From IMG/VR virus record IMGVR_UViG_3300017992_000022: a stretch of DNA of 64,000 nucleotides; one strand, written 5' to 3'. The position numbers and the translations under genes are program-made. The notes beneath the pieces were generated by a model that saw nothing but the letters and a program-made list of their open reading frames with translations, searched no databases and was not told the DNA's origin. The DNA comes from an uncultured virus (IMG/VR IMGVR_UViG_3300017992_000022) (lineage: Duplodnaviria; Heunggongvirae; Uroviricota; Caudoviricetes). Within the stretch, counting starts at the first letter, position 1, and every line of letters begins with the position of its first letter. Of this stretch, positions 1 through 64,000 are shown one piece after another.

Positions 1-203
1 GGGATGAAACACAGACCTACAGAAAGTGGGTACGGCAGTACGGGCTGTAGAGACTTCCATACACCATGATGTGCAAAACCCCCTACGATCTTCCCATCCT
101 TCTTCTTGGTGCCGATTCTCTTGATCGTGCTTAGCACGACAAACGTGCAGAACGAGATCAACACGATTTGCCAACCCAAGAACATGTCTACGATCTTATC
201 CAT
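1..203 (-). CDS. Holin-like membrane protein (partial, runs off the window start)
   Basis: Manual translation MDKIVDMFLGWQIVLISFCTFVVLSTIKRIGTKKK...VLPYPLSVGLCFIP. GGGAG RBS; hydrophobic helix followed by a basic loop; lies directly after the tail fibre gene. Not in the ORF track. Confidence 0.5.
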   Translation of the reverse strand, partial: MDKIVDMFLGWQIVLISFCTFVVLSTIKRIGTKKKDGKIVGGFAHHGVWKSLQPVLPYPLSVGLCFI

Positions 204-229
204 GGCGTACTCCCTAATCCTAATGAGTC

Positions 230-3200
230 TTAAACATTGTTCTTGTTCAATGGATCGTTGTCAGAGGCAGTCTCGTAAAGATGCCCACCCCCAACAATGA
301 AGGTGGCTGCGCTTGTCATCACGTTCCCAATCACAGCTCCACCAGATCCAGACTGTACGGCAAAAGCGTGCCGGCCACAGTAATTCCCCATCACAACACA
401 CTCGTCTGCGTTAGTTCCGATAATGGAGTTGTATCCGCTAGCATCGTCTGCAGTCTCAGAATCTCCGCCGATCCAGTTTCCCATGACAATCGACGCGTCA
501 GCGTTGATCATGTCGATGGCGTAAAATTGATCCGGGCCGGCAGTTCCGTTGTCCCCATGGAACTTCAGGAAGTTGTTGCAGCACGAACAGTTGGCGTTTA
601 GCACAATGGCCTTGTAGTGCGCCAGCGTCGTCTTCCCGTCAACCAGGTCTTGGAAGATGTAGTTGCTGGAGACAACGATGTGCTCGACGGCGCAATTGAT
701 GATGGCCTGAACCGCGCTGCCGCCATCGTTGGACGAGCCGTAAGAGTCGACGAAAGAGTTCCCACTGATGACTCCGCTGCCCCCCATGTAGATGATGTTG
801 GAAGCAGTGTCTGCACTAGGATCGTCCCCGCACTCGACGAACGAGTTGTTGGAGATGATCAATCCTTCATAGTCTGTAGCGAAGTTCTGCACGTAGAGCG
901 TAGCAGAAGTGGACCCCTGACCCTTGCTGCCTCGGATCACATTTCCATCTACCGTCACGCCATAGGGCAAAACACTGCCAGACTCAGCGATGTGGATCGC
1001 CCTCCCTAGCCAACGTGTCCCGTCACCGAAGGAGTTCGAGCTCACCGTAACTCCACCGAACCCGGCAATGTAGAGGCACGCGAAACCAGCAGCGCTGACA
1101 CCGTCAAAGTGATTGCCGGAGAAAACGAAATGGTGGTCTGTAGAGACAGATCCCGAGTTGTGAAGGTACACGCCGTGCTCGTCAGCAGAACCGAAGTAGT
1201 TCCCGACAACACAAGACCCGTACAGCTTCTCCATGTAGATCCAGGTGTCCGGTTCTACAGATCTGGAAAACAAGTTGGCCTCGACGCGACACTGTCCAGC
1301 CTCTGCGTGGATAGCGTAACCAGAGCCAGTGTGTCCTGCGATGAAGACATTGTTCTCGATCAAACAGAAGTCGTCTTCGGTGTCGGTTCCCTGGTAGTGG
1401 ATGCAAGGCGTATCGTTAGGCGTGTAGTCCCAACTGTCGATGTAGTTGTTCCTGATTACAGCCGAGACGACGCCTCCAGTAGGGAAGAGCGCAAAGTACT
1501 CTTCGATGTAGTAGGCAAAGTTGCCTTCCACGTATACTCCACGGATGTCATTGTCCGTCAGCAGAAAGCTCGTGCAGTTGTACACGTGGTTCTTGGAAAT
1601 ACGTGTCCACGAATTCTGATGGAGGGAAACGCTGAGCTCGAGGGAGAACGGAACCAATACCGCGTTGAACGTGTTCCCTCTGGCGACGAGCTTCATCGTC
1701 GTATTGGCACCGGACATCTCGTCGAAGCTGATGCCCTTACCCGCAGTGAGGAAGTAGTTGTTCTCGAAGTTAAGAACAAACTCCCCAGACCCCGACGCGC
1801 GATAGGGAAGTACGCCGTCCGACGCGGTGTTGAGAATGAATACGTTTCCGTGAAGATGCGAGTTGTGCCCGACCCGCACGGCGTTGGTCACGTTGGCGTC
1901 ACCGATAAAGTAGCAGTCGTCAATCCAAAGACTGTCACCAACGTGGGTGATCAATCCGTCTGGGCGTGTCCCTCCCAAACCATTCGCGTCGATCACACAC
2001 TTCTCAATGTGTGTGAACGTCCACTTGCCAGTGGTGAGAGAGTCTAGCAAACCGCCAACGTTGTGCCCCGAAAGCGTACCGCAGTTGCGGATGTGGATGT
2101 ACCCTACGGCAGTGGAGTCCGCCAGAAACACCACCTTGTACGAATCGGTGCCCGCTTGAGCGAAAAAGATGTTCTCGAATCTGCTGCTAGATCCCGGCCG
2201 GTAGAAACAACTGACCTGGTTGTCTGCTCCAGACATGGAAGCAGCCACCATCGTCAGGTTCTTGAACACTACTTGGTTGAGACCACAGTCGATCGCGGAA
2301 ACAGTCTCGTCGTCGGTGGTGAAAATCTGGGACGTAGTCTGGTCGTCACCTTCGATGACGCAGCTACCGCGAATCACAAGCTGCGCAGCAGTCGCATCAA
2401 CAGCCCCAATGATCCTGATCCTAGGAGGAGCCGTGGTCGGCGTGAGACCAACAGAACGTATGAGCGTGATGAAGTCTAGAGCTTCTTGAAGACGGTTGTT
2501 GGCAAAGTCGCAGTCACCGACACCAACAGTGACCACCATGCCGTTTGTTCTGCCGTCGTGAAGACGACGCACGTCGTACTTTTGCACGAACGAGGCGCCG
2601 ATCCAGTAGTAGTAATACAACGGGATGTGCGCCATCGTGAGTGAGGCAGATGCTACTTCCTCGATCAGACCAGTTCCGGTATTGATCGCTAACCAACTTT
2701 GCTGACTATCTGTCGCGTTCAACGAATCTGCAGCGACGACGATACGGTCACCGTTGGGGGAGATGTAATACATCTCAGCCCAAGAGATCTCTCCCGTGGC
2801 GTCGGTGAAAGTGATGGAGGCGTTATTCAACAACCCCATACCCACGGCGCCGTTCAAAACTGCCGTCTTACTGTTGAGAGACGTCAGGACAGAAGTGTGA
2901 TCTCCTCCCAGGGCAGAATCCCCATCATTCAGTGACAAGTACCCGCCGAGGTGAGTGTCCCTGAACTGAACCTCGTTGGAGGAAAGCAAATTGAGGTGTG
3001 CAGGAGAAGCCCCAGTAGCCTCGAGGGTGAGCGCCACCCCGCTAGCACCCCTAACGCGCTCCACTACATCCAAGAGGTTATTGTCGAGATCGAAGTTCCC
3101 TGTAGCCTTCCTGCTACCGTCTTTCAAGAAAGACCCAGCGTGGATCTCTCCAACAGATCGACAGAATCCGCGGAACCACGAGTCGCGAACATTTGTGTCT

Positions 3201-3787
3201 GTCGTGAGCTCGTCCAACGTAGCGGCCCGACCGAAAGCCAACCAGACAACGGTCCCGTCAGGAATGGTGTAGTTCGCGCCCAGCGCCCCCGTGACGGGAT
3301 CTACCTTTCTGAAGGTAACGATAGGGTTGGTAGAGAACCCAGACCCGACCTGGCTGACGCTGAGAGCGTCTTTGATTTCCCGGACTACGATCTTGTCTCC
3401 GGTCGTTGGGTCGATCAGATCGTTGTACTTCTCATCCAGTACACTGATCAAAGAATCACGGACACTTTGATCTTCGGGGGTGTAGAATGTGTCTCCGCAC
3501 CACACATCGGCAGAAAACGTGTACTCGTCGCCGTTTCCTCCCGCAGGAGTGAAAGTGACAAAGTCCGGGCGGGCGATCTGTTCCTCCATCCGCTCCTGGA
3601 TGTACTCGTCGTTCTTACCGAGGGCATAGAGCCCTCTGTTGACCGCCGAAGAGAGACCGTCCTCTCCAAACTCTACTGCGCGACTTCCGGCTGCCCCGGG
3701 GGAGTCTGCGGCAACAACTTGAGGCGAGCCCGGGTAGAAGAGATCTCCCGCGCTACTGTCACCAAGAGGATGTGGAAGGTTGGACAT
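230..3787 (-). CDS. Tail fibre/tailspike with C-terminal right-handed beta-helix (pectin-lyase-like) region
   Basis: 1185 aa. Many (I/V)xxNxF rungs in the C-terminal half, preceded by VTVGVGDCDF...LQEALD. Sits at the end of the baseplate module. Confidence 0.75.
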   Translation of the reverse strand: MSNLPHPLGDSSAGDLFYPGSPQVVAADSPGAAGSRAVEFGEDGLSSAVNRGLYALGKNDEYIQERMEEQIARPDFVTFTPAGGNGDEYTFSADVWCGDTFYTPEDQSVRDSLISVLDEKYNDLIDPTTGDKIVVREIKDALSVSQVGSGFSTNPIVTFRKVDPVTGALGANYTIPDGTVVWLAFGRAATLDELTTDTNVRDSWFRGFCRSVGEIHAGSFLKDGSRKATGNFDLDNNLLDVVERVRGASGVALTLEATGASPAHLNLLSSNEVQFRDTHLGGYLSLNDGDSALGGDHTSVLTSLNSKTAVLNGAVGMGLLNNASITFTDATGEISWAEMYYISPNGDRIVVAADSLNATDSQQSWLAINTGTGLIEEVASASLTMAHIPLYYYYWIGASFVQKYDVRRLHDGRTNGMVVTVGVGDCDFANNRLQEALDFITLIRSVGLTPTTAPPRIRIIGAVDATAAQLVIRGSCVIEGDDQTTSQIFTTDDETVSAIDCGLNQVVFKNLTMVAASMSGADNQVSCFYRPGSSSRFENIFFAQAGTDSYKVVFLADSTAVGYIHIRNCGTLSGHNVGGLLDSLTTGKWTFTHIEKCVIDANGLGGTRPDGLITHVGDSLWIDDCYFIGDANVTNAVRVGHNSHLHGNVFILNTASDGVLPYRASGSGEFVLNFENNYFLTAGKGISFDEMSGANTTMKLVARGNTFNAVLVPFSLELSVSLHQNSWTRISKNHVYNCTSFLLTDNDIRGVYVEGNFAYYIEEYFALFPTGGVVSAVIRNNYIDSWDYTPNDTPCIHYQGTDTEDDFCLIENNVFIAGHTGSGYAIHAEAGQCRVEANLFSRSVEPDTWIYMEKLYGSCVVGNYFGSADEHGVYLHNSGSVSTDHHFVFSGNHFDGVSAAGFACLYIAGFGGVTVSSNSFGDGTRWLGRAIHIAESGSVLPYGVTVDGNVIRGSKGQGSTSATLYVQNFATDYEGLIISNNSFVECGDDPSADTASNIIYMGGSGVISGNSFVDSYGSSNDGGSAVQAIINCAVEHIVVSSNYIFQDLVDGKTTLAHYKAIVLNANCSCCNNFLKFHGDNGTAGPDQFYAIDMINADASIVMGNWIGGDSETADDASGYNSIIGTNADECVVMGNYCGRHAFAVQSGSGGAVIGNVMTSAATFIVGGGHLYETASDNDPLNKNNV

Positions 3788-3799
3788 CTGTCTCTCCTA

Positions 3800-4522
3800 T
3801 CAGAACCTAAGTTCCCACCGGATCTCGAGTGAGAAAGAAGTTGTTTTCGGGATCGCCTCGAAGGTGTTATAGGCCACCAACTGTTGTCTTCCGGCACCCA
3901 CATAGCTAGGTGGGTTACCGGCGTCATAGACGTTAGCGGCTTCTGGATCTTGGGTAGCTATGAACAGACCGACTTCTGAAAGGGGGACCACTGAGTAGGA
4001 GGGAACGTTCGCCTCGTTAACGTCGGTGGTATCGAACAGGTGGTCAAACCGAACTGTGCGGCTGCTGTTCAGAAACGTGACGGGTGTGATCACTGGAGCG
4101 AGCCACGTGTAAGGGTTTGCATCCAAGTTGATCTTCACGGGACGCTCAAGGTGCGTTACCGTGAGGTCGTCATCTGATTGGGCGTTACCCGTATTACCGG
4201 GAACCCCAGATGGGTCTGCTGGAGGGTAGTCAGTACTGAGCGGTGACGCGTACGCTGAAGGATGCGTTTGGCTATCCCCGCCGATACCCACTCCCATGAA
4301 TTTGATGAACTCTCTGTTGCCGGCGCTCTCAGCGTAGTGGTCGTCCAGAGCAGTATTCGGCGCCACTACACGAGCTAGATACTCTCGACCGAGATCTACC
4401 CAGATATTGTGAGAGTGTCGGCAATGACGAGGGACAATCTTCCCGCGTTCTCGCGCAGTGATTGTCACGTTAGCCGGGATCAAAAGCCCCTTTGGTTTTA
4501 GCGGGTAGTCTCGAAGTTTCAT
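3800..4522 (-). CDS. Baseplate/tail-fibre attachment protein
   Basis: HNIWVDLGREYLA, MGVGIGG, LSEVGLF and AYNTFEAIPKT..LEIRWELRF resemble tail-collar-type proteins; context agrees. Confidence 0.6.
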   Translation of the reverse strand: MKLRDYPLKPKGLLIPANVTITARERGKIVPRHCRHSHNIWVDLGREYLARVVAPNTALDDHYAESAGNREFIKFMGVGIGGDSQTHPSAYASPLSTDYPPADPSGVPGNTGNAQSDDDLTVTHLERPVKINLDANPYTWLAPVITPVTFLNSSRTVRFDHLFDTTDVNEANVPSYSVVPLSEVGLFIATQDPEAANVYDAGNPPSYVGAGRQQLVAYNTFEAIPKTTSFSLEIRWELRF

Positions 4523-4571
4523 TGCTTTCTCCGGAACCAGTCTATGATCTCTTCACCGCAAAGACAAGTGT

Positions 4572-7500
4572 CTACAATACCTTGCCACGCGTGTACCACC
4601 CAGCTGAATATGGAGTGTCGAACTGAATGGTCCCTACCGGCGTTCCGTACGGTCCTCCGCTGGGTGGAGGAGATCCCAAAGGCCCGGACAAAGGAACAAC
4701 GTCACCCCCGCCACCATCGTCAAACGCCCAAAGCCAGTCAAAAGGAAAGACCCCTCCAGCCCAGTAGGCGCTCAAAATACCGGTGATCTCCATGTCTGGG
4801 CACAGAGCCTTCTTGTCGTAGAGGAACTCAGGTTTGGCACTACCACCGTGCGGAACCCCGTCAAAAGCCCAGTTGTAGTTACCCGACTCGTCCGTGTCGT
4901 CAAACCTGTACGCTCCCCCAGACCCTTGGTCTGTGATCTGTTTGGCGCAAGCCGGATGGTCATACAGGTAAAGCGTGCCCAGCTTCTCCAGGATATCTGG
5001 ATCTGTGACACTGATGGTGTCCCCGGGCACTCGTTTGAAGACGACCCACATAGGGAACGTGTAGCTAGGCTTGATCTTTTTGACGAAGTCTATGGCCAGA
5101 ACCAAGTTCGCAATGCTGAACACGTCTATGTCAGCACGTACCAAAAAGCGGAAAAACTTGTCCACTTCTAGGAACACACCCTGTCCGTGATACCCCAACC
5201 ACCAATCCGGGTCGTTTATCCAATCCAGGAGCTCGACACCTTGAGAGAGTGGTGAGAACTGATCTACGGTGTCTCCGACCTGGTACGGTTCCCCCGTGGA
5301 GGGATTGTCCGCGATCATCGAGACGCCGTCTTCCTCAAAGTTGGCATTTCGAGGGATGAAGTAAGACCGTACAACTGCGTCGTCCGCACTATCTTGGATC
5401 AACATGCGGATGTAGTTGGCGTTGTACGTCTCGTTGATATCGGTGACTACTCCATCCACTTCAGCGAAGGGAAGGCCTAACAGGATTTGGATCCCTACCC
5501 TGACGCTCCACAATGACGGACCATTGAAGAAGGCGTACCACAACCCTCTCACCGCGGATAGGTAGTCCAGATCGTCCGAGCTCTCCTCCATGTGCTCGAT
5601 CAAGAACCCAATCGGCTTACCGTAGTTGTCCTCGATCATCGGTTTATTGTCGAGGAACGTTTGCTCCGCCCACAAGATATCCGGTGGCGGGTCGTCGAAG
5701 CTGTACAAGTCTTCACGGAAATGTATCCCGCGCACGCCATCACTGTTAGTGCTGATGGTGTAATCCCGATTCTCCGATAAGAACTCTGGAGGGTCTAGGA
5801 TGATTTCTTGTAGCCGCGGAATGCGCTCTACCAACTCATTCACTGGAATTGAGCTGACACGCTGCACACCGTGCAACGCGACATCGTACGAGGAGATGCT
5901 GCCTCCCGTGGCTTCGAACAACGGCCGCGCGTCGAATCCGATCTTTTTGTTTCTTACCCCGAGGACCTCGCACAGCACTTTGGTCGACGGGTCAGCGGCA
6001 CTAGCCCTAACTTCCAAGATCAAGATGTCACCGACCGTGACTAACCTATCAGTGAAATCGGAGTTCACGGCCTCTACGGTCGAACAAACTTCCCAAGACT
6101 TACCGATCCCTTCCGTCAAATCTTGGCTGGCCGTGAGTTGATCTGTGCCAGCCACCTTCTTTATCTCGTAACCCGCACCGTCAAAGGACAAGACGCTGTT
6201 CTTTGAAGCGAACGACGAGAAGTCCACCAGTGGGTCACTGGCCTTAAACGCGGTAAGCTGCGGATTGCTTGGATCGTGAACAGGATCGCTTTCCCCGTCC
6301 GTCCCACTGAGAGAGTTCTGGGTATCGTTCTCCGTGTCAAACCCCATCGTGCCATTAGCTGTACCGTCCTTGCTCACGACGAGCAGGCCGGAGTAGCTCA
6401 GTACCAGGTAGTCCACGCCTCCGCTGTTGACCAAAGAAGCAGTCTTCGAGTACGCAGCCTCCTCGCCTAGATCTAGATTGATCTTGTCTACTATCTCTTG
6501 CGCGGTCATCGCCCCCGAGAGGGTGACCGTCACTTCGTCCCCGCCATCCTTAGAGATCAACAAAGTTTCGTCGCTAGCGAACGTCTTCCCGCCGTCGATA
6601 TCCTTCACGACAGTCCCCCGCACTATCGTAAGCGTGATGTCGTCTCTATCCTCTTGCGGCTCGGTGTACAACGTACGGTAGTCGAGCCACCGACGTTGAA
6701 ACTGTCGCTGGATATCCACCAGGCTCTTAGCGTAGTCCAGCTGCCAAGCTGTCAACAAAATGTTGGAGGCGACTTGTGCGAACCCAGACCACATGGTCGT
6801 GATTGGATCTCGGTCATCGAAGAGGTTCCAGGCGTCGGAGAGGTAATCCCAGATGAAGTTCACATCGGGGACATAACCGAAAGCGACGTTACTGGGAGCG
6901 ATGTTCGTCAGACCCTGCGCAGGCAGGCTGTCTAGACTCCCATCGTTCACGACCAGTTGTAGTCCGTACAGCCCCTCCACATCCGGAATGGCTGTGGGGG
7001 AAGGGGCGGTTGGGTCGTTGTAGAACGTGTCGGAGAAGTAGAGGTCCCAGGTTTGATCAGACAAATTGATCGGCAATGCGTCCAGTGTGACACGCAGCTT
7101 GTTGTTATCCCAACCTCCTCCTCGCTCGTACTTCCCGGTCGTCGCGTTGAGGGTCCAATCGGTGTCATCCACGATATACTGGCTATCGCCGACGACTAAA
7201 ATGTCTCCTGGCTGTAAGCTGGGAGAGTTATCCACACTCCACGGCTCCCCCGTCTCTTCGAACCAAGCCGTGAAATCATCCCCGTCTAGATCGTCAACCG
7301 TGAAACCACCCGATCCACTTTGCCGATAGCTCGAGCCATCGGGAGCAGCGAAAAGCGTCCATCGATAAGTGAGGGGTTCACCTTCCGGGTCGTAGCTCGC
7401 CGTACCATCCAACGCAATGATGGAGCCCAGAACCGCAGTTTGGTCTCTGCCTGTGTCCGCAATCGGTTTTTGGTTAGGCACAACGAGCTCAAGACAGTTG

Positions 7501-8147
7501 CACCGGAGCTCATCGAACTTGATCAAAGTCGTGCTGCCAGCGTTACCCAATATCTCGATCCTGGCGCTGTCTGGAGTGCCCGCCGGGGTAATTGGTGCGG
7601 CTGTGGTGTAACGAAGTTGGTGACCTGTGACGTCTACCTCGTCAGACTTCGTGACGTATAGATCCATCACGTTGTTTTCGCCGTCCACGACCATGCGCAG
7701 GGTGTAGTAGTCGTCACCCTCAAGAATGATGTTTTGGCTGCCCGCTATCGGCATAACGGTGTTACCGAAAGAGGAGACAATCGCCAGACCAGCCTGAGAG
7801 ATCAAGATTCCCCCAGCATTGTCTTGCGCGTCAAACACAGCGATGAAGAAACGGCTTTGGGTCAAGTCGTCGAGATTGGTGGGCAACGACGTAGGCTTGA
7901 ACGTAGTCTCGAAAGTGAACTTTTGCCCGATCGGCAAAGACATCGTCAGAATCGTAGCGATGGAATCATCGCTCATGAGGACTAGGTCGTTGTTTCCGTC
8001 GAGCGTCAACCATGGAGAACCTCTACTAGCTGTCACATCAGACAGCAGGAGGATATTCCCCATCTGCGCTCCGCCGATATCCATACAGGGCCAATCGGCA
8101 CTGACCGGCATGGAGACTGTGGTTGTGAACGAATAGGTAGCCATCAC
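4572..8147 (-). CDS. Large baseplate wedge-type structural protein with an interrupted PKD domain
   Basis: PKD signature PIADTG..IALDGTASYDPEGEPLTYRW...GLYGLQLVVNDG; C-terminal VKKIKPSYTF resembles wedge (gpI-like) proteins. Confidence 0.6.
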   Translation of the reverse strand: MMATYSFTTTVSMPVSADWPCMDIGGAQMGNILLLSDVTASRGSPWLTLDGNNDLVLMSDDSIATILTMSLPIGQKFTFETTFKPTSLPTNLDDLTQSRFFIAVFDAQDNAGGILISQAGLAIVSSFGNTVMPIAGSQNIILEGDDYYTLRMVVDGENNVMDLYVTKSDEVDVTGHQLRYTTAAPITPAGTPDSARIEILGNAGSTTLIKFDELRCNCLELVVPNQKPIADTGRDQTAVLGSIIALDGTASYDPEGEPLTYRWTLFAAPDGSSYRQSGSGGFTVDDLDGDDFTAWFEETGEPWSVDNSPSLQPGDILVVGDSQYIVDDTDWTLNATTGKYERGGGWDNNKLRVTLDALPINLSDQTWDLYFSDTFYNDPTAPSPTAIPDVEGLYGLQLVVNDGSLDSLPAQGLTNIAPSNVAFGYVPDVNFIWDYLSDAWNLFDDRDPITTMWSGFAQVASNILLTAWQLDYAKSLVDIQRQFQRRWLDYRTLYTEPQEDRDDITLTIVRGTVVKDIDGGKTFASDETLLISKDGGDEVTVTLSGAMTAQEIVDKINLDLGEEAAYSKTASLVNSGGVDYLVLSYSGLLVVSKDGTANGTMGFDTENDTQNSLSGTDGESDPVHDPSNPQLTAFKASDPLVDFSSFASKNSVLSFDGAGYEIKKVAGTDQLTASQDLTEGIGKSWEVCSTVEAVNSDFTDRLVTVGDILILEVRASAADPSTKVLCEVLGVRNKKIGFDARPLFEATGGSISSYDVALHGVQRVSSIPVNELVERIPRLQEIILDPPEFLSENRDYTISTNSDGVRGIHFREDLYSFDDPPPDILWAEQTFLDNKPMIEDNYGKPIGFLIEHMEESSDDLDYLSAVRGLWYAFFNGPSLWSVRVGIQILLGLPFAEVDGVVTDINETYNANYIRMLIQDSADDAVVRSYFIPRNANFEEDGVSMIADNPSTGEPYQVGDTVDQFSPLSQGVELLDWINDPDWWLGYHGQGVFLEVDKFFRFLVRADIDVFSIANLVLAIDFVKKIKPSYTFPMWVVFKRVPGDTISVTDPDILEKLGTLYLYDHPACAKQITDQGSGGAYRFDDTDESGNYNWAFDGVPHGGSAKPEFLYDKKALCPDMEITGILSAYWAGGVFPFDWLWAFDDGGGGDVVPLSGPLGSPPPSGGPYGTPVGTIQFDTPYSAGWYTRGKVL

Positions 8148-10096
8148 AACCTCGTCGGGTTCCCGTCGGGATCTTGTCCGGTCACCCTAACGAAAACCGT
8201 AGTAGCTAAGTCGAAGTCCACCACGGGATCTATGACCACTTTGTACCCACCAGCGACAGACGTCTTGGCAGAGGAAGGGCCATCAAACCCCGGCTTGAAC
8301 TGGGGGCTGCCTCCTTCTTCGAAGGCCAATTCGAACCCTGCTCCCCTATCCACCTCAACAGTGAGTCCTGCATCTATGCTCTGCGCGTCAGTGACATTGA
8401 CCTCTATCACTGCATCGACAGCTACGCCCGACTCTCCCGCAATCGGGTCCACGGGGGTTACCAGCGGGCCGAGATAGTCCACCACACGCCATGACCATGT
8501 CGTGGCGCCAAGATTGCCCTCGTTATCTTCCGCTGATACTTCTACTGTAACCCACTCGTACTCGTCGTAGTCGGTAGTCTTGTCGATGACGACATCGAAT
8601 CCGTTACTACCGTTAGCGGAGATCGAACTACCCACCCCATCGAATCCAGTCTGGACTACACCGTTAATGATCGCGTCCACGCCTCCGATGGACATATTGA
8701 TCGTACTCTGGACTACCCCCGTTCCCCCAACGTCATTGACGGAAACTGACACGTTGGAGGTCTCTACGTTCCCCGTAGAGCTGGGAGCGGGAAGCTTGTT
8801 GGTGAATGTGGGCGCTGTGACGTCTTCTTCTGTTTCGAAGTAGTAGGACGTGTTCAGCGTATTAGCCGCTGCGCTCAAGTCCTTGGCAACTACGTCGATA
8901 TCTATCTGTGTGTCGAAAGGAAAGTCTACGTCGGGGTTAAGGGTGTACTGATACCCATCCGCTACGACGGACTTAGATCCCGCGAAACCGGCGGCTGGAG
9001 CGTCTCCGGTCCACGCCACGGACCCCTCAATGGTGATGACGGTCTCCGCGGGATCTACCCCGGACGGGTCCACGATTTCCAGAACCACGTTACTAGAGAT
9101 CAACACTCCAGTATCCAGGTGGTCCGGCACCAAGTTCTGGAGCGTGGGTGCTTCGTAGTCCCTTACCGCAAATCCCCACACCAGTTGTGTGGCTGAATTT
9201 CCCTCATTATCGTCGCAGTCGACCCGTACAATCACGGAGTCAAGGGAACCGAAGTCAGAAGTTGGATCTATTACGACATCGTAGCCGTCAAAAGCGTTAG
9301 GGGTTATCGAGCTACTTCCCCCATCCCATCCAGTCTGAAACGCCCCGTTGATGATTGCATCCACCTCTCCGCCGCCGTTGATCTCTATAGTGGCGTTGAT
9401 CGTGGATGAGTCCACACCAGATCCACCAACATCTTTCGTGGAGAAAGATACGTTGGTTCCCTCGGCTACGTCTGTGCCTGTGGGGGACTGGGTGTCGATC
9501 GTGGGGTCGACGAGATCCTCAATGAAGAAGCTCCACGTCTCATTCCCCGAAGGATTGCCAGCCAAGTCGGAGCAGCTGGCTACCACCTCTACCTCATCGT
9601 ACGAAGAGAAGCTTCCCGTCGGGTCGATGACCACATCATAGCCGTCGAAAGCGTTAGCAGAGATAGAACTCCCCGGCCCGTCCCATCCCGCTTGGAACAC
9701 ACCGTTGATGATCGCGTCAGCAGCGCCGCCACCGTCGATCTCTACAGTGGCATTGATCGTATCCTGGTCCACCCCCTGACCGTCTACGTCCTTCGTAGAG
9801 AACGAGATGTTTGTCGAGACAGAGTTCTCGGAAGAAGAATCGGCAGGAAAGAGAGTGTCGATTATCGGCGGAGTGACATCTAAAAGTATGTCCCGCCAAC
9901 CGTAGATACTCCCAGGCGTGACTTGCGGACCATCCGAAGCAAAGCCTTCAGGATTGGGGGCAGCTGCCCCACTTGCCCACTCCCCGGGGACATAATCTTG
10001 ATCTGATGCGGTTCCTGTCGGGTTTGGTTCACTTACCCCGTCAACCCATTCCCCGGGGCTGTAATTCTGCGGACTAGCGAACCCGTCTCTAGACAT
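8144..10096 (-). CDS. Virion protein with about five tandem Ig-like domains
   Basis: Recurrent D..(P/A)P.I...P, GVD..TI, DGYDVVIDP and D..GN motifs about every 120 aa; strongly acidic. Confidence 0.65.
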   Translation of the reverse strand: MSRDGFASPQNYSPGEWVDGVSEPNPTGTASDQDYVPGEWASGAAAPNPEGFASDGPQVTPGSIYGWRDILLDVTPPIIDTLFPADSSSENSVSTNISFSTKDVDGQGVDQDTINATVEIDGGGAADAIINGVFQAGWDGPGSSISANAFDGYDVVIDPTGSFSSYDEVEVVASCSDLAGNPSGNETWSFFIEDLVDPTIDTQSPTGTDVAEGTNVSFSTKDVGGSGVDSSTINATIEINGGGEVDAIINGAFQTGWDGGSSSITPNAFDGYDVVIDPTSDFGSLDSVIVRVDCDDNEGNSATQLVWGFAVRDYEAPTLQNLVPDHLDTGVLISSNVVLEIVDPSGVDPAETVITIEGSVAWTGDAPAAGFAGSKSVVADGYQYTLNPDVDFPFDTQIDIDVVAKDLSAAANTLNTSYYFETEEDVTAPTFTNKLPAPSSTGNVETSNVSVSVNDVGGTGVVQSTINMSIGGVDAIINGVVQTGFDGVGSSISANGSNGFDVVIDKTTDYDEYEWVTVEVSAEDNEGNLGATTWSWRVVDYLGPLVTPVDPIAGESGVAVDAVIEVNVTDAQSIDAGLTVEVDRGAGFELAFEEGGSPQFKPGFDGPSSAKTSVAGGYKVVIDPVVDFDLATTVFVRVTGQDPDGNPTRL

Positions 10097-10105
10097 GAAT
10101 CAAAC

Positions 10106-11302
10106 CTACGGCGTGTACTGCACAGTGAACCCAGGCCAGGGGAGCAAGACTCCGTTCTGGAGATGGACCCTGTTCTTTGTGCCACCGTCGTGATCGATGG
10201 TCTGCATCTCGTTGAGATTGCCGCGAATGGACTCGTGACCCTCCAAGCGCCCCAACAACTCGTAGAACTCACTGTTGTTCAAGTAGTCCATGATCAAGTG
10301 AGTCCCAGTCATCACGTCGTTGGCGCTCTTACGCGCGTTCGCCTCTCTACTGGTCCACACGGTGAACCCCTCGTCGTCGTCGCTGTAAGACCACTCGAGA
10401 CACCGTACGTGGTGTTGGCCTTGGTCACTGTCCCTCCAAACCTTCCCGTTCCCCCAATCAGTGCTATCTCCTTCTCGGTTGATCTGTTCCGCGGAAACCG
10501 TCACTGCTGTGTCAGGTCCCATGATGGCGCGTAGCTCGGAAGTTGAATGGGCTGGGTCAGTCTCCCAAGGTGTGATCTGAGCCGTAGTGACCAAAGAACT
10601 ACCGCCGTTGGTGTTGAACTCCCATATGTTGAGATGAGTGCCCTCTGTATCTCCTTCGAGATACAGGTATCTGGTGTTGGCGTCTGCTGAGTTGTTGTCG
10701 TTGTAATAAGCCGGGCCGATGATCTCCCCAGAAGCCGTCCACACCCCATCCATGGAAACGGAGAACTCAAGCCAGTTATTGGTGCTCAGTTTGCACTCGA
10801 TCTCCCAGGCGTCCGCATGGGGAGTGACCAAGCGCCACCAATCACCATTCGTGCTCGGGGTCTGGTAATCCTCCGACAAGATCCACCACGAGAGACCAGT
10901 AGCTGCTGTCGGGTACTCCGAAGCCGCGGTGCGGAAATCGATGCCGATGGTGTTCGCATCGGGGTTAGTGAGGATCCGATAGAATCCGCTATTCTCAGGA
11001 TTCGAGGCATCTACCACCAGAGCCCACTTGTCTACCTCCCCACCTGCCGCGGAAAACGCACCCGTCTCGGTTAGGTTCTTGTTAGAACCAGAGAAAACGC
11101 CAGAAGTCCCGTTGCTCTCGTACGAAGTAGCGGGATCGTAAGATCCCGATGTGGCGTTCTCAAACTCGCTCGCTCCGCCGGGGGGCTTTGTGTACCCGAG
11201 GACATGGTAGAGGAAGAAACAAACGCACTTACTCCAGAAGTTCATCCCAGATCTACCAGGGGATTGCATGAAACGTGCTTCCCTGATCCAATGGCTAGCC
11301 AT
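10106..11302 (-). CDS. Putative tail/fibre-associated structural protein
   Basis: 398 aa with GGAGG RBS; resembles 11316..12551 (VLGY/VVGW, NSGFYRIL/KNGIYRIL, HLQNG/HMFGG). Confidence 0.5.
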   Translation of the reverse strand: MASHWIREARFMQSPGRSGMNFWSKCVCFFLYHVLGYTKPPGGASEFENATSGSYDPATSYESNGTSGVFSGSNKNLTETGAFSAAGGEVDKWALVVDASNPENSGFYRILTNPDANTIGIDFRTAASEYPTAATGLSWWILSEDYQTPSTNGDWWRLVTPHADAWEIECKLSTNNWLEFSVSMDGVWTASGEIIGPAYYNDNNSADANTRYLYLEGDTEGTHLNIWEFNTNGGSSLVTTAQITPWETDPAHSTSELRAIMGPDTAVTVSAEQINREGDSTDWGNGKVWRDSDQGQHHVRCLEWSYSDDDEGFTVWTSREANARKSANDVMTGTHLIMDYLNNSEFYELLGRLEGHESIRGNLNEMQTIDHDGGTKNRVHLQNGVLLPWPGFTVQYTP

Positions 11303-11315
11303 CTGATCCTCCTAG

Positions 11316-12551
11316 CTACTTCTGCACGTGGATGGAGCTGCCGTTCCAGGTAGCTGCGAACCCACCGAACATATGCAAGTAGAAATCTGGAGCCGGGCCA
11401 TCGCCGAACGCCATCAAGTTCTGATTGGCTTTGGAAGTCATCCAGCAATCCTTAAACTCCCCCCGGTGCTCCATGTGCCCGGAGGTTCGACACTCCAGCT
11501 CTATCTCCACACGATACAAATACCGGCTCCAGCTACTCATTCGTTGGGACCCAGTGCCCAAAACATGGTTGTTGACCCCCACCGGAATCGTCGGCACTTG
11601 CAAATAGTACGTCACTTCCGTGTCGTCAGAAGGAAGAGCCGACATACCGCGCCCACTGTCCTCAACCTGGCCACCATTTGCATAACCGAACATGTTCGGC
11701 CAAACATCTGGGTTTGCAGATCCAGCCCCACCGTAAACGATCACCCCGGGGTTCGTATCCACAGAAGTGTCATCCACAGCGATCTCTCCCAGATAGATGA
11801 AGTTAGGTACGTTGTTCGTCTGATTCCAATAACAGATCACAGCGTGATCATCTGTACCGAAAGCCCACACATACGTATCAACGACCGTGCTCGCTCCTGT
11901 AGTGGTGGGGTTCTTCTGCGATGTGTTGCGGGAATCATCCCACGCGTGCGAGGAGTTGTTCCAAGTTCCAAAAGGACCGATAGCTATAGAAGGAAACCCG
12001 GACCAAGCACCTCCAGTAGCCGTGGTAAGCAAACGGATGTCGAAGTTGGGCTCAGAGGGAGTGTGGGAATAGGCGGCCCTGACTACGGCGTACTTGCTTG
12101 GATCGGGGATGTACGTTGCGGAACCGTCCCACAAACGCCAACTGAAGGACTTGCCATCGGGCAAACCGTCCTCGTGCACCCCGCGCTTGATGTCGAGAAC
12201 GAGAATATTCCCAGCCAGCACATCCAGAATGCGGTAGATGCCATTCTTCTCTACCTCTGCGGCAGTCCCCGTGATCCCTGTGATGGTGATGTACTTCCCG
12301 CGGTCGTCGGTGTCCCAGTCGGTCTTGGAGCTACCAGACATGTCGATACGATCGGCGTTGGCAGTTGTGGCGCCGTCCCCCGATCCAGAAGCCTCGACAT
12401 CAGTCCAGCTCGAGTCCGTTGGATCTTCATCCCGCAGGGTCCACCCCACGACTTGAGTCAACCACTCGACCAACCAGCGGGAGAACAAATGTCCTCCCCG
12501 GCCAGCAATCGAGGTGCTCAACAAGAGCCCATTCTGAAACTTGTTGGCCAT
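11316..12551 (-). CDS. Putative tail/fibre-associated structural protein
   Basis: 411 aa with GAGGAG RBS; probable paralogue of 10106..11302. Confidence 0.5.
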   Translation of the reverse strand: MANKFQNGLLLSTSIAGRGGHLFSRWLVEWLTQVVGWTLRDEDPTDSSWTDVEASGSGDGATTANADRIDMSGSSKTDWDTDDRGKYITITGITGTAAEVEKNGIYRILDVLAGNILVLDIKRGVHEDGLPDGKSFSWRLWDGSATYIPDPSKYAVVRAAYSHTPSEPNFDIRLLTTATGGAWSGFPSIAIGPFGTWNNSSHAWDDSRNTSQKNPTTTGASTVVDTYVWAFGTDDHAVICYWNQTNNVPNFIYLGEIAVDDTSVDTNPGVIVYGGAGSANPDVWPNMFGYANGGQVEDSGRGMSALPSDDTEVTYYLQVPTIPVGVNNHVLGTGSQRMSSWSRYLYRVEIELECRTSGHMEHRGEFKDCWMTSKANQNLMAFGDGPAPDFYLHMFGGFAATWNGSSIHVQK

Positions 12552-12563
12552 GGCCTATCTCCT

Positions 12564-12821
12564 CTACTCGAAGCTAGATCCATAAACGCGGGCCCTGGCC
12601 GCGTTAGGACTCAGAGGACTCCCGTAGCACTCCTCATTGGTGAACGTCACTACAGCTTGTTCAGACTCCCTGAACACTGTTAACTCTGCCCCGCCATCTT
12701 CCTCATCTCCGGTCAAAGAAAGATCTCCGAGGCGATAGCGGTGTCCGCCGTCTGCCCAACTGCGGGGGAGCCAATAATTGATAGCGCTCAAGATGCGTCT
12801 TCTGCGCTCATGTTCCGTCAT
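12564..12821 (-). CDS. Hypothetical protein
   Basis: 85 aa ORF filling the gap, co-oriented with the module. Confidence 0.55.
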   Translation of the reverse strand: MTEHERRRRILSAINYWLPRSWADGGHRYRLGDLSLTGDEEDGGAELTVFRESEQAVVTFTNEECYGSPLSPNAARARVYGSSFE

Positions 12822-12941
12822 GCTAAGTCACCCATTTTTGGAGGTTTCCAGCAAGTAGATCTTGGTCCACGATTCTACTCTCTGAGAGCAGGGACGGTCA
12901 AACTCTTGAGATAAGGTAATGCTGAGAGGTAGTATCAAGTT

Positions 12942-13256
12942 ATGGACCTCAAATTTCTCGATCCAGAAATTACCAGAAAACTGCTCGAAGGGCACGAGGA
13001 CGTTGTGACGAAACGAGCAGAAGATCGAGAAAAGTTCTACTCGGCACAAAGCTGCCCGCGCTGCGGAGGGAACTGTAGAAAGCTGGGCAACTATCACTCA
13101 ATGTACCGGGGCGAGGACATCCTCCCGAAGTTCTACCTAGAATGCGTAGCTTGTGGTGAACAGTTCGATCCGCATTCCGGGATCGTGCTAAAGACAGGAA
13201 ATGTGGGCCGAGCGGTAGAACCGGCTATTCCGATCGTAGGAGGGTCCGAAGACTAA
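12942..13256 (+). CDS. Zn-ribbon protein on the strand opposite the structural module
   Basis: CPRCGG...CVACGE; GAGGT RBS; upstream GAGATAAG motif. Confidence 0.7.
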   Translation: MDLKFLDPEITRKLLEGHEDVVTKRAEDREKFYSAQSCPRCGGNCRKLGNYHSMYRGEDILPKFYLECVACGEQFDPHSGIVLKTGNVGRAVEPAIPIVGGSED

Positions 13257-16200
13257 GACGACGTCTGGCGCGTGATCGATAGCGCGTCAGGGATAAAAGT
13301 CGCCAGCCTCCCCCTACTGATCGCGTCCTCAGATCTATCGATCTGTATCGTCCTATCTACGTTGTGAACCACGCCAAGCAACGTGATCGGCATCTCTACT
13401 CTCTCAGCTCCTCTTCTGCGCGGGATGTTGCCGATTGCAGACGCCTCGAGAACCTCGTCCGGAAGTAACCCATCGATTAGGTCTTCTAGATCTGATTCGA
13501 TGACACTTTCCTGAGACCCGCCCTGGTAGACGAGCTCGAACTGCACGAAATGCGGCACCAGATGTCTGACCACAATACTGGCGCACAGCACCCTATCGAG
13601 TTCTGAAGAAGCGAAACGCTGAACCTCTTCCGTTAACTCAGATCTCTCGTAGTTCACCTGGATATTCTGTTGAGAGATCTGCGTCGTGTTTTCGGGAGAG
13701 TCGGTACTCCCGGGAGTCAAGACCCTCCTGCTGATGATCATTGAAGGCTCTTCGTAGATAGAAAAGGTCAGGTCCTCGTCGTCGTTCGACAGCCGGTAAC
13801 CATCTGACTTGTGGTTCTCCACCTCGAGCTGCAAGTCAGCCTCGATGTTGAATTCATCTCCAGCTCCGTAAGAAACCACCTCTATGTCAGCGTAGTACAG
13901 AGATCCTTCTGTGTTGTCTTGCATTTCCGTAGAGCTAACTCGCTGGACACCTTTGCGATGAATCTTGAAATGTTGCGAAGGTCCCACATCCCCTGCAGCA
14001 AAACCACCCCACACATCCCCCGGGAGAAGCACAAGATCTTCCGGTTTCTTGATCGACAACCGCATGTGGTTTGATGTGGCTCCAGAGATGTAACCTGAGT
14101 CTTCGACGACGTATCTACCACGCGCGTTAGCGTGATTATTCGTGACGGAGAGCCCGAGGATAGAGAGCGCAGTTCCGCCCTTCACATCGAACTCGATGTC
14201 GGCCTCTAGACGCAGGTATTTCTTGCTCGTTGAAGTATCGTCCTCTACGTAAGCGATGGTCTCGCCTAACTGGTTGTTGATTTCAGCTACCAGTCGATCT
14301 GGGCCATCTACCTCCGCCGAGAACGTCACTGTCTTGTCGGGACCGTTCTCGAGAGAGAAGAGCAAGGTCTTGGCAATGACGTAGTCCGGGTCTAGGGGTG
14401 CGTCATACTCTACGTCGCCTCCGGAAGTTTTGTCCCGAATGTCGGCCGTCCCTTGCACCGGCTGATAAGTGATCTCTAGAATGTCGCCGGGGAGAACCTC
14501 CCGCAAAAGGAAGTCGATCTCTTCTGCACGAGAGTACTTACCATCGCCGGACGGCGGGTCTTTCTCGCTTTCTACGAACGTATCCCCGCTCGAGGCGATA
14601 TAGAGGTTGTCGGGCACAGACTCTTCTCCTGCAGGCAAGAGCGTGTGCTCGAGCGCAGGGTCTGGGAAGAAACGGAAGTAGGCCGACTGGTCACCGTATA
14701 GATCGTAAGAGAACTCCGTTCTTGGCTCCTCATCTTGTGCGATTTCTCCTAAGACAACATTGGGAGCGTGCTCCCCTGCAGCCGGAGGGTTGCCCGACTT
14801 GATCGCTGCCTTCCTGTAGTCTCCCCTCACCTCAAAAGACGTTGGCTCAAGGAAGTAACAACGGAGCTTGCCGAAGGACCTAGATCCAATCCGTACTGTG
14901 GCTTTCTCATCGGGAAGAGGAAAGATCACCTTCCCGTCGTCCCCCACTCGGCACACTAGAAGTCTCTCTGCCTCGACTTCCTGCAAATACCAAAACTCGA
15001 TGTTGTCCCCCGTAAGGACATAGACTGAGTCCCGCTCCTCCTCGATATCTAGAGTCGCATCAGTCCAATCCGAAACGGCAGACTCGCTAACGATTTGGCG
15101 ATTGTCTTCCGCGAAGGAGGTCGACAGCCCCAAGAGAGTGTTGGCGGTACCAGAGGTGTCTACCACAATCCAGTTGTTGCGGGACCGTAGAGTGAGATAG
15201 CTCTCTCCCTGATCCGTGTCGCGTTGCCCAGCAATGCTGTAACCGACTCCGGCGTCAATCTGGTCCTTCACATCCTGTAGATCTGCCACAGCTGAGAAAG
15301 TGATGATGGACACCGCTCCGCCGTTGATGGAGATCTTGATCGTGGTCCCGTTCAAAGCTCCCAGCGCACCAGAGAGATCTACGGTTCCGATAATGCCCAA
15401 TCTGGCGTCGTTGATCTCTTTCTTCTTGCCGACGCCGATATTGGAAAAAGCAGAAGACTGAATGTCGACTGGATCTGCGTAAGGGATAACGTTACCCGTA
15501 GGCTGCTGGGAAGAATCCAATATATCCACGCTAGAGACCCTGAGCAACGGTGGACTCAGCCCGTCCCCCTTCTTGAACAGTTCCCAAGACTCACTGCTGG
15601 AGGTCTTCTTCAACTCAGTTCCCAGAACCAGCAACTTGTTACCAGTGCCGGTGATCTGGACGACACTGTAATCTCCCGCGTTGAGCGTGTTCCCTGTGAT
15701 CCGGAGTGTGTCTCCCTCCTCCGTACCCAGCTGATCGAAGTCTACTTCTGCAACCGTGGACACCTGAGAGCTACCGAGTATGGTGACTAGGTCGCTCCCA
15801 GATCCACGAACAGTCTTGGGCTCAAGAAGATTTACATCTATCTCGTCTACGATTTTGTACCGCTGACCAGTGACCGTGCTGCCAGGCTCCGGATCTACCT
15901 GAAGCCTTAGCGCGTTTCCTCCAGGAGCAACCTTTACGATCTGGTACGCTCCTGCATTTCCTGCGTCGGTCTCGATGACTAAAGTCATCCCCACCCGGAC
16001 TTTTTGACCCAGGAAATCGCTGGTCACAGCCAACGAAAGGTCCTCAACAATATCAGCTGGAAGTCCGGCCTTCTTGGTATCCAGATTCAGCCCCTCCATG
16101 AGGGGACTCTCGTCACTGACTGCCTCGATGACCAGCTCTTCCTCTTCCAGACCGGTGCCCCTCACGTAAAAGTCGGTGCAACCTCCGATGTGAACCTCGC

Positions 16201-17437
16201 CGTCGGAGATCTCGACAACCCCGCTCACACCATCAGGGCTCACTAGCCCACCAGGGATATCAGAGATCGTGATGACACTTTTCCTGACATAGAACTGCTG
16301 CGAGCTCAACCCGTCCGGCATGTCGGGATGGGGGACGGGATCTACGGGTGGCAGTCCTGGATCCAGGGCTGCCCCGATCTTCAGAAACTCGTCAGAGATC
16401 ACCTCCAAGACGGGGTAGTCCGCATTTTGCAGTGTGAGCATGAAACCCTCAACTGGTCCCACAGCTCCCACAGAACTAGTGAAGGTGGCGGAGGGGCTGC
16501 CGAAGACATCCGTCACTCCGTCACCATCCCCGTCATCGGTCGTGTAGCCGTCCGTGCCGTAGACCACGATGGGCCCCAAGCCACCGCCCTTCAGAATGTC
16601 CCTCCCCATTTCTGTATCGTTGAACCCGACAACTTGCAGATGCTGCAGGTCCCCGAATTGATCGAACAAACGAGCAATGGCTCCACGAGGTACAACCAAA
16701 GATCGCTCAGTCAAGCTATCTTCACCACGCTCGAGAAAGCTGAGTGTAGACTCTTCAGCAACGCCATCTCTGAACCGAGCAAGGTTGGTGATCTTTACCG
16801 CTGCTGGAACGTTAGCGATGCTGACGATTTCCCCTGTACCTACGTTGTACTCATCTCCCTCAGTCTCTGCCTCGAAAGAAACGTCGAAGTAGAAAAGGTT
16901 GCCATCCTGGTTGAATAGCATGGCCTCGGCAGAGATCTCTTGTGTCGATGAGGGGACGAACTTCAACCCATCCGACGTCGAAGCCTCGTTCCCCAAAGAG
17001 ATGGACACAGCTACTGGAGCGTTGAAGTACAACCTGCATTGCCCAACAGATCTGCTTCCTCGAGTACGGCTCACAAAGAAGTTCCCCATCAGGGAATCTG
17101 CTTCCTCGGGGGACAAGAGGTCCTGATCGTTCAAGGACTTATTCTTGCGCAAGAACTCGACTTCACGGATGACTGGATCTAGCAAAGCCTCCATCGGCTT
17201 TATCAACAAGTCCGCTAAAGCCTCGCCTTCCTCAGAACTGAGGTTGGGGTACTCTTGCTGCAGCCGCGCACGGATGAATGTTGGGACATCCATCTCGAAC
17301 GGGTCTGGGGTGAACCTACGCACTACGGGATCGATGATCTCTGTTTGTGCCGGAGAACCATCTTCCAGATCGATGTCTGGGTCGTAGGTGAGAAGTTTCT
17401 CTTCTAGGAATTCCTGGAGGTCTTCTGTTCCGGGCAT
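13253..17437 (-). CDS. Baseplate wedge protein (gpJ/gp6-like) with large insertions
   Basis: N-terminal LADLLIKP..LMGNFFVSR..FEAETEGDEYNV..GVAEES pattern typical of baseplate J; adjacent to a gp25-like gene. Confidence 0.7.
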   Translation of the reverse strand: MPGTEDLQEFLEEKLLTYDPDIDLEDGSPAQTEIIDPVVRRFTPDPFEMDVPTFIRARLQQEYPNLSSEEGEALADLLIKPMEALLDPVIREVEFLRKNKSLNDQDLLSPEEADSLMGNFFVSRTRGSRSVGQCRLYFNAPVAVSISLGNEASTSDGLKFVPSSTQEISAEAMLFNQDGNLFYFDVSFEAETEGDEYNVGTGEIVSIANVPAAVKITNLARFRDGVAEESTLSFLERGEDSLTERSLVVPRGAIARLFDQFGDLQHLQVVGFNDTEMGRDILKGGGLGPIVVYGTDGYTTDDGDGDGVTDVFGSPSATFTSSVGAVGPVEGFMLTLQNADYPVLEVISDEFLKIGAALDPGLPPVDPVPHPDMPDGLSSQQFYVRKSVITISDIPGGLVSPDGVSGVVEISDGEVHIGGCTDFYVRGTGLEEEELVIEAVSDESPLMEGLNLDTKKAGLPADIVEDLSLAVTSDFLGQKVRVGMTLVIETDAGNAGAYQIVKVAPGGNALRLQVDPEPGSTVTGQRYKIVDEIDVNLLEPKTVRGSGSDLVTILGSSQVSTVAEVDFDQLGTEEGDTLRITGNTLNAGDYSVVQITGTGNKLLVLGTELKKTSSSESWELFKKGDGLSPPLLRVSSVDILDSSQQPTGNVIPYADPVDIQSSAFSNIGVGKKKEINDARLGIIGTVDLSGALGALNGTTIKISINGGAVSIITFSAVADLQDVKDQIDAGVGYSIAGQRDTDQGESYLTLRSRNNWIVVDTSGTANTLLGLSTSFAEDNRQIVSESAVSDWTDATLDIEEERDSVYVLTGDNIEFWYLQEVEAERLLVCRVGDDGKVIFPLPDEKATVRIGSRSFGKLRCYFLEPTSFEVRGDYRKAAIKSGNPPAAGEHAPNVVLGEIAQDEEPRTEFSYDLYGDQSAYFRFFPDPALEHTLLPAGEESVPDNLYIASSGDTFVESEKDPPSGDGKYSRAEEIDFLLREVLPGDILEITYQPVQGTADIRDKTSGGDVEYDAPLDPDYVIAKTLLFSLENGPDKTVTFSAEVDGPDRLVAEINNQLGETIAYVEDDTSTSKKYLRLEADIEFDVKGGTALSILGLSVTNNHANARGRYVVEDSGYISGATSNHMRLSIKKPEDLVLLPGDVWGGFAAGDVGPSQHFKIHRKGVQRVSSTEMQDNTEGSLYYADIEVVSYGAGDEFNIEADLQLEVENHKSDGYRLSNDDEDLTFSIYEEPSMIISRRVLTPGSTDSPENTTQISQQNIQVNYERSELTEEVQRFASSELDRVLCASIVVRHLVPHFVQFELVYQGGSQESVIESDLEDLIDGLLPDEVLEASAIGNIPRRRGAERVEMPITLLGVVHNVDRTIQIDRSEDAISRGRLATFIPDALSITRQTSS

Positions 17438-17438
17438 G

Positions 17439-18089
17439 TTACAACTCCAAACCTACGATCGCGCGTTGCCCCGATTGGGATGTTAGTTCCATCCGTGCGA
17501 CGAGGGCTGTTTGCTGTACGTTGAATACGGCGCTGAGCACCGACACAGATCCCAGTTTCTCGGCAGCGGTGAGGCGCGAGTTAGAGGCCTGCAACGAAAT
17601 GATCTGGGACCTGGTTCTGCTGACGGCCGTGGTGAACGCCGCAGTAACTCCCCCAGCGTTAGACCGAGAAAACTCCGCACCGATCAATTTCTGGACCCCG
17701 CCTCCAGTCTTTGGGTACCAGGCATCGGTACCCGGAGACCGAAGAAGATACATGACGAAGGACTGTATCAGCTTCTTCAGTCCGCTTACCTTCTGTGGGA
17801 AATTGGTGAGCTCAAACTTCATTTGGCTGCTGACGGTTTTCGTGAAATCGCTGCTCAGCACAGCGAGGGTGCGGATGATCGACTTCTCTTGGCTGTCTGG
17901 GACCTGCACAAGGATGCGGTTCTTGGAGACCACGACGAAAGAAGGTGCCTCCTCTTCGTTGATCTCCACCTTCACCGCATTGAGGAAATTGGGTCCCGTG
18001 ACTTCCAGAGTGCGCGGCACGACCCCAGGAAGTTCCCCTACATAGTCCACGTTCAGCACATCACGCAGATAAATGACCTGCAAGTCCAT
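17439..18089 (-). CDS. Baseplate wedge/sheath-initiator protein (gp25/gpW-like) with N-terminal IPT-like domain
   Basis: KVSGLKKLIQSFVMYLLRSPGTDAWYP..GGG motif; lies upstream of the J-like gene. Confidence 0.6.
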   Translation of the reverse strand: MDLQVIYLRDVLNVDYVGELPGVVPRTLEVTGPNFLNAVKVEINEEEAPSFVVVSKNRILVQVPDSQEKSIIRTLAVLSSDFTKTVSSQMKFELTNFPQKVSGLKKLIQSFVMYLLRSPGTDAWYPKTGGGVQKLIGAEFSRSNAGGVTAAFTTAVSRTRSQIISLQASNSRLTAAEKLGSVSVLSAVFNVQQTALVARMELTSQSGQRAIVGLEL

Positions 18090-18460
18090 TATGACGGAAC
18101 CTCCTCGTCACCAGCGACCGATGTGTTCACATTGCCACTTTCTCGATCTTCCGAACTCAAGCTGAAGGCGCTGGGAGGAAGCTTCTTTACTGTCCGTACC
18201 ACCTCCGTGATCCCGTTGACGATCCTGTCTACGACGTCTTTCTTGTTGAGACGGATGTCAGTCTTGCCGTCGCTGCCCTCTATCTGATTGATCTGCTCCT
18301 GCATTAGCGTCTCTAGGTTCACCGTCGAGACACTATCTGTGAATTTCTCCCCTTGAACGAACGAGTAAGCGTCTCCAAGGATGTCTCGGACCTGAAGGTT
18401 CAGCTTCGTCTTCTTGACCTTGGGCGCGTTAGCTTTCTTTTTCGGGGACCTTGCCATCAC
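18089..18460 (-). CDS. Hypothetical protein
   Basis: 123 aa with overlapping start/stop junctions on both sides. Confidence 0.6.
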   Translation of the reverse strand: MMARSPKKKANAPKVKKTKLNLQVRDILGDAYSFVQGEKFTDSVSTVNLETLMQEQINQIEGSDGKTDIRLNKKDVVDRIVNGITEVVRTVKKLPPSAFSLSSEDRESGNVNTSVAGDEEVPS

Positions 18461-21333
18461 AGAGACCTGTTCAAGAGATCTTCTTCCTCTTCCAAGTCTG
18501 GGACATCATCGATTTCCGTAACTCCGCTCTCGTCATCTTGGTCCGAGAAATCGAAGTTCGCGTCCGTATCTTCGAAGGAACTGATCAATCTATCGTCTAC
18601 GTTTTCCTCGTCCAGTGTCCTCCCTTGAGGTACATCATTTTGCGCGATAGCCCGCATTTTCTCCAGTAAATTACCGCCATACGAAGAGGCATCCTTGGTC
18701 AACCCAAAGAACTCGGATATCTCTCCCAGGAGCAAGAGCTCATGAGCCCTGTCCATACCGCGCTCTTGCAGCATGTCCAGAATTGCGTCGATCCTCGGTA
18801 CCGCAGATGTCGTAAAGTCCTCCAAAATGACCGATAGTTGATCGTACACATTGTAGAGGTTATTGGCCGCAGTTGTGGCGGTGCCCACTAACGCTGCTGA
18901 TGGATTCTTGTTGACCAAAAGTGGGTTCAGCGTGCGCTCTAGCTCCAATATGTCTTCGGCATACTTCGACGTCTCAAGAACGGAAGAAAACCAATTGGAC
19001 AGGGCGGAAGCAAAAGACGCGTAGGCTAAAGCCCCCCCGCTGTCGATCTGGTACAGATGGGAAACAAGATCGTTCACCACTTCAGGAGTGACTTCGATCT
19101 GGTACCCGTCATCTGTTACCGCGGTAACAGTATGTTGGGTCGCGTAGGTAGGCCCCTTCAGTGTCAGCACGTCCCCTACCGCCACATCCTCTCTACTAAA
19201 GCTCAAATCCTTGCCTGAGCTACGCACTTTCACCCCGGAAGTGCTGCCTCGAACAGTCCCCGGGGTAAGACCAATCTCCGAGTTCGCAGAAGCGGCGTTC
19301 ACGGTCAGTGCAGAAGTTAGATCTAAAGTGTCAGAATTGATGATCAAGCGATCTCGGTGTATCTCCCAATTCTGATTCTGAGACTCGTCCCCCGTGACTG
19401 CGGAAAACGGTCTGCCCACCGTGAGCTCATCGAACAAGCCGCCCAAGTTCACGGCCGTGATAGGGTACCAGCCGAAGTTGTCCCCATTGGCTACGCGCAA
19501 CCTGTCGCTCGTAGAGATAGGAGCAGAAATAGTCCCAGAAGGCAGACGGAGCTTGTAGTCACTCCCGTCCAGTACAGCCACACCACCAGTCCCCGACTGC
19601 ACGGTCTGTTCATCCCGCTCGGTAGACACACCACTCAAAGCAGAGATCTCACTATCCAAATCGTCAATGGTGACGTACGTTGATCGATCTTCTTGACCCT
19701 CGTAGAAGCCGAGTGCGATCACCGCTCCCTCTTGGGCGGAAGTGGACGAATCCACCAGCACGTGTGACCCCTCCCCGTAACTGAGAGAGGATACTTTCAC
19801 GACAGTGATAGATCCAGATACAGTGACAACAGTTTCTGCAGAAGCGTCTATTGCCGCAGAGGCCCCAGCAATGTCTGCAGCAACCTGAGCTGCTGTCCGC
19901 GTAGATCCCGTCGTGAGAGCTGCTACAACTACGGTTGTGTCATCTACAACGAAACGAATGGAGTCGTTGGCGTCCTGACCCGATGCTTCTTGTTCATCTG
20001 TGAACCCTAATGCTGGGTTCAGTGTGGGGTTGGACCCGAGTACGATCGAATGCCTACCCACGGAATCGTACTCGATGTGTAGACTGCCCCCGACATCCGA
20101 CGCTGTGGCTACGTCGTCAAAAGTTCCTGCAACCCCGTCAATGCGCGTTGCGGCATTGATCTCAGCAGCGACCTGAGACGCAGTCCTAGACCCAGATGTG
20201 AGAGAGGTCTGGTACCCAATACCGTCCACGTAAATGCGAAAAGAGTTATCTGGAGAAGCAGGCACCGTGTAAGGCCCTGACCCGGAGCTCGTCATCTCGG
20301 CCGTACTGGCCGCGTGTATGTCGTATGACTCGTCGATGGAACCGATAACTGAAGCAGGATCGTCTGGAGTCAGGGTGACCACCTGCTCCAATCCCTCGTT
20401 TACCTCTATCTTGATCTCGTTCGTAGACGGCGTAATGAGGTACGGAGCAGAAATAGTCGGAGACAAAGAAGCAGCCGTGGCTTCTGAAGCTGGGTAAGCC
20501 GCAGCCGCTCTATCAGACGAACTGGAGGAGGACGCCATCCTAGACTCACGTGGATCTGATATCGACGTGAGGTTAGTGATAACAGACTTACCGGCCTGGA
20601 TCCTAAGGAAGGCGTCCCTCGTTATCTCGATCGCCCCGTCCCTTGTCTTTCCGTCAAACTCATCCTTGAGATCTCTGAGGTCTTTGCGGACTTTTTGTAC
20701 CGAAGTCTGAATAGACAGGAGCGGAAGATTGGCGGATAGGAATTCGCTCATCGACTCTGTGAGCTTCTCTGCCTCTGAGACCACGGTGACGTGCAAGTCT
20801 CGGAGCTCGGCTATGTTCTCCTTGATCGACGATTGCGCTTTCTGCGGCGGGCGCACGATCTCGTAAGTCTCGGGAAACGACGACCCCGTCGCGCGACGAA
20901 CATTTGGTGTCAGGGAGCCCGAGGTGAAATTGTCCAGCGACCTGCTGTATCTGCTGAACGGTTGATCTGTGATCGCATTGTTGTTCTCGATGGTCCTCTC
21001 GACTTCGAGCAATGCAGCCGCAGCATCAGACAAGAGACTGGTCTGCGTCACCTCTTTGGTGTCCCTACCAACCTCGCCAATACCGTCGATGATGTCGTCC
21101 AGATACTCTATGGCCTGCTCGACGTCTTGATTGACGCGGTTGGCCGCCAGAGAGAGCAAGTAGAAGATGGCACTGGGGTTGAAGACAAGCGTGCTGGCCG
21201 CTATCTCTCGTACCTCGCCAAACGTGTAGTTTGTGTCCAGAGGACCGAGAGGAGTACGCTCGGTCTTCACCTCCTGGCGGACGAACTGGCTTACAGCGTC
21301 TTCCAGTTCTTCGTCAGTGAAGTTGGCCATCAA
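18457..21333 (-). CDS. Large structural protein (helical termini, central repeated beta domains)
   Basis: 958 aa; two copies of G(S/T)RTA(S/A)QVAA(E/D)I; virion module context. Confidence 0.55.
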   Translation of the reverse strand: MMANFTDEELEDAVSQFVRQEVKTERTPLGPLDTNYTFGEVREIAASTLVFNPSAIFYLLSLAANRVNQDVEQAIEYLDDIIDGIGEVGRDTKEVTQTSLLSDAAAALLEVERTIENNNAITDQPFSRYSRSLDNFTSGSLTPNVRRATGSSFPETYEIVRPPQKAQSSIKENIAELRDLHVTVVSEAEKLTESMSEFLSANLPLLSIQTSVQKVRKDLRDLKDEFDGKTRDGAIEITRDAFLRIQAGKSVITNLTSISDPRESRMASSSSSSDRAAAAYPASEATAASLSPTISAPYLITPSTNEIKIEVNEGLEQVVTLTPDDPASVIGSIDESYDIHAASTAEMTSSGSGPYTVPASPDNSFRIYVDGIGYQTSLTSGSRTASQVAAEINAATRIDGVAGTFDDVATASDVGGSLHIEYDSVGRHSIVLGSNPTLNPALGFTDEQEASGQDANDSIRFVVDDTTVVVAALTTGSTRTAAQVAADIAGASAAIDASAETVVTVSGSITVVKVSSLSYGEGSHVLVDSSTSAQEGAVIALGFYEGQEDRSTYVTIDDLDSEISALSGVSTERDEQTVQSGTGGVAVLDGSDYKLRLPSGTISAPISTSDRLRVANGDNFGWYPITAVNLGGLFDELTVGRPFSAVTGDESQNQNWEIHRDRLIINSDTLDLTSALTVNAASANSEIGLTPGTVRGSTSGVKVRSSGKDLSFSREDVAVGDVLTLKGPTYATQHTVTAVTDDGYQIEVTPEVVNDLVSHLYQIDSGGALAYASFASALSNWFSSVLETSKYAEDILELERTLNPLLVNKNPSAALVGTATTAANNLYNVYDQLSVILEDFTTSAVPRIDAILDMLQERGMDRAHELLLLGEISEFFGLTKDASSYGGNLLEKMRAIAQNDVPQGRTLDEENVDDRLISSFEDTDANFDFSDQDDESGVTEIDDVPDLEEEEDLLNRSL

Positions 21334-21680
21334 ACTCTCCTAATGAGATCAAACTTGCGCACGTCCCGTGGCAGCAGAGCTAGAGTCTTTGTTCTGATCC
21401 TGTTTGGGTCTTGATCTAGAACTTCGCAGATGCTCTGGAAAGAAGTGAAGCGATCTAATGGGTGCATCTCCATTATTTCACGCTCGTCGAACATCCACTT
21501 GAATGCGTCCACAGCTGTACGCCTGTTGACCAACCTTTTGTCGTTTTTGTACAGAGCGATGTCAAAAGCAGCCCTGCGAATGACAGCTGCCAAAAGTACC
21601 TTGACTTGATTGTATTGCGGTCGCGACTCCCTCACGACTAGCACCGTTGGAACGTCGAACATGTCTGGAAATTTGATCAT
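21330..21680 (-). CDS. Hypothetical protein (LLAAVIxxA...AxxW...SFxSICEVL pattern)
   Basis: 116 aa, coupled to its neighbours; the pattern recalls a small uncharacterised family; function unknown. Confidence 0.55.
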   Translation of the reverse strand: MIKFPDMFDVPTVLVVRESRPQYNQVKVLLAAVIRRAAFDIALYKNDKRLVNRRTAVDAFKWMFDEREIMEMHPLDRFTSFQSICEVLDQDPNRIRTKTLALLPRDVRKFDLIRRV

Positions 21681-22612
21681 TAGCTCACCGTGATAGAGAG
21701 AGGAGTGTACGTGATCCCCGCATCTGGGATTACCACGATCGACTCGTCCCTTCTGCTCACGTCGAGCTGGGTCGATCCCGCTGCTAGTCCGGTGATAGAA
21801 ATGGTGTCGGAGCCAACAGACACAGACGCTACATCAGAATCTGCGGCCTCGTATTCGACGTCTTCTCCGGCTGCCCCGTCGAGAACACGTTGGTCTGACC
21901 CAACAACCGTCGGGGTGACCTCGACAGTCTCACCAACCGAGATAGAGACGGAAGTCGGAACAAACGTTACCTGCTCCACTACGGGGAAGAGAAGCTCCAC
22001 CAGATTCTCAGAAGACGCATCCGGTACAACGACCTCCCTCTGGCAATCTTCCAGCGTCTCTACCTCAACTGAGTATTCTCCCCCCCTATAGAGGTCTATT
22101 TCCAGATATCCGTCCTCGTCTGTACGAGCATGGATATCCCCCCACATGACACTGTCTCCGTCTACGACAGCAGGCTTGAAACGGGGAGTGAAGATCACGT
22201 CCAGGTTCGGATAAGGAGACCCATCAGCCCGTTTGAAGAAACCGCTGGCGCGGCACAGACGTGGGTCTGTGGCCACAGGACGAGAGAAGGTCTCCCCCTT
22301 CACCGTGAAGTCATTCGTTCCGCTCGGAGAGGAGGCAGCAGGCGTCCACACTTCAATGAGCTGAGGTGACTTCGAGTCGTCCCCGAGACTGCCGTCAAAC
22401 GCTACACCCACCTTCGACAAACGGATCTGGTACTCGTTAGGAGGATCGTCCCCATCTAGTGTGAAGTCCGCGATACCGTTGACATCGGTGTAGTCTTGGC
22501 TGATGAAGACTACTCCTGCAGCATCGAACACACGCACCAGTACTTGGTCGATGGGGTCCGCTGTAGGAGTCTGTTCGTCCTCTACGAATATCTGAACAGT
22601 TTCACTCGCCAT
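21680..22612 (-). CDS. Structural protein with prealbumin-like folds and a C-terminal Big_2-like Ig domain
   Basis: TDVNGIADF and TDEDGYLEI motifs; DSDVASV...ITGLAAGSTQL. Confidence 0.6.
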   Translation of the reverse strand: MASETVQIFVEDEQTPTADPIDQVLVRVFDAAGVVFISQDYTDVNGIADFTLDGDDPPNEYQIRLSKVGVAFDGSLGDDSKSPQLIEVWTPAASSPSGTNDFTVKGETFSRPVATDPRLCRASGFFKRADGSPYPNLDVIFTPRFKPAVVDGDSVMWGDIHARTDEDGYLEIDLYRGGEYSVEVETLEDCQREVVVPDASSENLVELLFPVVEQVTFVPTSVSISVGETVEVTPTVVGSDQRVLDGAAGEDVEYEAADSDVASVSVGSDTISITGLAAGSTQLDVSRRDESIVVIPDAGITYTPLSITVS

Positions 22613-22677
22613 CTTCGTGTCTCCAAGATGCGTTGAGCGCGGCGGACTCTACCGATCCTAGAGGAACACTGGGCGAA

Positions 22678-23631
22678 TTACGATCTCCTCGGGGCATAAG
22701 GCAAATCCGGCTGCTTGATCTCTAGTTGACCACCGACAACCAGACTATCATCCAAAAGATCGAAGGTCGACCCAGTGTCAGGTACTCTGATTCGTCGAAC
22801 AATTGAGGTACCCACGAATATTACATCCACCAGAGATCCCTTCACAAGTGTCGTCTCTGCGTACCCGGCTCCGTCAGTCTCGATCGTGATGGACTCCCCA
22901 AAGATCCCGTAGTCATCGGCCTTCACTTCATCAAAAACGTTGACGATGGTGATCTTTCTTTCAGCCAGAGCTACGCCGTCTAGTCCAGCAAGTAGCACCG
23001 TGCCCACAATGAGGTTGGAGGCGTCGATTACAGCCCCGGTATCTCCCTGGACCCAATCCGACCAATCACTGTAGATACCGTTTACTGTGTGCAGATAACG
23101 CGTCCGGTAGTAATAGCTCGACAACCCGCTACCGTCGTCGAACTCGTACTCCTCTACGCCAGCCTGCAGAGCTACATGCTCCGCCTCCCCATTGTCTTTG
23201 TCCCCAACCGTGAATCCGAGCTCCGTTAGAGCTGTTCCACTGACGATTTCTAGGGTGTACTCCGTGCCGTCGTTGTCCGTCTCGAGCTTCAGCTGCCCTG
23301 TACCGTCGTCAGACGGCGTAGCGTCCAAACCGGCTAGGGTGAGAGCGTCTGCGATCTCGTTCACTACATCTGGAATCGCGACTGGATCTGGGGAAGTGAA
23401 GGTTACCGTAACAGAGGTTCCGTTGACCTTGAAAGTGAAGGTCTTGCCGTTGACGATGAAAGGACCTTCTTCGGTCCCTGTCAGCGCGGCCGGTTGAGCA
23501 GTCAACTCTGTCAGGTCCACTTCCGTAGTCGTAGGAGGAGCCGTGGTAGACCGCTGGACCTCGATTGCGTCGTAGAGCGACATGACATTCGCCAACTCTG
23601 CAACGTAGATTTTGATCTTGATGGTGGCCAC
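22678..23631 (-). CDS. Structural protein
   Basis: GTG start with GAGGAG RBS; FN3-like YYYRTRY..SDWSD; ETDGAGYAET..VPD resembles 21680..22612. Confidence 0.55.
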   Translation of the reverse strand: MATIKIKIYVAELANVMSLYDAIEVQRSTTAPPTTTEVDLTELTAQPAALTGTEEGPFIVNGKTFTFKVNGTSVTVTFTSPDPVAIPDVVNEIADALTLAGLDATPSDDGTGQLKLETDNDGTEYTLEIVSGTALTELGFTVGDKDNGEAEHVALQAGVEEYEFDDGSGLSSYYYRTRYLHTVNGIYSDWSDWVQGDTGAVIDASNLIVGTVLLAGLDGVALAERKITIVNVFDEVKADDYGIFGESITIETDGAGYAETTLVKGSLVDVIFVGTSIVRRIRVPDTGSTFDLLDDSLVVGGQLEIKQPDLPYAPRRS

Positions 23632-23633
23632 GG

Positions 23634-23816
23634 CTACTCCTCGTCAGCCTCAATGATCTTGGGCTTCAATGCACTCGGGTCGCTGGGAGCGATGACGTCT
23701 CTCACTTGCGGCTTCAGCTCCACGCGCTTGACGATTTCTGGCTTGTACGCAGGGATGACATCATCTTCTGGCCTGCGCCAGCAAATGAATCCATGCGTCA
23801 CCAGGCTGATGCTCAT
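23634..23816 (-). CDS. Small hypothetical protein
   Basis: 60 aa with GGAG RBS; fills the gap exactly. Confidence 0.55.
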   Translation of the reverse strand: MSISLVTHGFICWRRPEDDVIPAYKPEIVKRVELKPQVRDVIAPSDPSALKPKIIEADEE

Positions 23817-23828
23817 AGCGTCTCCAAG

Positions 23829-26579
23829 TTAGGGGTTCAAGGTGACTCTGTACGTATCCGGCTTGCCGACGGCAGTGTACGAAGACTCCATGGTGTACGA
23901 GGCGATCAATCCCGTCGTGTAGTTGTCTCCATCAGTGGCTGCGTCGGCATTAGCCTTCGAATCGTAGATACGGATCCTAGCAGACGTCAGCTGATTATCC
24001 GCGTCTAATACCATGTTGTCGATAAAAGCGTTCTCGTGGTTCAGCCCCAAAACACGGAGCATTTTAGCCACCATATCGGTGGTATCAGCGAGAATATCCT
24101 CGATCGTCCCCGTATCTGTAGTGGGATCTGTTTGCGACCCGTCCAACGCCAAGCGGTAGCGGATCTGTTCCTTCTCCGCCGTTGTCCAGCCTCCCCCAGC
24201 AGATCCTCCTTGCCACGTACCAGCACCGTGAGCTGCAGTCAGAACCACGTCCACAGCGGTCGGCACAGCAGAAATCGCCGCATCCAAATTGTCCAAAAGG
24301 GCCGCTCTCACAGCGGTGTACCCCTGTGTATCCAAAGCAGACTGCACATCGGCTTGACTCAAATCGTTGAGCGCTCCAACTGCTGAGAGCACAGCTGAGA
24401 TGGCAGCATCCAAATTGTCGAGGAGCGCAGCCCTCACTGAGCTGTACCCTTGGTTGTCCAGCGCTGTTTGGACATCGGCGACGCTCAGGTTGTTGAGAGA
24501 TGAGATAGCTGCGTCCAAATTGTCGATCAAAGACGCGCGAACAGTTGTGTACCCTTGGTTGTCCAAAGCGGTCTGTACATCTGCAATGCTCAAATTGTTG
24601 AGCGACGAAATAGCCACGTCCAGGTTATCTAGATTCGAAGCGCGGACTGTGGTGTACCCTTGCGCAGTCAAAGCGGCTTGAACGTCCGATTGATCGACAT
24701 CGTTGAGAGCAGCAATAGCAGCCTGAGTCGTGTTGTGCTCCGCAATCTGGTTGCTCTCATCGGCTGGGTCTACTGGTAGACGGGAATCCACAGCAGCCGT
24801 ATCCGCTAAGATATCCTCGATGGTGCCTGTGTTCGTGGTTGGATCTGTTTGCACCCCATCCATAGCGAGGCGATAACGTATCTGCTCACGCTCAGCGGAG
24901 CTCCAATCAGTAGTCCCTCCACTTCCTGTTTCCCACGAACCGCTACCGTGCGCCGCCGAGAGGACGGAATCCACAGCCGATGGAACAGCGGAAATAGCCC
25001 CATCCAGATTATCCAGAAGGGCGGCTCTCACAGTCGTGTAGCCTTGCGCGGTCATAGCTGCTTGGACGTCTGCCTGGCTCAAATCATTGAGAGCCCCGAT
25101 AGCGGACAACACGGAAGAGATAGCCGCATCTAGATCGCTCAAGTTATCCAAGAGCGCCGCTCTTCCCGCCGTGTATCCTTGGTTCGTCAGAGCGGTCTGC
25201 ACGTCCGCGATGCTCAAGTCATTGAGCGACGAAATGGCAGCATCCAAATTGTCCAAGTTCACTGCTCTACCAGCGGTGTAACCCTGATTCGTCAAGGCTG
25301 TCTGCACATCAGCGATGCTCAAATTGTTGAGGGCGGCGATAGCAGCCTGAGTAGTATTGTGCTCTGCGATTTGATTCGATTCGTCTGCTGGGTCTGCCGG
25401 CAAACGAGCATCGATGGCGGCCGTCTCGATTGCGATCTGGTTATCCCTAGATCTGTCAGACGTGGTGTACCCGACCTCTGCAGAATCGGTAACCATACGG
25501 CTCATGTCCTTAACGAACGTCACGCCGCTTTCGTCGTAAGTGAAAGTGAATATCAACTGCTCGATCGCATGAGCGTTTGAGACCGTGTAGGACACTTCGT
25601 AACGACCGACTGAAAGCTTCGTCATTGTCGTAGAAGACAGATTAGCGCTGCGGTCGGTGCCAGACTGATTCGTGACCCCCACAGTGATCGTGTCCGTATC
25701 TGGGTCTTCCGGGTTCCCTGACGTGTCCTCCAGATTGACGTGGATCTTGTAAACGATCGATCCCGCTGAAGGGATTTCAAACGGTGATGGGGCACTGGTA
25801 CGGAACCTAGTCACCGCCGCGATATCCGCAATATCAGATCGGACGTTGGAGATTGTATCGTCCAAATTATCCAGATTAGCGGCGCGTCCAGGAGTATACC
25901 CCTGAGACGTCATAGCTGCTTGCACATCAGCCTGAGAGAGGTCGTTCAGTGCCGCGATGGCAGCTTGCGTCGTGTTGTGCTCCGCAATCTGGTTGCTCTC
26001 GTCGGCTGGATCTGCCGGCAACCTACCATCAATTGCAGCCGTGTCCGTGAGAATCGCCCCCACGTCCGCTCCATTGAACGGGGTGGAGTCTGCAAGTATT
26101 GCGTCACGGACCTCATTAGCACCACTCGCAGCTACTGCATCAGCATCCACGGCGTCTGCAACCAGGTCCATAGCGTCACCGGGCGCCGCCCTAGAGCTGA
26201 TGTCTGCGTCGATGGAGTCCGCCCACAGACCGACTTGCACAGCCCCAGTCTGCGGAACGTTTTTGGCATTGCCGCCGGTCTCCTTGATGAAGTAGTGGTA
26301 AGCGTCTCCAGCAGCTACAGCATTAGTGATCGACGAAGTGTCGAAGTCGTAGTAATAGACCCCGGGGGCGTTAGTGGCGTCCAGCTCTGACATCTGTTGG
26401 TCGATATCGGTGTGGCCTGACGCCTTGAAGGTATCGTCGTCGAAGTCATAGAAGTACCCGTCCGAGGCTCTCCAGATCAACAATTGCACTGTGGACAGGC
26501 CGGTAGTTGGGCTCGATGGATCTCCATCATGTAGCGGAGAAGTTTGAATGGTATCGGTGTCACCGGCCTGGAGGATCAC
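23829..26579 (-). CDS. Fibre-like structural protein with 35-aa coiled-coil repeats
   Basis: Eight copies of LNDLSxADVQxA(L/M)xxQGY(T/S)xxRAxxLDNLD plus two other repeated modules. Confidence 0.65.
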   Translation of the reverse strand: MILQAGDTDTIQTSPLHDGDPSSPTTGLSTVQLLIWRASDGYFYDFDDDTFKASGHTDIDQQMSELDATNAPGVYYYDFDTSSITNAVAAGDAYHYFIKETGGNAKNVPQTGAVQVGLWADSIDADISSRAAPGDAMDLVADAVDADAVAASGANEVRDAILADSTPFNGADVGAILTDTAAIDGRLPADPADESNQIAEHNTTQAAIAALNDLSQADVQAAMTSQGYTPGRAANLDNLDDTISNVRSDIADIAAVTRFRTSAPSPFEIPSAGSIVYKIHVNLEDTSGNPEDPDTDTITVGVTNQSGTDRSANLSSTTMTKLSVGRYEVSYTVSNAHAIEQLIFTFTYDESGVTFVKDMSRMVTDSAEVGYTTSDRSRDNQIAIETAAIDARLPADPADESNQIAEHNTTQAAIAALNNLSIADVQTALTNQGYTAGRAVNLDNLDAAISSLNDLSIADVQTALTNQGYTAGRAALLDNLSDLDAAISSVLSAIGALNDLSQADVQAAMTAQGYTTVRAALLDNLDGAISAVPSAVDSVLSAAHGSGSWETGSGGTTDWSSAEREQIRYRLAMDGVQTDPTTNTGTIEDILADTAAVDSRLPVDPADESNQIAEHNTTQAAIAALNDVDQSDVQAALTAQGYTTVRASNLDNLDVAISSLNNLSIADVQTALDNQGYTTVRASLIDNLDAAISSLNNLSVADVQTALDNQGYSSVRAALLDNLDAAISAVLSAVGALNDLSQADVQSALDTQGYTAVRAALLDNLDAAISAVPTAVDVVLTAAHGAGTWQGGSAGGGWTTAEKEQIRYRLALDGSQTDPTTDTGTIEDILADTTDMVAKMLRVLGLNHENAFIDNMVLDADNQLTSARIRIYDSKANADAATDGDNYTTGLIASYTMESSYTAVGKPDTYRVTLNP

Positions 26580-26582
26580 AGC

Positions 26583-27092
26583 TTACTCCTCTTCCACCAC
26601 TGAAGCATCCAACAGCAGCTTCATCTCTCCCGTATCAGGGTCTGGCACCATCTCGTTCGTCAGAAAGTCGTAGAGAGAACCGAAGATGGCCTCCGCGCAA
26701 CACACTCCCTGTTCCGGGGTGTGGCCACAAAGTCGATCCAGACCGTCATATGGTTCTACTGTCCCTTCACAACCATCTTCCTGACAAGATCCGCCAGCTA
26801 CGTTGTGCCAAGTTTCACACGTGTCGCAAATCCCTAGAGCACGCTCGGACGAACCAGGAGTCTGACCGAAAAAGACCTTCTGGGCATGCGGGTTCCTCCC
26901 TTCCTCGATACGGAAATGGATAGCCAGAGCTCCGCTTTCCGGCTCAGCGTATTGCACTGTGTCCGAGCAATACACGACAAAAATGTCCATCCACCTTGTG
27001 CCTAGAAATGGATTGTTCTCCATCTTCAAAGCCACGATCCTAGCCCTGGCAATCGCGACTGACTGCTTTGGTGTTGTTAATGAGGCATACAT
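26583..27092 (-). CDS. Hypothetical protein with Cys cluster
   Basis: 169 aa; CDTC..CQEDGC. Confidence 0.6.
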   Translation of the reverse strand: MYASLTTPKQSVAIARARIVALKMENNPFLGTRWMDIFVVYCSDTVQYAEPESGALAIHFRIEEGRNPHAQKVFFGQTPGSSERALGICDTCETWHNVAGGSCQEDGCEGTVEPYDGLDRLCGHTPEQGVCCAEAIFGSLYDFLTNEMVPDPDTGEMKLLLDASVVEEE

Positions 27093-28339
27093 GAATTCAC
27101 CGCCTTATGGTAGACGCCTACGGTCCTTTCGGCAATTTCTGTCCAACCAAAATCACGAGCTCTCCTCAAACCCCGCGCTCTCAAGTCCGCTCGCGCTTTC
27201 TCAGGTCGGAGCTTGACTAACGCTGCATTGACGGCGTCTGAAGATCTGGCAGGAATGATCTCTGCGAACGTCTCGTCGTTTGATCGAACTATTTCCCCCA
27301 ACCCGTCCTTGTCGGTGGCGATGAGGGGTGTGCCCATCGCCATCGCCTCTAACGCCACGATCCCAAATGGCTCATGCGTGCTAGGCATGATCACAGCATC
27401 GGCAAGCTCGTACATGTCCTTTAGATCTTGGTCCCTCTGAAATCCTATCCAGCGCACGCGCTCGGGAAACTGTCTCTCGGCTCGACGCAGCGCCTTCGTC
27501 ACGTACCAGTCTTCAGCACCTGTGTCTGCATTGACTTCCCCCGCGATCACAATCTGCCAGTCAACGTCGCGGTCGTTTATGGCTTTGAGAAGGTACTCAA
27601 TCCCTTTCATGGTCGCGATCCTACCAACAAAAAGGGCTACGGGACGAAAAGTTTTGACCTGGTGTTTTTCCCTGGCCAGTTCTTTATTCCCGGCTCCCGG
27701 GTACCATTCCTCGAGACTTATCCCGTTGTAGATCATGTTGGGTTCCTTCCCCACAACGCTCAACGGATAGGTCTCCTTAGCGATACGAACATAAGCCTCT
27801 GAACAAAGGATCAATTCAGAGTTCTCGATCAAGAGCTTTCCTTCTTGGTTGTAGACCCATAGATCCATCTCGTCCCAAGTCTCCTCACCCTCCTGCTTCC
27901 AGCCCATCGGCCTGTCGTACACTCTCAAGGCTTTCATGCACAGGTGCATGGTGGAGACAATCGGTATCTTCAACGCATCCCTAATGGTCTGCGCCACCTG
28001 AACCGAACTCCACTCATGAGCGTGGATAACGTCCCAACGATGGCCTTCCGCAATCAATGCCAGCATCGTCCGCATCATCTGTAAGTCGCTCTGGAGAACA
28101 GACCTCAAACCAGGCATGGGGGGCTTTTGCGGTACCAGATGAGCAAACCTGTGTTTGTTGTACCCGTCGTACTCCTTTGTCAACGGCCCGGGACCCATCG
28201 TCAATAGGTCTATCTTCACGTCGTCCCTTTGAGACATATGCCTGTAGAGTTCTCGCACATGTCTCCCCATCCCACCAAGAAGCAGCTCGGGGTCCTCCGT
28301 ACAAATTGCGAGAACTCTCAGCACATCGGACATGTCCAT
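27077..28339 (-). CDS. Glycosyltransferase family 4 (GT-B fold)
   Basis: GGMGRHV, DVIHAHEW, IYNGI, FVGRIATMKG and EPFGIVALEAMAMG (Ex7E) motifs. Confidence 0.92.
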   Translation of the reverse strand: MDMSDVLRVLAICTEDPELLLGGMGRHVRELYRHMSQRDDVKIDLLTMGPGPLTKEYDGYNKHRFAHLVPQKPPMPGLRSVLQSDLQMMRTMLALIAEGHRWDVIHAHEWSSVQVAQTIRDALKIPIVSTMHLCMKALRVYDRPMGWKQEGEETWDEMDLWVYNQEGKLLIENSELILCSEAYVRIAKETYPLSVVGKEPNMIYNGISLEEWYPGAGNKELAREKHQVKTFRPVALFVGRIATMKGIEYLLKAINDRDVDWQIVIAGEVNADTGAEDWYVTKALRRAERQFPERVRWIGFQRDQDLKDMYELADAVIMPSTHEPFGIVALEAMAMGTPLIATDKDGLGEIVRSNDETFAEIIPARSSDAVNAALVKLRPEKARADLRARGLRRARDFGWTEIAERTVGVYHKAVNSCMPH

Positions 28340-28509
28340 TTCCCTCCTTCAAACCTCCACCCACGGCTGCGATAGAAGTCGGCCCACCGTCCCTCGTTGT
28401 CGGTCAACTCATTATCGTCTTGGACAATGTTCCCTTCATCGCGACCGCACACGCTGCAATGAACGTACTTATCGGAAGGTTTCCTGTTCCAATTCTTTGA
28501 GACCTTCAT
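28318..28509 (-). CDS. Small Zn-ribbon protein
   Basis: CSVC...GW...WTCPMC; ATGA overlap with the upstream gene. Confidence 0.6.
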   Translation of the reverse strand: MKVSKNWNRKPSDKYVHCSVCGRDEGNIVQDDNELTDNEGRWADFYRSRGWRFEGGKWTCPMC

Positions 28510-29033
28510 CCCAAAATCTGTACCTCTCCCACGGCGTAAAGCGTGTAGTACGAAGCTCCGTAGTTGGTGAACGACATGCGAAGCACGCGACTAGAAGGAC
28601 CAGTTTGAGCTAAATAAGCGTCGGTTAGCGAAATGTAGGCCCCCGAACTGGTAAAGATCCTAGCCGATAGTTCGAGCGATGTACCTGGTTTGGTGTTGAA
28701 CCCGAAGTACCCTCCACTCTGCCAAAACGTCGGCCCTCCATGGCTGAAACCAGACGCGTCCAGATACGCTGTACGGGTTGCGATCCAATGGCCCCCGCCT
28801 TTCCCACCAAAGTCATTCGTCTGCCAGTTAGATCTCAAGATCAACATTGCCACTTTGGCGTCGAATGGCACAGACACGTCCCACTCACCAGGACCTCCTG
28901 GAAGAGGGGGGATAGACTGCGACGTGTTAGAAATCGAAATTGAGGAAGGACGAATGTGGTGTTGGTCTATCGATACACCTGTTGCAGATGCATGCTTCAG
29001 CACATGAACCAATGGATCTATAGTCTTAGTCAT
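28506..29033 (-). CDS. Small beta-rich virion protein, paralogue 3
   Basis: Start reassigned to ATG 29033 (ATGA overlap); QHH motif; LTDAY...FTNYG. Confidence 0.55.
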   Translation of the reverse strand: MTKTIDPLVHVLKHASATGVSIDQHHIRPSSISISNTSQSIPPLPGGPGEWDVSVPFDAKVAMLILRSNWQTNDFGGKGGGHWIATRTAYLDASGFSHGGPTFWQSGGYFGFNTKPGTSLELSARIFTSSGAYISLTDAYLAQTGPSSRVLRMSFTNYGASYYTLYAVGEVQILG

Positions 29034-29506
29034 TTCGCTGTCACGAGGCCCCACGCCCTAAGCGTCCTACTAGAAGGGTACGTATTGCGAAACACCAAAA
29101 CTGTCTCATCGCCGTCAAGGTAGATATCCTTGAGGAGACAACCAGTACCGAAGATCGAATCGGATAAGTAAGAGTCCCCGTGCAAGCGCGAGAATGAAGC
29201 GACGTAGGTGTAAACCCCGCTACCAGAAGAAGATCTCGACGTACTCTCACCAGAAGTTTGATGCCCGCAAGCCCAAACACCTTGACTTCCTGCTCCGATG
29301 ATCGACGACGGTCCCTTTAGCACCACCTCAGTCACTAAATGGTCGTCACGAGTCCAAGTAATCCGGTGCTCGTGATCTCCGGGGGCGATGGACATGCCAT
29401 TGATCTGCACGCGATCGTGCTCCACCTCTGGGTGGTGATCGTGGGGTTGAATCCCTACAAAGAGATCGTGCTCGGTTATCCCGTCTGGTTGCTTACCTAC
29501 CGTCAT
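29030..29506 (-). CDS. Small beta-rich virion protein, paralogue 2
   Basis: Start reassigned to ATG 29506 (ATGA overlap); HDHH motif; LKDIY...FRNTY. Confidence 0.55.
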   Translation of the reverse strand: MTVGKQPDGITEHDLFVGIQPHDHHPEVEHDRVQINGMSIAPGDHEHRITWTRDDHLVTEVVLKGPSSIIGAGSQGVWACGHQTSGESTSRSSSGSGVYTYVASFSRLHGDSYLSDSIFGTGCLLKDIYLDGDETVLVFRNTYPSSRTLRAWGLVTAK

Positions 29507-30000
29507 TCCAGAATCGCCGCTCCCTTCATCCACACAGTGGCACTCCCTCCGTACCGATTCTTCATCACGAAGCGGAGGGTGCTCCCTGTGATATAGCAGT
29601 CCTGTACTGCGATCCATCTATTCGACGAAGAAGTGTTGTTGTCAAACACGTAATCCGTCAAGATCGAATCGCCCGCACCTTTCGCCCAAGTTCCACCGTA
29701 CTGCCTCCCTCCAGCATCACGAGCGCAGTTTCCGGCACCGTCACTAGATGATGTGGTGGCCTGGACGTAGCCACCTTCTTTGGCTGGGCCCGAAAAAATA
29801 GCTACTTTAGGACCGTGAATCAGAATACGAGCTATTTGGTAATCAGAACGGGGAAGGGTTACGTCAACGTTGGCTGTCGACCCTGGAGGGATGGATGTGG
29901 AAGTATCGTTGATCTCTACGTACGTTGGCGCCGCATGATGATCGTGCAGACCAGCATCAGGGGGATGGATCAACCCATCGGTGCCACGTGTGATGGTCAC
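29503..30000 (-). CDS. Small beta-rich virion protein, paralogue 1
   Basis: GTG start; HDHH motif; VQDCY...MKNRY. Confidence 0.55.
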   Translation of the reverse strand: MTITRGTDGLIHPPDAGLHDHHAAPTYVEINDTSTSIPPGSTANVDVTLPRSDYQIARILIHGPKVAIFSGPAKEGGYVQATTSSSDGAGNCARDAGGRQYGGTWAKGAGDSILTDYVFDNNTSSSNRWIAVQDCYITGSTLRFVMKNRYGGSATVWMKGAAILE

Positions 30001-30239
30001 TATCCGACCTCACCGCAGACCTTCTCGAATTCGGCAGTATCCAAGCGGAGAAGAGGGCACTTCACACGCAGGCGCTCGATGAGCCGTTGCAGCTCCTCGA
30101 TGCGGGTACCGTGTTGATGATACCCTTCTACTACGAGAGCTGCGTTGGCGGCAGCTTGCCGCAACACAGGCTCCATAGCAGCCACGTCCTTTTTGACTGT
30201 CCTGATCTCCTTCAAGAGGAGGTCTAACTTCTTCTCCAC
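30000..30239 (-). CDS. Small coiled-coil protein
   Basis: 79 aa with heptad pattern and GGAGG RBS. Confidence 0.6.
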   Translation of the reverse strand: MEKKLDLLLKEIRTVKKDVAAMEPVLRQAAANAALVVEGYHQHGTRIEELQRLIERLRVKCPLLRLDTAEFEKVCGEVG

Positions 30240-30240
30240 G

Positions 30241-30630
30241 TCACCCCTCCTCCGAACCCAACATGGAAGGAGTGATCGCGGGGAATCTATCCCCCGTCTC
30301 CCGTCTGTTCTCTTGGGCTCTGATACTAGCTGCCGCAGCCTTCTTGCGCACGCGGGTTGCGAAGTTGATGACGTGCGTCGTGTTGCTGTCAGCCAACCTC
30401 TGGACCGCAGAAGCCCGCTTACCCTTATCTTCTGCGTCCAACTCCCGCATCAGAGACAGCACTTCACGAAGCTGCGGTTCTGTGATGAGGTTTAGTCCCA
30501 CAAGAAGACGACCGTACCTCTCCTCCTCAGTGGACTGTGTGAGATCTTCCGTGGCCTCTTCCAGTTGCCTGCGGGAGATGAAGCCCATCTGAACAATGAG
30601 ATCTCCAAGCGTCAGACCAGACTTGGTCAT
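30241..30630 (-). CDS. Stand-alone MshEN-like (T2SSE_N) domain protein
   Basis: TLGDLIVQMGFISRRQLEEAT and RYGRLLVGLNLITEPQLREVL are degenerate matches to the tandem RLGxxLLxxGLIxxxxLxxxLxxQ motif. Confidence 0.65.
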   Translation of the reverse strand: MTKSGLTLGDLIVQMGFISRRQLEEATEDLTQSTEEERYGRLLVGLNLITEPQLREVLSLMRELDAEDKGKRASAVQRLADSNTTHVINFATRVRKKAAAASIRAQENRRETGDRFPAITPSMLGSEEG

Positions 30631-30923
30631 CGGTTTCTCCTGTCCGTCAAGATGTTGAGAGTTGCCACTACGTGGTCCAACGTTTTGTCGTTCTCCCGCA
30701 GCACACCCGCCACTTCCGTAGAAGCTCTTGTCTGCTTCTCCGACATCTCGATGACTTTATCGTAGAGCTCGTCCTTGCTCTCTCTGTCCTTGTCACGCAG
30801 AGATCTCTCACTTTGAAGAGCTCTCAAAGACCAGATGTATAGCGCAATGAAGATTACCGCCAAGACATACCCACCACCTAGCGTGAGATACGATTTCAAG
30901 ACTGGGCTGATCAAAGCATCCAT
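30627..30923 (-). CDS. Holin-like single-pass membrane protein
   Basis: TM segment GGGYVLAVIFIALYIW followed by a charged coiled coil (BhlA/UviB-like architecture). Confidence 0.45.
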   Translation of the reverse strand: MDALISPVLKSYLTLGGGYVLAVIFIALYIWSLRALQSERSLRDKDRESKDELYDKVIEMSEKQTRASTEVAGVLRENDKTLDHVVATLNILTDRRNR

Positions 30924-30940
30924 AGAAGACCCCTCGTGGC

Positions 30941-31228
30941 TTACTCCAATTCGTAAGCCAACCGATGCTTGCCAACGATCTTTGCGCTATTCAGTCGCCC
31001 GCCCAGCCTGTCCCCCAACTTGGACATCAACACCGCCTTGGCTCTCGCCACCTCCATAAGCCTCTTCTGCGCCTCCCTCAACTGGATTGCTGCTAGCTTC
31101 TCTTCTGCGGCAGCTAGACGTTCTTTTGTGAGAACGATCTCTATCGAAGTTGCCTCTTCATGAGTTAGCTCTACGATCCCTGACTTGTTAGATCCCCCGG
31201 CCGGGACCTTCTCTGCCTCCGCTTGCAT
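30941..31228 (-). CDS. Small coiled-coil protein
   Basis: 95 aa; TAATG coupling. Confidence 0.6.
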   Translation of the reverse strand: MQAEAEKVPAGGSNKSGIVELTHEEATSIEIVLTKERLAAAEEKLAAIQLREAQKRLMEVARAKAVLMSKLGDRLGGRLNSAKIVGKHRLAYELE

Positions 31229-31458
31229 TACCCCTCCAGAAACTGGCTGATACTGTCAGCCAACAGCTTCTTCGAGTCAGTGACGCCTTGGTTGGCCACT
31301 TTGCCGGCGCCTGTTCTGTTCTTGATCACAGACTTCATGAACTTCACATCTGCGTCCAATTGCTCTTTCTTCTTGTTGCCGTACTTCTTCACGGCGTCCT
31401 CGAGAGCGTCGAGACGCTTGTCCCGCTCTGTCTTTCTCAGTTCTTCGGTAGCCATCAC
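31228..31458 (-). CDS. Small hypothetical protein
   Basis: 76 aa; coupled to the sigma factor gene. Confidence 0.6.
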   Translation of the reverse strand: MMATEELRKTERDKRLDALEDAVKKYGNKKKEQLDADVKFMKSVIKNRTGAGKVANQGVTDSKKLLADSISQFLEG

Positions 31459-32258
31459 GACCCCTCATAAGATTTCCACTTGGCCGCAATGGAACCTTTC
31501 AAACGCGATATCTTTGGCGCACTCATTTTGAGCCTTTTCGCTATGTCTCCTGTACCAAGACGAGGCTTGCCGGCTACACCATGAACGTACTCAAACACCG
31601 CTCGTTCGTCATTAGAGAGATCGTACGGCAGCAAATTCATGATCTCTTTCGTGCGCGACATCTGAAAAGACGTGGGGTCTTTGTCTCCGAACTGCCCCAC
31701 CGGATGGGACCTACGCAGTTCAGTACGTAACATCTCTACCTGGTTTTTGGGTATTTTCGCGTAGTCCGAGATCTCCAACACAGTCGGAGACCGCCCAAGA
31801 CGTTGACGAAGAGTATCTTCCGCCGTTTGGAACTGAGTGATGTGCTTCAGTCGCTTCTCCCCAATCCTGGCAGGGTTCTGGTAGGTGTTGATGAACCTGT
31901 TGGCCTTCATCAACCTGTAGTTGATCCAGGTCGACATCTTACCCTTGTTCGGATCGAACGTGTCCAGAGCGCCAAGCAGCTGATTACGGAACTCGGACTG
32001 GATAGCACTTGGAGGAATGTCCCGTACCCGATGCTGAAAGATCTTCATTCGGTTGTTGACCAATGGCTGCAGAGACTGAACTAACGGTCTGAGATGCTCT
32101 GGCCTCTTACCGCTCGTCTGCCACTGCTGCCACATCTGGAGCTCTTTTCGCGCACGATCGGTGAGGGGTTTGCGCTTTCCCTGCGCAAACCCGTCCTTTT
32201 CAAGGTCTTGCTCCCCATAGCCGAGGGACTCGAGCGCGTCATCGAGCGGGTTCGACAT
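31455..32258 (-). CDS. Phage sigma70-family RNA polymerase sigma factor (group 3-like)
   Basis: Region 2 ALDTFDPNKGKMSTW; region 3 LRQRLGRSPTVLEIS; region 4 LSNDERAVF...DIAKRLKMSAPKISRLK. Confidence 0.85.
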   Translation of the reverse strand: MSNPLDDALESLGYGEQDLEKDGFAQGKRKPLTDRARKELQMWQQWQTSGKRPEHLRPLVQSLQPLVNNRMKIFQHRVRDIPPSAIQSEFRNQLLGALDTFDPNKGKMSTWINYRLMKANRFINTYQNPARIGEKRLKHITQFQTAEDTLRQRLGRSPTVLEISDYAKIPKNQVEMLRTELRRSHPVGQFGDKDPTSFQMSRTKEIMNLLPYDLSNDERAVFEYVHGVAGKPRLGTGDIAKRLKMSAPKISRLKGSIAAKWKSYEGS

Positions 32259-32651
32259 CTACTGCTCCAAGATCTGCCGCATCTCGTCAGCAAACGCACT
32301 CAGCTTCACTTCACTGGTTTTCTCTGCTACCGCCTTAGATCCATCAGCGCTCGGCTTCGAGTAAGAGCTCAACAAGGCACGCAGATCTGACTGAGTCTGC
32401 TTTTTTGCGGTGCCGAACTCAGAAAACGCATCAGAGAGATAGTCCTGCTTCCCCTCTTTACTCGCCTTCTCCACGCCCTTGCTGGACGAAGCCTCCTCGC
32501 CACGCGTTCCCTGCCCAGGGCCCTTGTCGGGCTGAAGAAGCTCTGGGACATCGTCGGACTGCTTTCCCTTGACAACCTTGCCGTCATCATCTCCGGTCTG
32601 GTACGCAATCTTCGCCATAGCGCGAATGAAGTCTTCCCTACTGTGAAACAT
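32259..32651 (-). CDS. Putative virion/internal protein
   Basis: 130 aa, low complexity, SAFADEMRQI motif. Confidence 0.5.
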   Translation of the reverse strand: MFHSREDFIRAMAKIAYQTGDDDGKVVKGKQSDDVPELLQPDKGPGQGTRGEEASSSKGVEKASKEGKQDYLSDAFSEFGTAKKQTQSDLRALLSSYSKPSADGSKAVAEKTSEVKLSAFADEMRQILEQ

Positions 32652-32955
32652 GACCTTCTCCTGTGCGGGAATGAGCAGCTCCTCTACTCATTTTAACCCG
32701 TTCTAGCTCGTCGAAGAAGCCTGACAGCATAGCCGTTTTACGATACTCTTTGGTGGGCTTATACATCTTTGCCTTGGCCGTTGCTACGCCTTCGCGCGTG
32801 CGGAAACCCTTTGGACTTTTGCCCACTTTGTGCGCTTGCTGCGTAGCGATGGCGAACGATGTGCCCTCTTCCATGTCAGGATTCTTCTTGCGAAGCTTCT
32901 TCGCCCGCATGTAGATCCATTTGCCCCCAGGTCCATAACTTCCTCGTCCAGGCAT
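32638..32955 (-). CDS. Basic putative virion/internal protein
   Basis: 105 aa, K/R-rich; SFAIATQQ and SGFFDELERV. Confidence 0.55.
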   Translation of the reverse strand: MPGRGSYGPGGKWIYMRAKKLRKKNPDMEEGTSFAIATQQAHKVGKSPKGFRTREGVATAKAKMYKPTKEYRKTAMLSGFFDELERVKMSRGAAHSRTGEGHVSQ

Positions 32956-33449
32956 TAGCGCTCTCCCTGCCGTAAGATCTCTTTGGCCACAGACTTACGC
33001 TTGTTCTTCTCTGCCCAATCTCGTAATCCCTGACTGGCCAAACCTGCTAGAGCTCCTACAGTACCAAAAGCCTTCGCCGTTCGTTTTCCTCCGTACACAC
33101 CGCCCAAAAGAGCTGCAGGGACAGCAGCTTTAGCAGCCGAAGATGCGTAAGGCTGCGCCTTGACGAATCCCCGCATTACTCTCTCCTTGGTATCCTCACT
33201 GGATGCAGTCTTGCCTACGGAGGCACCCTCATCTTCCTCTCCTACTAACTGGGCAGACTCAGGTTGCTCTAGATCTGGGTCTTGAGCTGTCTGTTCCGGT
33301 TCGGTGATGTCCGGGGAGCTCTTGCTCAAAAGGTTGTGCGCTCTGATGGGGCGCGTTCCTCGACGAGCCTGAAGATGATTCGCCATCCTGTAAGAGGTGC
33401 CGATCTTTTCCAACTCGTCGTAAAAACCTTCTAGAATAGAGAGTTGCAT
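32955..33449 (-). CDS. Putative virion/internal protein with glycine-zipper-like helices
   Basis: EGFYDELEKIG at the N-terminus; AALLGGVYGG..GTVGALAGL. Confidence 0.55.
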   Translation of the reverse strand: MQLSILEGFYDELEKIGTSYRMANHLQARRGTRPIRAHNLLSKSSPDITEPEQTAQDPDLEQPESAQLVGEEDEGASVGKTASSEDTKERVMRGFVKAQPYASSAAKAAVPAALLGGVYGGKRTAKAFGTVGALAGLASQGLRDWAEKNKRKSVAKEILRQGER

Positions 33450-33489
33450 GACCTAGTTATACCCTTTCCAAGCGTCCTCTGACAAGAGA

Positions 33490-36400
33490 TCAACCGATCA
33501 GACCTCTAGATCCCGTCAACTCTCCGACATAGTCGCGAACTGCAGCGCGTCTACGCTTTCTGACATCGAGTTTAGCCGCCACCTTGCGCTTACTTTTGCT
33601 TAACCCCAAGACACGCTTCACCGTAGGGCTGACCAACCCAAAGAGATCTTCTACGTCCCCGAAAGCGCGGCTATGGAACCCCTCCTTACCTGACACCTCG
33701 TAACCCACTTTCGTGACGTAACGGGACACATACCGATACCCATAAACAGCAGGACGTGGGGTGACGGGCGCTACACTGACTTGGGGTTCCCCTGGGATGC
33801 TTTGATCACGGAATTTGTTCAGGTCAAAGGTGTCCTCTATAGCCTTGCGCTTGAGGTACTTTTTCTTGACAACTTTCTTGACCTTCTTTTCCGTCCTCTT
33901 GATCTCTAGATCGCTCCCGCCAAGGATGTCCACCATGGTCGCCACAGGGCGCCAGGTGTAGGCGCGAAGAAAGTCTCCCACGTCAAGGTTGTTCACTTTC
34001 ACGAAACTGTACGAACGTATCAAGAAATCAACCGAGTTCTCGATCGTCCTCTCTTGCTCCTGAAGCAGAACGGCGTTCTGGTTCTTCGCCGTTTCCGCTT
34101 TAGCTGCCGCTCTAGCGTCGGTCCGTTTCGCTTGAGCTGACTTCCTTCCTCTGCTAGAAGCCTTACCCGTCTCTTCTGCTTGAAGACCAGACACATCATC
34201 CTGACCAACAAAGAAACGGTGCCCCTCGTTAAAATCTGACGTGGGGGCTATATTGAAACCTCCAATATCAGTCAGAGCGCCAATACCGAAAAGTTGATCG
34301 TAGGTCTCTGATACTTTCGGGGGAGCCCACCCGTCCCAAATCCAAGGAGGCCGAATAGCTTCCTCGATAGGTAGATCGATCTTGTCCCTCTTGTATCGAG
34401 TGTGGCTTTCTGTAACCTCATAGGCGCGAAAACGATACTTGTCCACATTCGTGGTCTGGGTGTTCTCTCCGATCACCGCAGCTGTGTTCTGGTACGCAGC
34501 ATTGATGTAGTCGAAGGAACCCACCCTTACTTTGTTCGCGTCCTTCTCACCCCATACCTTCAGGTAGCTGTTCCTGTTTCGATTGGTGACATCCTTGACC
34601 CGTGTGATCCTTCCACCGCGTATCCCCCTCTTACCTACCTTGGGTGGATTGGCTGGAGTCGCCGCAACGACACTCTTGCTAGATCCACTTCCAGTAGCTT
34701 TGGTCACAGTAGCTTTGTCTACACCGAGGAACTCAGTACTCTCCCTGTGGACACGTGAATGGGTGAAGTTGTAGGAAGACCTTCCTCCCTCTTGAGAGAT
34801 GGAGTGCATCAAAGTAGCGCACGTGCCTAGATACTGAGGGCCGACAAGTTCTTTGAGAATCTCACTCCGTGTGAGCGAGCCAGATAACCCGAGCTCTACT
34901 ACTTGGTCTTCTGGGTTCAGTGCAGAAATATCTAGGGCACTCTCGTCCATGTACTTGTCGATGATCAATGTCGGGAAGCCGGGGACAAACATAGGATTGA
35001 ACCTTCCAGTTACCTCCATCCCCCGAGACTCAAACCGGTACTTGAAATACTGGAAGTTCACCGCTCGTTGAGCGTACCCGACCTTGGCTCCTGCCTTGCG
35101 AACTTTTCCCGATCTCATTGCAAACAAGTTAGCTTCACTAAGGTTCTCAAACATCGGGATGATGCCTGTGTACAACTCGTGATCCATGATCAATCTTGCG
35201 AAGCGACGACTGGACAGCTTGACCCCTCTTCTCACGTCCTCTACGTTCGGGGCGTAGTAGCGTCCGTTGAATAGGGCGTCGTTACCCAGAATCTCGTTAT
35301 GCGTTTGGAGCTCGAGCCTGCTGACCTCCCGTAGATATTGCCGGGCGAAGCTGAACGTCTCGTAATGCTCTGGGAAGAGCACGTTGCATCTGGGAGGCGC
35401 GGTGTACCAAACATCTGGGCGGAAGATCTGGTTGTTCACCCGTGATACAAGAGATACTTCCACCGACCGATTCCGACCAAACTTCACCCCCAGTATCCGC
35501 GAAAGGACAGAGATCGCCTCAGAGTATCTGCTGTTGATCCCCTTGTAATTTCGATCCAGGGTCCCCATCCTTCTTTTGACGACGGGACTTTCCGGGTCTG
35601 CATTAAGAATTTCCCTTGTAAAGTAGGAAAGAGATCTAATCTCTACAGATAGCTGACGGAGCAAGGACAGGTTCTTCTGCGCCTTCTTCGGTCCCTGCGC
35701 CATACCCTGAGCCCAGAGCTGCTGGACCGAATTGTGGAAAGCGCTCCACGAATTGAGATACACGCGGGCAGCCTCCCGCACCAAAGAGAACGTGGCCCCG
35801 CTACCCCTAGAATTCTTCCAGGTGGTCAAGTTCTGCTGCGCCTCGCGTGCGAGATTTCGACAAAGTTCTGCCTTGGCGGCGAAACCGCGGTACTTGCTTG
35901 TCTTCTTGAGCCCCACAGAATATCGCCTGCGCTCCTTCCTCGTGCTCGAAGGGATGAACTTGGCCACCGGGCAGGGATAGACCTCGTGGAAGATGAACCC
36001 AAAACAGATCTTGACGAGCCCCCGAAAGGATACGAGTTTACCGAGACTCCCCGTAGATCGATTCATCCACATGTTGAACGCCTTGCGTGCGAACAAACGT
36101 GCCGTGCTTGTGTCAGCCTCTGCGGCCGTGATTTGTTGAAGGACCTTTACCCGAAGCTCGGCTATGGATGTGAAGTCGTTGGCTCCCCTAAATGAGTTAC
36201 GGCCATAGTAGCTACCACCTATGGCTTCTAGCATCCGTACTACACCGGCTAGCAGACCGCGCAACTTGGGGAAGTTCACAGATCTCCCGTTCAGGAGACG
36301 GCTGATAGTCCCCGTACCGTGACCGAGCGGGCTGGTGAAGAAGTTGGAGTTGGCGCCGATGAAAGCTGCTTTCCGACGACCGCCGAAAAGAGATCCACCG

Positions 36401-36783
36401 AAGTTGTACTGGAACGTGGTGTCCCAATAGTTGCTGAAATCGGCGCACTCCAAAACCACTGCGCGAGACCCGTACTGCTTCTGAAACTTGATTGTCACTA
36501 GCTCACCCATGAAGAGGAGCTTGTAACGAGAGTTCAAGAAGTCTACCGCCTCGTCACCACCCAGTACCTCATGATCTACTGCGGCGTTCCCTGCCTGGAC
36601 ATAGTCGTAGAAAAAAAGGTGGACCACTGTTCGGGGAAGAAGATCTAAGACTTTGTCTGTCGCAATGATCTGGATGCTGGCGCTAGCAGGAGTATTGGCA
36701 GTCATCTGAATAGACGCAGCCACCACGGGAACTTCTACTCCCTCGAGGAACAAACGTAGATGAAGATATTGCCCTTGAGCCAT
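33490..36783 (-). CDS. Probable baseplate hub/tail tip protein
   Basis: LRLFLEGVEVPV, APPRCNVLFP and GRFNPMFVPGFP; located just downstream of the tape-measure region. Confidence 0.5.
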   Translation of the reverse strand: MAQGQYLHLRLFLEGVEVPVVAASIQMTANTPASASIQIIATDKVLDLLPRTVVHLFFYDYVQAGNAAVDHEVLGGDEAVDFLNSRYKLLFMGELVTIKFQKQYGSRAVVLECADFSNYWDTTFQYNFGGSLFGGRRKAAFIGANSNFFTSPLGHGTGTISRLLNGRSVNFPKLRGLLAGVVRMLEAIGGSYYGRNSFRGANDFTSIAELRVKVLQQITAAEADTSTARLFARKAFNMWMNRSTGSLGKLVSFRGLVKICFGFIFHEVYPCPVAKFIPSSTRKERRRYSVGLKKTSKYRGFAAKAELCRNLAREAQQNLTTWKNSRGSGATFSLVREAARVYLNSWSAFHNSVQQLWAQGMAQGPKKAQKNLSLLRQLSVEIRSLSYFTREILNADPESPVVKRRMGTLDRNYKGINSRYSEAISVLSRILGVKFGRNRSVEVSLVSRVNNQIFRPDVWYTAPPRCNVLFPEHYETFSFARQYLREVSRLELQTHNEILGNDALFNGRYYAPNVEDVRRGVKLSSRRFARLIMDHELYTGIIPMFENLSEANLFAMRSGKVRKAGAKVGYAQRAVNFQYFKYRFESRGMEVTGRFNPMFVPGFPTLIIDKYMDESALDISALNPEDQVVELGLSGSLTRSEILKELVGPQYLGTCATLMHSISQEGGRSSYNFTHSRVHRESTEFLGVDKATVTKATGSGSSKSVVAATPANPPKVGKRGIRGGRITRVKDVTNRNRNSYLKVWGEKDANKVRVGSFDYINAAYQNTAAVIGENTQTTNVDKYRFRAYEVTESHTRYKRDKIDLPIEEAIRPPWIWDGWAPPKVSETYDQLFGIGALTDIGGFNIAPTSDFNEGHRFFVGQDDVSGLQAEETGKASSRGRKSAQAKRTDARAAAKAETAKNQNAVLLQEQERTIENSVDFLIRSYSFVKVNNLDVGDFLRAYTWRPVATMVDILGGSDLEIKRTEKKVKKVVKKKYLKRKAIEDTFDLNKFRDQSIPGEPQVSVAPVTPRPAVYGYRYVSRYVTKVGYEVSGKEGFHSRAFGDVEDLFGLVSPTVKRVLGLSKSKRKVAAKLDVRKRRRAAVRDYVGELTGSRGLIG

Positions 36784-36787
36784 GAGA

Positions 36788-38215
36788 TCACGGGATGAAA
36801 GGCGTTCTTACTACGCCCGCAGAACCCAAGATGGTAGATCCAGCTGCCCCGGGCAGCGATTTCAAGAGGTCGTACAGTTGTGCACTCTTGTTGACAATCG
36901 CTCCCGTCCCGTGAAGTGCGATCCCTGCTGCGAAGTCTACTTCGTCGGCAGTCTTAGTGATCGTATGCGTGAACTCTGCTCTCCAGTTCTGCATCTTACT
37001 GGGCTGGGAGACATCGACTCCCATCTTCGCAAGCTCCGCACGTAGCTTCTGCTCCATACTCGGCCCGTCAGGAACCTCGTTGTCTACAACTTGCCCTTCC
37101 ATCACACCGATAGGAGTCGTGGCTCCACCGCCACCAATGTACTCGTCTGTGTTGTCGGTGATCTTACTGCGGATGGGGTACTTGCGCTCTGGGTACGTAC
37201 CAGGAAAAGTGGCCTTGTTGGCGTATGTCGCGCTCCCACTGTACACCTCTGCCCCAGCGATGCCTTGCGGCACGACAGTCCTGCGGCCGTAGAAGTAGGT
37301 CTTGACGTTGTCCAGGAACCTGTTGACCTTCACGTCGAACTGACCGAGTCCGCGGAAGATGGCTCCTTGAATAGCAGCCTTGCTGTCTACATCAGTAACT
37401 TGAGCTCTCTCGATCGCTTGCCGGACTGCGAACGTGGTGCTTAAAGCCTCGCGTTTGGCCCGCTCCTTGTCCTGTGTGTCCCGTAGCTTCTTGACCGCTT
37501 GATCGAAGAACTCAGTCTGTCGCAGATCCTTCGCGGGTATGTTCACATTGGCCGATACCGGGTACTCACTCGAGCTCGAAAGCAACCCAATGTAAGTATG
37601 AGCCGTGACGAACACCGTGAACTGAAAAGGAACGTGATAAGGGAAATCTGCGCTGTGCGAAGCTTGCGCGTTTAGCACATATCCCTCTACGATCTGGTCG
37701 TCAAAGTAGAAGTAGATCCGAGCATCAAGCTCAACTAGTTTCGTGCCCCGCAAATACGTCTCGTAGTTCTTCCAGAACTCGTTCTTCCAGTTGAAGTCCA
37801 ACGTGTTCATCAAAAGACCCTGAACCTGCATCAACCGCGGCTTCTCGCCGTAGAAGAACACGTAGGGCTCGCCGAATGTCTCGACGATCTGTTGCTTCTC
37901 TTCTCGTGCGTCTACGATCTGCTGAGCGATGAAATTGGAGTAGTTGAATGTTCCGCCTTCTGGCGGGACTTCGCGAAGCTCCTCTGCCTTACCTCGAATG
38001 CCTTGGCTGCGCGACGTGACGATAGATCCAGAGTCCACGAGAGGGATCTCCCTACCGTCAGATCGAATCACCTTGATGACAGCGTAAGTGTCTTCTTTGA
38101 TCTCTATGCCGCGTAGAGGACGACGTACACCGAGGAAATCTAGCGCCTTTCTCTCAGCAATGAGATCTAGGTTGCGCTTGAAGCCGTCGGTTCGCATCTC
38201 GATGTAGGTAGCCAT
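36788..38215 (-). CDS. Probable tail-tube/baseplate junction protein
   Basis: EKQQIVETFGEPYVFFYGEKP...YETYLRGTKLV; position between tape measure and hub. Confidence 0.45.
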   Translation of the reverse strand: MATYIEMRTDGFKRNLDLIAERKALDFLGVRRPLRGIEIKEDTYAVIKVIRSDGREIPLVDSGSIVTSRSQGIRGKAEELREVPPEGGTFNYSNFIAQQIVDAREEKQQIVETFGEPYVFFYGEKPRLMQVQGLLMNTLDFNWKNEFWKNYETYLRGTKLVELDARIYFYFDDQIVEGYVLNAQASHSADFPYHVPFQFTVFVTAHTYIGLLSSSSEYPVSANVNIPAKDLRQTEFFDQAVKKLRDTQDKERAKREALSTTFAVRQAIERAQVTDVDSKAAIQGAIFRGLGQFDVKVNRFLDNVKTYFYGRRTVVPQGIAGAEVYSGSATYANKATFPGTYPERKYPIRSKITDNTDEYIGGGGATTPIGVMEGQVVDNEVPDGPSMEQKLRAELAKMGVDVSQPSKMQNWRAEFTHTITKTADEVDFAAGIALHGTGAIVNKSAQLYDLLKSLPGAAGSTILGSAGVVRTPFIP

Positions 38216-38223
38216 CGATTCTC

Positions 38224-38466
38224 CTAGATCTGAATGTTGACCTTGATCAGATCGTCCTTGATCTGACGACTGGTCTCCTCCACTTTGAAGCCTTCCCCCG
38301 TAAGAACATCGTAGAGCTTCGCGCGAACCAGCTTCAAGTATGGGTCTTCCACAGCCAGGGAGTCACGTACAATCACCGTTCGCATTGTCCCGTCCGCGAC
38401 GGGGATGCGAAAGAAGACCTCGCTTCTGACCGCGTACTTGTTCGTTCCTGCTTTAGGCTTAGGCAT
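38224..38466 (-). CDS. Hypothetical protein
   Basis: 80 aa; TAATG coupling. Confidence 0.6.
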   Translation of the reverse strand: MPKPKAGTNKYAVRSEVFFRIPVADGTMRTVIVRDSLAVEDPYLKLVRAKLYDVLTGEGFKVEETSRQIKDDLIKVNIQI

Positions 38467-41400
38467 TAGCCGCTCTTCTTGCCTTTCTTTGGTATTTTCT
38501 CGTCCCTCGATATCGCACCGAGATACTCAACAACCTGGTTTAGCTTTACGGTCTGTGTCTTGAGCTCAGTGACCATCTTCCCTTCCTTGGGATCGATACC
38601 CGCCGCAGAAAGATCCTGTGGATCTAAACCGGCTCTCTTAGCCACCTGGACGCTATAGCTCTTCACTGCCCCGCTAACAGCTCTCTTGACGCCGATGCGG
38701 GTTTGCTCGCCCACTGTCAACCCCCCACGCATTTCACCGACCATACGGTCGATATCCTCTTCCTCATAACCTCTAGCCTTGAGCCGCTCTCGTATCATAC
38801 TTGTATCGGTGCCACGGATAAGACCCGTGGTCACTTTCCGTAACTCTTTTTGACTTAAACCCGAGATGCCGAGCTGAGCCAGCCTTCGATGGATTCCTGT
38901 TTTAGCTTTGCGGGATATCTTCTCACCCTCCTCGATGTCCCTACTGATACCAAAATCCTGAGCCTCCTCCTTCACCCTAGAAGCCCCCGACAAAACCAAA
39001 CCGATGTCAGTTCCGGACAAACCCTTCTCCTGAAGAATAGCGCTCATTCGACGAGCCTTCTCAGGATCGTCGGCTGCTGCTTGAGCAAGACGTGACAACC
39101 TATTCAGCTGAGCACTTGGAGTCAGTCCCCCCGTACTCATGGCCTCCGTGAACGCTTGTGTCAAACTAGTGTCTCCGCCACCAGCAGTGCGGATTAGATC
39201 TATGCCTTCTCCCAGCGTCTTTCTAAAACGTACCTTTCTTCTACGAAGGGTATCGTCGACGGCTTGGCGGTCCTTCATCCATGCACTAGCGCCCAGCTTA
39301 CCCATCAAGTCGGCTATGACCTCAGCCTGGGGGTTATTTGGATCTTGCATGCGGATAGCCACGTCACGCATCCTCTCTGAAGTGCTTCCATCCCTACTCA
39401 CTTCACGCAGTAGACCTCTTGCTTGATCTTCGAGCCGCTTCGCCTTATCAGGATCTCCCTTCCCGGTAGTCTTCATGTCCTGGCGTATTGCCCGCGCACG
39501 AGCGAAGAGGAGCATAGCCCTCTTACCCCGAGAGTCTTTCTTCAACTCCTCAATACCTCGTTCAGGAACCTCTTCTCCACCCAGCATGATGTCCCGAGCG
39601 CTCAGCAACTTTCCGGCTAGCTCTTCTGTGGCGCCCTCCTCGTATTTTTCGATCGCCTCCCTTCGAGCCTGCCCTCCAGAAGGCAATCCTTCCAAACCAG
39701 TGAAGCCAGTAAATTCACCCCGAGCCTTCCCTTGCATCGCCATGAGACGAGCAGTGGCTTTCCTACCACTAAGACCCGCGAACAGTTGTTGGGCCTGCCC
39801 TCCCGCACGACCTTGTTGGATCCTCTGAATGACTTGAGTCGCGTACTGCTCTTGTTCTTCTTGCCCGAGAGCCCCCATCCCCATCCGTCCTCGGAGATTC
39901 AAAACTTCTGCTCCGCGCAAATACTTCTGCACCTGCTGCGCTCCCGCTCCTCCCAGAGCTTCCCTCATCTGCTCAGTCCCACCGAATCCAAGAGCCCTAG
40001 CTTCCCCCACTCCGACCATCCCGCGCGAAGCTCTTCCAAGAGCTTCCCTCTCCCGAATATCCGCCAAACTAAATTGGCGACCGCGCCCAAAAATACGCTG
40101 CCCAGCCCAACCAGCAGCCCCACCAACCGCGGCGCCCACAGCTCCGAACAACCCCATGCCGATAGTTGCCCCGCGAGAAGCCCAACTTCTGCTACCCGAC
40201 ACCGGTCGGAATCCGAGCCGCATCATCTGAGCAGAACCCGCTTGCCCCACGTACCCACCCTTAATTTGACCGAGCTCCCGGTCCATGATGTCTCTCGGAC
40301 CAAACCCAGCAGACAAGTAGTCTCTGTTCCCGGTCTCCGCTGACCGGACCATCGCCCTGACGGCCTCCGCAGAAATGCCCCTCTCGCGTCCCCCCGTGCC
40401 CAGCAATCGGTCGGAGAAGCGCTGCCAAGTTCTTCCCACCTGGTAAGAGAAATCAGCTCCTGCCTCACGTAGAGGGCCGTCAATGTTCTGTCTCCACCAC
40501 TGCCCTATCCGCCGCTTGAAACCCTCGTAGGTGTTCGCCATCTGCTCTTCGCGTTGCCTCCCCTGAGCATCGATGGAGGCCTCAGAACGAGCAGCCTGAA
40601 TCTGCATCATTCGGGGCATTTCGCGGGCCAGCTTGGCCACGATGTCAGCCTGTCGGCGATTGCCACCCATAAAACGTTGAATGATTCTACGGGTTACTAG
40701 GCGGTCTCTAGCTCCCCCTCCCCACAACCGGCTCCCTGTCAGACTCCGGACGATGCCCAAAGCTGCCTGCGGACCCTGAGCCGCCAGCTTTCCCCGGAGC
40801 TCCCCCTCGTTTCCTACGAACTGATAAGCCCGTCTTCCCGAGACGTTACGCCGAGCAGAACGGCCTATCTCGCCGACACTCATTCCGCCAGCCATAAACC
40901 GTTGTAGTTTGGCGGGATCTAGGCCGGTACCTTCGCGGTCCATCATCGAGGCTAAAGCCCACCGCCCAACCCTCGAGCGAGCGAACCGCGCGGTAGCCCC
41001 AGCTAGCATTGTCCCGAGGTTTTGAGCTCCCTCAGCACCAGTACCGAACCCGGCCTCTCCTAACGTCCTCGAGCTCACCACGTTGCCAAACAACGCCGCC
41101 CCACCCATCATCTGCGCTCGGGCCATCATCTGAGAACCCTGCTGCCCCGTCCCACCAATCCTCCTGGCCATCTGGGCTCCCATGCCCATCACAGCTTGGG
41201 ATTGCTGTGCACTCATCCCCGTATTGGCCTGCACTTGCCTTACTTGTGCGGCGTGCCTCGTGATGTCCTGCGGTGTCCAAAAACCTTGCTGGCGAGCCTG
41301 CTGGAAGAACGGCAATGCCTCAGAGAGCGTCGTGTTGAACGTCTTGGCGATCTCCGTCAGCGTGTCCTTCATCTTCGTGAACCGCTGACGAAACTCCCGC

Positions 41401-42107
41401 GCGTCCTGTACGCCCCGAAAGACTCCCATCTGAGCTCCCCGACCCATGATCCCTAGGAGCTCACTCGGAGTCGACATCATGTCCTTGCTGCCCATCGTCT
41501 GAAGCATTTGGCCGACTTGCCGTTGCTCCACTTGTCCGAAACCGTACCCCGTTCGCGATTCGGGATTCGTAAAGCGGAAAGTGTTCTGCAACATCGATCC
41601 AACTTGATTTTGGAACTGTGCCCCCTGTGCCATCTGACCAACCGCGTAGCTCCCCGCATGATAGAGACCTAACGCAGGAAGAGCACCTAAAGCCCCCATG
41701 CCGATCCCGCGGGCGATGCCGCCAAGACCGCCTCTGGCTACCATGCCCAGATTGGACCCAATACCTGCCCCCGATCGCCAACCTACACCACGCGCAAACC
41801 CGCCCATCGCACCGGAAAAGGGGTCTAACATCCTGCCGACAGTGCCGCCCATCATCATCCCCGCACCGGCTACGATCGGCGCACCATAACTCGCTGCAGC
41901 ATTCATCATCCCCGGGGCAGCTGCTACACCTTGATTAAACTCCTGCGCCCCAGGAGACATCATCGGGCCATAGGGGTTGGCGTAAGTAGGAGCCACTCCC
42001 ATCGCTTGACCCATCGGAGAAATCTGTTGGGCGTACGTGGCTGTGTTACCGAACATGGCCTGCTGGCCAGCGATCATTTGGTTGATCTGGTGACTGGTAA
42101 CGGGCAT
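38466..42107 (-). CDS. Probable tail tape measure protein
   Basis: 1213 aa, rich in G/A/M/Q/R, helical with glycine-zipper segments; first gene of the tail block; AGGAG RBS. Confidence 0.65.
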   Translation of the reverse strand: MPVTSHQINQMIAGQQAMFGNTATYAQQISPMGQAMGVAPTYANPYGPMMSPGAQEFNQGVAAAPGMMNAAASYGAPIVAGAGMMMGGTVGRMLDPFSGAMGGFARGVGWRSGAGIGSNLGMVARGGLGGIARGIGMGALGALPALGLYHAGSYAVGQMAQGAQFQNQVGSMLQNTFRFTNPESRTGYGFGQVEQRQVGQMLQTMGSKDMMSTPSELLGIMGRGAQMGVFRGVQDAREFRQRFTKMKDTLTEIAKTFNTTLSEALPFFQQARQQGFWTPQDITRHAAQVRQVQANTGMSAQQSQAVMGMGAQMARRIGGTGQQGSQMMARAQMMGGAALFGNVVSSRTLGEAGFGTGAEGAQNLGTMLAGATARFARSRVGRWALASMMDREGTGLDPAKLQRFMAGGMSVGEIGRSARRNVSGRRAYQFVGNEGELRGKLAAQGPQAALGIVRSLTGSRLWGGGARDRLVTRRIIQRFMGGNRRQADIVAKLAREMPRMMQIQAARSEASIDAQGRQREEQMANTYEGFKRRIGQWWRQNIDGPLREAGADFSYQVGRTWQRFSDRLLGTGGRERGISAEAVRAMVRSAETGNRDYLSAGFGPRDIMDRELGQIKGGYVGQAGSAQMMRLGFRPVSGSRSWASRGATIGMGLFGAVGAAVGGAAGWAGQRIFGRGRQFSLADIREREALGRASRGMVGVGEARALGFGGTEQMREALGGAGAQQVQKYLRGAEVLNLRGRMGMGALGQEEQEQYATQVIQRIQQGRAGGQAQQLFAGLSGRKATARLMAMQGKARGEFTGFTGLEGLPSGGQARREAIEKYEEGATEELAGKLLSARDIMLGGEEVPERGIEELKKDSRGKRAMLLFARARAIRQDMKTTGKGDPDKAKRLEDQARGLLREVSRDGSTSERMRDVAIRMQDPNNPQAEVIADLMGKLGASAWMKDRQAVDDTLRRRKVRFRKTLGEGIDLIRTAGGGDTSLTQAFTEAMSTGGLTPSAQLNRLSRLAQAAADDPEKARRMSAILQEKGLSGTDIGLVLSGASRVKEEAQDFGISRDIEEGEKISRKAKTGIHRRLAQLGISGLSQKELRKVTTGLIRGTDTSMIRERLKARGYEEEDIDRMVGEMRGGLTVGEQTRIGVKRAVSGAVKSYSVQVAKRAGLDPQDLSAAGIDPKEGKMVTELKTQTVKLNQVVEYLGAISRDEKIPKKGKKSG

Positions 42108-42174
42108 TCGGAGATCTCCTACAGTGCGGCTAGACTAGCCTATCAAAAAGCCCGCAAACACTCCACTATCGGAG

Positions 42175-42182
42175 GGTATAAG
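42175..42182 (+). promoter_or_regulatory. Phage promoter-like motif GGTATAAG
   Basis: Ends 26 nt before ATG 42209; recurs at other transcription-unit starts. Confidence 0.6.
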
Positions 42183-42208
42183 ATCTTTGGTGAGAAAGGA
42201 GGAATTAT

Positions 42209-42595
42209 ATGATCGTTGAGGGTCTCGTCCTTCTCGGGATCGCGGCCTCCTTGCTGGCGCCGGCGGCGAAATCCGTCGCCGTCGGAAAGGCGGCGGAGAA
42301 GGTCGTGGACAGGATGGTGTCCACGACCAAGTTCCGCCTGGAGGACGGAACAGTCCTCCAGGTCGAACTCTGCGATCTCGGAACTGAGGAAATAGCGTTC
42401 CTCAGTCTCGGAGATCACGAAGTAGTCGTGACCAAGTCGGAGAAGGACTTTTCCGACTTGGTCATGCTGACTCAGCTGTACGCCCACCTTGGAGCGCCGG
42501 TCCCGCCCGAGGTGGGGGCGCAGCTGGCAAAGATCTGGCAGTCCCGCCTCAAGGAGATCTCTTGTTCGCCGTCCAGGCGAACAAAGAGACTCTGA
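42209..42595 (+). CDS. Hypothetical protein with hydrophobic N-terminus
   Basis: AAGGAGG RBS; flanked by a promoter motif and a terminator. Confidence 0.75.
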   Translation: MIVEGLVLLGIAASLLAPAAKSVAVGKAAEKVVDRMVSTTKFRLEDGTVLQVELCDLGTEEIAFLSLGDHEVVVTKSEKDFSDLVMLTQLYAHLGAPVPPEVGAQLAKIWQSRLKEISCSPSRRTKRL

Positions 42596-42603
42596 CGGCA
42601 GGG

Positions 42604-42631
42604 AGGGGGCGTGAAAAAACGCTCCCTTTTT
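42604..42631 (+). terminator. Intrinsic terminator
   Basis: AGGGGGCGT-gaaaaa-ACGCTCCCT stem followed by a T run, just after stop 42595. Confidence 0.7.
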
Positions 42632-42632
42632 A

Positions 42633-42640
42633 GCTATAAG
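42633..42640 (+). promoter_or_regulatory. Promoter-like motif variant GCTATAAG
   Basis: Directly after the terminator and 6 nt before the first stem of the candidate RNA. Confidence 0.5.
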
Positions 42641-42646
42641 GTCTAT

Positions 42647-42940
42647 GTTCAGCAATGGACGATCGCACGACGATCAACGAAGTCCCGCTGAGCCTGGGTG
42701 GTCAGGAGAATTCGGGCAACTGGATTCCAAGATCGACATCCCGAGTGTCGGGGTGTTCAGTACCGGCAGCCCCTGCATATCAGGGACGTAAGTATCCGAG
42801 TCAGGTGCACCCCAACATGACACTCAAATTTTTACCTAGGTTGCAAAAAGGGGGGACGTGAGCGCCGCCCGCCAGTGTTTTCTTAGCGGGTACCCTCGAC
42901 CGTACGTCAGCGTTGGGCAGCAGTGAGCCGGCGCAGCGTT
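42647..42940 (+). ncRNA. Candidate multi-domain structured ncRNA of unknown class
   Basis: Consecutive nested stems with G-U pairs and a GCAA tetraloop; the overlapping ORF has no RBS. Confidence 0.45.
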
Positions 42941-42954
42941 ATCGTACCACGAGA

Positions 42955-43215
42955 TCAATCGAAGCAGCACGAGCCAACAGATCTTTTGAGCTCTTCCAAT
43001 TCCAAGCGTTGCAGAGGAGGGCACTCGTGTTGCCACATGTCCTCGTAACACCGGCACGCTTCCTCATTGCACACCAATGCCCGCCAAGGGTCTCCGCCCA
43101 ACTTCCATTGTGCCTCACACACTACATCTGTGCAGAAAGCCTCATCCCAAGTTGGATCTACGTCCTGACCTCCGCATGAGGCCAAAACCAACAATGCCGC
43201 TACCAGTAACTTCAT
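42955..43215 (-). CDS. Cys-rich lipoprotein
   Basis: Signal peptide MKLLVAALLVLAS-C with lipobox LASC; eight further Cys. Confidence 0.65.
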   Translation of the reverse strand: MKLLVAALLVLASCGGQDVDPTWDEAFCTDVVCEAQWKLGGDPWRALVCNEEACRCYEDMWQHECPPLQRLELEELKRSVGSCCFD

Positions 43216-43310
43216 GGGGCGGTAGCATTACAGGATGACGGTCAGGAGATCAAGTAAAAGATCTCCTTACTCGATCGAGTGACCGAGCTAAAGAGAGGAA
43301 GAAGGCCTAA

Positions 43311-43484
43311 CTATGCTGCGAGACCATCCGCGTTTTGCGATCTAGTTTGATCTCTTTTACGAGAATCCTTATCCCCGTGCAGCAAAGCCTTCGTGCAAGA
43401 ACGGCACAGATGCTTGCTGGGGTCGCCGTGGAGATGAGCCAACCCAGGAACCGCGCGGCCACAGCAGTGTACACAACGTAACAT
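43311..43484 (-). CDS. Small Zn-finger protein
   Basis: Start reassigned to ATG 43484 (AAGGAGG RBS); CVHC..LCRSC. Confidence 0.6.
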   Translation of the reverse strand: MLRCVHCCGRAVPGLAHLHGDPSKHLCRSCTKALLHGDKDSRKRDQTRSQNADGLAA

Positions 43485-43670
43485 GACGGGCCTCCTTTTT
43501 ACGACCCGCATGTTCTGCAGGCCGTCAGAAGATCGACGTAGGCTTCGAGGAACGGAACACACCCCACGGGTCATCCCTGAATGTCACTCGAATAACGCTC
43601 GTCGATCTCATGGTTCTTCTGTCAGTGTGACCACTTGTTCAAAAATGTCAACAGTGTACGTGTCTCAGCT

Positions 43671-43703
43671 AAAAAAGGCCGCGCTGAGGAGTACCGCGCG
43701 GCC
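43671..43703 (-). terminator. Intrinsic terminator
   Basis: GGCCGCGC/GCGCGGCC stem plus T6 on the minus strand, after gene 43727..43939. Confidence 0.75.
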
Positions 43704-43726
43704 CACTGACACGATCCAGGAGGAGA

Positions 43727-43939
43727 TCATGTCACGATCTTGTACCCCAAGTACTCCCGAAGGATTTGCTGTTCTACGGAAGATAAGGGCTCCATTCCTT
43801 GACCCATCATCCAGTTCTCGAATGCGCGAATCTCGGCCCCCAGACTGTCAGCTGCTTTAACAGGCTCTTTCTCCGCCAACCTTCGGAAACCTTCTTTGTC
43901 GAGACTCATCACAATCTCGATTGTCTCCTTGTTTGCCAT
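43727..43939 (-). CDS. Hypothetical protein
   Basis: 70 aa, AAGGAG RBS, own promoter motif and terminator. Confidence 0.75.
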   Translation of the reverse strand: MANKETIEIVMSLDKEGFRRLAEKEPVKAADSLGAEIRAFENWMMGQGMEPLSSVEQQILREYLGYKIVT

Positions 43940-43965
43940 AGCTATGTTGCTCCTTCTCCGCTCGC

Positions 43966-43973
43966 CTTATCCC
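43966..43973 (-). promoter_or_regulatory. Promoter-like motif GGGATAAG
   Basis: Ends 26 nt before ATG 43939; back-to-back with the motif at 44018. Confidence 0.6.
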
Positions 43974-44017
43974 GTCTAACAGAAACTTTTTGCTTACGCA
44001 AGTATCCGTCGTCGATC

Positions 44018-44025
44018 GGTATAAG
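44018..44025 (+). promoter_or_regulatory. Promoter-like motif GGTATAAG
   Basis: Heads the long plus-strand gene run; followed by hairpin GGCGGC-agtta-GCCGCC and an AGGAGG RBS. Confidence 0.6.
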
Positions 44026-44077
44026 AGCAACAGTGCACTGAGGCGGCAGTTAGCCGCCATTGATTCAGGAGGAAACG

Positions 44078-44440
44078 ATGTTCATCGTGAAGCAGTCAGG
44101 AGAGCACCTAGTTCAAGCAAGAGATTTCATGGAAGCTGTCAAAAAGGCTAAAGAGAAGATGGCAGTGTCCTTCTCAAACGGGGACCCCTTGTACTTTGAA
44201 GTCTGGGATACCTTCGGTCAAGACTTCTACGTTCTGGAAGAAGACGGTGTAGGGAAAGTGGAGCAGCTCGTCCACTTCACAGTGACAGAAAGATTGGAGC
44301 TGGTGAAGAAGATGAAAGAGCGGGCTTCGGAGAATAAGAGCGAGCTAGACCGCCTCTGCGAGCTTGCCGCTCTACAGGTGCGAGACAAACGCTCTTATGA
44401 TAGCTGGGTGCGCAAGGATGCCGAAAATGTTGACAGCTGA
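44078..44440 (+). CDS. Hypothetical protein
   Basis: ATG 44078 with AGGAGG RBS. Confidence 0.7.
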   Translation: MFIVKQSGEHLVQARDFMEAVKKAKEKMAVSFSNGDPLYFEVWDTFGQDFYVLEEDGVGKVEQLVHFTVTERLELVKKMKERASENKSELDRLCELAALQVRDKRSYDSWVRKDAENVDS

Positions 44441-45119
44441 TCTAGTGGAACAGCTGGAATCCGCAAGAGAGGAGTGCGGAGACGATAAGTTCTTCGGCGT
44501 TCGATCTGGGAAGAATGAGTTCTTCGTCTGCAATTGGTCCTTTGGTCTGAGATTCCTCGACGAGGAAGTGCTGAATGGGCGGCATGTGACGCTTTTGGAG
44601 GATGAGGCAGACCGCATCTGTGCTTTGAGCGAAACCAAACGAGACATCATCCGACATATCTACCGCAGGTCCTGGATGGACATCTTGATCGGTACAGGTA
44701 TCTACCAGGATGCTGAGCTCGTTCAACTGAAAGAAGACGAGTCAAAAATCTTCAAGTCGCACGGTCTCCGTGTCCTACCTTTTGAGACTGATACACTGCG
44801 ACGCTACTACGTGCGTGAGCCCTACTTCGATATCGTCGAGGGGCTGCTCGACGAAGTCTATCCAGTCATCTTCCGTCCGATCAATAACCCAACCTATCCT
44901 GACGATTACCGCCCCATGCTGGTACAGGACAAGAACGGCGACGTTAGAGGACTCCTAGGGACTGTTACGGAAGAGAACATGTGGAACCCAATAGATCTCA
45001 CGAAGGAGTATCAGCAACACGTGGAGACAGCCTTGGAGGATATCCTCGATGCAGACCTTCCTGCCAGATCCAGGTTTCGCGCAGTCAGCCAAGATACTAG
45101 ATCTCCGTCGTCTGGGTAA
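44427..45119 (+). CDS. Hypothetical protein
   Basis: Likely start MLTADLV, overlapping the upstream gene end. Confidence 0.65.
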   Translation: MLTADLVEQLESAREECGDDKFFGVRSGKNEFFVCNWSFGLRFLDEEVLNGRHVTLLEDEADRICALSETKRDIIRHIYRRSWMDILIGTGIYQDAELVQLKEDESKIFKSHGLRVLPFETDTLRRYYVREPYFDIVEGLLDEVYPVIFRPINNPTYPDDYRPMLVQDKNGDVRGLLGTVTEENMWNPIDLTKEYQQHVETALEDILDADLPARSRFRAVSQDTRSPSSG

Positions 45120-45516
45120 ACAACGCCTAGAATCTCGGCAGATACTCAAGACACTACAAGAAGGAGGAAAATGGGAGAGACACCCGGCCGTCTTGATGTG
45201 GGAAGGATACGAACTCGCGTTGACCTATTACGGTAACGTCATGATCGCCGAATGGATCTTGCGCGGCTGCAGGAACACTATGCCTCTAATACTCGTGGAA
45301 GAGCACCCACACGACATACCGATGCCGCCGTGGTTGGGGTTCCCACCTTTCCATGACTCACACTGCTCCAACCTATTACGGAAGAACCCCGAGTTCTACG
45401 AAGACAAACTGCCGCGTCTAGTAGAACCGGGTCTTCCATACTACTGGCCCACAAAGGAGGATTCGTGGAGAAGAGCAAAAAACTGGGAGAAGAGAAAGCC
45501 TCCCCCGAAGCACTAG
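45049..45516 (+). CDS. Pyrimidine-dimer DNA glycosylase-like protein (endonuclease V/MSMEG_6728 type)
   Basis: MQTFLP..SAKILD.RRLGKQRLE..HPAVLMWEGY..PPWLG..HDSHCSNLLRKNP..LPYYWP. Confidence 0.85.
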   Translation: MQTFLPDPGFAQSAKILDLRRLGKQRLESRQILKTLQEGGKWERHPAVLMWEGYELALTYYGNVMIAEWILRGCRNTMPLILVEEHPHDIPMPPWLGFPPFHDSHCSNLLRKNPEFYEDKLPRLVEPGLPYYWPTKEDSWRRAKNWEKRKPPPKH

Positions 45517-45740
45517 AGCAAATGAGGGACAGCCCGTACAATCACAAAGACACTAAGTGGGCTGCCTACCAAAATCTGGCCTTAGACAGCTACAACTGCG
45601 GGCATCTCCAGTTTTTGGCAGTAGGCCCGAGCAACACCTTCAAAGAGAAACCAGCTCAATACCCAGATACCGAACATGGTCTCGGATGGCGTTATCGCTT
45701 CGTGGGCTGGGTCGATCTAGAGACGGGAGAAGTTAAATGA
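45465..45740 (+). CDS. Hypothetical protein
   Basis: GTG start with AAGGAGG RBS. Confidence 0.65.
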   Translation: MEKSKKLGEEKASPEALEQMRDSPYNHKDTKWAAYQNLALDSYNCGHLQFLAVGPSNTFKEKPAQYPDTEHGLGWRYRFVGWVDLETGEVK

Positions 45741-45970
45741 ACTGTCAGAGATGCAGAAGAGTGAAAATCGTTATCGAGATAGATTGCGACGACGCAGCTC
45801 TGCATGACGACTTCGAGACCGAGTTTCCTCGCCTCCTCAACGCCATCCCGCAAAAGATCTTCAACCAGCTCGAGCGGAGCGGGCGTTGCATCTGCGAAGC
45901 CCTGGAGTCAGACGACAAGCTACTGGATATCAACGGCAACACCGTTGGAAGGATCAAGGTGTTCAGATGA
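45737..45970 (+). CDS. Hypothetical phage protein
   Basis: ATGA coupling; C-terminal LLDINGNTVG. Confidence 0.65.
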   Translation: MNCQRCRRVKIVIEIDCDDAALHDDFETEFPRLLNAIPQKIFNQLERSGRCICEALESDDKLLDINGNTVGRIKVFR

Positions 45971-46329
45971 TCAGGGAGGAAGAGCTCTCGAAAGATCGCA
46001 TCTCCGGTACCAATTCCGCAGAAGCAGAGGAGCTAAAGTGGTGGGTTCTCCACTACATCGATCAAAAGAAGCTGGTCACAGCTGATGATATCTACAAGGA
46101 CAGCGAATGTGGGGACATCGCCATGTACCTCGCCCTGCATCAGCTGGTCACCCGCAACCTCATCGAGGGCCTCTCTCCCTACGACGAGAGATCAAAAGGG
46201 CACAACCACCACCAGATGCAATTCCGCAGGGCCATGAACGATCAGGCGATGCTCTTTTCCCACGCAGCCGAAAGAATGGCCAAGGATTGGGATCCCAATA
46301 AGTGGGGTGTCAATACGGTGTGCCCGTGA
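45967..46329 (+). CDS. Hypothetical protein, possibly winged helix
   Basis: ATGA coupling; VLHYI..VTADDI..ALHQLVTRNLIE. Confidence 0.55.
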   Translation: MIREEELSKDRISGTNSAEAEELKWWVLHYIDQKKLVTADDIYKDSECGDIAMYLALHQLVTRNLIEGLSPYDERSKGHNHHQMQFRRAMNDQAMLFSHAAERMAKDWDPNKWGVNTVCP

Positions 46330-46688
46330 TTGAAGACACCAACAGAGATGAGGCCCTCGTCGCTGCCGACGTTCTGATGGAATCCGGCGCCATGCCTCAC
46401 GCCTACCTCACAGCTTGGGTCCCCCTGGAGATGCTAGGCGTCGTCCAGGTCACCGCTGTCCAACATCATCGTACGGATTCACGTCCGACAAGGACCAGGA
46501 CAGGGACAGGGACATGGACAAGGACATGGACCAGGACCAGGACAGGGACAGGGACATGGACAAGGACAAGGACAAGGACAGGGACAGGGACATGGACATG
46601 GACAAGGACAAGGACAAGGACAGGGACAGGGACATGGACAAGGACAAGGACAAGGACAGGGACAAGGACAAGGACCTTCAGAGCCTAG
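46326..46688 (+). CDS. Protein with a (TR/TG/TW)n dipeptide-repeat tail
   Basis: GTGA coupling to the upstream stop; DEALVAADVLMESG N-terminus; reads through the hexamer repeat. Confidence 0.5.
   Translation: MIEDTNRDEALVAADVLMESGAMPHAYLTAWVPLEMLGVVQVTAVQHHRTDSRPTRTRTGTGTWTRTWTRTRTGTGTWTRTRTRTGTGTWTWTRTRTRTGTGTWTRTRTRTGTRTRTFRA
46487..46675. repeat. Tandem hexamer repeat, 31 units of GAC(AAG/AGG/ATG/CAG)
   Basis: Read directly from the sequence. Confidence 0.97.
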
Positions 46689-46963
46689 AGATCGGCCACG
46701 GACTTTGGATCGACGTGCCGCTGCCTGACGGCGCCATGGAACGTTGGGTGGGCTCTTTCGCAGGTTGTACGGCTACGGAGATCATCCTCCGCCCCGCCGC
46801 GTACATCGACGATACTGGCAGGCTTTACAAAGCGTGGGCCGGTGAGTGGGACGAACACACGAACGTGGAGCCCCTGCCATCTCACCAAGCCGTGAGGCTA
46901 CCGAGATGGGGAGCCCGGGTCATGGACTGGCCCTACCCAATCCCACGAAAGGCGATGAAGTAG
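46634..46963 (+). CDS. Conserved-looking phage protein (WVG...AAYIDDTGR...VEP...W..P pattern); start uncertain, inside the repeat
   Basis: Globular domain follows (DK/DR/DM)n; the only in-frame ATGs upstream of the domain lie in GACATG units. Confidence 0.6.
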   Translation: MDKDKDKDRDKDKDLQSLEIGHGLWIDVPLPDGAMERWVGSFAGCTATEIILRPAAYIDDTGRLYKAWAGEWDEHTNVEPLPSHQAVRLPRWGARVMDWPYPIPRKAMK

Positions 46964-47000
46964 AGCAAGAGGTCATCATCTGAAGAAGAAGGAGATAACC

Positions 47001-47564
47001 ATGGGGATGCACCTTAACACGTCGATCAACTACAAGGCGAGAGCGATCTGCAAGCTCGCCGACACTTTCTCCCGGCTACAGATCTCGGGGATGAGCTCAG
47101 CCAAACTGACAGAACATTACGTCGCAGTCATACAGAGCCTGGAGCGCTGCCCCGAATGGGTGCGAGCTTACGTCAAGGGCTGGTACGACGCGACCAAAAG
47201 CATGTACGAGCGTGATCTCGTCTTCTTCTACACGATGCCCGATGGCTCGTTAGTCTCAACGCACCGTGATCGAGACGACTACTACGAGAAGCTCGGGATC
47301 GGTCCAAAAGAGGTCTATGACAAAGCCGTCGCGTCAGGCCACTACTGGGTGCGAGAACAATACGACAACGGTGTGAAGAAAGAAAAACTAGTGCCTTACT
47401 TCGTCTCGAGGATGGAAAAAGTAGGTACGTGCTCTTTCTGCAAGGCGGAGCACGTAAAATTGATCTACAGGTTGAAAGCAGACCCGGACCAAAAGGTCTG
47501 CGTCATCTGCCACCAGGACGCTCGCGTTCCGACGGAGTACATCCCACCGGAGATCATCGAGTGA
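47001..47564 (+). CDS. Hypothetical protein with C-terminal Zn finger
   Basis: AAGGAG RBS; CSFC..CVIC. Confidence 0.7.
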   Translation: MGMHLNTSINYKARAICKLADTFSRLQISGMSSAKLTEHYVAVIQSLERCPEWVRAYVKGWYDATKSMYERDLVFFYTMPDGSLVSTHRDRDDYYEKLGIGPKEVYDKAVASGHYWVREQYDNGVKKEKLVPYFVSRMEKVGTCSFCKAEHVKLIYRLKADPDQKVCVICHQDARVPTEYIPPEIIE

Positions 47565-47589
47565 AGCTGCCTGATCTACGGGAGGTCAA

Positions 47590-48030
47590 ATGATCAAAGA
47601 GTTTATCGATCCTGACAAGAAGTACCCACCAAACGCGCAACAGTGCCTGACTTGCCGAACCGTGTACCCAATGCCGAACGACGATTACCGTGACAGATGC
47701 CCGAACTGTGGCGGAATAGAGTTTGACCCAGTACGCGCCATCTCTTCGCTAGAAGAGCTCGCTGAGCACGTAGACGCCGCTGACGACACGGAAGCGAGTA
47801 TCGCCCGACGTCTGTTCAAAGACACTCGCTGCGGTATCTGCTTCCACATGCCTTGCTCAGATGAAGTCTCAGTGGCCGGATACGCAGAAGGCGTTGACGG
47901 TGATTGCCCGTCGCATGAACTAGAGTTCGGTCACTTCACCGCACAGATGTTTGACGCAGCTGTGGCCGTAGCAGACCAAGAAGGATGCGATCTGTTTGAC
48001 GCAGAACATGGAGAAATGGAGGAAGAATGA
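47590..48030 (+). CDS. Zn-ribbon protein
   Basis: GGAGGT RBS; CLTC..CPNCG. Confidence 0.7.
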   Translation: MIKEFIDPDKKYPPNAQQCLTCRTVYPMPNDDYRDRCPNCGGIEFDPVRAISSLEELAEHVDAADDTEASIARRLFKDTRCGICFHMPCSDEVSVAGYAEGVDGDCPSHELEFGHFTAQMFDAAVAVADQEGCDLFDAEHGEMEEE

Positions 48031-48242
48031 GTTGGGTGATGCTAGTTCGCGTAGACGAAGAGTGGAAACCTGTACGCCCCACAGGAGGGGAAGATCCCTA
48101 CCGCTTCCCAGATAAAGAAACAGCAGCTCGTATGCTGCGTATCTCCTACCCCGATCAACTCCGAGAGGCTCGATTGGGAGCCGAACCCACCGTGTGCATC
48201 AAAGAAGTAGACGAAGACCCGAACTGCGAAAAGTACCCGTGA
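48027..48242 (+). CDS. Hypothetical protein
   Basis: ATGA coupling; GGAGG RBS. Confidence 0.65.
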   Translation: MSWVMLVRVDEEWKPVRPTGGEDPYRFPDKETAARMLRISYPDQLREARLGAEPTVCIKEVDEDPNCEKYP

Positions 48243-48257
48243 GAGGACTAAAGAGAG

Positions 48258-49190
48258 ATGAGTAAAAACACCAAACGCGTCTACGAAATCATAATGCAAG
48301 TCATGCTAGATCTGGCTGACGACACCCCCGAAGTCGCGCAAAAAGTCATTGAGGACAAGATCAATGCCGGCGAACATTTCTCTATCTGCAACGTGTTTTC
48401 GGTCAGACCTATCCCGCAAAAGGAACTGAGCCTTGAAAAAGACGGAGACCCTTCGTGCATGGTTCCAGAGTGTGGGTCATTAGCGTCGTGGTTTCTCCCT
48501 CAGGGTCAAAGGCTGTGCCTACATCACTACAACATGCTGAAAAACCCAACCACCGACAAAGAGTCGGCCGACAAAAGAGATGACGTTATACGCCGAACGA
48601 GATCTACGCCACGACAGAAGGAAGAAGACTTATCGGGTCACCGAATGTACCCCATAGGAAAATTAACAAGATACTACGGCCAGCATGCGGAGGACCTCGA
48701 TGTGCTATGGGAAGCCTTTCGCCGTTACGTAGATCAAGACGCGCAAGAGCACGGTCGTGTTGCTACACCCGAACAAGTAGAAAACGTCATGAATGAAGAG
48801 GTTCAAAGAGTAGTAGCAGAAAAAAACAACAGCTGTTTTGTCCAAAGGCTGACGACTGCCGCCAAAGCCAATACAGAGATGCAACTACATTGCGGCAAAC
48901 ACGGAGAAGTGATGGCATTCAATGCAGGCAACGACAATCTGCATTGCCCCGAGTGCTACAACGAATCCTTGCAGGAGATAGAGACTTCTTCCTTCAAACA
49001 ACACATCGACAAGATCTATAAGCTACCTCGCGACCATTTCCGTGTCGGCGGGGATCAAAAAGGAGAATACGCCATTCTCCAAGTGCGCGTAGCCAAACCA
49101 CTAGCTGACTATCTCGAAAAGTGCGGGTACGACGCGCTAATGTACGGGTGTTCGATAGCATCCAAAAAGGAGGATACTGATGAAGGATGA
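48258..49190 (+). CDS. Multi-segment hypothetical protein with two Cys/His clusters
   Basis: CMVPEC..LCLHH; CGKHG..CPEC. Confidence 0.7.
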   Translation: MSKNTKRVYEIIMQVMLDLADDTPEVAQKVIEDKINAGEHFSICNVFSVRPIPQKELSLEKDGDPSCMVPECGSLASWFLPQGQRLCLHHYNMLKNPTTDKESADKRDDVIRRTRSTPRQKEEDLSGHRMYPIGKLTRYYGQHAEDLDVLWEAFRRYVDQDAQEHGRVATPEQVENVMNEEVQRVVAEKNNSCFVQRLTTAAKANTEMQLHCGKHGEVMAFNAGNDNLHCPECYNESLQEIETSSFKQHIDKIYKLPRDHFRVGGDQKGEYAILQVRVAKPLADYLEKCGYDALMYGCSIASKKEDTDEG

Positions 49191-49443
49191 CTACAAACAA
49201 AAAGATTATGTAACGGTGTGTGTGGCTGCAAATGTTGGGTTTGTCGTCGAGCTACCCATAGATACTTGCAGAGAACCTGTTGCCTGCGAAGACCCTGCCG
49301 TGGAAGCCGCGCTTTCGGCTATATCCCAGTACAGCAACGTGTACCTTTGGGGAGAAGACAAAAAACCCGCCATCGTTTTCTGTGACGTAGCGGAAGAGGA
49401 TATGGAGATCGAAGAAGATGGGAGAGAAGAACTGCAAGACTAA
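49180..49443 (+). CDS. Hypothetical acidic protein
   Basis: AAGGAGG RBS. Confidence 0.65.
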   Translation: MKDDYKQKDYVTVCVAANVGFVVELPIDTCREPVACEDPAVEAALSAISQYSNVYLWGEDKKPAIVFCDVAEEDMEIEEDGREELQD

Positions 49444-49696
49444 GAAATACGTCGTGTACTGGAAAGAAGAGGTAGAGCTCTCGTCAGTGGTTGAACTGCA
49501 CGACGACGGAAAAACCGACCCGACAGATATCTTGGGCGAGCTGCGTGAGGCTGACCAAGGGAATGGAAGAAATGGACGGCTACGACGCGAACAAGTACGA
49601 GGTCCAGCATCTCGATGGCCGGCTCACGCCCAGGATCTGGGGCACGCACATCAAGGTGCGGCGCTGGGACGGCAAGGACGGCATCCCGTGGGATGA
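49418..49696 (+). CDS. Hypothetical protein, possibly truncated by the downstream gene
   Basis: Plausible N-terminal half; C-terminal half is an out-of-frame read of the next gene. Confidence 0.4.
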   Translation: MGEKNCKTKKYVVYWKEEVELSSVVELHDDGKTDPTDILGELREADQGNGRNGRLRREQVRGPASRWPAHAQDLGHAHQGAALGRQGRHPVG

Positions 49697-49850
49697 CCTG
49701 CAGGAGATCAAGAACGAGGTCGCTGGAGAGGAGACTGTGGCGATCGAGATCTACCCTGCTGCGCAGGACCTGGTCTACGAAGAGAACATCCGACACCTGT
49801 GGGTCGTCCCTCCTGACTTCCCACTACCGAATCTCAGGAGGCGATGGTGA
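49563..49850 (+). CDS. Conserved phage protein (WDDLQEIKNE...AIEIYP...N.RHLW pattern)
   Basis: Motif pattern; strong GC3 codon bias; exact start uncertain. Confidence 0.7.
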   Translation: MEEMDGYDANKYEVQHLDGRLTPRIWGTHIKVRRWDGKDGIPWDDLQEIKNEVAGEETVAIEIYPAAQDLVYEENIRHLWVVPPDFPLPNLRRRW

Positions 49851-50035
49851 ATATCACACACAACAAAGGCGACACGTACCACGTCACCGGCGTCGACATA
49901 GATGGAAAGAGATTTAAGATCGTAACGAGCAGTCCTATACAAGCACTGGGGATCAATCTGTGGCGGGGGACGGTGTGGCAACTCAAAGCCGGTAGCGAGA
50001 AGAGGAAGCTAATCAAGAAGGTGTGGAACTTATGA
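49844..50035 (+). CDS. Hypothetical protein
   Basis: AGGAGG RBS; INLWRGTVW. Confidence 0.65.
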   Translation: MVNITHNKGDTYHVTGVDIDGKRFKIVTSSPIQALGINLWRGTVWQLKAGSEKRKLIKKVWNL

Positions 50036-50430
50036 GCAGAGCTAAGACTCCTCCCAAGACTTCGTGGTGTCGGCACTGTGTGGAAGACAAGGACGACCTA
50101 CGTCTGTATAGCGTTAGGGATGATCGGGTCAACTGGGTCTGCGAGAGTTGCATAAAAGAGATAGAGGATCATAAGAGAAAAGCGGCGTCGACCAAACCGA
50201 TGACAAAGAAGCAGATCGAAGAGGAGAAGGAAAGGTCAAGGAGGGAGAGGGAGCTAGTAAGGAGCAGATCCTCTGGGGAGCGTGTACTTGCTCCGGGAGA
50301 GAAGCTGCCGGATGTTTCGGTGGACTACTCTTTCGGATCACAGCCTTTGCGATCCAAAGAAACTCCGTTCGACTACTATGTCGGACTCAAGTGGTCGTAC
50401 GGTCACGGGCCAAATGAGGAGGATGACTAA
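50032..50430 (+). CDS. Zn-finger protein
   Basis: ATGA coupling; CRHC..CESC. Confidence 0.6.
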   Translation: MSRAKTPPKTSWCRHCVEDKDDLRLYSVRDDRVNWVCESCIKEIEDHKRKAASTKPMTKKQIEEEKERSRRERELVRSRSSGERVLAPGEKLPDVSVDYSFGSQPLRSKETPFDYYVGLKWSYGHGPNEEDD

Positions 50431-50837
50431 TGAGATACCTCAGCAAGATGTGGATCGGCATCGAGCAGAAGATCAAGACCCTGAAAGGGGTCGAATGGAT
50501 CGAGGAGCGCAAGATGATCGGAGTCGTCATCAGGTCAGGAAGGGGCACACAGTGTGGGCACTTCATGTTCTGGGACGTGTCGATCGGCGGAGAGAAGAAG
50601 ACGGCCAGCGGCGCGGAGGACAGGATCTTCCCGTTCCACCACGTCACGCTTGAGCCCCACGAGAAGCCGCCCAAGGACATGATCCCAGCTCTGGGCTTCT
50701 GCAACGACGGCAACGACTACGCCTTCAACTACAACGGCAGGCCCTGCATCATCACCAAGGCCGCGATGTGCGGCATGGAGCAGGGCTTCGAGCCAGTGCC
50801 ACCTGAGAGGTGCCCGGAGAAATGGGAGATCAAATGA
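50430..50837 (+). CDS. Hypothetical protein
   Basis: TAATG coupling; GC3-biased codons. Confidence 0.7.
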   Translation: MRYLSKMWIGIEQKIKTLKGVEWIEERKMIGVVIRSGRGTQCGHFMFWDVSIGGEKKTASGAEDRIFPFHHVTLEPHEKPPKDMIPALGFCNDGNDYAFNYNGRPCIITKAAMCGMEQGFEPVPPERCPEKWEIK

Positions 50838-51088
50838 TCGATCTGAGCAAACACGACTGCGAGGTCGAGTACTGGCGCCACTGCCACAAGTGCGTGTCTG
50901 GTGATCCGGATGCGACCTTCGAGGAGTTGGCTCACGAAGGCAGTCTCTGCACCGAGATCAAGATCACCTACCCCGATGGATCTTCCGTTTGCCTGTGGCG
51001 CGGTCCAGAGGGTTGGAGGTTCCCAGAGAACTACTGCACGGACTGTGCCACAGCAACAGGGATGTACGATCCCGAAGGGAGACTGTGA
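50834..51088 (+). CDS. Cys-rich hypothetical protein
   Basis: ATGA coupling; CHKC..CTDC. Confidence 0.6.
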   Translation: MIDLSKHDCEVEYWRHCHKCVSGDPDATFEELAHEGSLCTEIKITYPDGSSVCLWRGPEGWRFPENYCTDCATATGMYDPEGRL

Positions 51089-51300
51089 TGTACACGATCT
51101 TCACCAGGACATGGTGGAAGGAAAACCCGGACTGGCCTGATGGCCTCGAGCCATGCCCGGGCTCCAAACGAAAAGTCACCGCCGTGGAAACGGAAAAAGA
51201 GGCCAGGGAAATGTGCCGGAGATCTAACCGAGACAGAACTACGTCTCAGGTTCGGCTCGGTTTCAAATACGAGTACACAAGGAGCGCCTTATGGGGATGA
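51088..51300 (+). CDS. Hypothetical protein
   Basis: TGATG coupling; FTRTWWKENP.WP.GLEP. Confidence 0.65.
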   Translation: MYTIFTRTWWKENPDWPDGLEPCPGSKRKVTAVETEKEAREMCRRSNRDRTTSQVRLGFKYEYTRSALWG

Positions 51301-51563
51301 AGTTTAGAGACACCCTCACTGACGAAGAATACGACAGCGACGATCTACCCGTGCGGGTACTATCGAGCGCGGCCGGCTACTACATCGGGCAGCTCGAGCC
51401 CTGCGGGGCTCCATTCAGCAGGCTGTCCGACTACTACAAGAAGCGTGAAGATGCGGAGCGGGACCTGGAGCAGGGCTGGGTCGACCGCGGGGCGCCGGAG
51501 AACGCCCCGGTGATGGCCGGTTTGGAGAAGGCTGGCAAGCTCAAGACGAAACCACTCAACTAG
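51297..51563 (+). CDS. Hypothetical phage protein
   Basis: VLSSAAGYYIG...PFSRLS.YY. Confidence 0.7.
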   Translation: MKFRDTLTDEEYDSDDLPVRVLSSAAGYYIGQLEPCGAPFSRLSDYYKKREDAERDLEQGWVDRGAPENAPVMAGLEKAGKLKTKPLN

Positions 51564-51572
51564 GAGGAGATC

Positions 51573-52244
51573 ATGTTCTATTGCGAGGGCTGTGCGAAGA
51601 AGCACGGCTACCCGTTCGAGTTCGACATGCTGATGTTGCGCGGGCCGTGTGAGATCTGCAAGGAGACAAAAGCCTGCGTGGACGTACCGTGCAGCCAACT
51701 TCCGAAGAAGTTCAGGAAGAAGGACGGCATGCCGATGCCGCTGCCCACGGACGAGCCGCAGGTCGTGTCGTGCGAGACCTGCGGTGAGCCCACCCAGTAC
51801 ACCGGCACGAAGCGCTGCAACAACTGCTACGAGGTCGAGTCCCGCCTGGACAGGTACCTCCAGAACCCCAAGGCCTGGGCGCTCATCGTCCGCAAGATAC
51901 GCGAGGGCGAGCTGAAGCAGGGCGCGGCCGAGGCCATCGAGCACTTCGACGAGGACGAGCTCGAGGAGTACTCGTCCCAGCTGGAACAGGCCAGGGCTGA
52001 CGTGCTGAACGGCCACATCGACGACATCCGAGGCTGGATCACGGCCAACGAGATGGACGAGCTGCGGGCCTTCCTCAACAGCGCCTTGGACCTCGACCGC
52101 ATGACGCTGGGGGAGATCAGGGCCAGGTTCGAGAGCTACATCGACCACCAGGTGTGCCCGCACGGGGAGCCCCTGGGCGACTGCACGGCGTGCGACGTAG
52201 CAGGGGACCTAGCCTACGATGCGGCCAGGGAAGACAGGCCATGA
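51573..52244 (+). CDS. Multi-Zn-finger protein
   Basis: AGGAGG RBS; three Cys clusters. Confidence 0.7.
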   Translation: MFYCEGCAKKHGYPFEFDMLMLRGPCEICKETKACVDVPCSQLPKKFRKKDGMPMPLPTDEPQVVSCETCGEPTQYTGTKRCNNCYEVESRLDRYLQNPKAWALIVRKIREGELKQGAAEAIEHFDEDELEEYSSQLEQARADVLNGHIDDIRGWITANEMDELRAFLNSALDLDRMTLGEIRARFESYIDHQVCPHGEPLGDCTACDVAGDLAYDAAREDRP

Positions 52245-52432
52245 AACGTTGCGGGGAGTGCGACAACTGCAAGGAGCTAGAGCGTGTAAAGGCATCAGTG
52301 CTCAAGGTTGTGAATCCTCCTTGCAGCAAGCCTTCAGCGTACTGGCCATACGCTTGCGCTGATGACGGAGTGATCGAATTCTGGAACAGGGAACTAGAGC
52401 GCTTACCTTGTACGGAGAGGGATGATGTTTGA
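52241..52432 (+). CDS. Small Cys-rich protein
   Basis: ATGA coupling; CGECDNC. Confidence 0.6.
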   Translation: MKRCGECDNCKELERVKASVLKVVNPPCSKPSAYWPYACADDGVIEFWNRELERLPCTERDDV

Positions 52433-52757
52433 ATCGTGTTGTTGCACCTACGACTACCACGGCCCAGAGGTGTGCCGCACCGAAATACGCCGAGCGGCCA
52501 AAGAGCATCGTTGCTGTGAGTGTGGCGCGACGATCAAGGTCGGAGAGCGACACCAGTACGTCACTGGCAAATGGGATGGCTTCTGGGACGCGTACCGCAC
52601 GTGTATGCCGTGCAAGGCGGTACGCGACGATCGCATGTCGTGCGGGTGGGCCTACGGTAGACTATGGGAGGACCTGCGCGAGTGCCTCGGCGGGTACTGC
52701 GACTGTGATGATGAGCCGTGCACCTGCGACGACTGGCTGTGCCCGGAGGAGGAGTAG
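52422..52757 (+). CDS. Phage Zn-binding protein
   Basis: RAAKEHRCCECG..I..GE..Y...TCMPC. Confidence 0.7.
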   Translation: MMFESCCCTYDYHGPEVCRTEIRRAAKEHRCCECGATIKVGERHQYVTGKWDGFWDAYRTCMPCKAVRDDRMSCGWAYGRLWEDLRECLGGYCDCDDEPCTCDDWLCPEEE

Positions 52758-52758
52758 A

Positions 52759-53058
52759 ATGAACGGACCGAGATTCTTTCAGACAGGCATGGGAAGAACG
52801 TTCTACGAAGGTACGATGCCTAAGCTCGTCAAACAGCTCAAGCGACTTAACGACAACCTAGAGAGTAAATCTCCGAAACAAGAAGAGTCGGTCTTCGTCA
52901 AGCAGTGTCACTTGATCAAGTTCGCCAGGCTTCTTTGCTCGATCAAAGAACACTGCGAAATGGAAGGCTTCGACCAAGTCATGGAGTCCCTGGATCTAGG
53001 CGACGAGGATGTAAACGAAATCTTTGGCATAGCAGAGAAATACAAGGACAAGCAGTAG
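52759..53058 (+). CDS. Hypothetical protein
   Basis: GGAGGAG RBS; FFQTGMGRTFYEGTMP. Confidence 0.7.
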   Translation: MNGPRFFQTGMGRTFYEGTMPKLVKQLKRLNDNLESKSPKQEESVFVKQCHLIKFARLLCSIKEHCEMEGFDQVMESLDLGDEDVNEIFGIAEKYKDKQ

Positions 53059-53061
53059 GTC

Positions 53062-53069
53062 GGTATAAG
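53062..53069 (+). promoter_or_regulatory. Promoter-like motif GGTATAAG
   Basis: In the short intergenic gap before the ligase gene. Confidence 0.6.
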
Positions 53070-53104
53070 GCTTGTGACGATCGAGACATTTGCTTGGAGA
53101 GAAA

Positions 53105-54616
53105 ATGCTGAAACCGCCTAGGAGCAAAAAGCTCTTTGTCGAGCTGGAACGAGAAGGAAAGAACAACACACAGATGTGGAGAGGGTGGGTGGACGGCAAC
53201 AAGGTCATCTCCCAATGGGGGATGAAAGACGGCAAGATCCAACAGACCATCGACGTCCCGGGGTCTAAGGGGAAGAAGGACACCAAAGCCTACATCGACC
53301 CAGAGCAAGCTGCGTTCGATCAACTAGTCCGCGACACCAAAAAGAAAGTGCAGAAAGGCTACGAGATTACGGTATGCCCCTCCAGAGGGTCCTTTGCGAA
53401 CATCTTAGCCGAAGAAATCAGCGACGTAGTACAAGCGACAGAGATCACCTTCGACGGTCCTCTGTCGCACAACATCGCTTTCTCCAAGCCCATCAACTCT
53501 GTAGAACCCAAGAAGCTAATGAAGCTATCTGCGAGGTCCGACAGTAAGGGCATAGGAGGTCCTCCACTCGCATGGACCGTCAAGAAGAATGGCATGTGCT
53601 ACATAGTGTCCAAAGACAAGCAAGGACGTGTTTGGATCCAAAGCCGCGGGAAACTCATCGTGGAGAACAAGAAGTTCCTCCATCTCGAGACTCAGTTCGA
53701 CGACTTTCTTCCTCCAGAGTCTATCCTCCTATGTGAGTTCTACATGGGCGAAGGTAAGGCTAAAGCCGACTTCAAGCTGATGCAACAGATCTCCAACTCG
53801 TTGGAGGAAAGGGCAGTACGACTCCAAGACGAACTGGGTTACGCACACGCGTATGTGTTCCGTGTCCCTTTTTGGTGTGGCGAGAACATGGAGAAAGACC
53901 ACGCTTGCACCAGATGGCTCGGATTCCTCGACAAGATGCTAGATGGTTGGCATGACGACTCACGACCGATCGACAAACACCAGCCAGGACTAACTGAGTT
54001 CAGCTACATCCACGGACTCGCCATCTCAGAAGCTACGTACGAGTCAGCTATCGAAGAGATGAACGAGTTCGGGTATGAAGGCTACGTGGTTTACGATTGT
54101 TGGGGGTCGCTAGGTGAGAAGCACCTATCCTTTCTAGGCCAACCAGATCGCCCCAACGTATGCTGGAAGGTCAAGCGTGCTTTAGAAGACGATTTCGTAG
54201 CCTTGTGGGATCCCAATGGCCGCCCCGAGCATTGCACGTCGAAGTGCCGCATCCCAAATCGAGAAGCAGAGGACAAGCAAGAAGAGACTGGAAAGTGCTG
54301 CGTGTGTGGAAAGAAGCTCAAGCCGAACGGAACATGGGGCACTGGAAAAAACAAGAAGCGAGTTGGAACGCTTTCGCTCTATCAGTTTGGAAGCGACGGA
54401 GTCCTCCGCTACATCTGTGAAGTCAGCTCAGGCCTCACGGACGCGGACAAACAGGACATAGCAGACGAGGGCGAATTCTTCGGTGTAGTCCAAGTCGGGT
54501 ACCAAGATCGCGGCTTCATCACTTTGGGCGATGACTCCAACGCACTCACCCATCCCAAGGTGCTCGAATTTCGTGGTGACAAAGAACCGGGAGAGTGCAA
54601 AAACAAGGATGTCTGA
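53105..54616 (+). CDS. ATP-dependent DNA ligase with N-terminal WGR-like domain
   Basis: WGR-like SQWG...KKKVQKGY; motifs I KKNG, III LLCEFY, IV EGYVV, V WKVK; OB fold VSSGLTD...HPKVLEFRGDK. Confidence 0.8.
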   Translation: MLKPPRSKKLFVELEREGKNNTQMWRGWVDGNKVISQWGMKDGKIQQTIDVPGSKGKKDTKAYIDPEQAAFDQLVRDTKKKVQKGYEITVCPSRGSFANILAEEISDVVQATEITFDGPLSHNIAFSKPINSVEPKKLMKLSARSDSKGIGGPPLAWTVKKNGMCYIVSKDKQGRVWIQSRGKLIVENKKFLHLETQFDDFLPPESILLCEFYMGEGKAKADFKLMQQISNSLEERAVRLQDELGYAHAYVFRVPFWCGENMEKDHACTRWLGFLDKMLDGWHDDSRPIDKHQPGLTEFSYIHGLAISEATYESAIEEMNEFGYEGYVVYDCWGSLGEKHLSFLGQPDRPNVCWKVKRALEDDFVALWDPNGRPEHCTSKCRIPNREAEDKQEETGKCCVCGKKLKPNGTWGTGKNKKRVGTLSLYQFGSDGVLRYICEVSSGLTDADKQDIADEGEFFGVVQVGYQDRGFITLGDDSNALTHPKVLEFRGDKEPGECKNKDV

Positions 54617-54618
54617 AA

Positions 54619-55239
54619 ATGGAACACATCCCGATATGTGCGTGTGGCTGCGTGATGCGGCTCTCTTCAAACGAGAACTACTACTATTGCCCAAAGTGTG
54701 AGGTTCCCGTTTACGCACCAAGTGAAGAAGATGAAACTTGCGATAGCGAGATATGTGATAACTGTAATGGCCTGGGATACCTCTTCCCATGGGGTGACGA
54801 CACGGGCCTGGCCTGTGTCGAGCGATGCGATATCTGCAAAAAGTTCACAGATGACGACGAAGCAGCAATTGAGCTGTGCGTAGATCTCCAGAAGAAAGTC
54901 GGTACACGATACACTGTGTCCAGAATCGTTTTGCCGGGCCACAGCACGGAAGACCCCGGTTCGGTACGCAGCGTTGTGATGGAGCTAGAACGGGCAAACG
55001 AAGACAGTGTCACCTACACCGTTTTGGACTTTGAAGATGGGGCGGCGTTAGAGAAGAAACTCCGCCGCCCCGACATAGAAGACTTCATAAAGGCCGCCAA
55101 AGAACACGGGGAGCTCTCTGAATCAGATCACGAAGTAGGAGACCTGCAAGGCATGCTCCGCAAAGCTTGGGAGCTGCTCCCGGACCGCGGTCGCCGAAAG
55201 TTAGCCGAGGCTCACGAAGAACTCTTGCAATGGAAATAG
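54619..55239 (+). CDS. Cys-rich hypothetical protein
   Basis: CACG..CPKC; CDNC..CDIC. Confidence 0.65.
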   Translation: MEHIPICACGCVMRLSSNENYYYCPKCEVPVYAPSEEDETCDSEICDNCNGLGYLFPWGDDTGLACVERCDICKKFTDDDEAAIELCVDLQKKVGTRYTVSRIVLPGHSTEDPGSVRSVVMELERANEDSVTYTVLDFEDGAALEKKLRRPDIEDFIKAAKEHGELSESDHEVGDLQGMLRKAWELLPDRGRRKLAEAHEELLQWK

Positions 55240-55757
55240 CTACCATGACCAACATCTACCGCATGAGGGGCGAGGAAGCTACTAACATGATCGAGCAGCT
55301 ACGGGTGGAAGTGTGTTGGCCTAAGTTCGAGCTCCTTCAAATGGTCAGGGAGATCGTTCAGCCGTCCGTGGGACGGCTGCCGAGGAAGAACCCGAAGATC
55401 TTCGAGATGCACCTAGCAGATCTTCTATCCGATGTCTCCCGCGTCGGTGACGGAACATATGCCCGAGAGGTCTTCTGGAAGCTGGTGGAGAAAGCACCCT
55501 TCCGCATCAAGCTCGACAACCTCGACGACCGTGAGGGCTGTGTGATGGTCGACGCTGAGAGTAAGATCTTGGCCGTCCACGACCAGTCCATCGCCGGAGC
55601 ACACTGGGAGGCCCCCGACGACATGGACGGGGCCTACGCTATGCCAGGTGACCGTCCGGGTCTGCTCGAGGAGCTCAGGAAAGAGGGCTACGAGATCGAC
55701 GACAGCGAGTACTGGTGTCTGACCGACTTTGATCGAGAAGGCGATGAGATAAGATGA
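55230..55757 (+). CDS. Hypothetical protein
   Basis: Continuous tiling; start uncertain. Confidence 0.6.
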   Translation: MEIATMTNIYRMRGEEATNMIEQLRVEVCWPKFELLQMVREIVQPSVGRLPRKNPKIFEMHLADLLSDVSRVGDGTYAREVFWKLVEKAPFRIKLDNLDDREGCVMVDAESKILAVHDQSIAGAHWEAPDDMDGAYAMPGDRPGLLEELRKEGYEIDDSEYWCLTDFDREGDEIR

Positions 55758-56353
55758 AAAGAGATCACAAGGCCTTCTCAATCGTCCAAAGGTTTAGACG
55801 CGAGTGGAATAAACTGAAACGAGAAATGAATCGGGAAGAATTAGTAGAGCTAGAAAAAGAGCTTCGGAAGATCGCAAATGTCGTAAGGTCATACCGTGCT
55901 GAAACGTTCAAGCCAGACGGCCGAACAAGATGCGCGGAGTCCGGTTGCAACAGGTGGGCAAAGAAAGGATCTGAATTGTGCACCCATCACTTCCGGCACA
56001 CCTGTAGACTATGCGAAAACGAATTTGCTGCGTGTGACGTACCACGATACAGCAAGCCAGCCAAGATCCTATGCCCTGATTGTTTAGGGCTGAATCTGAC
56101 TCCGCGGGACATCCGCTACTTGGCAGACATGGAACCGAGTAGGAGGAAGGATCTAGTGCGACACATCAAGAAGGAAGACTACAGCGTCACTGCGGCGTCG
56201 TTGTTCCTGTTACAAGAAACGATTGGACAAACAGACCGTCTTCTTGACACCTCGATGGGCTGCTCAGTTTCGAAATCTGTATGCAGTGTCTGCAAGGCTC
56301 CATTCGACAACGAGGAGAAGTGCCTATGCGCTATCGATCCAAAAACCTTGTGA
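55754..56353 (+). CDS. Multi-Zn-finger protein
   Basis: CAESGC..CTHH; CRLC..CPDC; SMGC..CSVC. Confidence 0.65.
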   Translation: MKRDHKAFSIVQRFRREWNKLKREMNREELVELEKELRKIANVVRSYRAETFKPDGRTRCAESGCNRWAKKGSELCTHHFRHTCRLCENEFAACDVPRYSKPAKILCPDCLGLNLTPRDIRYLADMEPSRRKDLVRHIKKEDYSVTAASLFLLQETIGQTDRLLDTSMGCSVSKSVCSVCKAPFDNEEKCLCAIDPKTL

Positions 56354-56613
56354 TCATCAAGAAGCTGCGCTGGTATCACAGGGTACGGCACCTCATCCTC
56401 ACCTTCTTCGGAAAGGAGTGCTACGCCTGCGAGGTGGTCGACGAGGAGAACTACTGTCTCAAGGTGATGCGTGTCTGGCTATGTCCCAGCTGCTTGCGCT
56501 ACGTAGGCTATGACCGCGGATGCGACCACGAGGACCCTGAGGAGTCGAAGCTCTGTGACGACTGCTGGAGCGAGAGGAGAGACAAGATTGCCCAAGAAAA
56601 AGCTACCCAGTAA
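56326..56613 (+). CDS. Cys-rich hypothetical protein
   Basis: GAGGAG RBS; CYAC, CPSC, CDDC. Confidence 0.6.
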   Translation: MRYRSKNLVIIKKLRWYHRVRHLILTFFGKECYACEVVDEENYCLKVMRVWLCPSCLRYVGYDRGCDHEDPEESKLCDDCWSERRDKIAQEKATQ

Positions 56614-57394
56614 GCTGCTAACCGAGGTCCTGCTTCCCGATGTGACTATCTCTAACAAAGAAGTCAAGAGGAAGATCAAGCATCGACAACAAGAAATCCG
56701 ATCTGGTAAGACGTGGGCCCCGGCTCAAACGCACAAGATCTGTAAAAGCTGTAGAGGCCAATGCTGTTTCTTGTCCTCAGTCGTCCTAGATCGAGAAGCT
56801 GTGGACAGAAGGCTTCATGAGTTCAAAGGTGACTACACCTACGACGGGGCCGTCACTGCTCGAGCCTTGGAAGATCTAAACCGTAAGAACACCAAAGCTC
56901 CCATCCTCAAGAGGCGCGATGATGGGAGCTGCATCTACTTCGATCGAAAGAAACGAAGCTGCACCATCTACAGGCGCAGGCCCCATGCATGCAAAGCCTT
57001 CTTCTGTGGACGCGGGACCAAACGACCCCGGATTTGGCAACAGATTAGAATAACGGAGAAGGACCAAAGGCGCCGGAAGAAAAACAAGGAGGCGAAATTA
57101 AGAAAGATCTATCAGACGAAGAAAGATGCGTGGAAGCCAAACAGAGAAATGCCGATGCTCGCCGCCATCCTAGCCGGGGAGAAGCTCTGGAACAGCGGAG
57201 CTCCGGCCCTGGTGCAAAAGAACGAGATGGAGAAGGTGGCCGCAATGATCCGTGAAGAGCACGACTACATGCTCGAGCACGAGCCGCAGGACCAGTTCCA
57301 CGCCTGCGTTCTCCTCGGAGCGCTCAACGTTATCGAAGCTGCCTTGAGTCGTCGAAAGACGATACGGATTACGATTCAGGCCCCGCTGAACTGA
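56588..57394 (+). CDS. YkgJ-family (CxxCxxxCC) cysteine-cluster protein
   Basis: CKSCRGQCC...CIYF...CTIYRRRPHACKAFFC; probable TTG start with GAGGAG RBS. Confidence 0.75.
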   Translation: MPKKKLPSKLLTEVLLPDVTISNKEVKRKIKHRQQEIRSGKTWAPAQTHKICKSCRGQCCFLSSVVLDREAVDRRLHEFKGDYTYDGAVTARALEDLNRKNTKAPILKRRDDGSCIYFDRKKRSCTIYRRRPHACKAFFCGRGTKRPRIWQQIRITEKDQRRRKKNKEAKLRKIYQTKKDAWKPNREMPMLAAILAGEKLWNSGAPALVQKNEMEKVAAMIREEHDYMLEHEPQDQFHACVLLGALNVIEAALSRRKTIRITIQAPLN

Positions 57395-57440
57395 TCGACA
57401 ATGGTGTGGACCAGTTCGTGGACCGGTGGGGTCATAAACC

Positions 57441-57502
57441 GTCCCCCCCGCCCAGAATCGCAGGCCAGCGAGTGAGGATTTTCCTCTCTGGGCGGGGGGG
57501 AC
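57441..57502. other. Intergenic inverted repeat / three-way-junction element
   Basis: Perfect 16-bp inverted repeat GTCCCCCCCGCCCAGA / TCTGGGCGGGGGGGAC enclosing two mini-hairpins. Confidence 0.8.
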
Positions 57503-57517
57503 TTACTGAGATCTGAG

Positions 57518-57880
57518 GTGACTATGGCAGACGCAGTAGATCGCCGCGAGTTGACGGCAGAAACCATCGCTTGGATCGCGAATGACACGTACCTGAACAA
57601 GAAAATCGTACCGAGGATCAAATCGTTACCGAGGGACGTCCGACTCGTCTTAATAGACTTGCTCAACAAAGCCGCGCTTCTGAGCAAGGAAGCTGAAAAG
57701 AGTACTTCGGCGATGTTGGCAGATGATGCTCGAAACATCGCTCGAGAGGTGTCTACCTACGTCTGTGGGTGGTACAAGTCATTTCCATCGCACTGGATGG
57801 ACAGAGCTGAGGTAGTATTGAAAGAAGAGGAGCCGGAATATTTGCTCTACAAGGAACTCAAAAAACAGTTCGAGGGATAG
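57518..57880 (+). CDS. Hypothetical protein
   Basis: GAGGT RBS (start probably 57524); helical. Confidence 0.65.
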   Translation: MTMADAVDRRELTAETIAWIANDTYLNKKIVPRIKSLPRDVRLVLIDLLNKAALLSKEAEKSTSAMLADDARNIAREVSTYVCGWYKSFPSHWMDRAEVVLKEEEPEYLLYKELKKQFEG

Positions 57881-57881
57881 A

Positions 57882-58331
57882 ATGCAAAAGAGGGTGCTTC
57901 CACCTTCCGTGAAGCTCATAAAATTCGGAGAGCGCTGTGCTCATTTGGAACCGTACGAGCTGGAGAGGTACTTGCTCCTAACACCCCATCCAAATTTGGG
58001 GTCCTCCCCCTGGTGGAATGTGAAAGTCGAGGTATCAGACAACGACTCCGCTTGTGTGACCGCCCTCGTAGATCCAATTATTGCAGAGATCTCCGATTTG
58101 AACACGATCAGCCTCAGAAAGTTCTTGCGGGAGTTGATCTCTGGTTTGCAGAAATACGACATTGTCCCAGCACACGGCCCGGACAAGAAGTACGTGTTCA
58201 AAATCAAAGTCCGCTACAAGAAAAAACAAGTACTGGGAACGCTGCTACTGGGCGGGAGGAGAGATGAGGACGACCGCCCTGCCCACCAAGACGACTGCCC
58301 GTACTGCCCTTCTGGATACCATATCGATTGA
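57882..58331 (+). CDS. Hypothetical protein
   Basis: Last plus-strand gene of the run. Confidence 0.6.
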   Translation: MQKRVLPPSVKLIKFGERCAHLEPYELERYLLLTPHPNLGSSPWWNVKVEVSDNDSACVTALVDPIIAEISDLNTISLRKFLRELISGLQKYDIVPAHGPDKKYVFKIKVRYKKKQVLGTLLLGGRRDEDDRPAHQDDCPYCPSGYHID

Positions 58332-58371
58332 GCACCTAGGACGGGTGCTCCGAGGGAGGATTTTTCTCCCT
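58330..58371. terminator. Two hairpins between convergent gene blocks
   Basis: GAGCACC/GGTGCTC and AGGGAG/CTCCCT stems; no clear U tract. Confidence 0.4.
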
Positions 58372-58374
58372 TAG

Positions 58375-58575
58375 CTAGAACGCAAGATCGGCAAACTCAC
58401 GCCCGCAACGGGTGCATCGGTAAATGGACCCTCCAGTAGTCTCCACCTTCACTGCGTAGCCGATCCCGCATCCCAAACAACGGACCTTGTTAACACCAGC
58501 ATAATGCCGAGTCTTGACCAAGTTCACCTTGCGGCCCTGAGTTCCTTTGACTACACTTTTGCTCTTCTTTGCCAT
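58375..58575 (-). CDS. Small Zn-ribbon protein
   Basis: CLGCG..YRCTRCG. Confidence 0.7.
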   Translation of the reverse strand: MAKKSKSVVKGTQGRKVNLVKTRHYAGVNKVRCLGCGIGYAVKVETTGGSIYRCTRCGREFADLAF

Positions 58576-59672
58576 CAGCTTCCTCCGAAGATCTCCGCAC
58601 CGTCAGGATACTCAGGTGCATTCCGAGCTGCTTCGAGCTCCTTGTCCTTCACCTTCTGCTCGAGCTCGGCCATAGCCTCTTCGGCTTCTTCCTCTTTGCC
58701 CTCTTTGATCATGTCGATAGCGTGGGCTGCCTTTTCACCGAACTCTTTTGTCTCATCGAGGAGTTTCTGTTTCTCTCGCTCGACATCTTCCGGATCGTTC
58801 TCCTCTTCCTCTACCGCCTCCTTACGGATCTCCTCGATGACCTCAGGAAGGAGTTTACTCATGCTGTCTGTCCACTGTACAACCCCTGGTAGGAGACCCG
58901 CAACGAGCTCCTCCAGATTCGCTGAGTCCAGTTTATCACCATCCCCGCTAGCGATCATACGTTGGACAATAGTCTTGAGCAGCGCCTTCTCCTTGAAGGC
59001 GTCCATCTTCTCCTTCTGCTGTTTGGTCTTGTCTCTTTGCTCCAAGACCTTGTCTACAATGTCCGGTGCGATGGCGGACATCTCGTCCTCCCATTGGATC
59101 CCTTGTGGCGGGAGGAAAGACTTTAGCAGCTCGTTGAGATCTCCGTCTTCTCGGGCTTTGCGGAGTCTGTCCTCGTCCTTACTGGCGGATTGCCCAGCCA
59201 AATAAAAGACGACCTTGTGGCGAGTCTCGATCTTCTCCTTCTCCACGCGTTCCTTGATCTCATCATCCGTAAGGACCACGCCGTTCATGAAGGCTTCTCG
59301 GTTTTCGCTGTAATGCGCCTGCTCGCCGTACCAACCCCAATCGATGACCTGGGCCTCCCCCATCTCGTCCGTGCCCTCCGCCCTTCTCTCGATCGTGCGG
59401 ACGCGCGTCACACCGCCCAAAGCATCGTTGAGTACACGCCGGATCAACACGACGTGTTCCTCTGCACCCTTCAACCCATCAGCCTGTCTCTGCTGATTCT
59501 CGAAGAGTTCCTGATTGCTTTTACGTACAGCCTGTTCAAATTGCCCAACATCGCTTCGCAAAGAGTTGAGCTGTCCTGCGAAGAAGTCGACCATCTTCTT
59601 GTTGGACTCTTGGACTGATTTGCGCCGAGAAAGAGGCTTGCTGCTCTTGACCGGCTTACGTTTTTTTGCCAC
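58575..59672 (-). CDS. Acidic coiled-coil protein
   Basis: GTG start with GGAGG RBS; internal duplication GDLNELL..FLP..IQW / DKLDS..ELV..LLP..VQW. Confidence 0.7.
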   Translation of the reverse strand: MAKKRKPVKSSKPLSRRKSVQESNKKMVDFFAGQLNSLRSDVGQFEQAVRKSNQELFENQQRQADGLKGAEEHVVLIRRVLNDALGGVTRVRTIERRAEGTDEMGEAQVIDWGWYGEQAHYSENREAFMNGVVLTDDEIKERVEKEKIETRHKVVFYLAGQSASKDEDRLRKAREDGDLNELLKSFLPPQGIQWEDEMSAIAPDIVDKVLEQRDKTKQQKEKMDAFKEKALLKTIVQRMIASGDGDKLDSANLEELVAGLLPGVVQWTDSMSKLLPEVIEEIRKEAVEEEENDPEDVEREKQKLLDETKEFGEKAAHAIDMIKEGKEEEAEEAMAELEQKVKDKELEAARNAPEYPDGAEIFGGS

Positions 59673-60021
59673 TGCTATTCCTCCGCTTAGGCGGCGCCCG
59701 GCGGGACGCCTTCTTTTTCTTGGTGGTGGCCTTCTTTTTCTTGGTAGTGGCCTTCTTCCCGGGTACCGGATGGTGCGTCAGCTCTGCCGCGTCAGCTTGT
59801 AGCCTGATCCTCAATACCTCTAAATCATCTCGTACCTCTTCGATAACATCCTCTGGCACAATACCTTGATCTACAGGGGATGCAATACCGCTCTGGGGAC
59901 TGTACGAGTCGGTGCTGATGAACTTGGACAAGTACTCTATGGCCTCCGAAAGCACCCGCTGCTTCAACTTGATCCGATCTAGCTCTTCCAGTAGGTCGGC
60001 TATCGTCTTCTTGGTCGTCAT
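59656..60021 (-). CDS. Hypothetical protein with Lys-rich histone-like tail
   Basis: KKATTKKKKATTKKKKASRR. Confidence 0.7.
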   Translation of the reverse strand: MTTKKTIADLLEELDRIKLKQRVLSEAIEYLSKFISTDSYSPQSGIASPVDQGIVPEDVIEEVRDDLEVLRIRLQADAAELTHHPVPGKKATTKKKKATTKKKKASRRAPPKRRNSSGKKT

Positions 60022-60743
60022 GCGTTGATGAAAGCTCGGATGCGCCCGTATAGATCTGCCCCGTGTTTTGTATCGGTGATGATGTTACGAAGCGGGTATA
60101 TGTGCAAGCCCCGATTCTTTCGTGCCTTGGCGATCTCTTCCCCCCCACGATTCCTCGCCATCTCCATCATGCTCTGATACCTGATGTCTGTGGGGTGAAA
60201 CTTGAGGTAGAGATCTGCGTCCAAATTGAGGCGTCGCAGCATTTGAAGAATAGCGTAAGCCCAATCCTGCTCAGTCAGCTTGTACAGCCTCTCCCCGGTA
60301 GTGTTTTCACTAGGCCATATCTTCCCGCACTCTCCACAAATACTGATGCTCCTGAACTCCTCAACCTCCCTTCCGTTGACTTTCCTGACAATGGTCCTTT
60401 GCGAAATCTGGTCTGGCAAAATCCAAGCACCGCATCTTGGGTCTGGGCACTCGAAGATCTTTTCGTCTCCTCCGCCATGAAACTTGGTTCCCGATAACCA
60501 AGCGCTCACCACACCGGGAAAAGGAGAACCGCGAGATGTTCTCCCCTTACCGAATTGGATCTCCAGCTTGTACTTTGCTTTGATCTCCTCCTTGAGGAGC
60601 TTGTCCATGGCCTGGATCTGTTTATTCAAGGCCTCGAGCTCTTCTCCTGACATCACGACGGAGGTGACCTCTCCGCGATTCTCTCTATCCAGGAGCTCCG
60701 CTTGTCGCTTGAGGCTGCTTTCCGGCCCGAATGATTCACTCAT
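60018..60743 (-). CDS. Zn-ribbon-containing protein
   Basis: CPDPRC...CGECG. Confidence 0.7.
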   Translation of the reverse strand: MSESFGPESSLKRQAELLDRENRGEVTSVVMSGEELEALNKQIQAMDKLLKEEIKAKYKLEIQFGKGRTSRGSPFPGVVSAWLSGTKFHGGGDEKIFECPDPRCGAWILPDQISQRTIVRKVNGREVEEFRSISICGECGKIWPSENTTGERLYKLTEQDWAYAILQMLRRLNLDADLYLKFHPTDIRYQSMMEMARNRGGEEIAKARKNRGLHIYPLRNIITDTKHGADLYGRIRAFINA

Positions 60744-61195
60744 AACTTATGCGCTCCCTTCTGACTGAGACCACCCGTCATAGGTCCGGCAGCTTTTGGG
60801 TTACGGGGTCCATGCGGTGCGTTACGATTTTCTTTGGCCCCGACCAACGGGTAGGAGTCCAGCTGGTGCATCATCTGAGGAGCTTGTTGCGCTGCCTGAG
60901 AAAAGTTTTTGATCAGCTGTTGCAAGATCTCTTCTTTGTCCGGCTTCTTCTTCCACTGTGCAATGAAATTCCAGACGTACCGGATCTTCCCATCCTGGTG
61001 AAAATACCTCTTGCAGATGTGATCTTCCCACCCCTGCTTCCTTGCCAGTACGTACTCCAAAATCGCGACCCAGTCCCGCAACCTTTTTGCGGACACTCTG
61101 TGAACGATGTGGAGCGAATTAGGGCCATCGTTGATCTTGATGACTTCGGCTACACCCGTGGAGTTGATAGCCGCAGCCACGTTTTCTGGTTTCAT
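60740..61195 (-). CDS. Hypothetical protein
   Basis: ATGA coupling; AAGGAGG RBS. Confidence 0.7.
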   Translation of the reverse strand: MKPENVAAAINSTGVAEVIKINDGPNSLHIVHRVSAKRLRDWVAILEYVLARKQGWEDHICKRYFHQDGKIRYVWNFIAQWKKKPDKEEILQQLIKNFSQAAQQAPQMMHQLDSYPLVGAKENRNAPHGPRNPKAAGPMTGGLSQKGAHKL

Positions 61196-61836
61196 TTTAC
61201 GTACACCTCCTTCAGACGCTCCACGTCTTTACTCGACAGGTCTTTACCCCTACCAGTAGCGTTAGGGTACATAATGGACCCTTTAAGGCGGTCGTGGGCC
61301 AACCCGAAAGCGTGTAGGAACTCATGCAAGTAGACCCTATTGAGTAGCTCTTTCGACACAGAAGGATCGACCTTGATGATCGCTCCGTAGAGTTTTCCGG
61401 TCTCCCTGTCCGCAAACAGCGAAGTCACTCCCCCATGCTTGGGATCGAACGGTGAGCTGACGTACACCCCTTCGCCTCCGTCGCTATCAGTTCCCAGCGT
61501 GACCAGGATGACTCCTCGAGCAGGCTTTGTCGGGAAAGGCTTCTTCAACAACCAGGGGCGGCAGATACCGATGACGTTCCCCACACGCTCATGGATGGTG
61601 TCCGTCGCAAAATCGATGTACTCCTGATGTTTCTCTGCTGCGTCGCTATACATGCAAGAGAGAGGCAACGAAGATCTCTCCCACCTCAATATCTCTCCAT
61701 CACTTCCTCTCAAGAAGCCCTCGTCCCCTTCTTTCGTCAGAACTGCGTATACGATCGCCGCAACCGCCATCAACAAGACGACCAGTACGATCAAACTCAT
61801 AACCCAATTCTGCTTTAAGAACTGCCATCTCGACAT
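61192..61836 (-). CDS. Membrane-anchored matrixin-like (metzincin) metalloprotease
   Basis: HEFLHAFGLAH (HExxHxxGxxH) plus Met-turn SIMYP; N-terminal TM helix. Confidence 0.88.
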   Translation of the reverse strand: MSRWQFLKQNWVMSLIVLVVLLMAVAAIVYAVLTKEGDEGFLRGSDGEILRWERSSLPLSCMYSDAAEKHQEYIDFATDTIHERVGNVIGICRPWLLKKPFPTKPARGVILVTLGTDSDGGEGVYVSSPFDPKHGGVTSLFADRETGKLYGAIIKVDPSVSKELLNRVYLHEFLHAFGLAHDRLKGSIMYPNATGRGKDLSSKDVERLKEVYVK

Positions 61837-62539
61837 CGGTCAACTCCCTGTTCAAGCGAGTGATGAACTGTACCGGCTGGCTGAAGAGCTTCCTTACCCT
61901 CCTCCAACCCTCTTCAAGACCGAAGCGCTCCAACAAATGCCTGATCTCTAGAGCACCCCTTACACGGTGTTGTTTCAAGATCTCTTCTGTGCAGTCAGAA
62001 GTGACTGGATCTGCTCTGATGAATGCAATGAGCTCCTTCAGGCTAGGTATTACTTCTGCTCTTCCGGAAGTAACTCCCCATTGTCTACCACCACTGTACT
62101 GCTTTGGACGATCAACACCCCCGACAACGATATCAGTACGGTTTTCCCTCCCCTCACGGGATCTGGTCTGAACTCGGTTATCGAGAACATGCTCGGATCC
62201 AGCACTTTCACCTGGAGATGTTTCCTCGCTACTGCACCGTCTTCTCGACGCTCCACTAGCATCATTTTGACGTGGACGTCTTCTACCTCGGTCTTCATGT
62301 ACCAGCTCCTCTTTCTTAGCCCTGCTGAGCTTCTTGATCCTAGCTTCAGCTTTGTACGCCGCACTCTTACTCTTTTCCTGCCGGGACCAAACTAGCTCTA
62401 CAGGTCTCTCGGACCAACACATCTTCGACGCTTTGCTGCGAAGATGGTTGTGCTCGTAGATCCGCCTCCTAACGTCCGTCGTCACCCCAGTGTACAACCT
62501 GCCTGTCACTGTTCTAGCTATGTACGTGAACCAACTCAT
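61700..62539 (-). CDS. GIY-YIG nuclease (YhbQ-like) with a long C-terminal read-through
   Basis: FTYI..LYTGVTTD..RRI.EHN...AYKAEARIKKLSRAKKEELV in the first ~80 aa. Confidence 0.8.
   Translation of the reverse strand: MSWFTYIARTVTGRLYTGVTTDVRRRIYEHNHLRSKASKMCWSERPVELVWSRQEKSKSAAYKAEARIKKLSRAKKEELVHEDRGRRRPRQNDASGASRRRCSSEETSPGESAGSEHVLDNRVQTRSREGRENRTDIVVGGVDRPKQYSGGRQWGVTSGRAEVIPSLKELIAFIRADPVTSDCTEEILKQHRVRGALEIRHLLERFGLEEGWRRVRKLFSQPVQFITRLNRELTDVEMAVLKAELGYEFDRTGRLVDGGCGDRIRSSDERRGRGLLERK
62050..62298 (-). CDS. Hypothetical protein nested in another frame of the GIY-YIG ORF
   Basis: ATG 62298 with GAGGAG RBS; protein-like composition. Confidence 0.55.
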   Translation of the reverse strand: MKTEVEDVHVKMMLVERREDGAVARKHLQVKVLDPSMFSITEFRPDPVRGGKTVLISLSGVLIVQSSTVVVDNGELLPEEQK

Positions 62540-63147
62540 CTACGAGATCGGTGCCTACACTTGTTGTAGCCGTCTCCGATAGAGTGCTGGAACTCTAGTG
62601 CCTCCATGAGCGTAGGAGGCATACGCAAAGTCTCCATTAACCCGACAGTCATGTAGCAATCTGCCAAAGCGCGATGCGCGTCCTTGACCCGAACACCACG
62701 TCTCTTACAAGCTATGGATAGACTACACTTCTTGCCTCGATCTTCGTTTCTGACCCAAGGAAGTGGGTCGATCACAGAATCGGAGATATCTAGCTCCTTG
62801 CCGCACCATTGAACCTCTTTACGCAAAAAACGGAAGTCGAACTTGCTGTTGTAAGCCACGACAGTGGACGGACCCTGCATCACGTCTATCAGGAAGTCCG
62901 CGATGACCTCGAAATCATCAGCCTCTTCTACCTCCTCTTGCGTGATACCGGTGAGCTCGACTATTTCGTCTGGCAGCACTATGCCCGGATTGCAGAGCTT
63001 GGATAGATCCATGATGACTTCTTCGTCTTCGATCCAAATCAACCCAAGCTCGATGACCCGATCGCTGTTCTTGAATCCCGTAGTCTCGACATCGACTACG
63101 ACGACTCTTTCAGTCTTCAAGCAGGGGGGTAGGTGGACTCGTTTCAT
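62536..63147 (-). CDS. DEDDh 3'-5' exonuclease (DnaQ/Pol III epsilon-like)
   Basis: DVETTG; AYNSKFD; HRALAD. Confidence 0.92.
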   Translation of the reverse strand: MKRVHLPPCLKTERVVVVDVETTGFKNSDRVIELGLIWIEDEEVIMDLSKLCNPGIVLPDEIVELTGITQEEVEEADDFEVIADFLIDVMQGPSTVVAYNSKFDFRFLRKEVQWCGKELDISDSVIDPLPWVRNEDRGKKCSLSIACKRRGVRVKDAHRALADCYMTVGLMETLRMPPTLMEALEFQHSIGDGYNKCRHRSRR

Positions 63148-63431
63148 TCCTCCGGCCTTTCCACTTCAGCTCCATCTGGGGGTTCTTCTACCTCCTCAAG
63201 GTGCTTGCACGGCATTCCGCCCGCCACTTCTGGAAGAGGAGTTCCCCCTGGCTCCCCGTCCTTGCGTGGCATCATGCAACAAGCAGCTTGGCACTCGAGA
63301 TAACATCCTCCCTTCCTCTCTACCCCTGTGAAGTAGTACCCGCAGCTCTCTGGCAAGAAGCTGTCGTACTGAGGGTAATCACGGCACACCTTGGGCCTCT
63401 TGTCGTGGATGCCGCAGATCAAGTAGCTCAA
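63144..63431 (-). CDS. YkgJ-like Cys-rich protein
   Basis: CGIHDKRPKVCRDYP..CGY; CYLECQAACC. Confidence 0.65.
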   Translation of the reverse strand: MSYLICGIHDKRPKVCRDYPQYDSFLPESCGYYFTGVERKGGCYLECQAACCMMPRKDGEPGGTPLPEVAGGMPCKHLEEVEEPPDGAEVERPEE

Positions 63432-63781
63432 TTTGCCGACTCCACGGTACGAAGCTTGGCTTCCTTCCTCTCCTTGCGGCGAGTGAAGAAGTCTCGAACC
63501 TTGTTCATGTCCGTGTCGATCTCGAGCTTCATTCCGCCAATGCGGATGAACCCCTCAATGAAGTAGTTGTCAGAATCCGTCGGGAAGATCTGAATGCTGA
63601 CTACCGGCTGCTTCTGGGACATGGTTACCTCCTTCTCTGGAACACTGACCAGGTGGGTCAGCCTTCTGCGGCGGCAGTGAGAGCAACCGAGCTCATCTTC
63701 CGGCCAACCGCGGTTATTTTCGCCGAACTCTCTTAATTGATCGCTCGGCACCGACCTCTTACAACCAAAACACTTTGGCAC
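63428..63781 (-). CDS. Hypothetical protein (Zn-finger N-terminus; possible internal start at MSQKQ)
   Basis: CFGC..CSHC; AAGGAGG precedes the internal ATG. Confidence 0.55.
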   Translation of the reverse strand: MPKCFGCKRSVPSDQLREFGENNRGWPEDELGCSHCRRRRLTHLVSVPEKEVTMSQKQPVVSIQIFPTDSDNYFIEGFIRIGGMKLEIDTDMNKVRDFFTRRKERKEAKLRTVESAN

Positions 63782-63783
63782 GA

Positions 63784-64000
63784 CTACCTCCCCTTGATGA
63801 TCGACTCTTCACCCTCAAGAGCCTCAGTAGTGCAGAACCAGTGCGTTGGGACAGACTTACCTTCTTCGATCGTCGAGTGCAGTGCACTCACCTCTGTGAT
63901 CTGTCTTTCGTTGCGAGGTGGGTCGATGGAGTAGTCCACCAAAATCACTGACGGGCGCATCATAACTGACAGAGTGTTGTACTCACCCCTTGTCTCAGGG
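63784..64000 (-). CDS. Hypothetical protein (partial, 3' end only)
   Basis: Open frame from the window edge ending ...EESIIKGR-TAG. Confidence 0.5.
   Translation of the reverse strand, partial: PETRGEYNTLSVMMRPSVILVDYSIDPPRNERQITEVSALHSTIEEGKSVPTHWFCTTEALEGEESIIKGR

What the first reader, a model, noticed from the sequence alone, without database searches (positions are those of the whole stretch)
42633..42940. Candidate ~300-nt structured phage ncRNA with its own promoter motif
Seen: a GCTATAAG motif follows directly on a terminator, and 6 nt later the sequence pairs almost continuously. Domain 1: GTTCAGC(42647)/GCTGAGC(42687) enclosing GGAC/GTCC and GATCG/CGATC. Domain 2: GGGTG/CATCC enclosing GAATTCGG-GCAA-CTGGATTC (GNRA loop). 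Domain 3: GAGTGTC-GGGGTG(42743)/CACCCC...GACACTC(42825) enclosing CCCTG/CAGGG. Further stems: GACGTG/TACGTC and CGTTGG/CCGGCG. The many G-U pairs favour a plus-strand RNA. This is the largest stretch without a credible gene in an otherwise packed genome. I see no tRNA, tmRNA, RNase P, SRP or hammerhead signature. Inference: a possibly undescribed RNA class (regulatory decoy, packaging RNA or ribozyme).
Basis: partly seen in the sequence, partly recalled or inferred. Interest (0 to 1): 0.75.

Follow-up and report, generated by a model that had tools for sequence, protein, structure and literature searches.

The report
Family-wide structured RNA of large phages
This is very likely a real, so far unnamed small folded RNA gene that a family of large sediment phages has kept beside its tail genes; its likeliest job is to bind a host protein, but that job is not yet shown.

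Summary
The RNA gene is very likely real but shorter than reported: window 42647-42833 (+), 182 nt plus a U-tract (z -3.4; the 308-nt stretch only -1.6). It lies in an uncultured ~150-190 kb phage family. A promoter (A-tract, ~16 nt, TATAAG), a 5' hairpin, a long irregular 3' helix and a U-tract recur near the tape-measure-like gene in 21 of 23 assessable loci. Six relatives are tied to the window by a covariance model (two held out, E ~1e-7), and 10 of 28 pairs change on both sides. The other 14 are tied only by synteny, architecture and a short motif; the near and distant models do not detect each other. The constant core is a bulged A beside an AG-containing loop. Ten of 11 distant members carry a palindromic bulge whose centre comes in four sequence types, which suggests homodimers; the window's own palindrome is weak. 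No Rfam match; 6S, SRP and Y RNA tests were not met. Best reading: a trans-acting, protein-binding decoy or scaffold RNA made from a phage-sigma promoter. The stems at 42860-42936 belong to a separate, probably minus-strand element. Expression is untested.

The parts
42209..42595 (+). 128-aa ORF upstream of the RNA, with its own GGTATAAG promoter (42175) and RBS. It is inserted between the tape-measure-like gene and the RNA in the near clade.
   Evidence: similar small ORFs at this place in L001, L002, L006, L007, L009, L010, L013, L015; no family hit
42605..42631 (+). Terminator-like hairpin plus T-run ending the 128-aa ORF; its loop holds the A-tract (42614-42619) of the RNA's promoter
   Evidence: Sequence; same overlap in L002, L006, L007, L009; function inferred
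42614..42640 (+). Bipartite phage promoter: A-tract, spacer, GCTATAAG; probably read with the phage's own sigma factor
   Evidence: an ATAAG 5-8 nt before all 21 RNAs; sigma assignment is inference
42647..42693 (+). Present in every member but variable (12 to about 75 nt). Here it carries an AACGAA internal loop also seen in the family's second, tRNA-like RNA.
   Evidence: similarity to the second class only suggestive
42696..42742 (+). In 7 short members this place holds a tiny hairpin, self-complementary in 6; long in window, L006, L010; absent in the 11 distant members.
   Evidence: no covariation data for the window's long form
42743..42825 (+). H3, the conserved module: basal stem, 3' bulge (42814-42818), six to seven pairs, 3x3 loop AGY/CAG (42759-61/42802-04), two covarying pairs, bulged A 42799, CGG/CCG, and a tip hairpin with a GUAA loop
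   Evidence: A4: 89% of cells paired, 10 of 28 pairs changed on both sides, slid controls 28-43%; RNAalifold gives the same fold; held-out L002 and L010 found
42829..42833 (+). U-tract; H3 doubles as the intrinsic terminator
   Evidence: T-run 0-4 nt after the basal stem in the relatives; termination inferred
42862..42936 (-). Separate four-way (cloverleaf-like) element, probably on the minus strand, downstream of the 86-aa ORF 43215..42955. It overlaps a minus-strand terminator-like site (42870-42845). Not part of the + RNA.
   Evidence: Alignable in window, L006, L007 only; 23 predicted pairs, 2 two-sided and 3 one-sided changes; z only -1.6, -1.1, +0.1
38466..42107 (-). 1213-aa tape-measure-like gene, divergent from the RNA; used as the synteny anchor. 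The name is inferred from length, composition and position; no family hit.
31455..32258 (-). Phage sigma factor, likely reader of the promoter
   Evidence: Pfam Sigma70_r3 E 4e-5, under the cut-off; NCBIfam SigBFG 9e-7 and FliA/WhiG 1e-5, under cut-offs; atlas 0.98 to viral Sigma70_r3 clusters; present in 5 of 5 family records

Best explanation
A stand-alone small RNA gene of this phage family. SHOWN by comparison: a promoter-to-U-tract unit with a conserved, covarying 3' helix, no conserved ORF, and free variation of the 5' part and of the helix tip. INFERRED: it is transcribed in mid-infection from a promoter read by the phage's own sigma factor and terminates on its own 3' helix. It acts in trans by presenting a protein-binding site (bulged A between C-G pairs beside an AG-containing internal loop, on a 25-35 bp irregular helix). 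In most members two molecules pair through a short palindrome (the 3' bulge in distant members, a tiny second hairpin in short near members), which would give a two-fold decoy or scaffold that titrates a host nucleic-acid-binding protein. The target protein is not identified. The window's own copy may be monomeric.
For: The unit recurs in 21 of 23 assessable loci whose anchor proteins are 31-67% identical to the window's. Covariation in both subgroups: 10 of 28 and 9 of 21 pairs changed on both sides, at most 1 of 500 shuffles as high, slid controls far lower. The conserved letters sit in paired or internal-loop positions, while terminal loops and the 5' domain vary (65-216 nt parts), which fits shape recognition and not base-pairing to targets. 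An automatic register search gave the same core geometry in 18 of 21. The unit moves relative to neighbours: directly divergent from the anchor gene in most distant members, behind an inserted ORF in the near clade, 1.4 kb away in L001, 3 kb away in L026, which argues for trans action. Palindrome at a fixed place in 10 of 11 distant bulges against 2.1 expected, four different centres (AGCU, GGCC, GCGC, GUAC), rough p 0.002 counting four types; self-duplex energies -8.7 to -17.3 for those 10 and -16.7 to -29.9 kcal/mol for six near H2 segments. Promoter enrichment and conserved sigma gene.
Against: No expression data and no binding partner. The near model R1 does not detect the six distant members tried, and the distant model R3 does not detect the window or the near members, so the 21 may be two families sharing a site and a design. 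R3 also gave false hits at E 0.006-0.009. Only 5 sequences per seed alignment, and the structures were read from those sequences, which inflates the pair counts. Four short near members fold no better than shuffles (z -0.1 to -0.9). The window's bulge palindrome is only CAUG (-2.2 kcal/mol), its GAAUUC is buried (9.4 kcal/mol to expose), and L010 and L026 lack a perfect palindrome. The near H2 palindromes are partly what any hairpin with a GCGC loop would give.
Confidence: 0.45

Rival explanations
1. A cut-down 6S RNA: H3 is the upstream (-35-mimic) arm of 6S, kept without the template bubble. It would bind the host housekeeping-sigma holoenzyme, could not be released by pRNA synthesis, and would favour the phage sigma factor.
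For: The Rfam 6S consensus arm and 44 host 6S arms have a similar layout: basal GGG/CCC, mismatch, short stem, internal loop, 6-7 bp, loop, 2-bp GC helix, A-rich loop, tip. The 6S word GGUG(U/A)GC occurs on the 5' strand of the core in 6 of 21 phage RNAs (L001, L003, L011, L020, L022, L024), not in the window. The family encodes a sigma factor.
Against: An arm-only covariance model from 27 host 6S RNAs found none of the phage RNAs (it is insensitive: held-out 6S scored 20, 12 and no hit). Profile scores averaged z 1.1 for the 21 phage helices, like the four SRP controls (0.4-2.7) and far below 9 held-out 6S arms (2.7-14). R1 and R3 do not match 6S genes (best R3 overlap E 3.8). No central bubble. 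In B. subtilis 6S-1 the bubble suffices and the arms add about tenfold affinity (PMC8876501, passages). The resemblance was noticed after the fact.
Confidence: 0.15
2. A cis device: the short transcript and its strong 3' helix insulate the rightward phage-sigma transcription from convergent leftward transcription (bidirectional stop, antisense or promoter interference at the tail operon border).
For: It sits where the transcription direction changes. A minus-strand terminator follows closely in L002, L006, L007, L009, and convergent genes abut it in distant members.
Against: A terminator needs no own promoter, conserved internal loop, bulged A or covarying palindrome. The unit persists after moving 1.4-3 kb (L001, L026) and is followed by a fresh promoter in L010, L013, L015.
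Confidence: 0.12
3. A structural or packaging RNA that multimerises and joins a virion assembly step, as the phi29 prohead RNA does.
For: Family-wide retention beside tail genes; conserved self-complementary segment. Prohead RNA oligomers and palindromic pairing as a dimer motif are described in PMC12990946 (passages).
Against: A terminase-like domain was found in 2 of 5 family records (1 over the cut-off), pointing to ordinary terminase packaging. No paired left and right loops.
Confidence: 0.08
4. A base-pairing small RNA or a new small ribozyme.
For: Own promoter and terminator and a size of 85-216 nt are typical of sRNAs; transcripts begin with G.
Against: No conserved single-stranded seed (loops vary freely). 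No Rfam ribozyme hit at E up to 10. No conserved pseudoknot seen, and the invariant core is only a few bases.
Confidence: 0.1
5. Not an RNA gene: chance stems, or the 68-aa ORF 42655-42861.
For: The 308-nt stretch has z only -1.6.
Against: Held-out homologues at E ~1e-7, covariation, ORF not conserved.
Confidence: 0.03

Closest known systems
6S RNA (Rfam RF00013)
   Same: Long irregular helix with a 2-bp GC helix between loops; similar arm length; a shared 7-letter word in 6 of 21 members; plausible protein-decoy role.
   Different: No central bubble, no 5'/3' closing stem, ends in a terminator, 85-130 nt in most members; no statistical match in any direction.
Bacterial small SRP RNA (RF00169)
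   Same: Long hairpin with a CAG-containing internal loop near a GNRA-capped tip (L010, L018, L026).
   Different: In host SRP RNAs the UCAGG or CCAGG strand lies 5' of the tetraloop and AGCAG 3' of it. Here CAGG is on the 3' strand, the tip tolerates 4-58 nt, and there is no Rfam or R1 match.
Homodimeric or oligomeric natural RNAs (OLE, ARRPOF, HYER1, ROOL, GOLLD, phi29 prohead RNA)
   Same: Predicted intermolecular pairing through a palindrome, as described for HYER1 and HYER5; a phage or tRNA-cluster link as for GOLLD and ROOL (PMC12990946, passages).
   Different: Much smaller, three or fewer hairpins, no sequence or model match; dimerisation here is predicted only.
Candidate structured RNAs from IMG/VR (Fremin et al., PMC10690425)
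   Same: Same kind of object: covarying intergenic phage RNA.
   Different: No hit for four contig ids and two core 10-mers in the readable supplement files. The alignment, model and position archives could not be read, so overlap is not excluded.
Stable RNAs of unknown role in phage tRNA regions (T4 RNA C and D; recalled, not checked)
   Same: Phage-promoter-driven stable small RNA; tRNA or tRNA-like genes nearby in L002, L006, L015.
   Different: No comparison made; the window phage's tRNA cluster lies far away.

Membership tests
Any Rfam 15 family | Covariance-model score at gathering threshold | tested here: not met
   0 hits in the window; at E up to 10 nothing over 42647-42833, L010 (33), L015 (34); two chance hits in six distant stretches (68)
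6S RNA | Central bubble between two long arms, 5' and 3' ends paired | tested here: not met
   Folds show two or three consecutive hairpins and a U-tract
6S RNA | Sequence and structure of the upstream arm | tested here: inconclusive
   Arm model R2 no hit but insensitive; profile z 1.1 on average, like SRP controls; shared word in 6 of 21
6S RNA | Binds housekeeping-sigma holoenzyme and templates pRNA | not testable with these tools
   Needs biochemistry
SRP RNA | GNRA-capped helix 8 with CAGG (5') and AGCA (3') symmetric loop | tested here: not met
   Compared with four host SRP RNAs; strand order reversed, tip variable; R1 no match
Y RNA / Yrl | Ro60 (TROVE) gene in the same genome | tested here: not met
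   0 of 5 family records, 0 of 3 complete ones; control rang in 2 of 14. A host Ro60 is not excluded.
tRNA / tmRNA | Cloverleaf with T-arm and acceptor end, or tag frame | tested here: not met
   ARAGORN 0 in window; no T-arm motif of the second class in the window or nearest record
phi29-type prohead RNA | Complementary left and right loops on a three-way junction; terminase-free packaging | tested here: not met
   No such junction in the folds; terminase-like domain in 2 of 5 records. The definition is recalled.
CsrB/RsmZ sponges | Several GGA motifs in hairpin loops | tested here: not met
   Loops listed are GNRA, GACG, GCGC types; the base after the core AGG varies (A, U, G, C). The weak RsmZ hit (E 1.3) covers the upstream terminator only.
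Small self-cleaving ribozymes | Conserved catalytic core; self-cleavage | tested here: inconclusive
   No Rfam hit; activity not testable
Homodimeric RNAs | Exposed self-complementary segment kept by selection | tested here: met
   Met for 10 of 11 distant members and 6 short near members, weak for the window itself; actual dimer formation untested

The most novel reading that the evidence does not exclude
A core non-coding gene of a whole uncultured phage family: a bubble-less 6S-like RNA that homodimerises through a palindrome whose sequence changes while self-complementarity is kept, traps the host's housekeeping RNA polymerase holoenzyme without the pRNA escape route, and so hands transcription to the phage's own sigma factor. 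This would be host takeover by an RNA anti-sigma rather than a protein.
Probability: 0.12. Interest if true: 0.9.

Novelty: new variant of a known kind. Interest (0 to 1): 0.66.

Why it matters
Few non-coding RNAs other than tRNA and tmRNA are known to be kept across a whole phage family. This one persists while the neighbouring structural protein falls to about 31-40% identity, so it likely does something the phage needs. It is small (85-110 nt in minimal members), can be made in vitro, and has built-in controls: four natural palindrome types predict homodimers and no cross-dimers. That makes both the dimer claim and the protein target directly testable without culturing the phage. The comparison also yields a phage promoter consensus and two more undescribed RNA elements in the same family.

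Tried and rejected
No whole genome is held for this window; the nearest virus record (149 kb, about 85% complete) holds one copy. No RNA holder listed among 9 runs; this says nothing on expression. Laying four DNA runs gave no variant letters but one 440-nt contig with a further relative of H3. GenBank phages: no match by blastn or by two proteins. An exact 20-mer scan of viral contigs gave 0. The core pattern in viral contigs gave 79 hits, none with promoter and U-tract. The promoter-plus-core pattern gave 13 hits, only the known L002 record real. The anchor protein found nothing in genome contigs. The core pattern there gave 81 stretches; 80 loci were listed and scored, the best three at 24-25 bits with broken stems, taken as products of the pattern bias. 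R1 found 0 of 121 genomes in the phylum of a Myxococcales record and 0 of 121 in that of a Desulfotignum record (only 37 candidates scored per genome, so weak). Host not established: a MshE-type c-di-GMP domain is a weak hint only, and the myxophage preprint 10.64898/2026.09.14.751636 (passages; supplements closed) names none of these contigs in its text. RNAalifold on the 11-sequence alignment A6 gave no structure because MAFFT misplaced the variable tips; A9 with 5 of the 11 was used instead. The automatic register search misplaced 3 of 21 (L002, L006, L021). The R3 hit in the nearest record at 3735-3806 lies inside an ORF without promoter and was rejected. G-U counts did not decide the strand. 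Whole-molecule cofold gains (-6 to -20 kcal/mol) had no control and were not used. The atlas gave nothing for the conserved 70-aa neighbour. Four look-ups in earlier findings returned nothing. Literature searches showed no description of this RNA in their listings; the library lacks most subscription journals. R-scape and CMfinder are not available here.

Full report
Setting. The window is part of an uncultured tailed phage: a baseplate-J-like protein, a sigma factor, a ligase-like protein and an exonuclease are recognisable. Relatives are 137-193 kb contigs, and one is complete with terminal repeats at 178 kb. Nothing similar is among GenBank phages. The stretch lies between a 128-aa ORF on + (42209-42595) and an 86-aa ORF on - (43215..42955). 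Rfam and ARAGORN find nothing.

Observation. The stems exist, but the 308 nt fold at z -1.6 on either strand. Cut at the first G after TATAAG (42647) and at the T-run (42829-33), the 182 nt give z -3.37. The remaining 42833-42940 gives +1.14 on +.

Relatives. The 1213-aa tape-measure-like protein has 100 listed homologues. Two alignments of them fetched 29 loci. L005 is the window itself, L012, L014, L016 and L019 repeat other contigs, L008 repeats the upstream region of L011, and L023 lacks the upstream DNA. That leaves 23 assessable loci including the window. In 21 of them an ATAAG, usually with an A-tract about 16 nt before it, is followed 5-8 nt later by a G that opens a 5' hairpin, then a long irregular 3' helix and a T-run. 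None was found in L028 and L029, the two most distant (30% identity).

How firm the links are. Near group: model R1, built from the 3' helix of window, L006, L007, L009 and L015, finds the held-out L002 and L010 at E 3e-7 and 5e-7 in 370 kb; the next hits are at 0.37 and 0.82, the latter being the L001 RNA. On that alignment 89% of cells pair and 10 of 28 pairs change on both sides; slid registers give 28-43%. RNAalifold returns the same fold. A contig in a DNA run shows one more relative. Distant group: model R3 from 5 of 11 members (9 of 21 pairs changed on both sides) ranks the held-out L004, L017, L026, L025, L021 and L027 at E 2e-5, 9e-4, 5e-3, 0.013, 0.038 and 0.8, each at the promoter-defined place, with one false hit at 0.009 among them; L013 scores 1.2. 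R1 does not detect the distant members tried and R3 does not detect the near ones. Their kinship therefore rests on position, promoter, layout and a short motif: a C-G pair, a bulged A, two variable pairs, a loop whose 3' side ends in AG(G), then a stem, recovered automatically in 18 of 21. L001, L011 and L013 look intermediate. Seeds of five sequences with structures read from them overstate the pair statistics.

Anatomy in the window. H1 42647-42693, H2 42696-42742, H3 42743-42825, U-tract 42829-42833. Only H3 is conserved. Its two pairs beside the bulged A read AC/GU in the window, GC/GC in L006, L007 and L015, GA/UC in L002, L009 and L010, and GG/CC in L001 and L011. The tip ranges from a GAAA tetraloop to 58 nt. 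H1 and H2 shrink to about 22 nt in total in L015. The window's 5' half aligns weakly with a second, tRNA-like RNA of the distant phages (3, 7 and 22 of 500 shuffles as high for three of six; 81-187 for the others), so it may be a remnant of a fusion; this is suggestive only. ORF 42655-42861 is not conserved.

Promoter. GGTATAAG is found 13 times against 1.4 expected in 167 kb, and several copies precede ribosome-binding sites. The sigma gene is in 5 of 5 records, with weak similarity to SigB/F/G and FliA/WhiG types. That it reads this promoter is inference.

Palindrome. In 10 of 11 distant members the 3' bulge is self-complementary about a centre at a fixed place, against 2.1 expected, with four centres (AGCU, GGCC, GCGC, GUAC); L026 is imperfect. 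Both central pairs change while symmetry holds, and such short palindromes cannot close a hairpin, so pairing between two molecules is the simplest reading. In six short near or intermediate members the palindrome is the tiny H2 instead (self-duplex -17 to -30 kcal/mol). L010 has none; the window has only CAUG in its bulge (-2.2). Palindromic pairing is a described RNA dimer motif (PMC12990946, passages).

Mechanism. Shown: a conserved promoter-to-terminator unit with a covarying helix that moves relative to its neighbours. Inferred: mid-infection transcription, action in trans, protein binding by the bulge and loop, dimer formation in most members. I put a decoy or scaffold for a host nucleic-acid-binding protein at 0.45. 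The 6S-arm reading is the most striking special case. Layout and one 7-letter word agree in 6 of 21, but an arm model from 27 host 6S RNAs and a profile test gave no support beyond generic hairpins. The central bubble that suffices for the 6S cycle in B. subtilis is missing (PMC8876501, passages). I give it 0.15. Cis insulation, packaging RNA, sRNA or ribozyme and artefact are lower.

Known families. Not met for Rfam at large, SRP, Y RNA, tRNA, tmRNA, CsrB type and prohead RNA; inconclusive for the 6S arm. No cellular homologue in 81 pattern hits or in 242 sampled genomes, a weak test. The published IMG/VR candidate set (PMC10690425; passages and four supplement files searched) gave no hit, but its alignment and position archives were unreadable, so prior listing as an anonymous candidate is not excluded. 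Eight literature searches showed no description in their listings.

42862-42936 aligns with L006 and L007 on the minus strand as a four-way fold with one-sided changes that keep G-U pairs on that strand, but z-scores are weak. It is a separate candidate.

Verdict. Very likely a real, apparently undescribed phage ncRNA (about 0.9 for the gene, expression unproven), family-wide if the two subgroups are one family, with a testable dimer signal and an unknown target. Interest 0.66.

Noticed in passing
L003 2747-2600, L018 ~3985-3840, L019 ~1470-1310, L020 3961-3815, L024 6404-6235, L025 1385-1230 (all minus strand of the locus): A second promoter-driven RNA class in six distant phages: closing stem, hairpin with an AACGA-type loop, a short palindrome (GGAUCC, GAGCUC, GAGAUCUC types), a T-arm-like hairpin with a UUGAA loop, then a terminator hairpin. 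No Rfam hit for the two tried; its palindrome differs from that of the first class in the same phage; pattern absent from the nearest record and the L002 record.
   Followed up: partly
window 42862-42936 (-); L006 6845-6925 (+); L007 448-525 (+): Cloverleaf-like element on the strand opposite to the RNA, at the end of a leftward transcript.
   Followed up: partly
window 43483-43530 and 43608-43665 (-): Conserved leader of the small Cys-rich ORF ending at 43311: a TTGACA-type promoter near 43650 and a hairpin that appears to cover the ribosome-binding site, seen in L002, L006, L007, L009, L015.
   Followed up: no
window 43217-43310; L002 ~5090-4990, L006 ~6710-6600, L009 ~6975-6860: Another non-coding stretch with a long hairpin (43239-43285); L002, L006 and L009 share similar text at the matching place, which may be a further minus-strand RNA.
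   Followed up: no
L006 7106-7036 (-): tRNA-like gene with its own TATAAG promoter directly after the RNA, not called by ARAGORN; tRNA-Met in L002 and a doubtful tRNA-Trp call in L015 nearby.
   Followed up: no
window 43727-43939 (-): 70-aa ORF with look-alikes upstream of the anchor gene in many family members; ancestral convergent neighbour of the RNA; no family hit.
   Followed up: partly
window 30241-30630 (-): Phage-encoded MshE-type c-di-GMP-binding domain, over the NCBIfam cut-off.
   Followed up: no
window 46415-46963 (+): ORF with a long Asp/Lys/Arg/Met dipeptide repeat.
   Followed up: no
window and G001 left arm: GATC-centred 8-mers such as TAGATCTA are strongly over-represented (28 vs 5 expected); a cluster of seven tRNA calls lies at G001 8.4-9.7 kb.
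   Followed up: no
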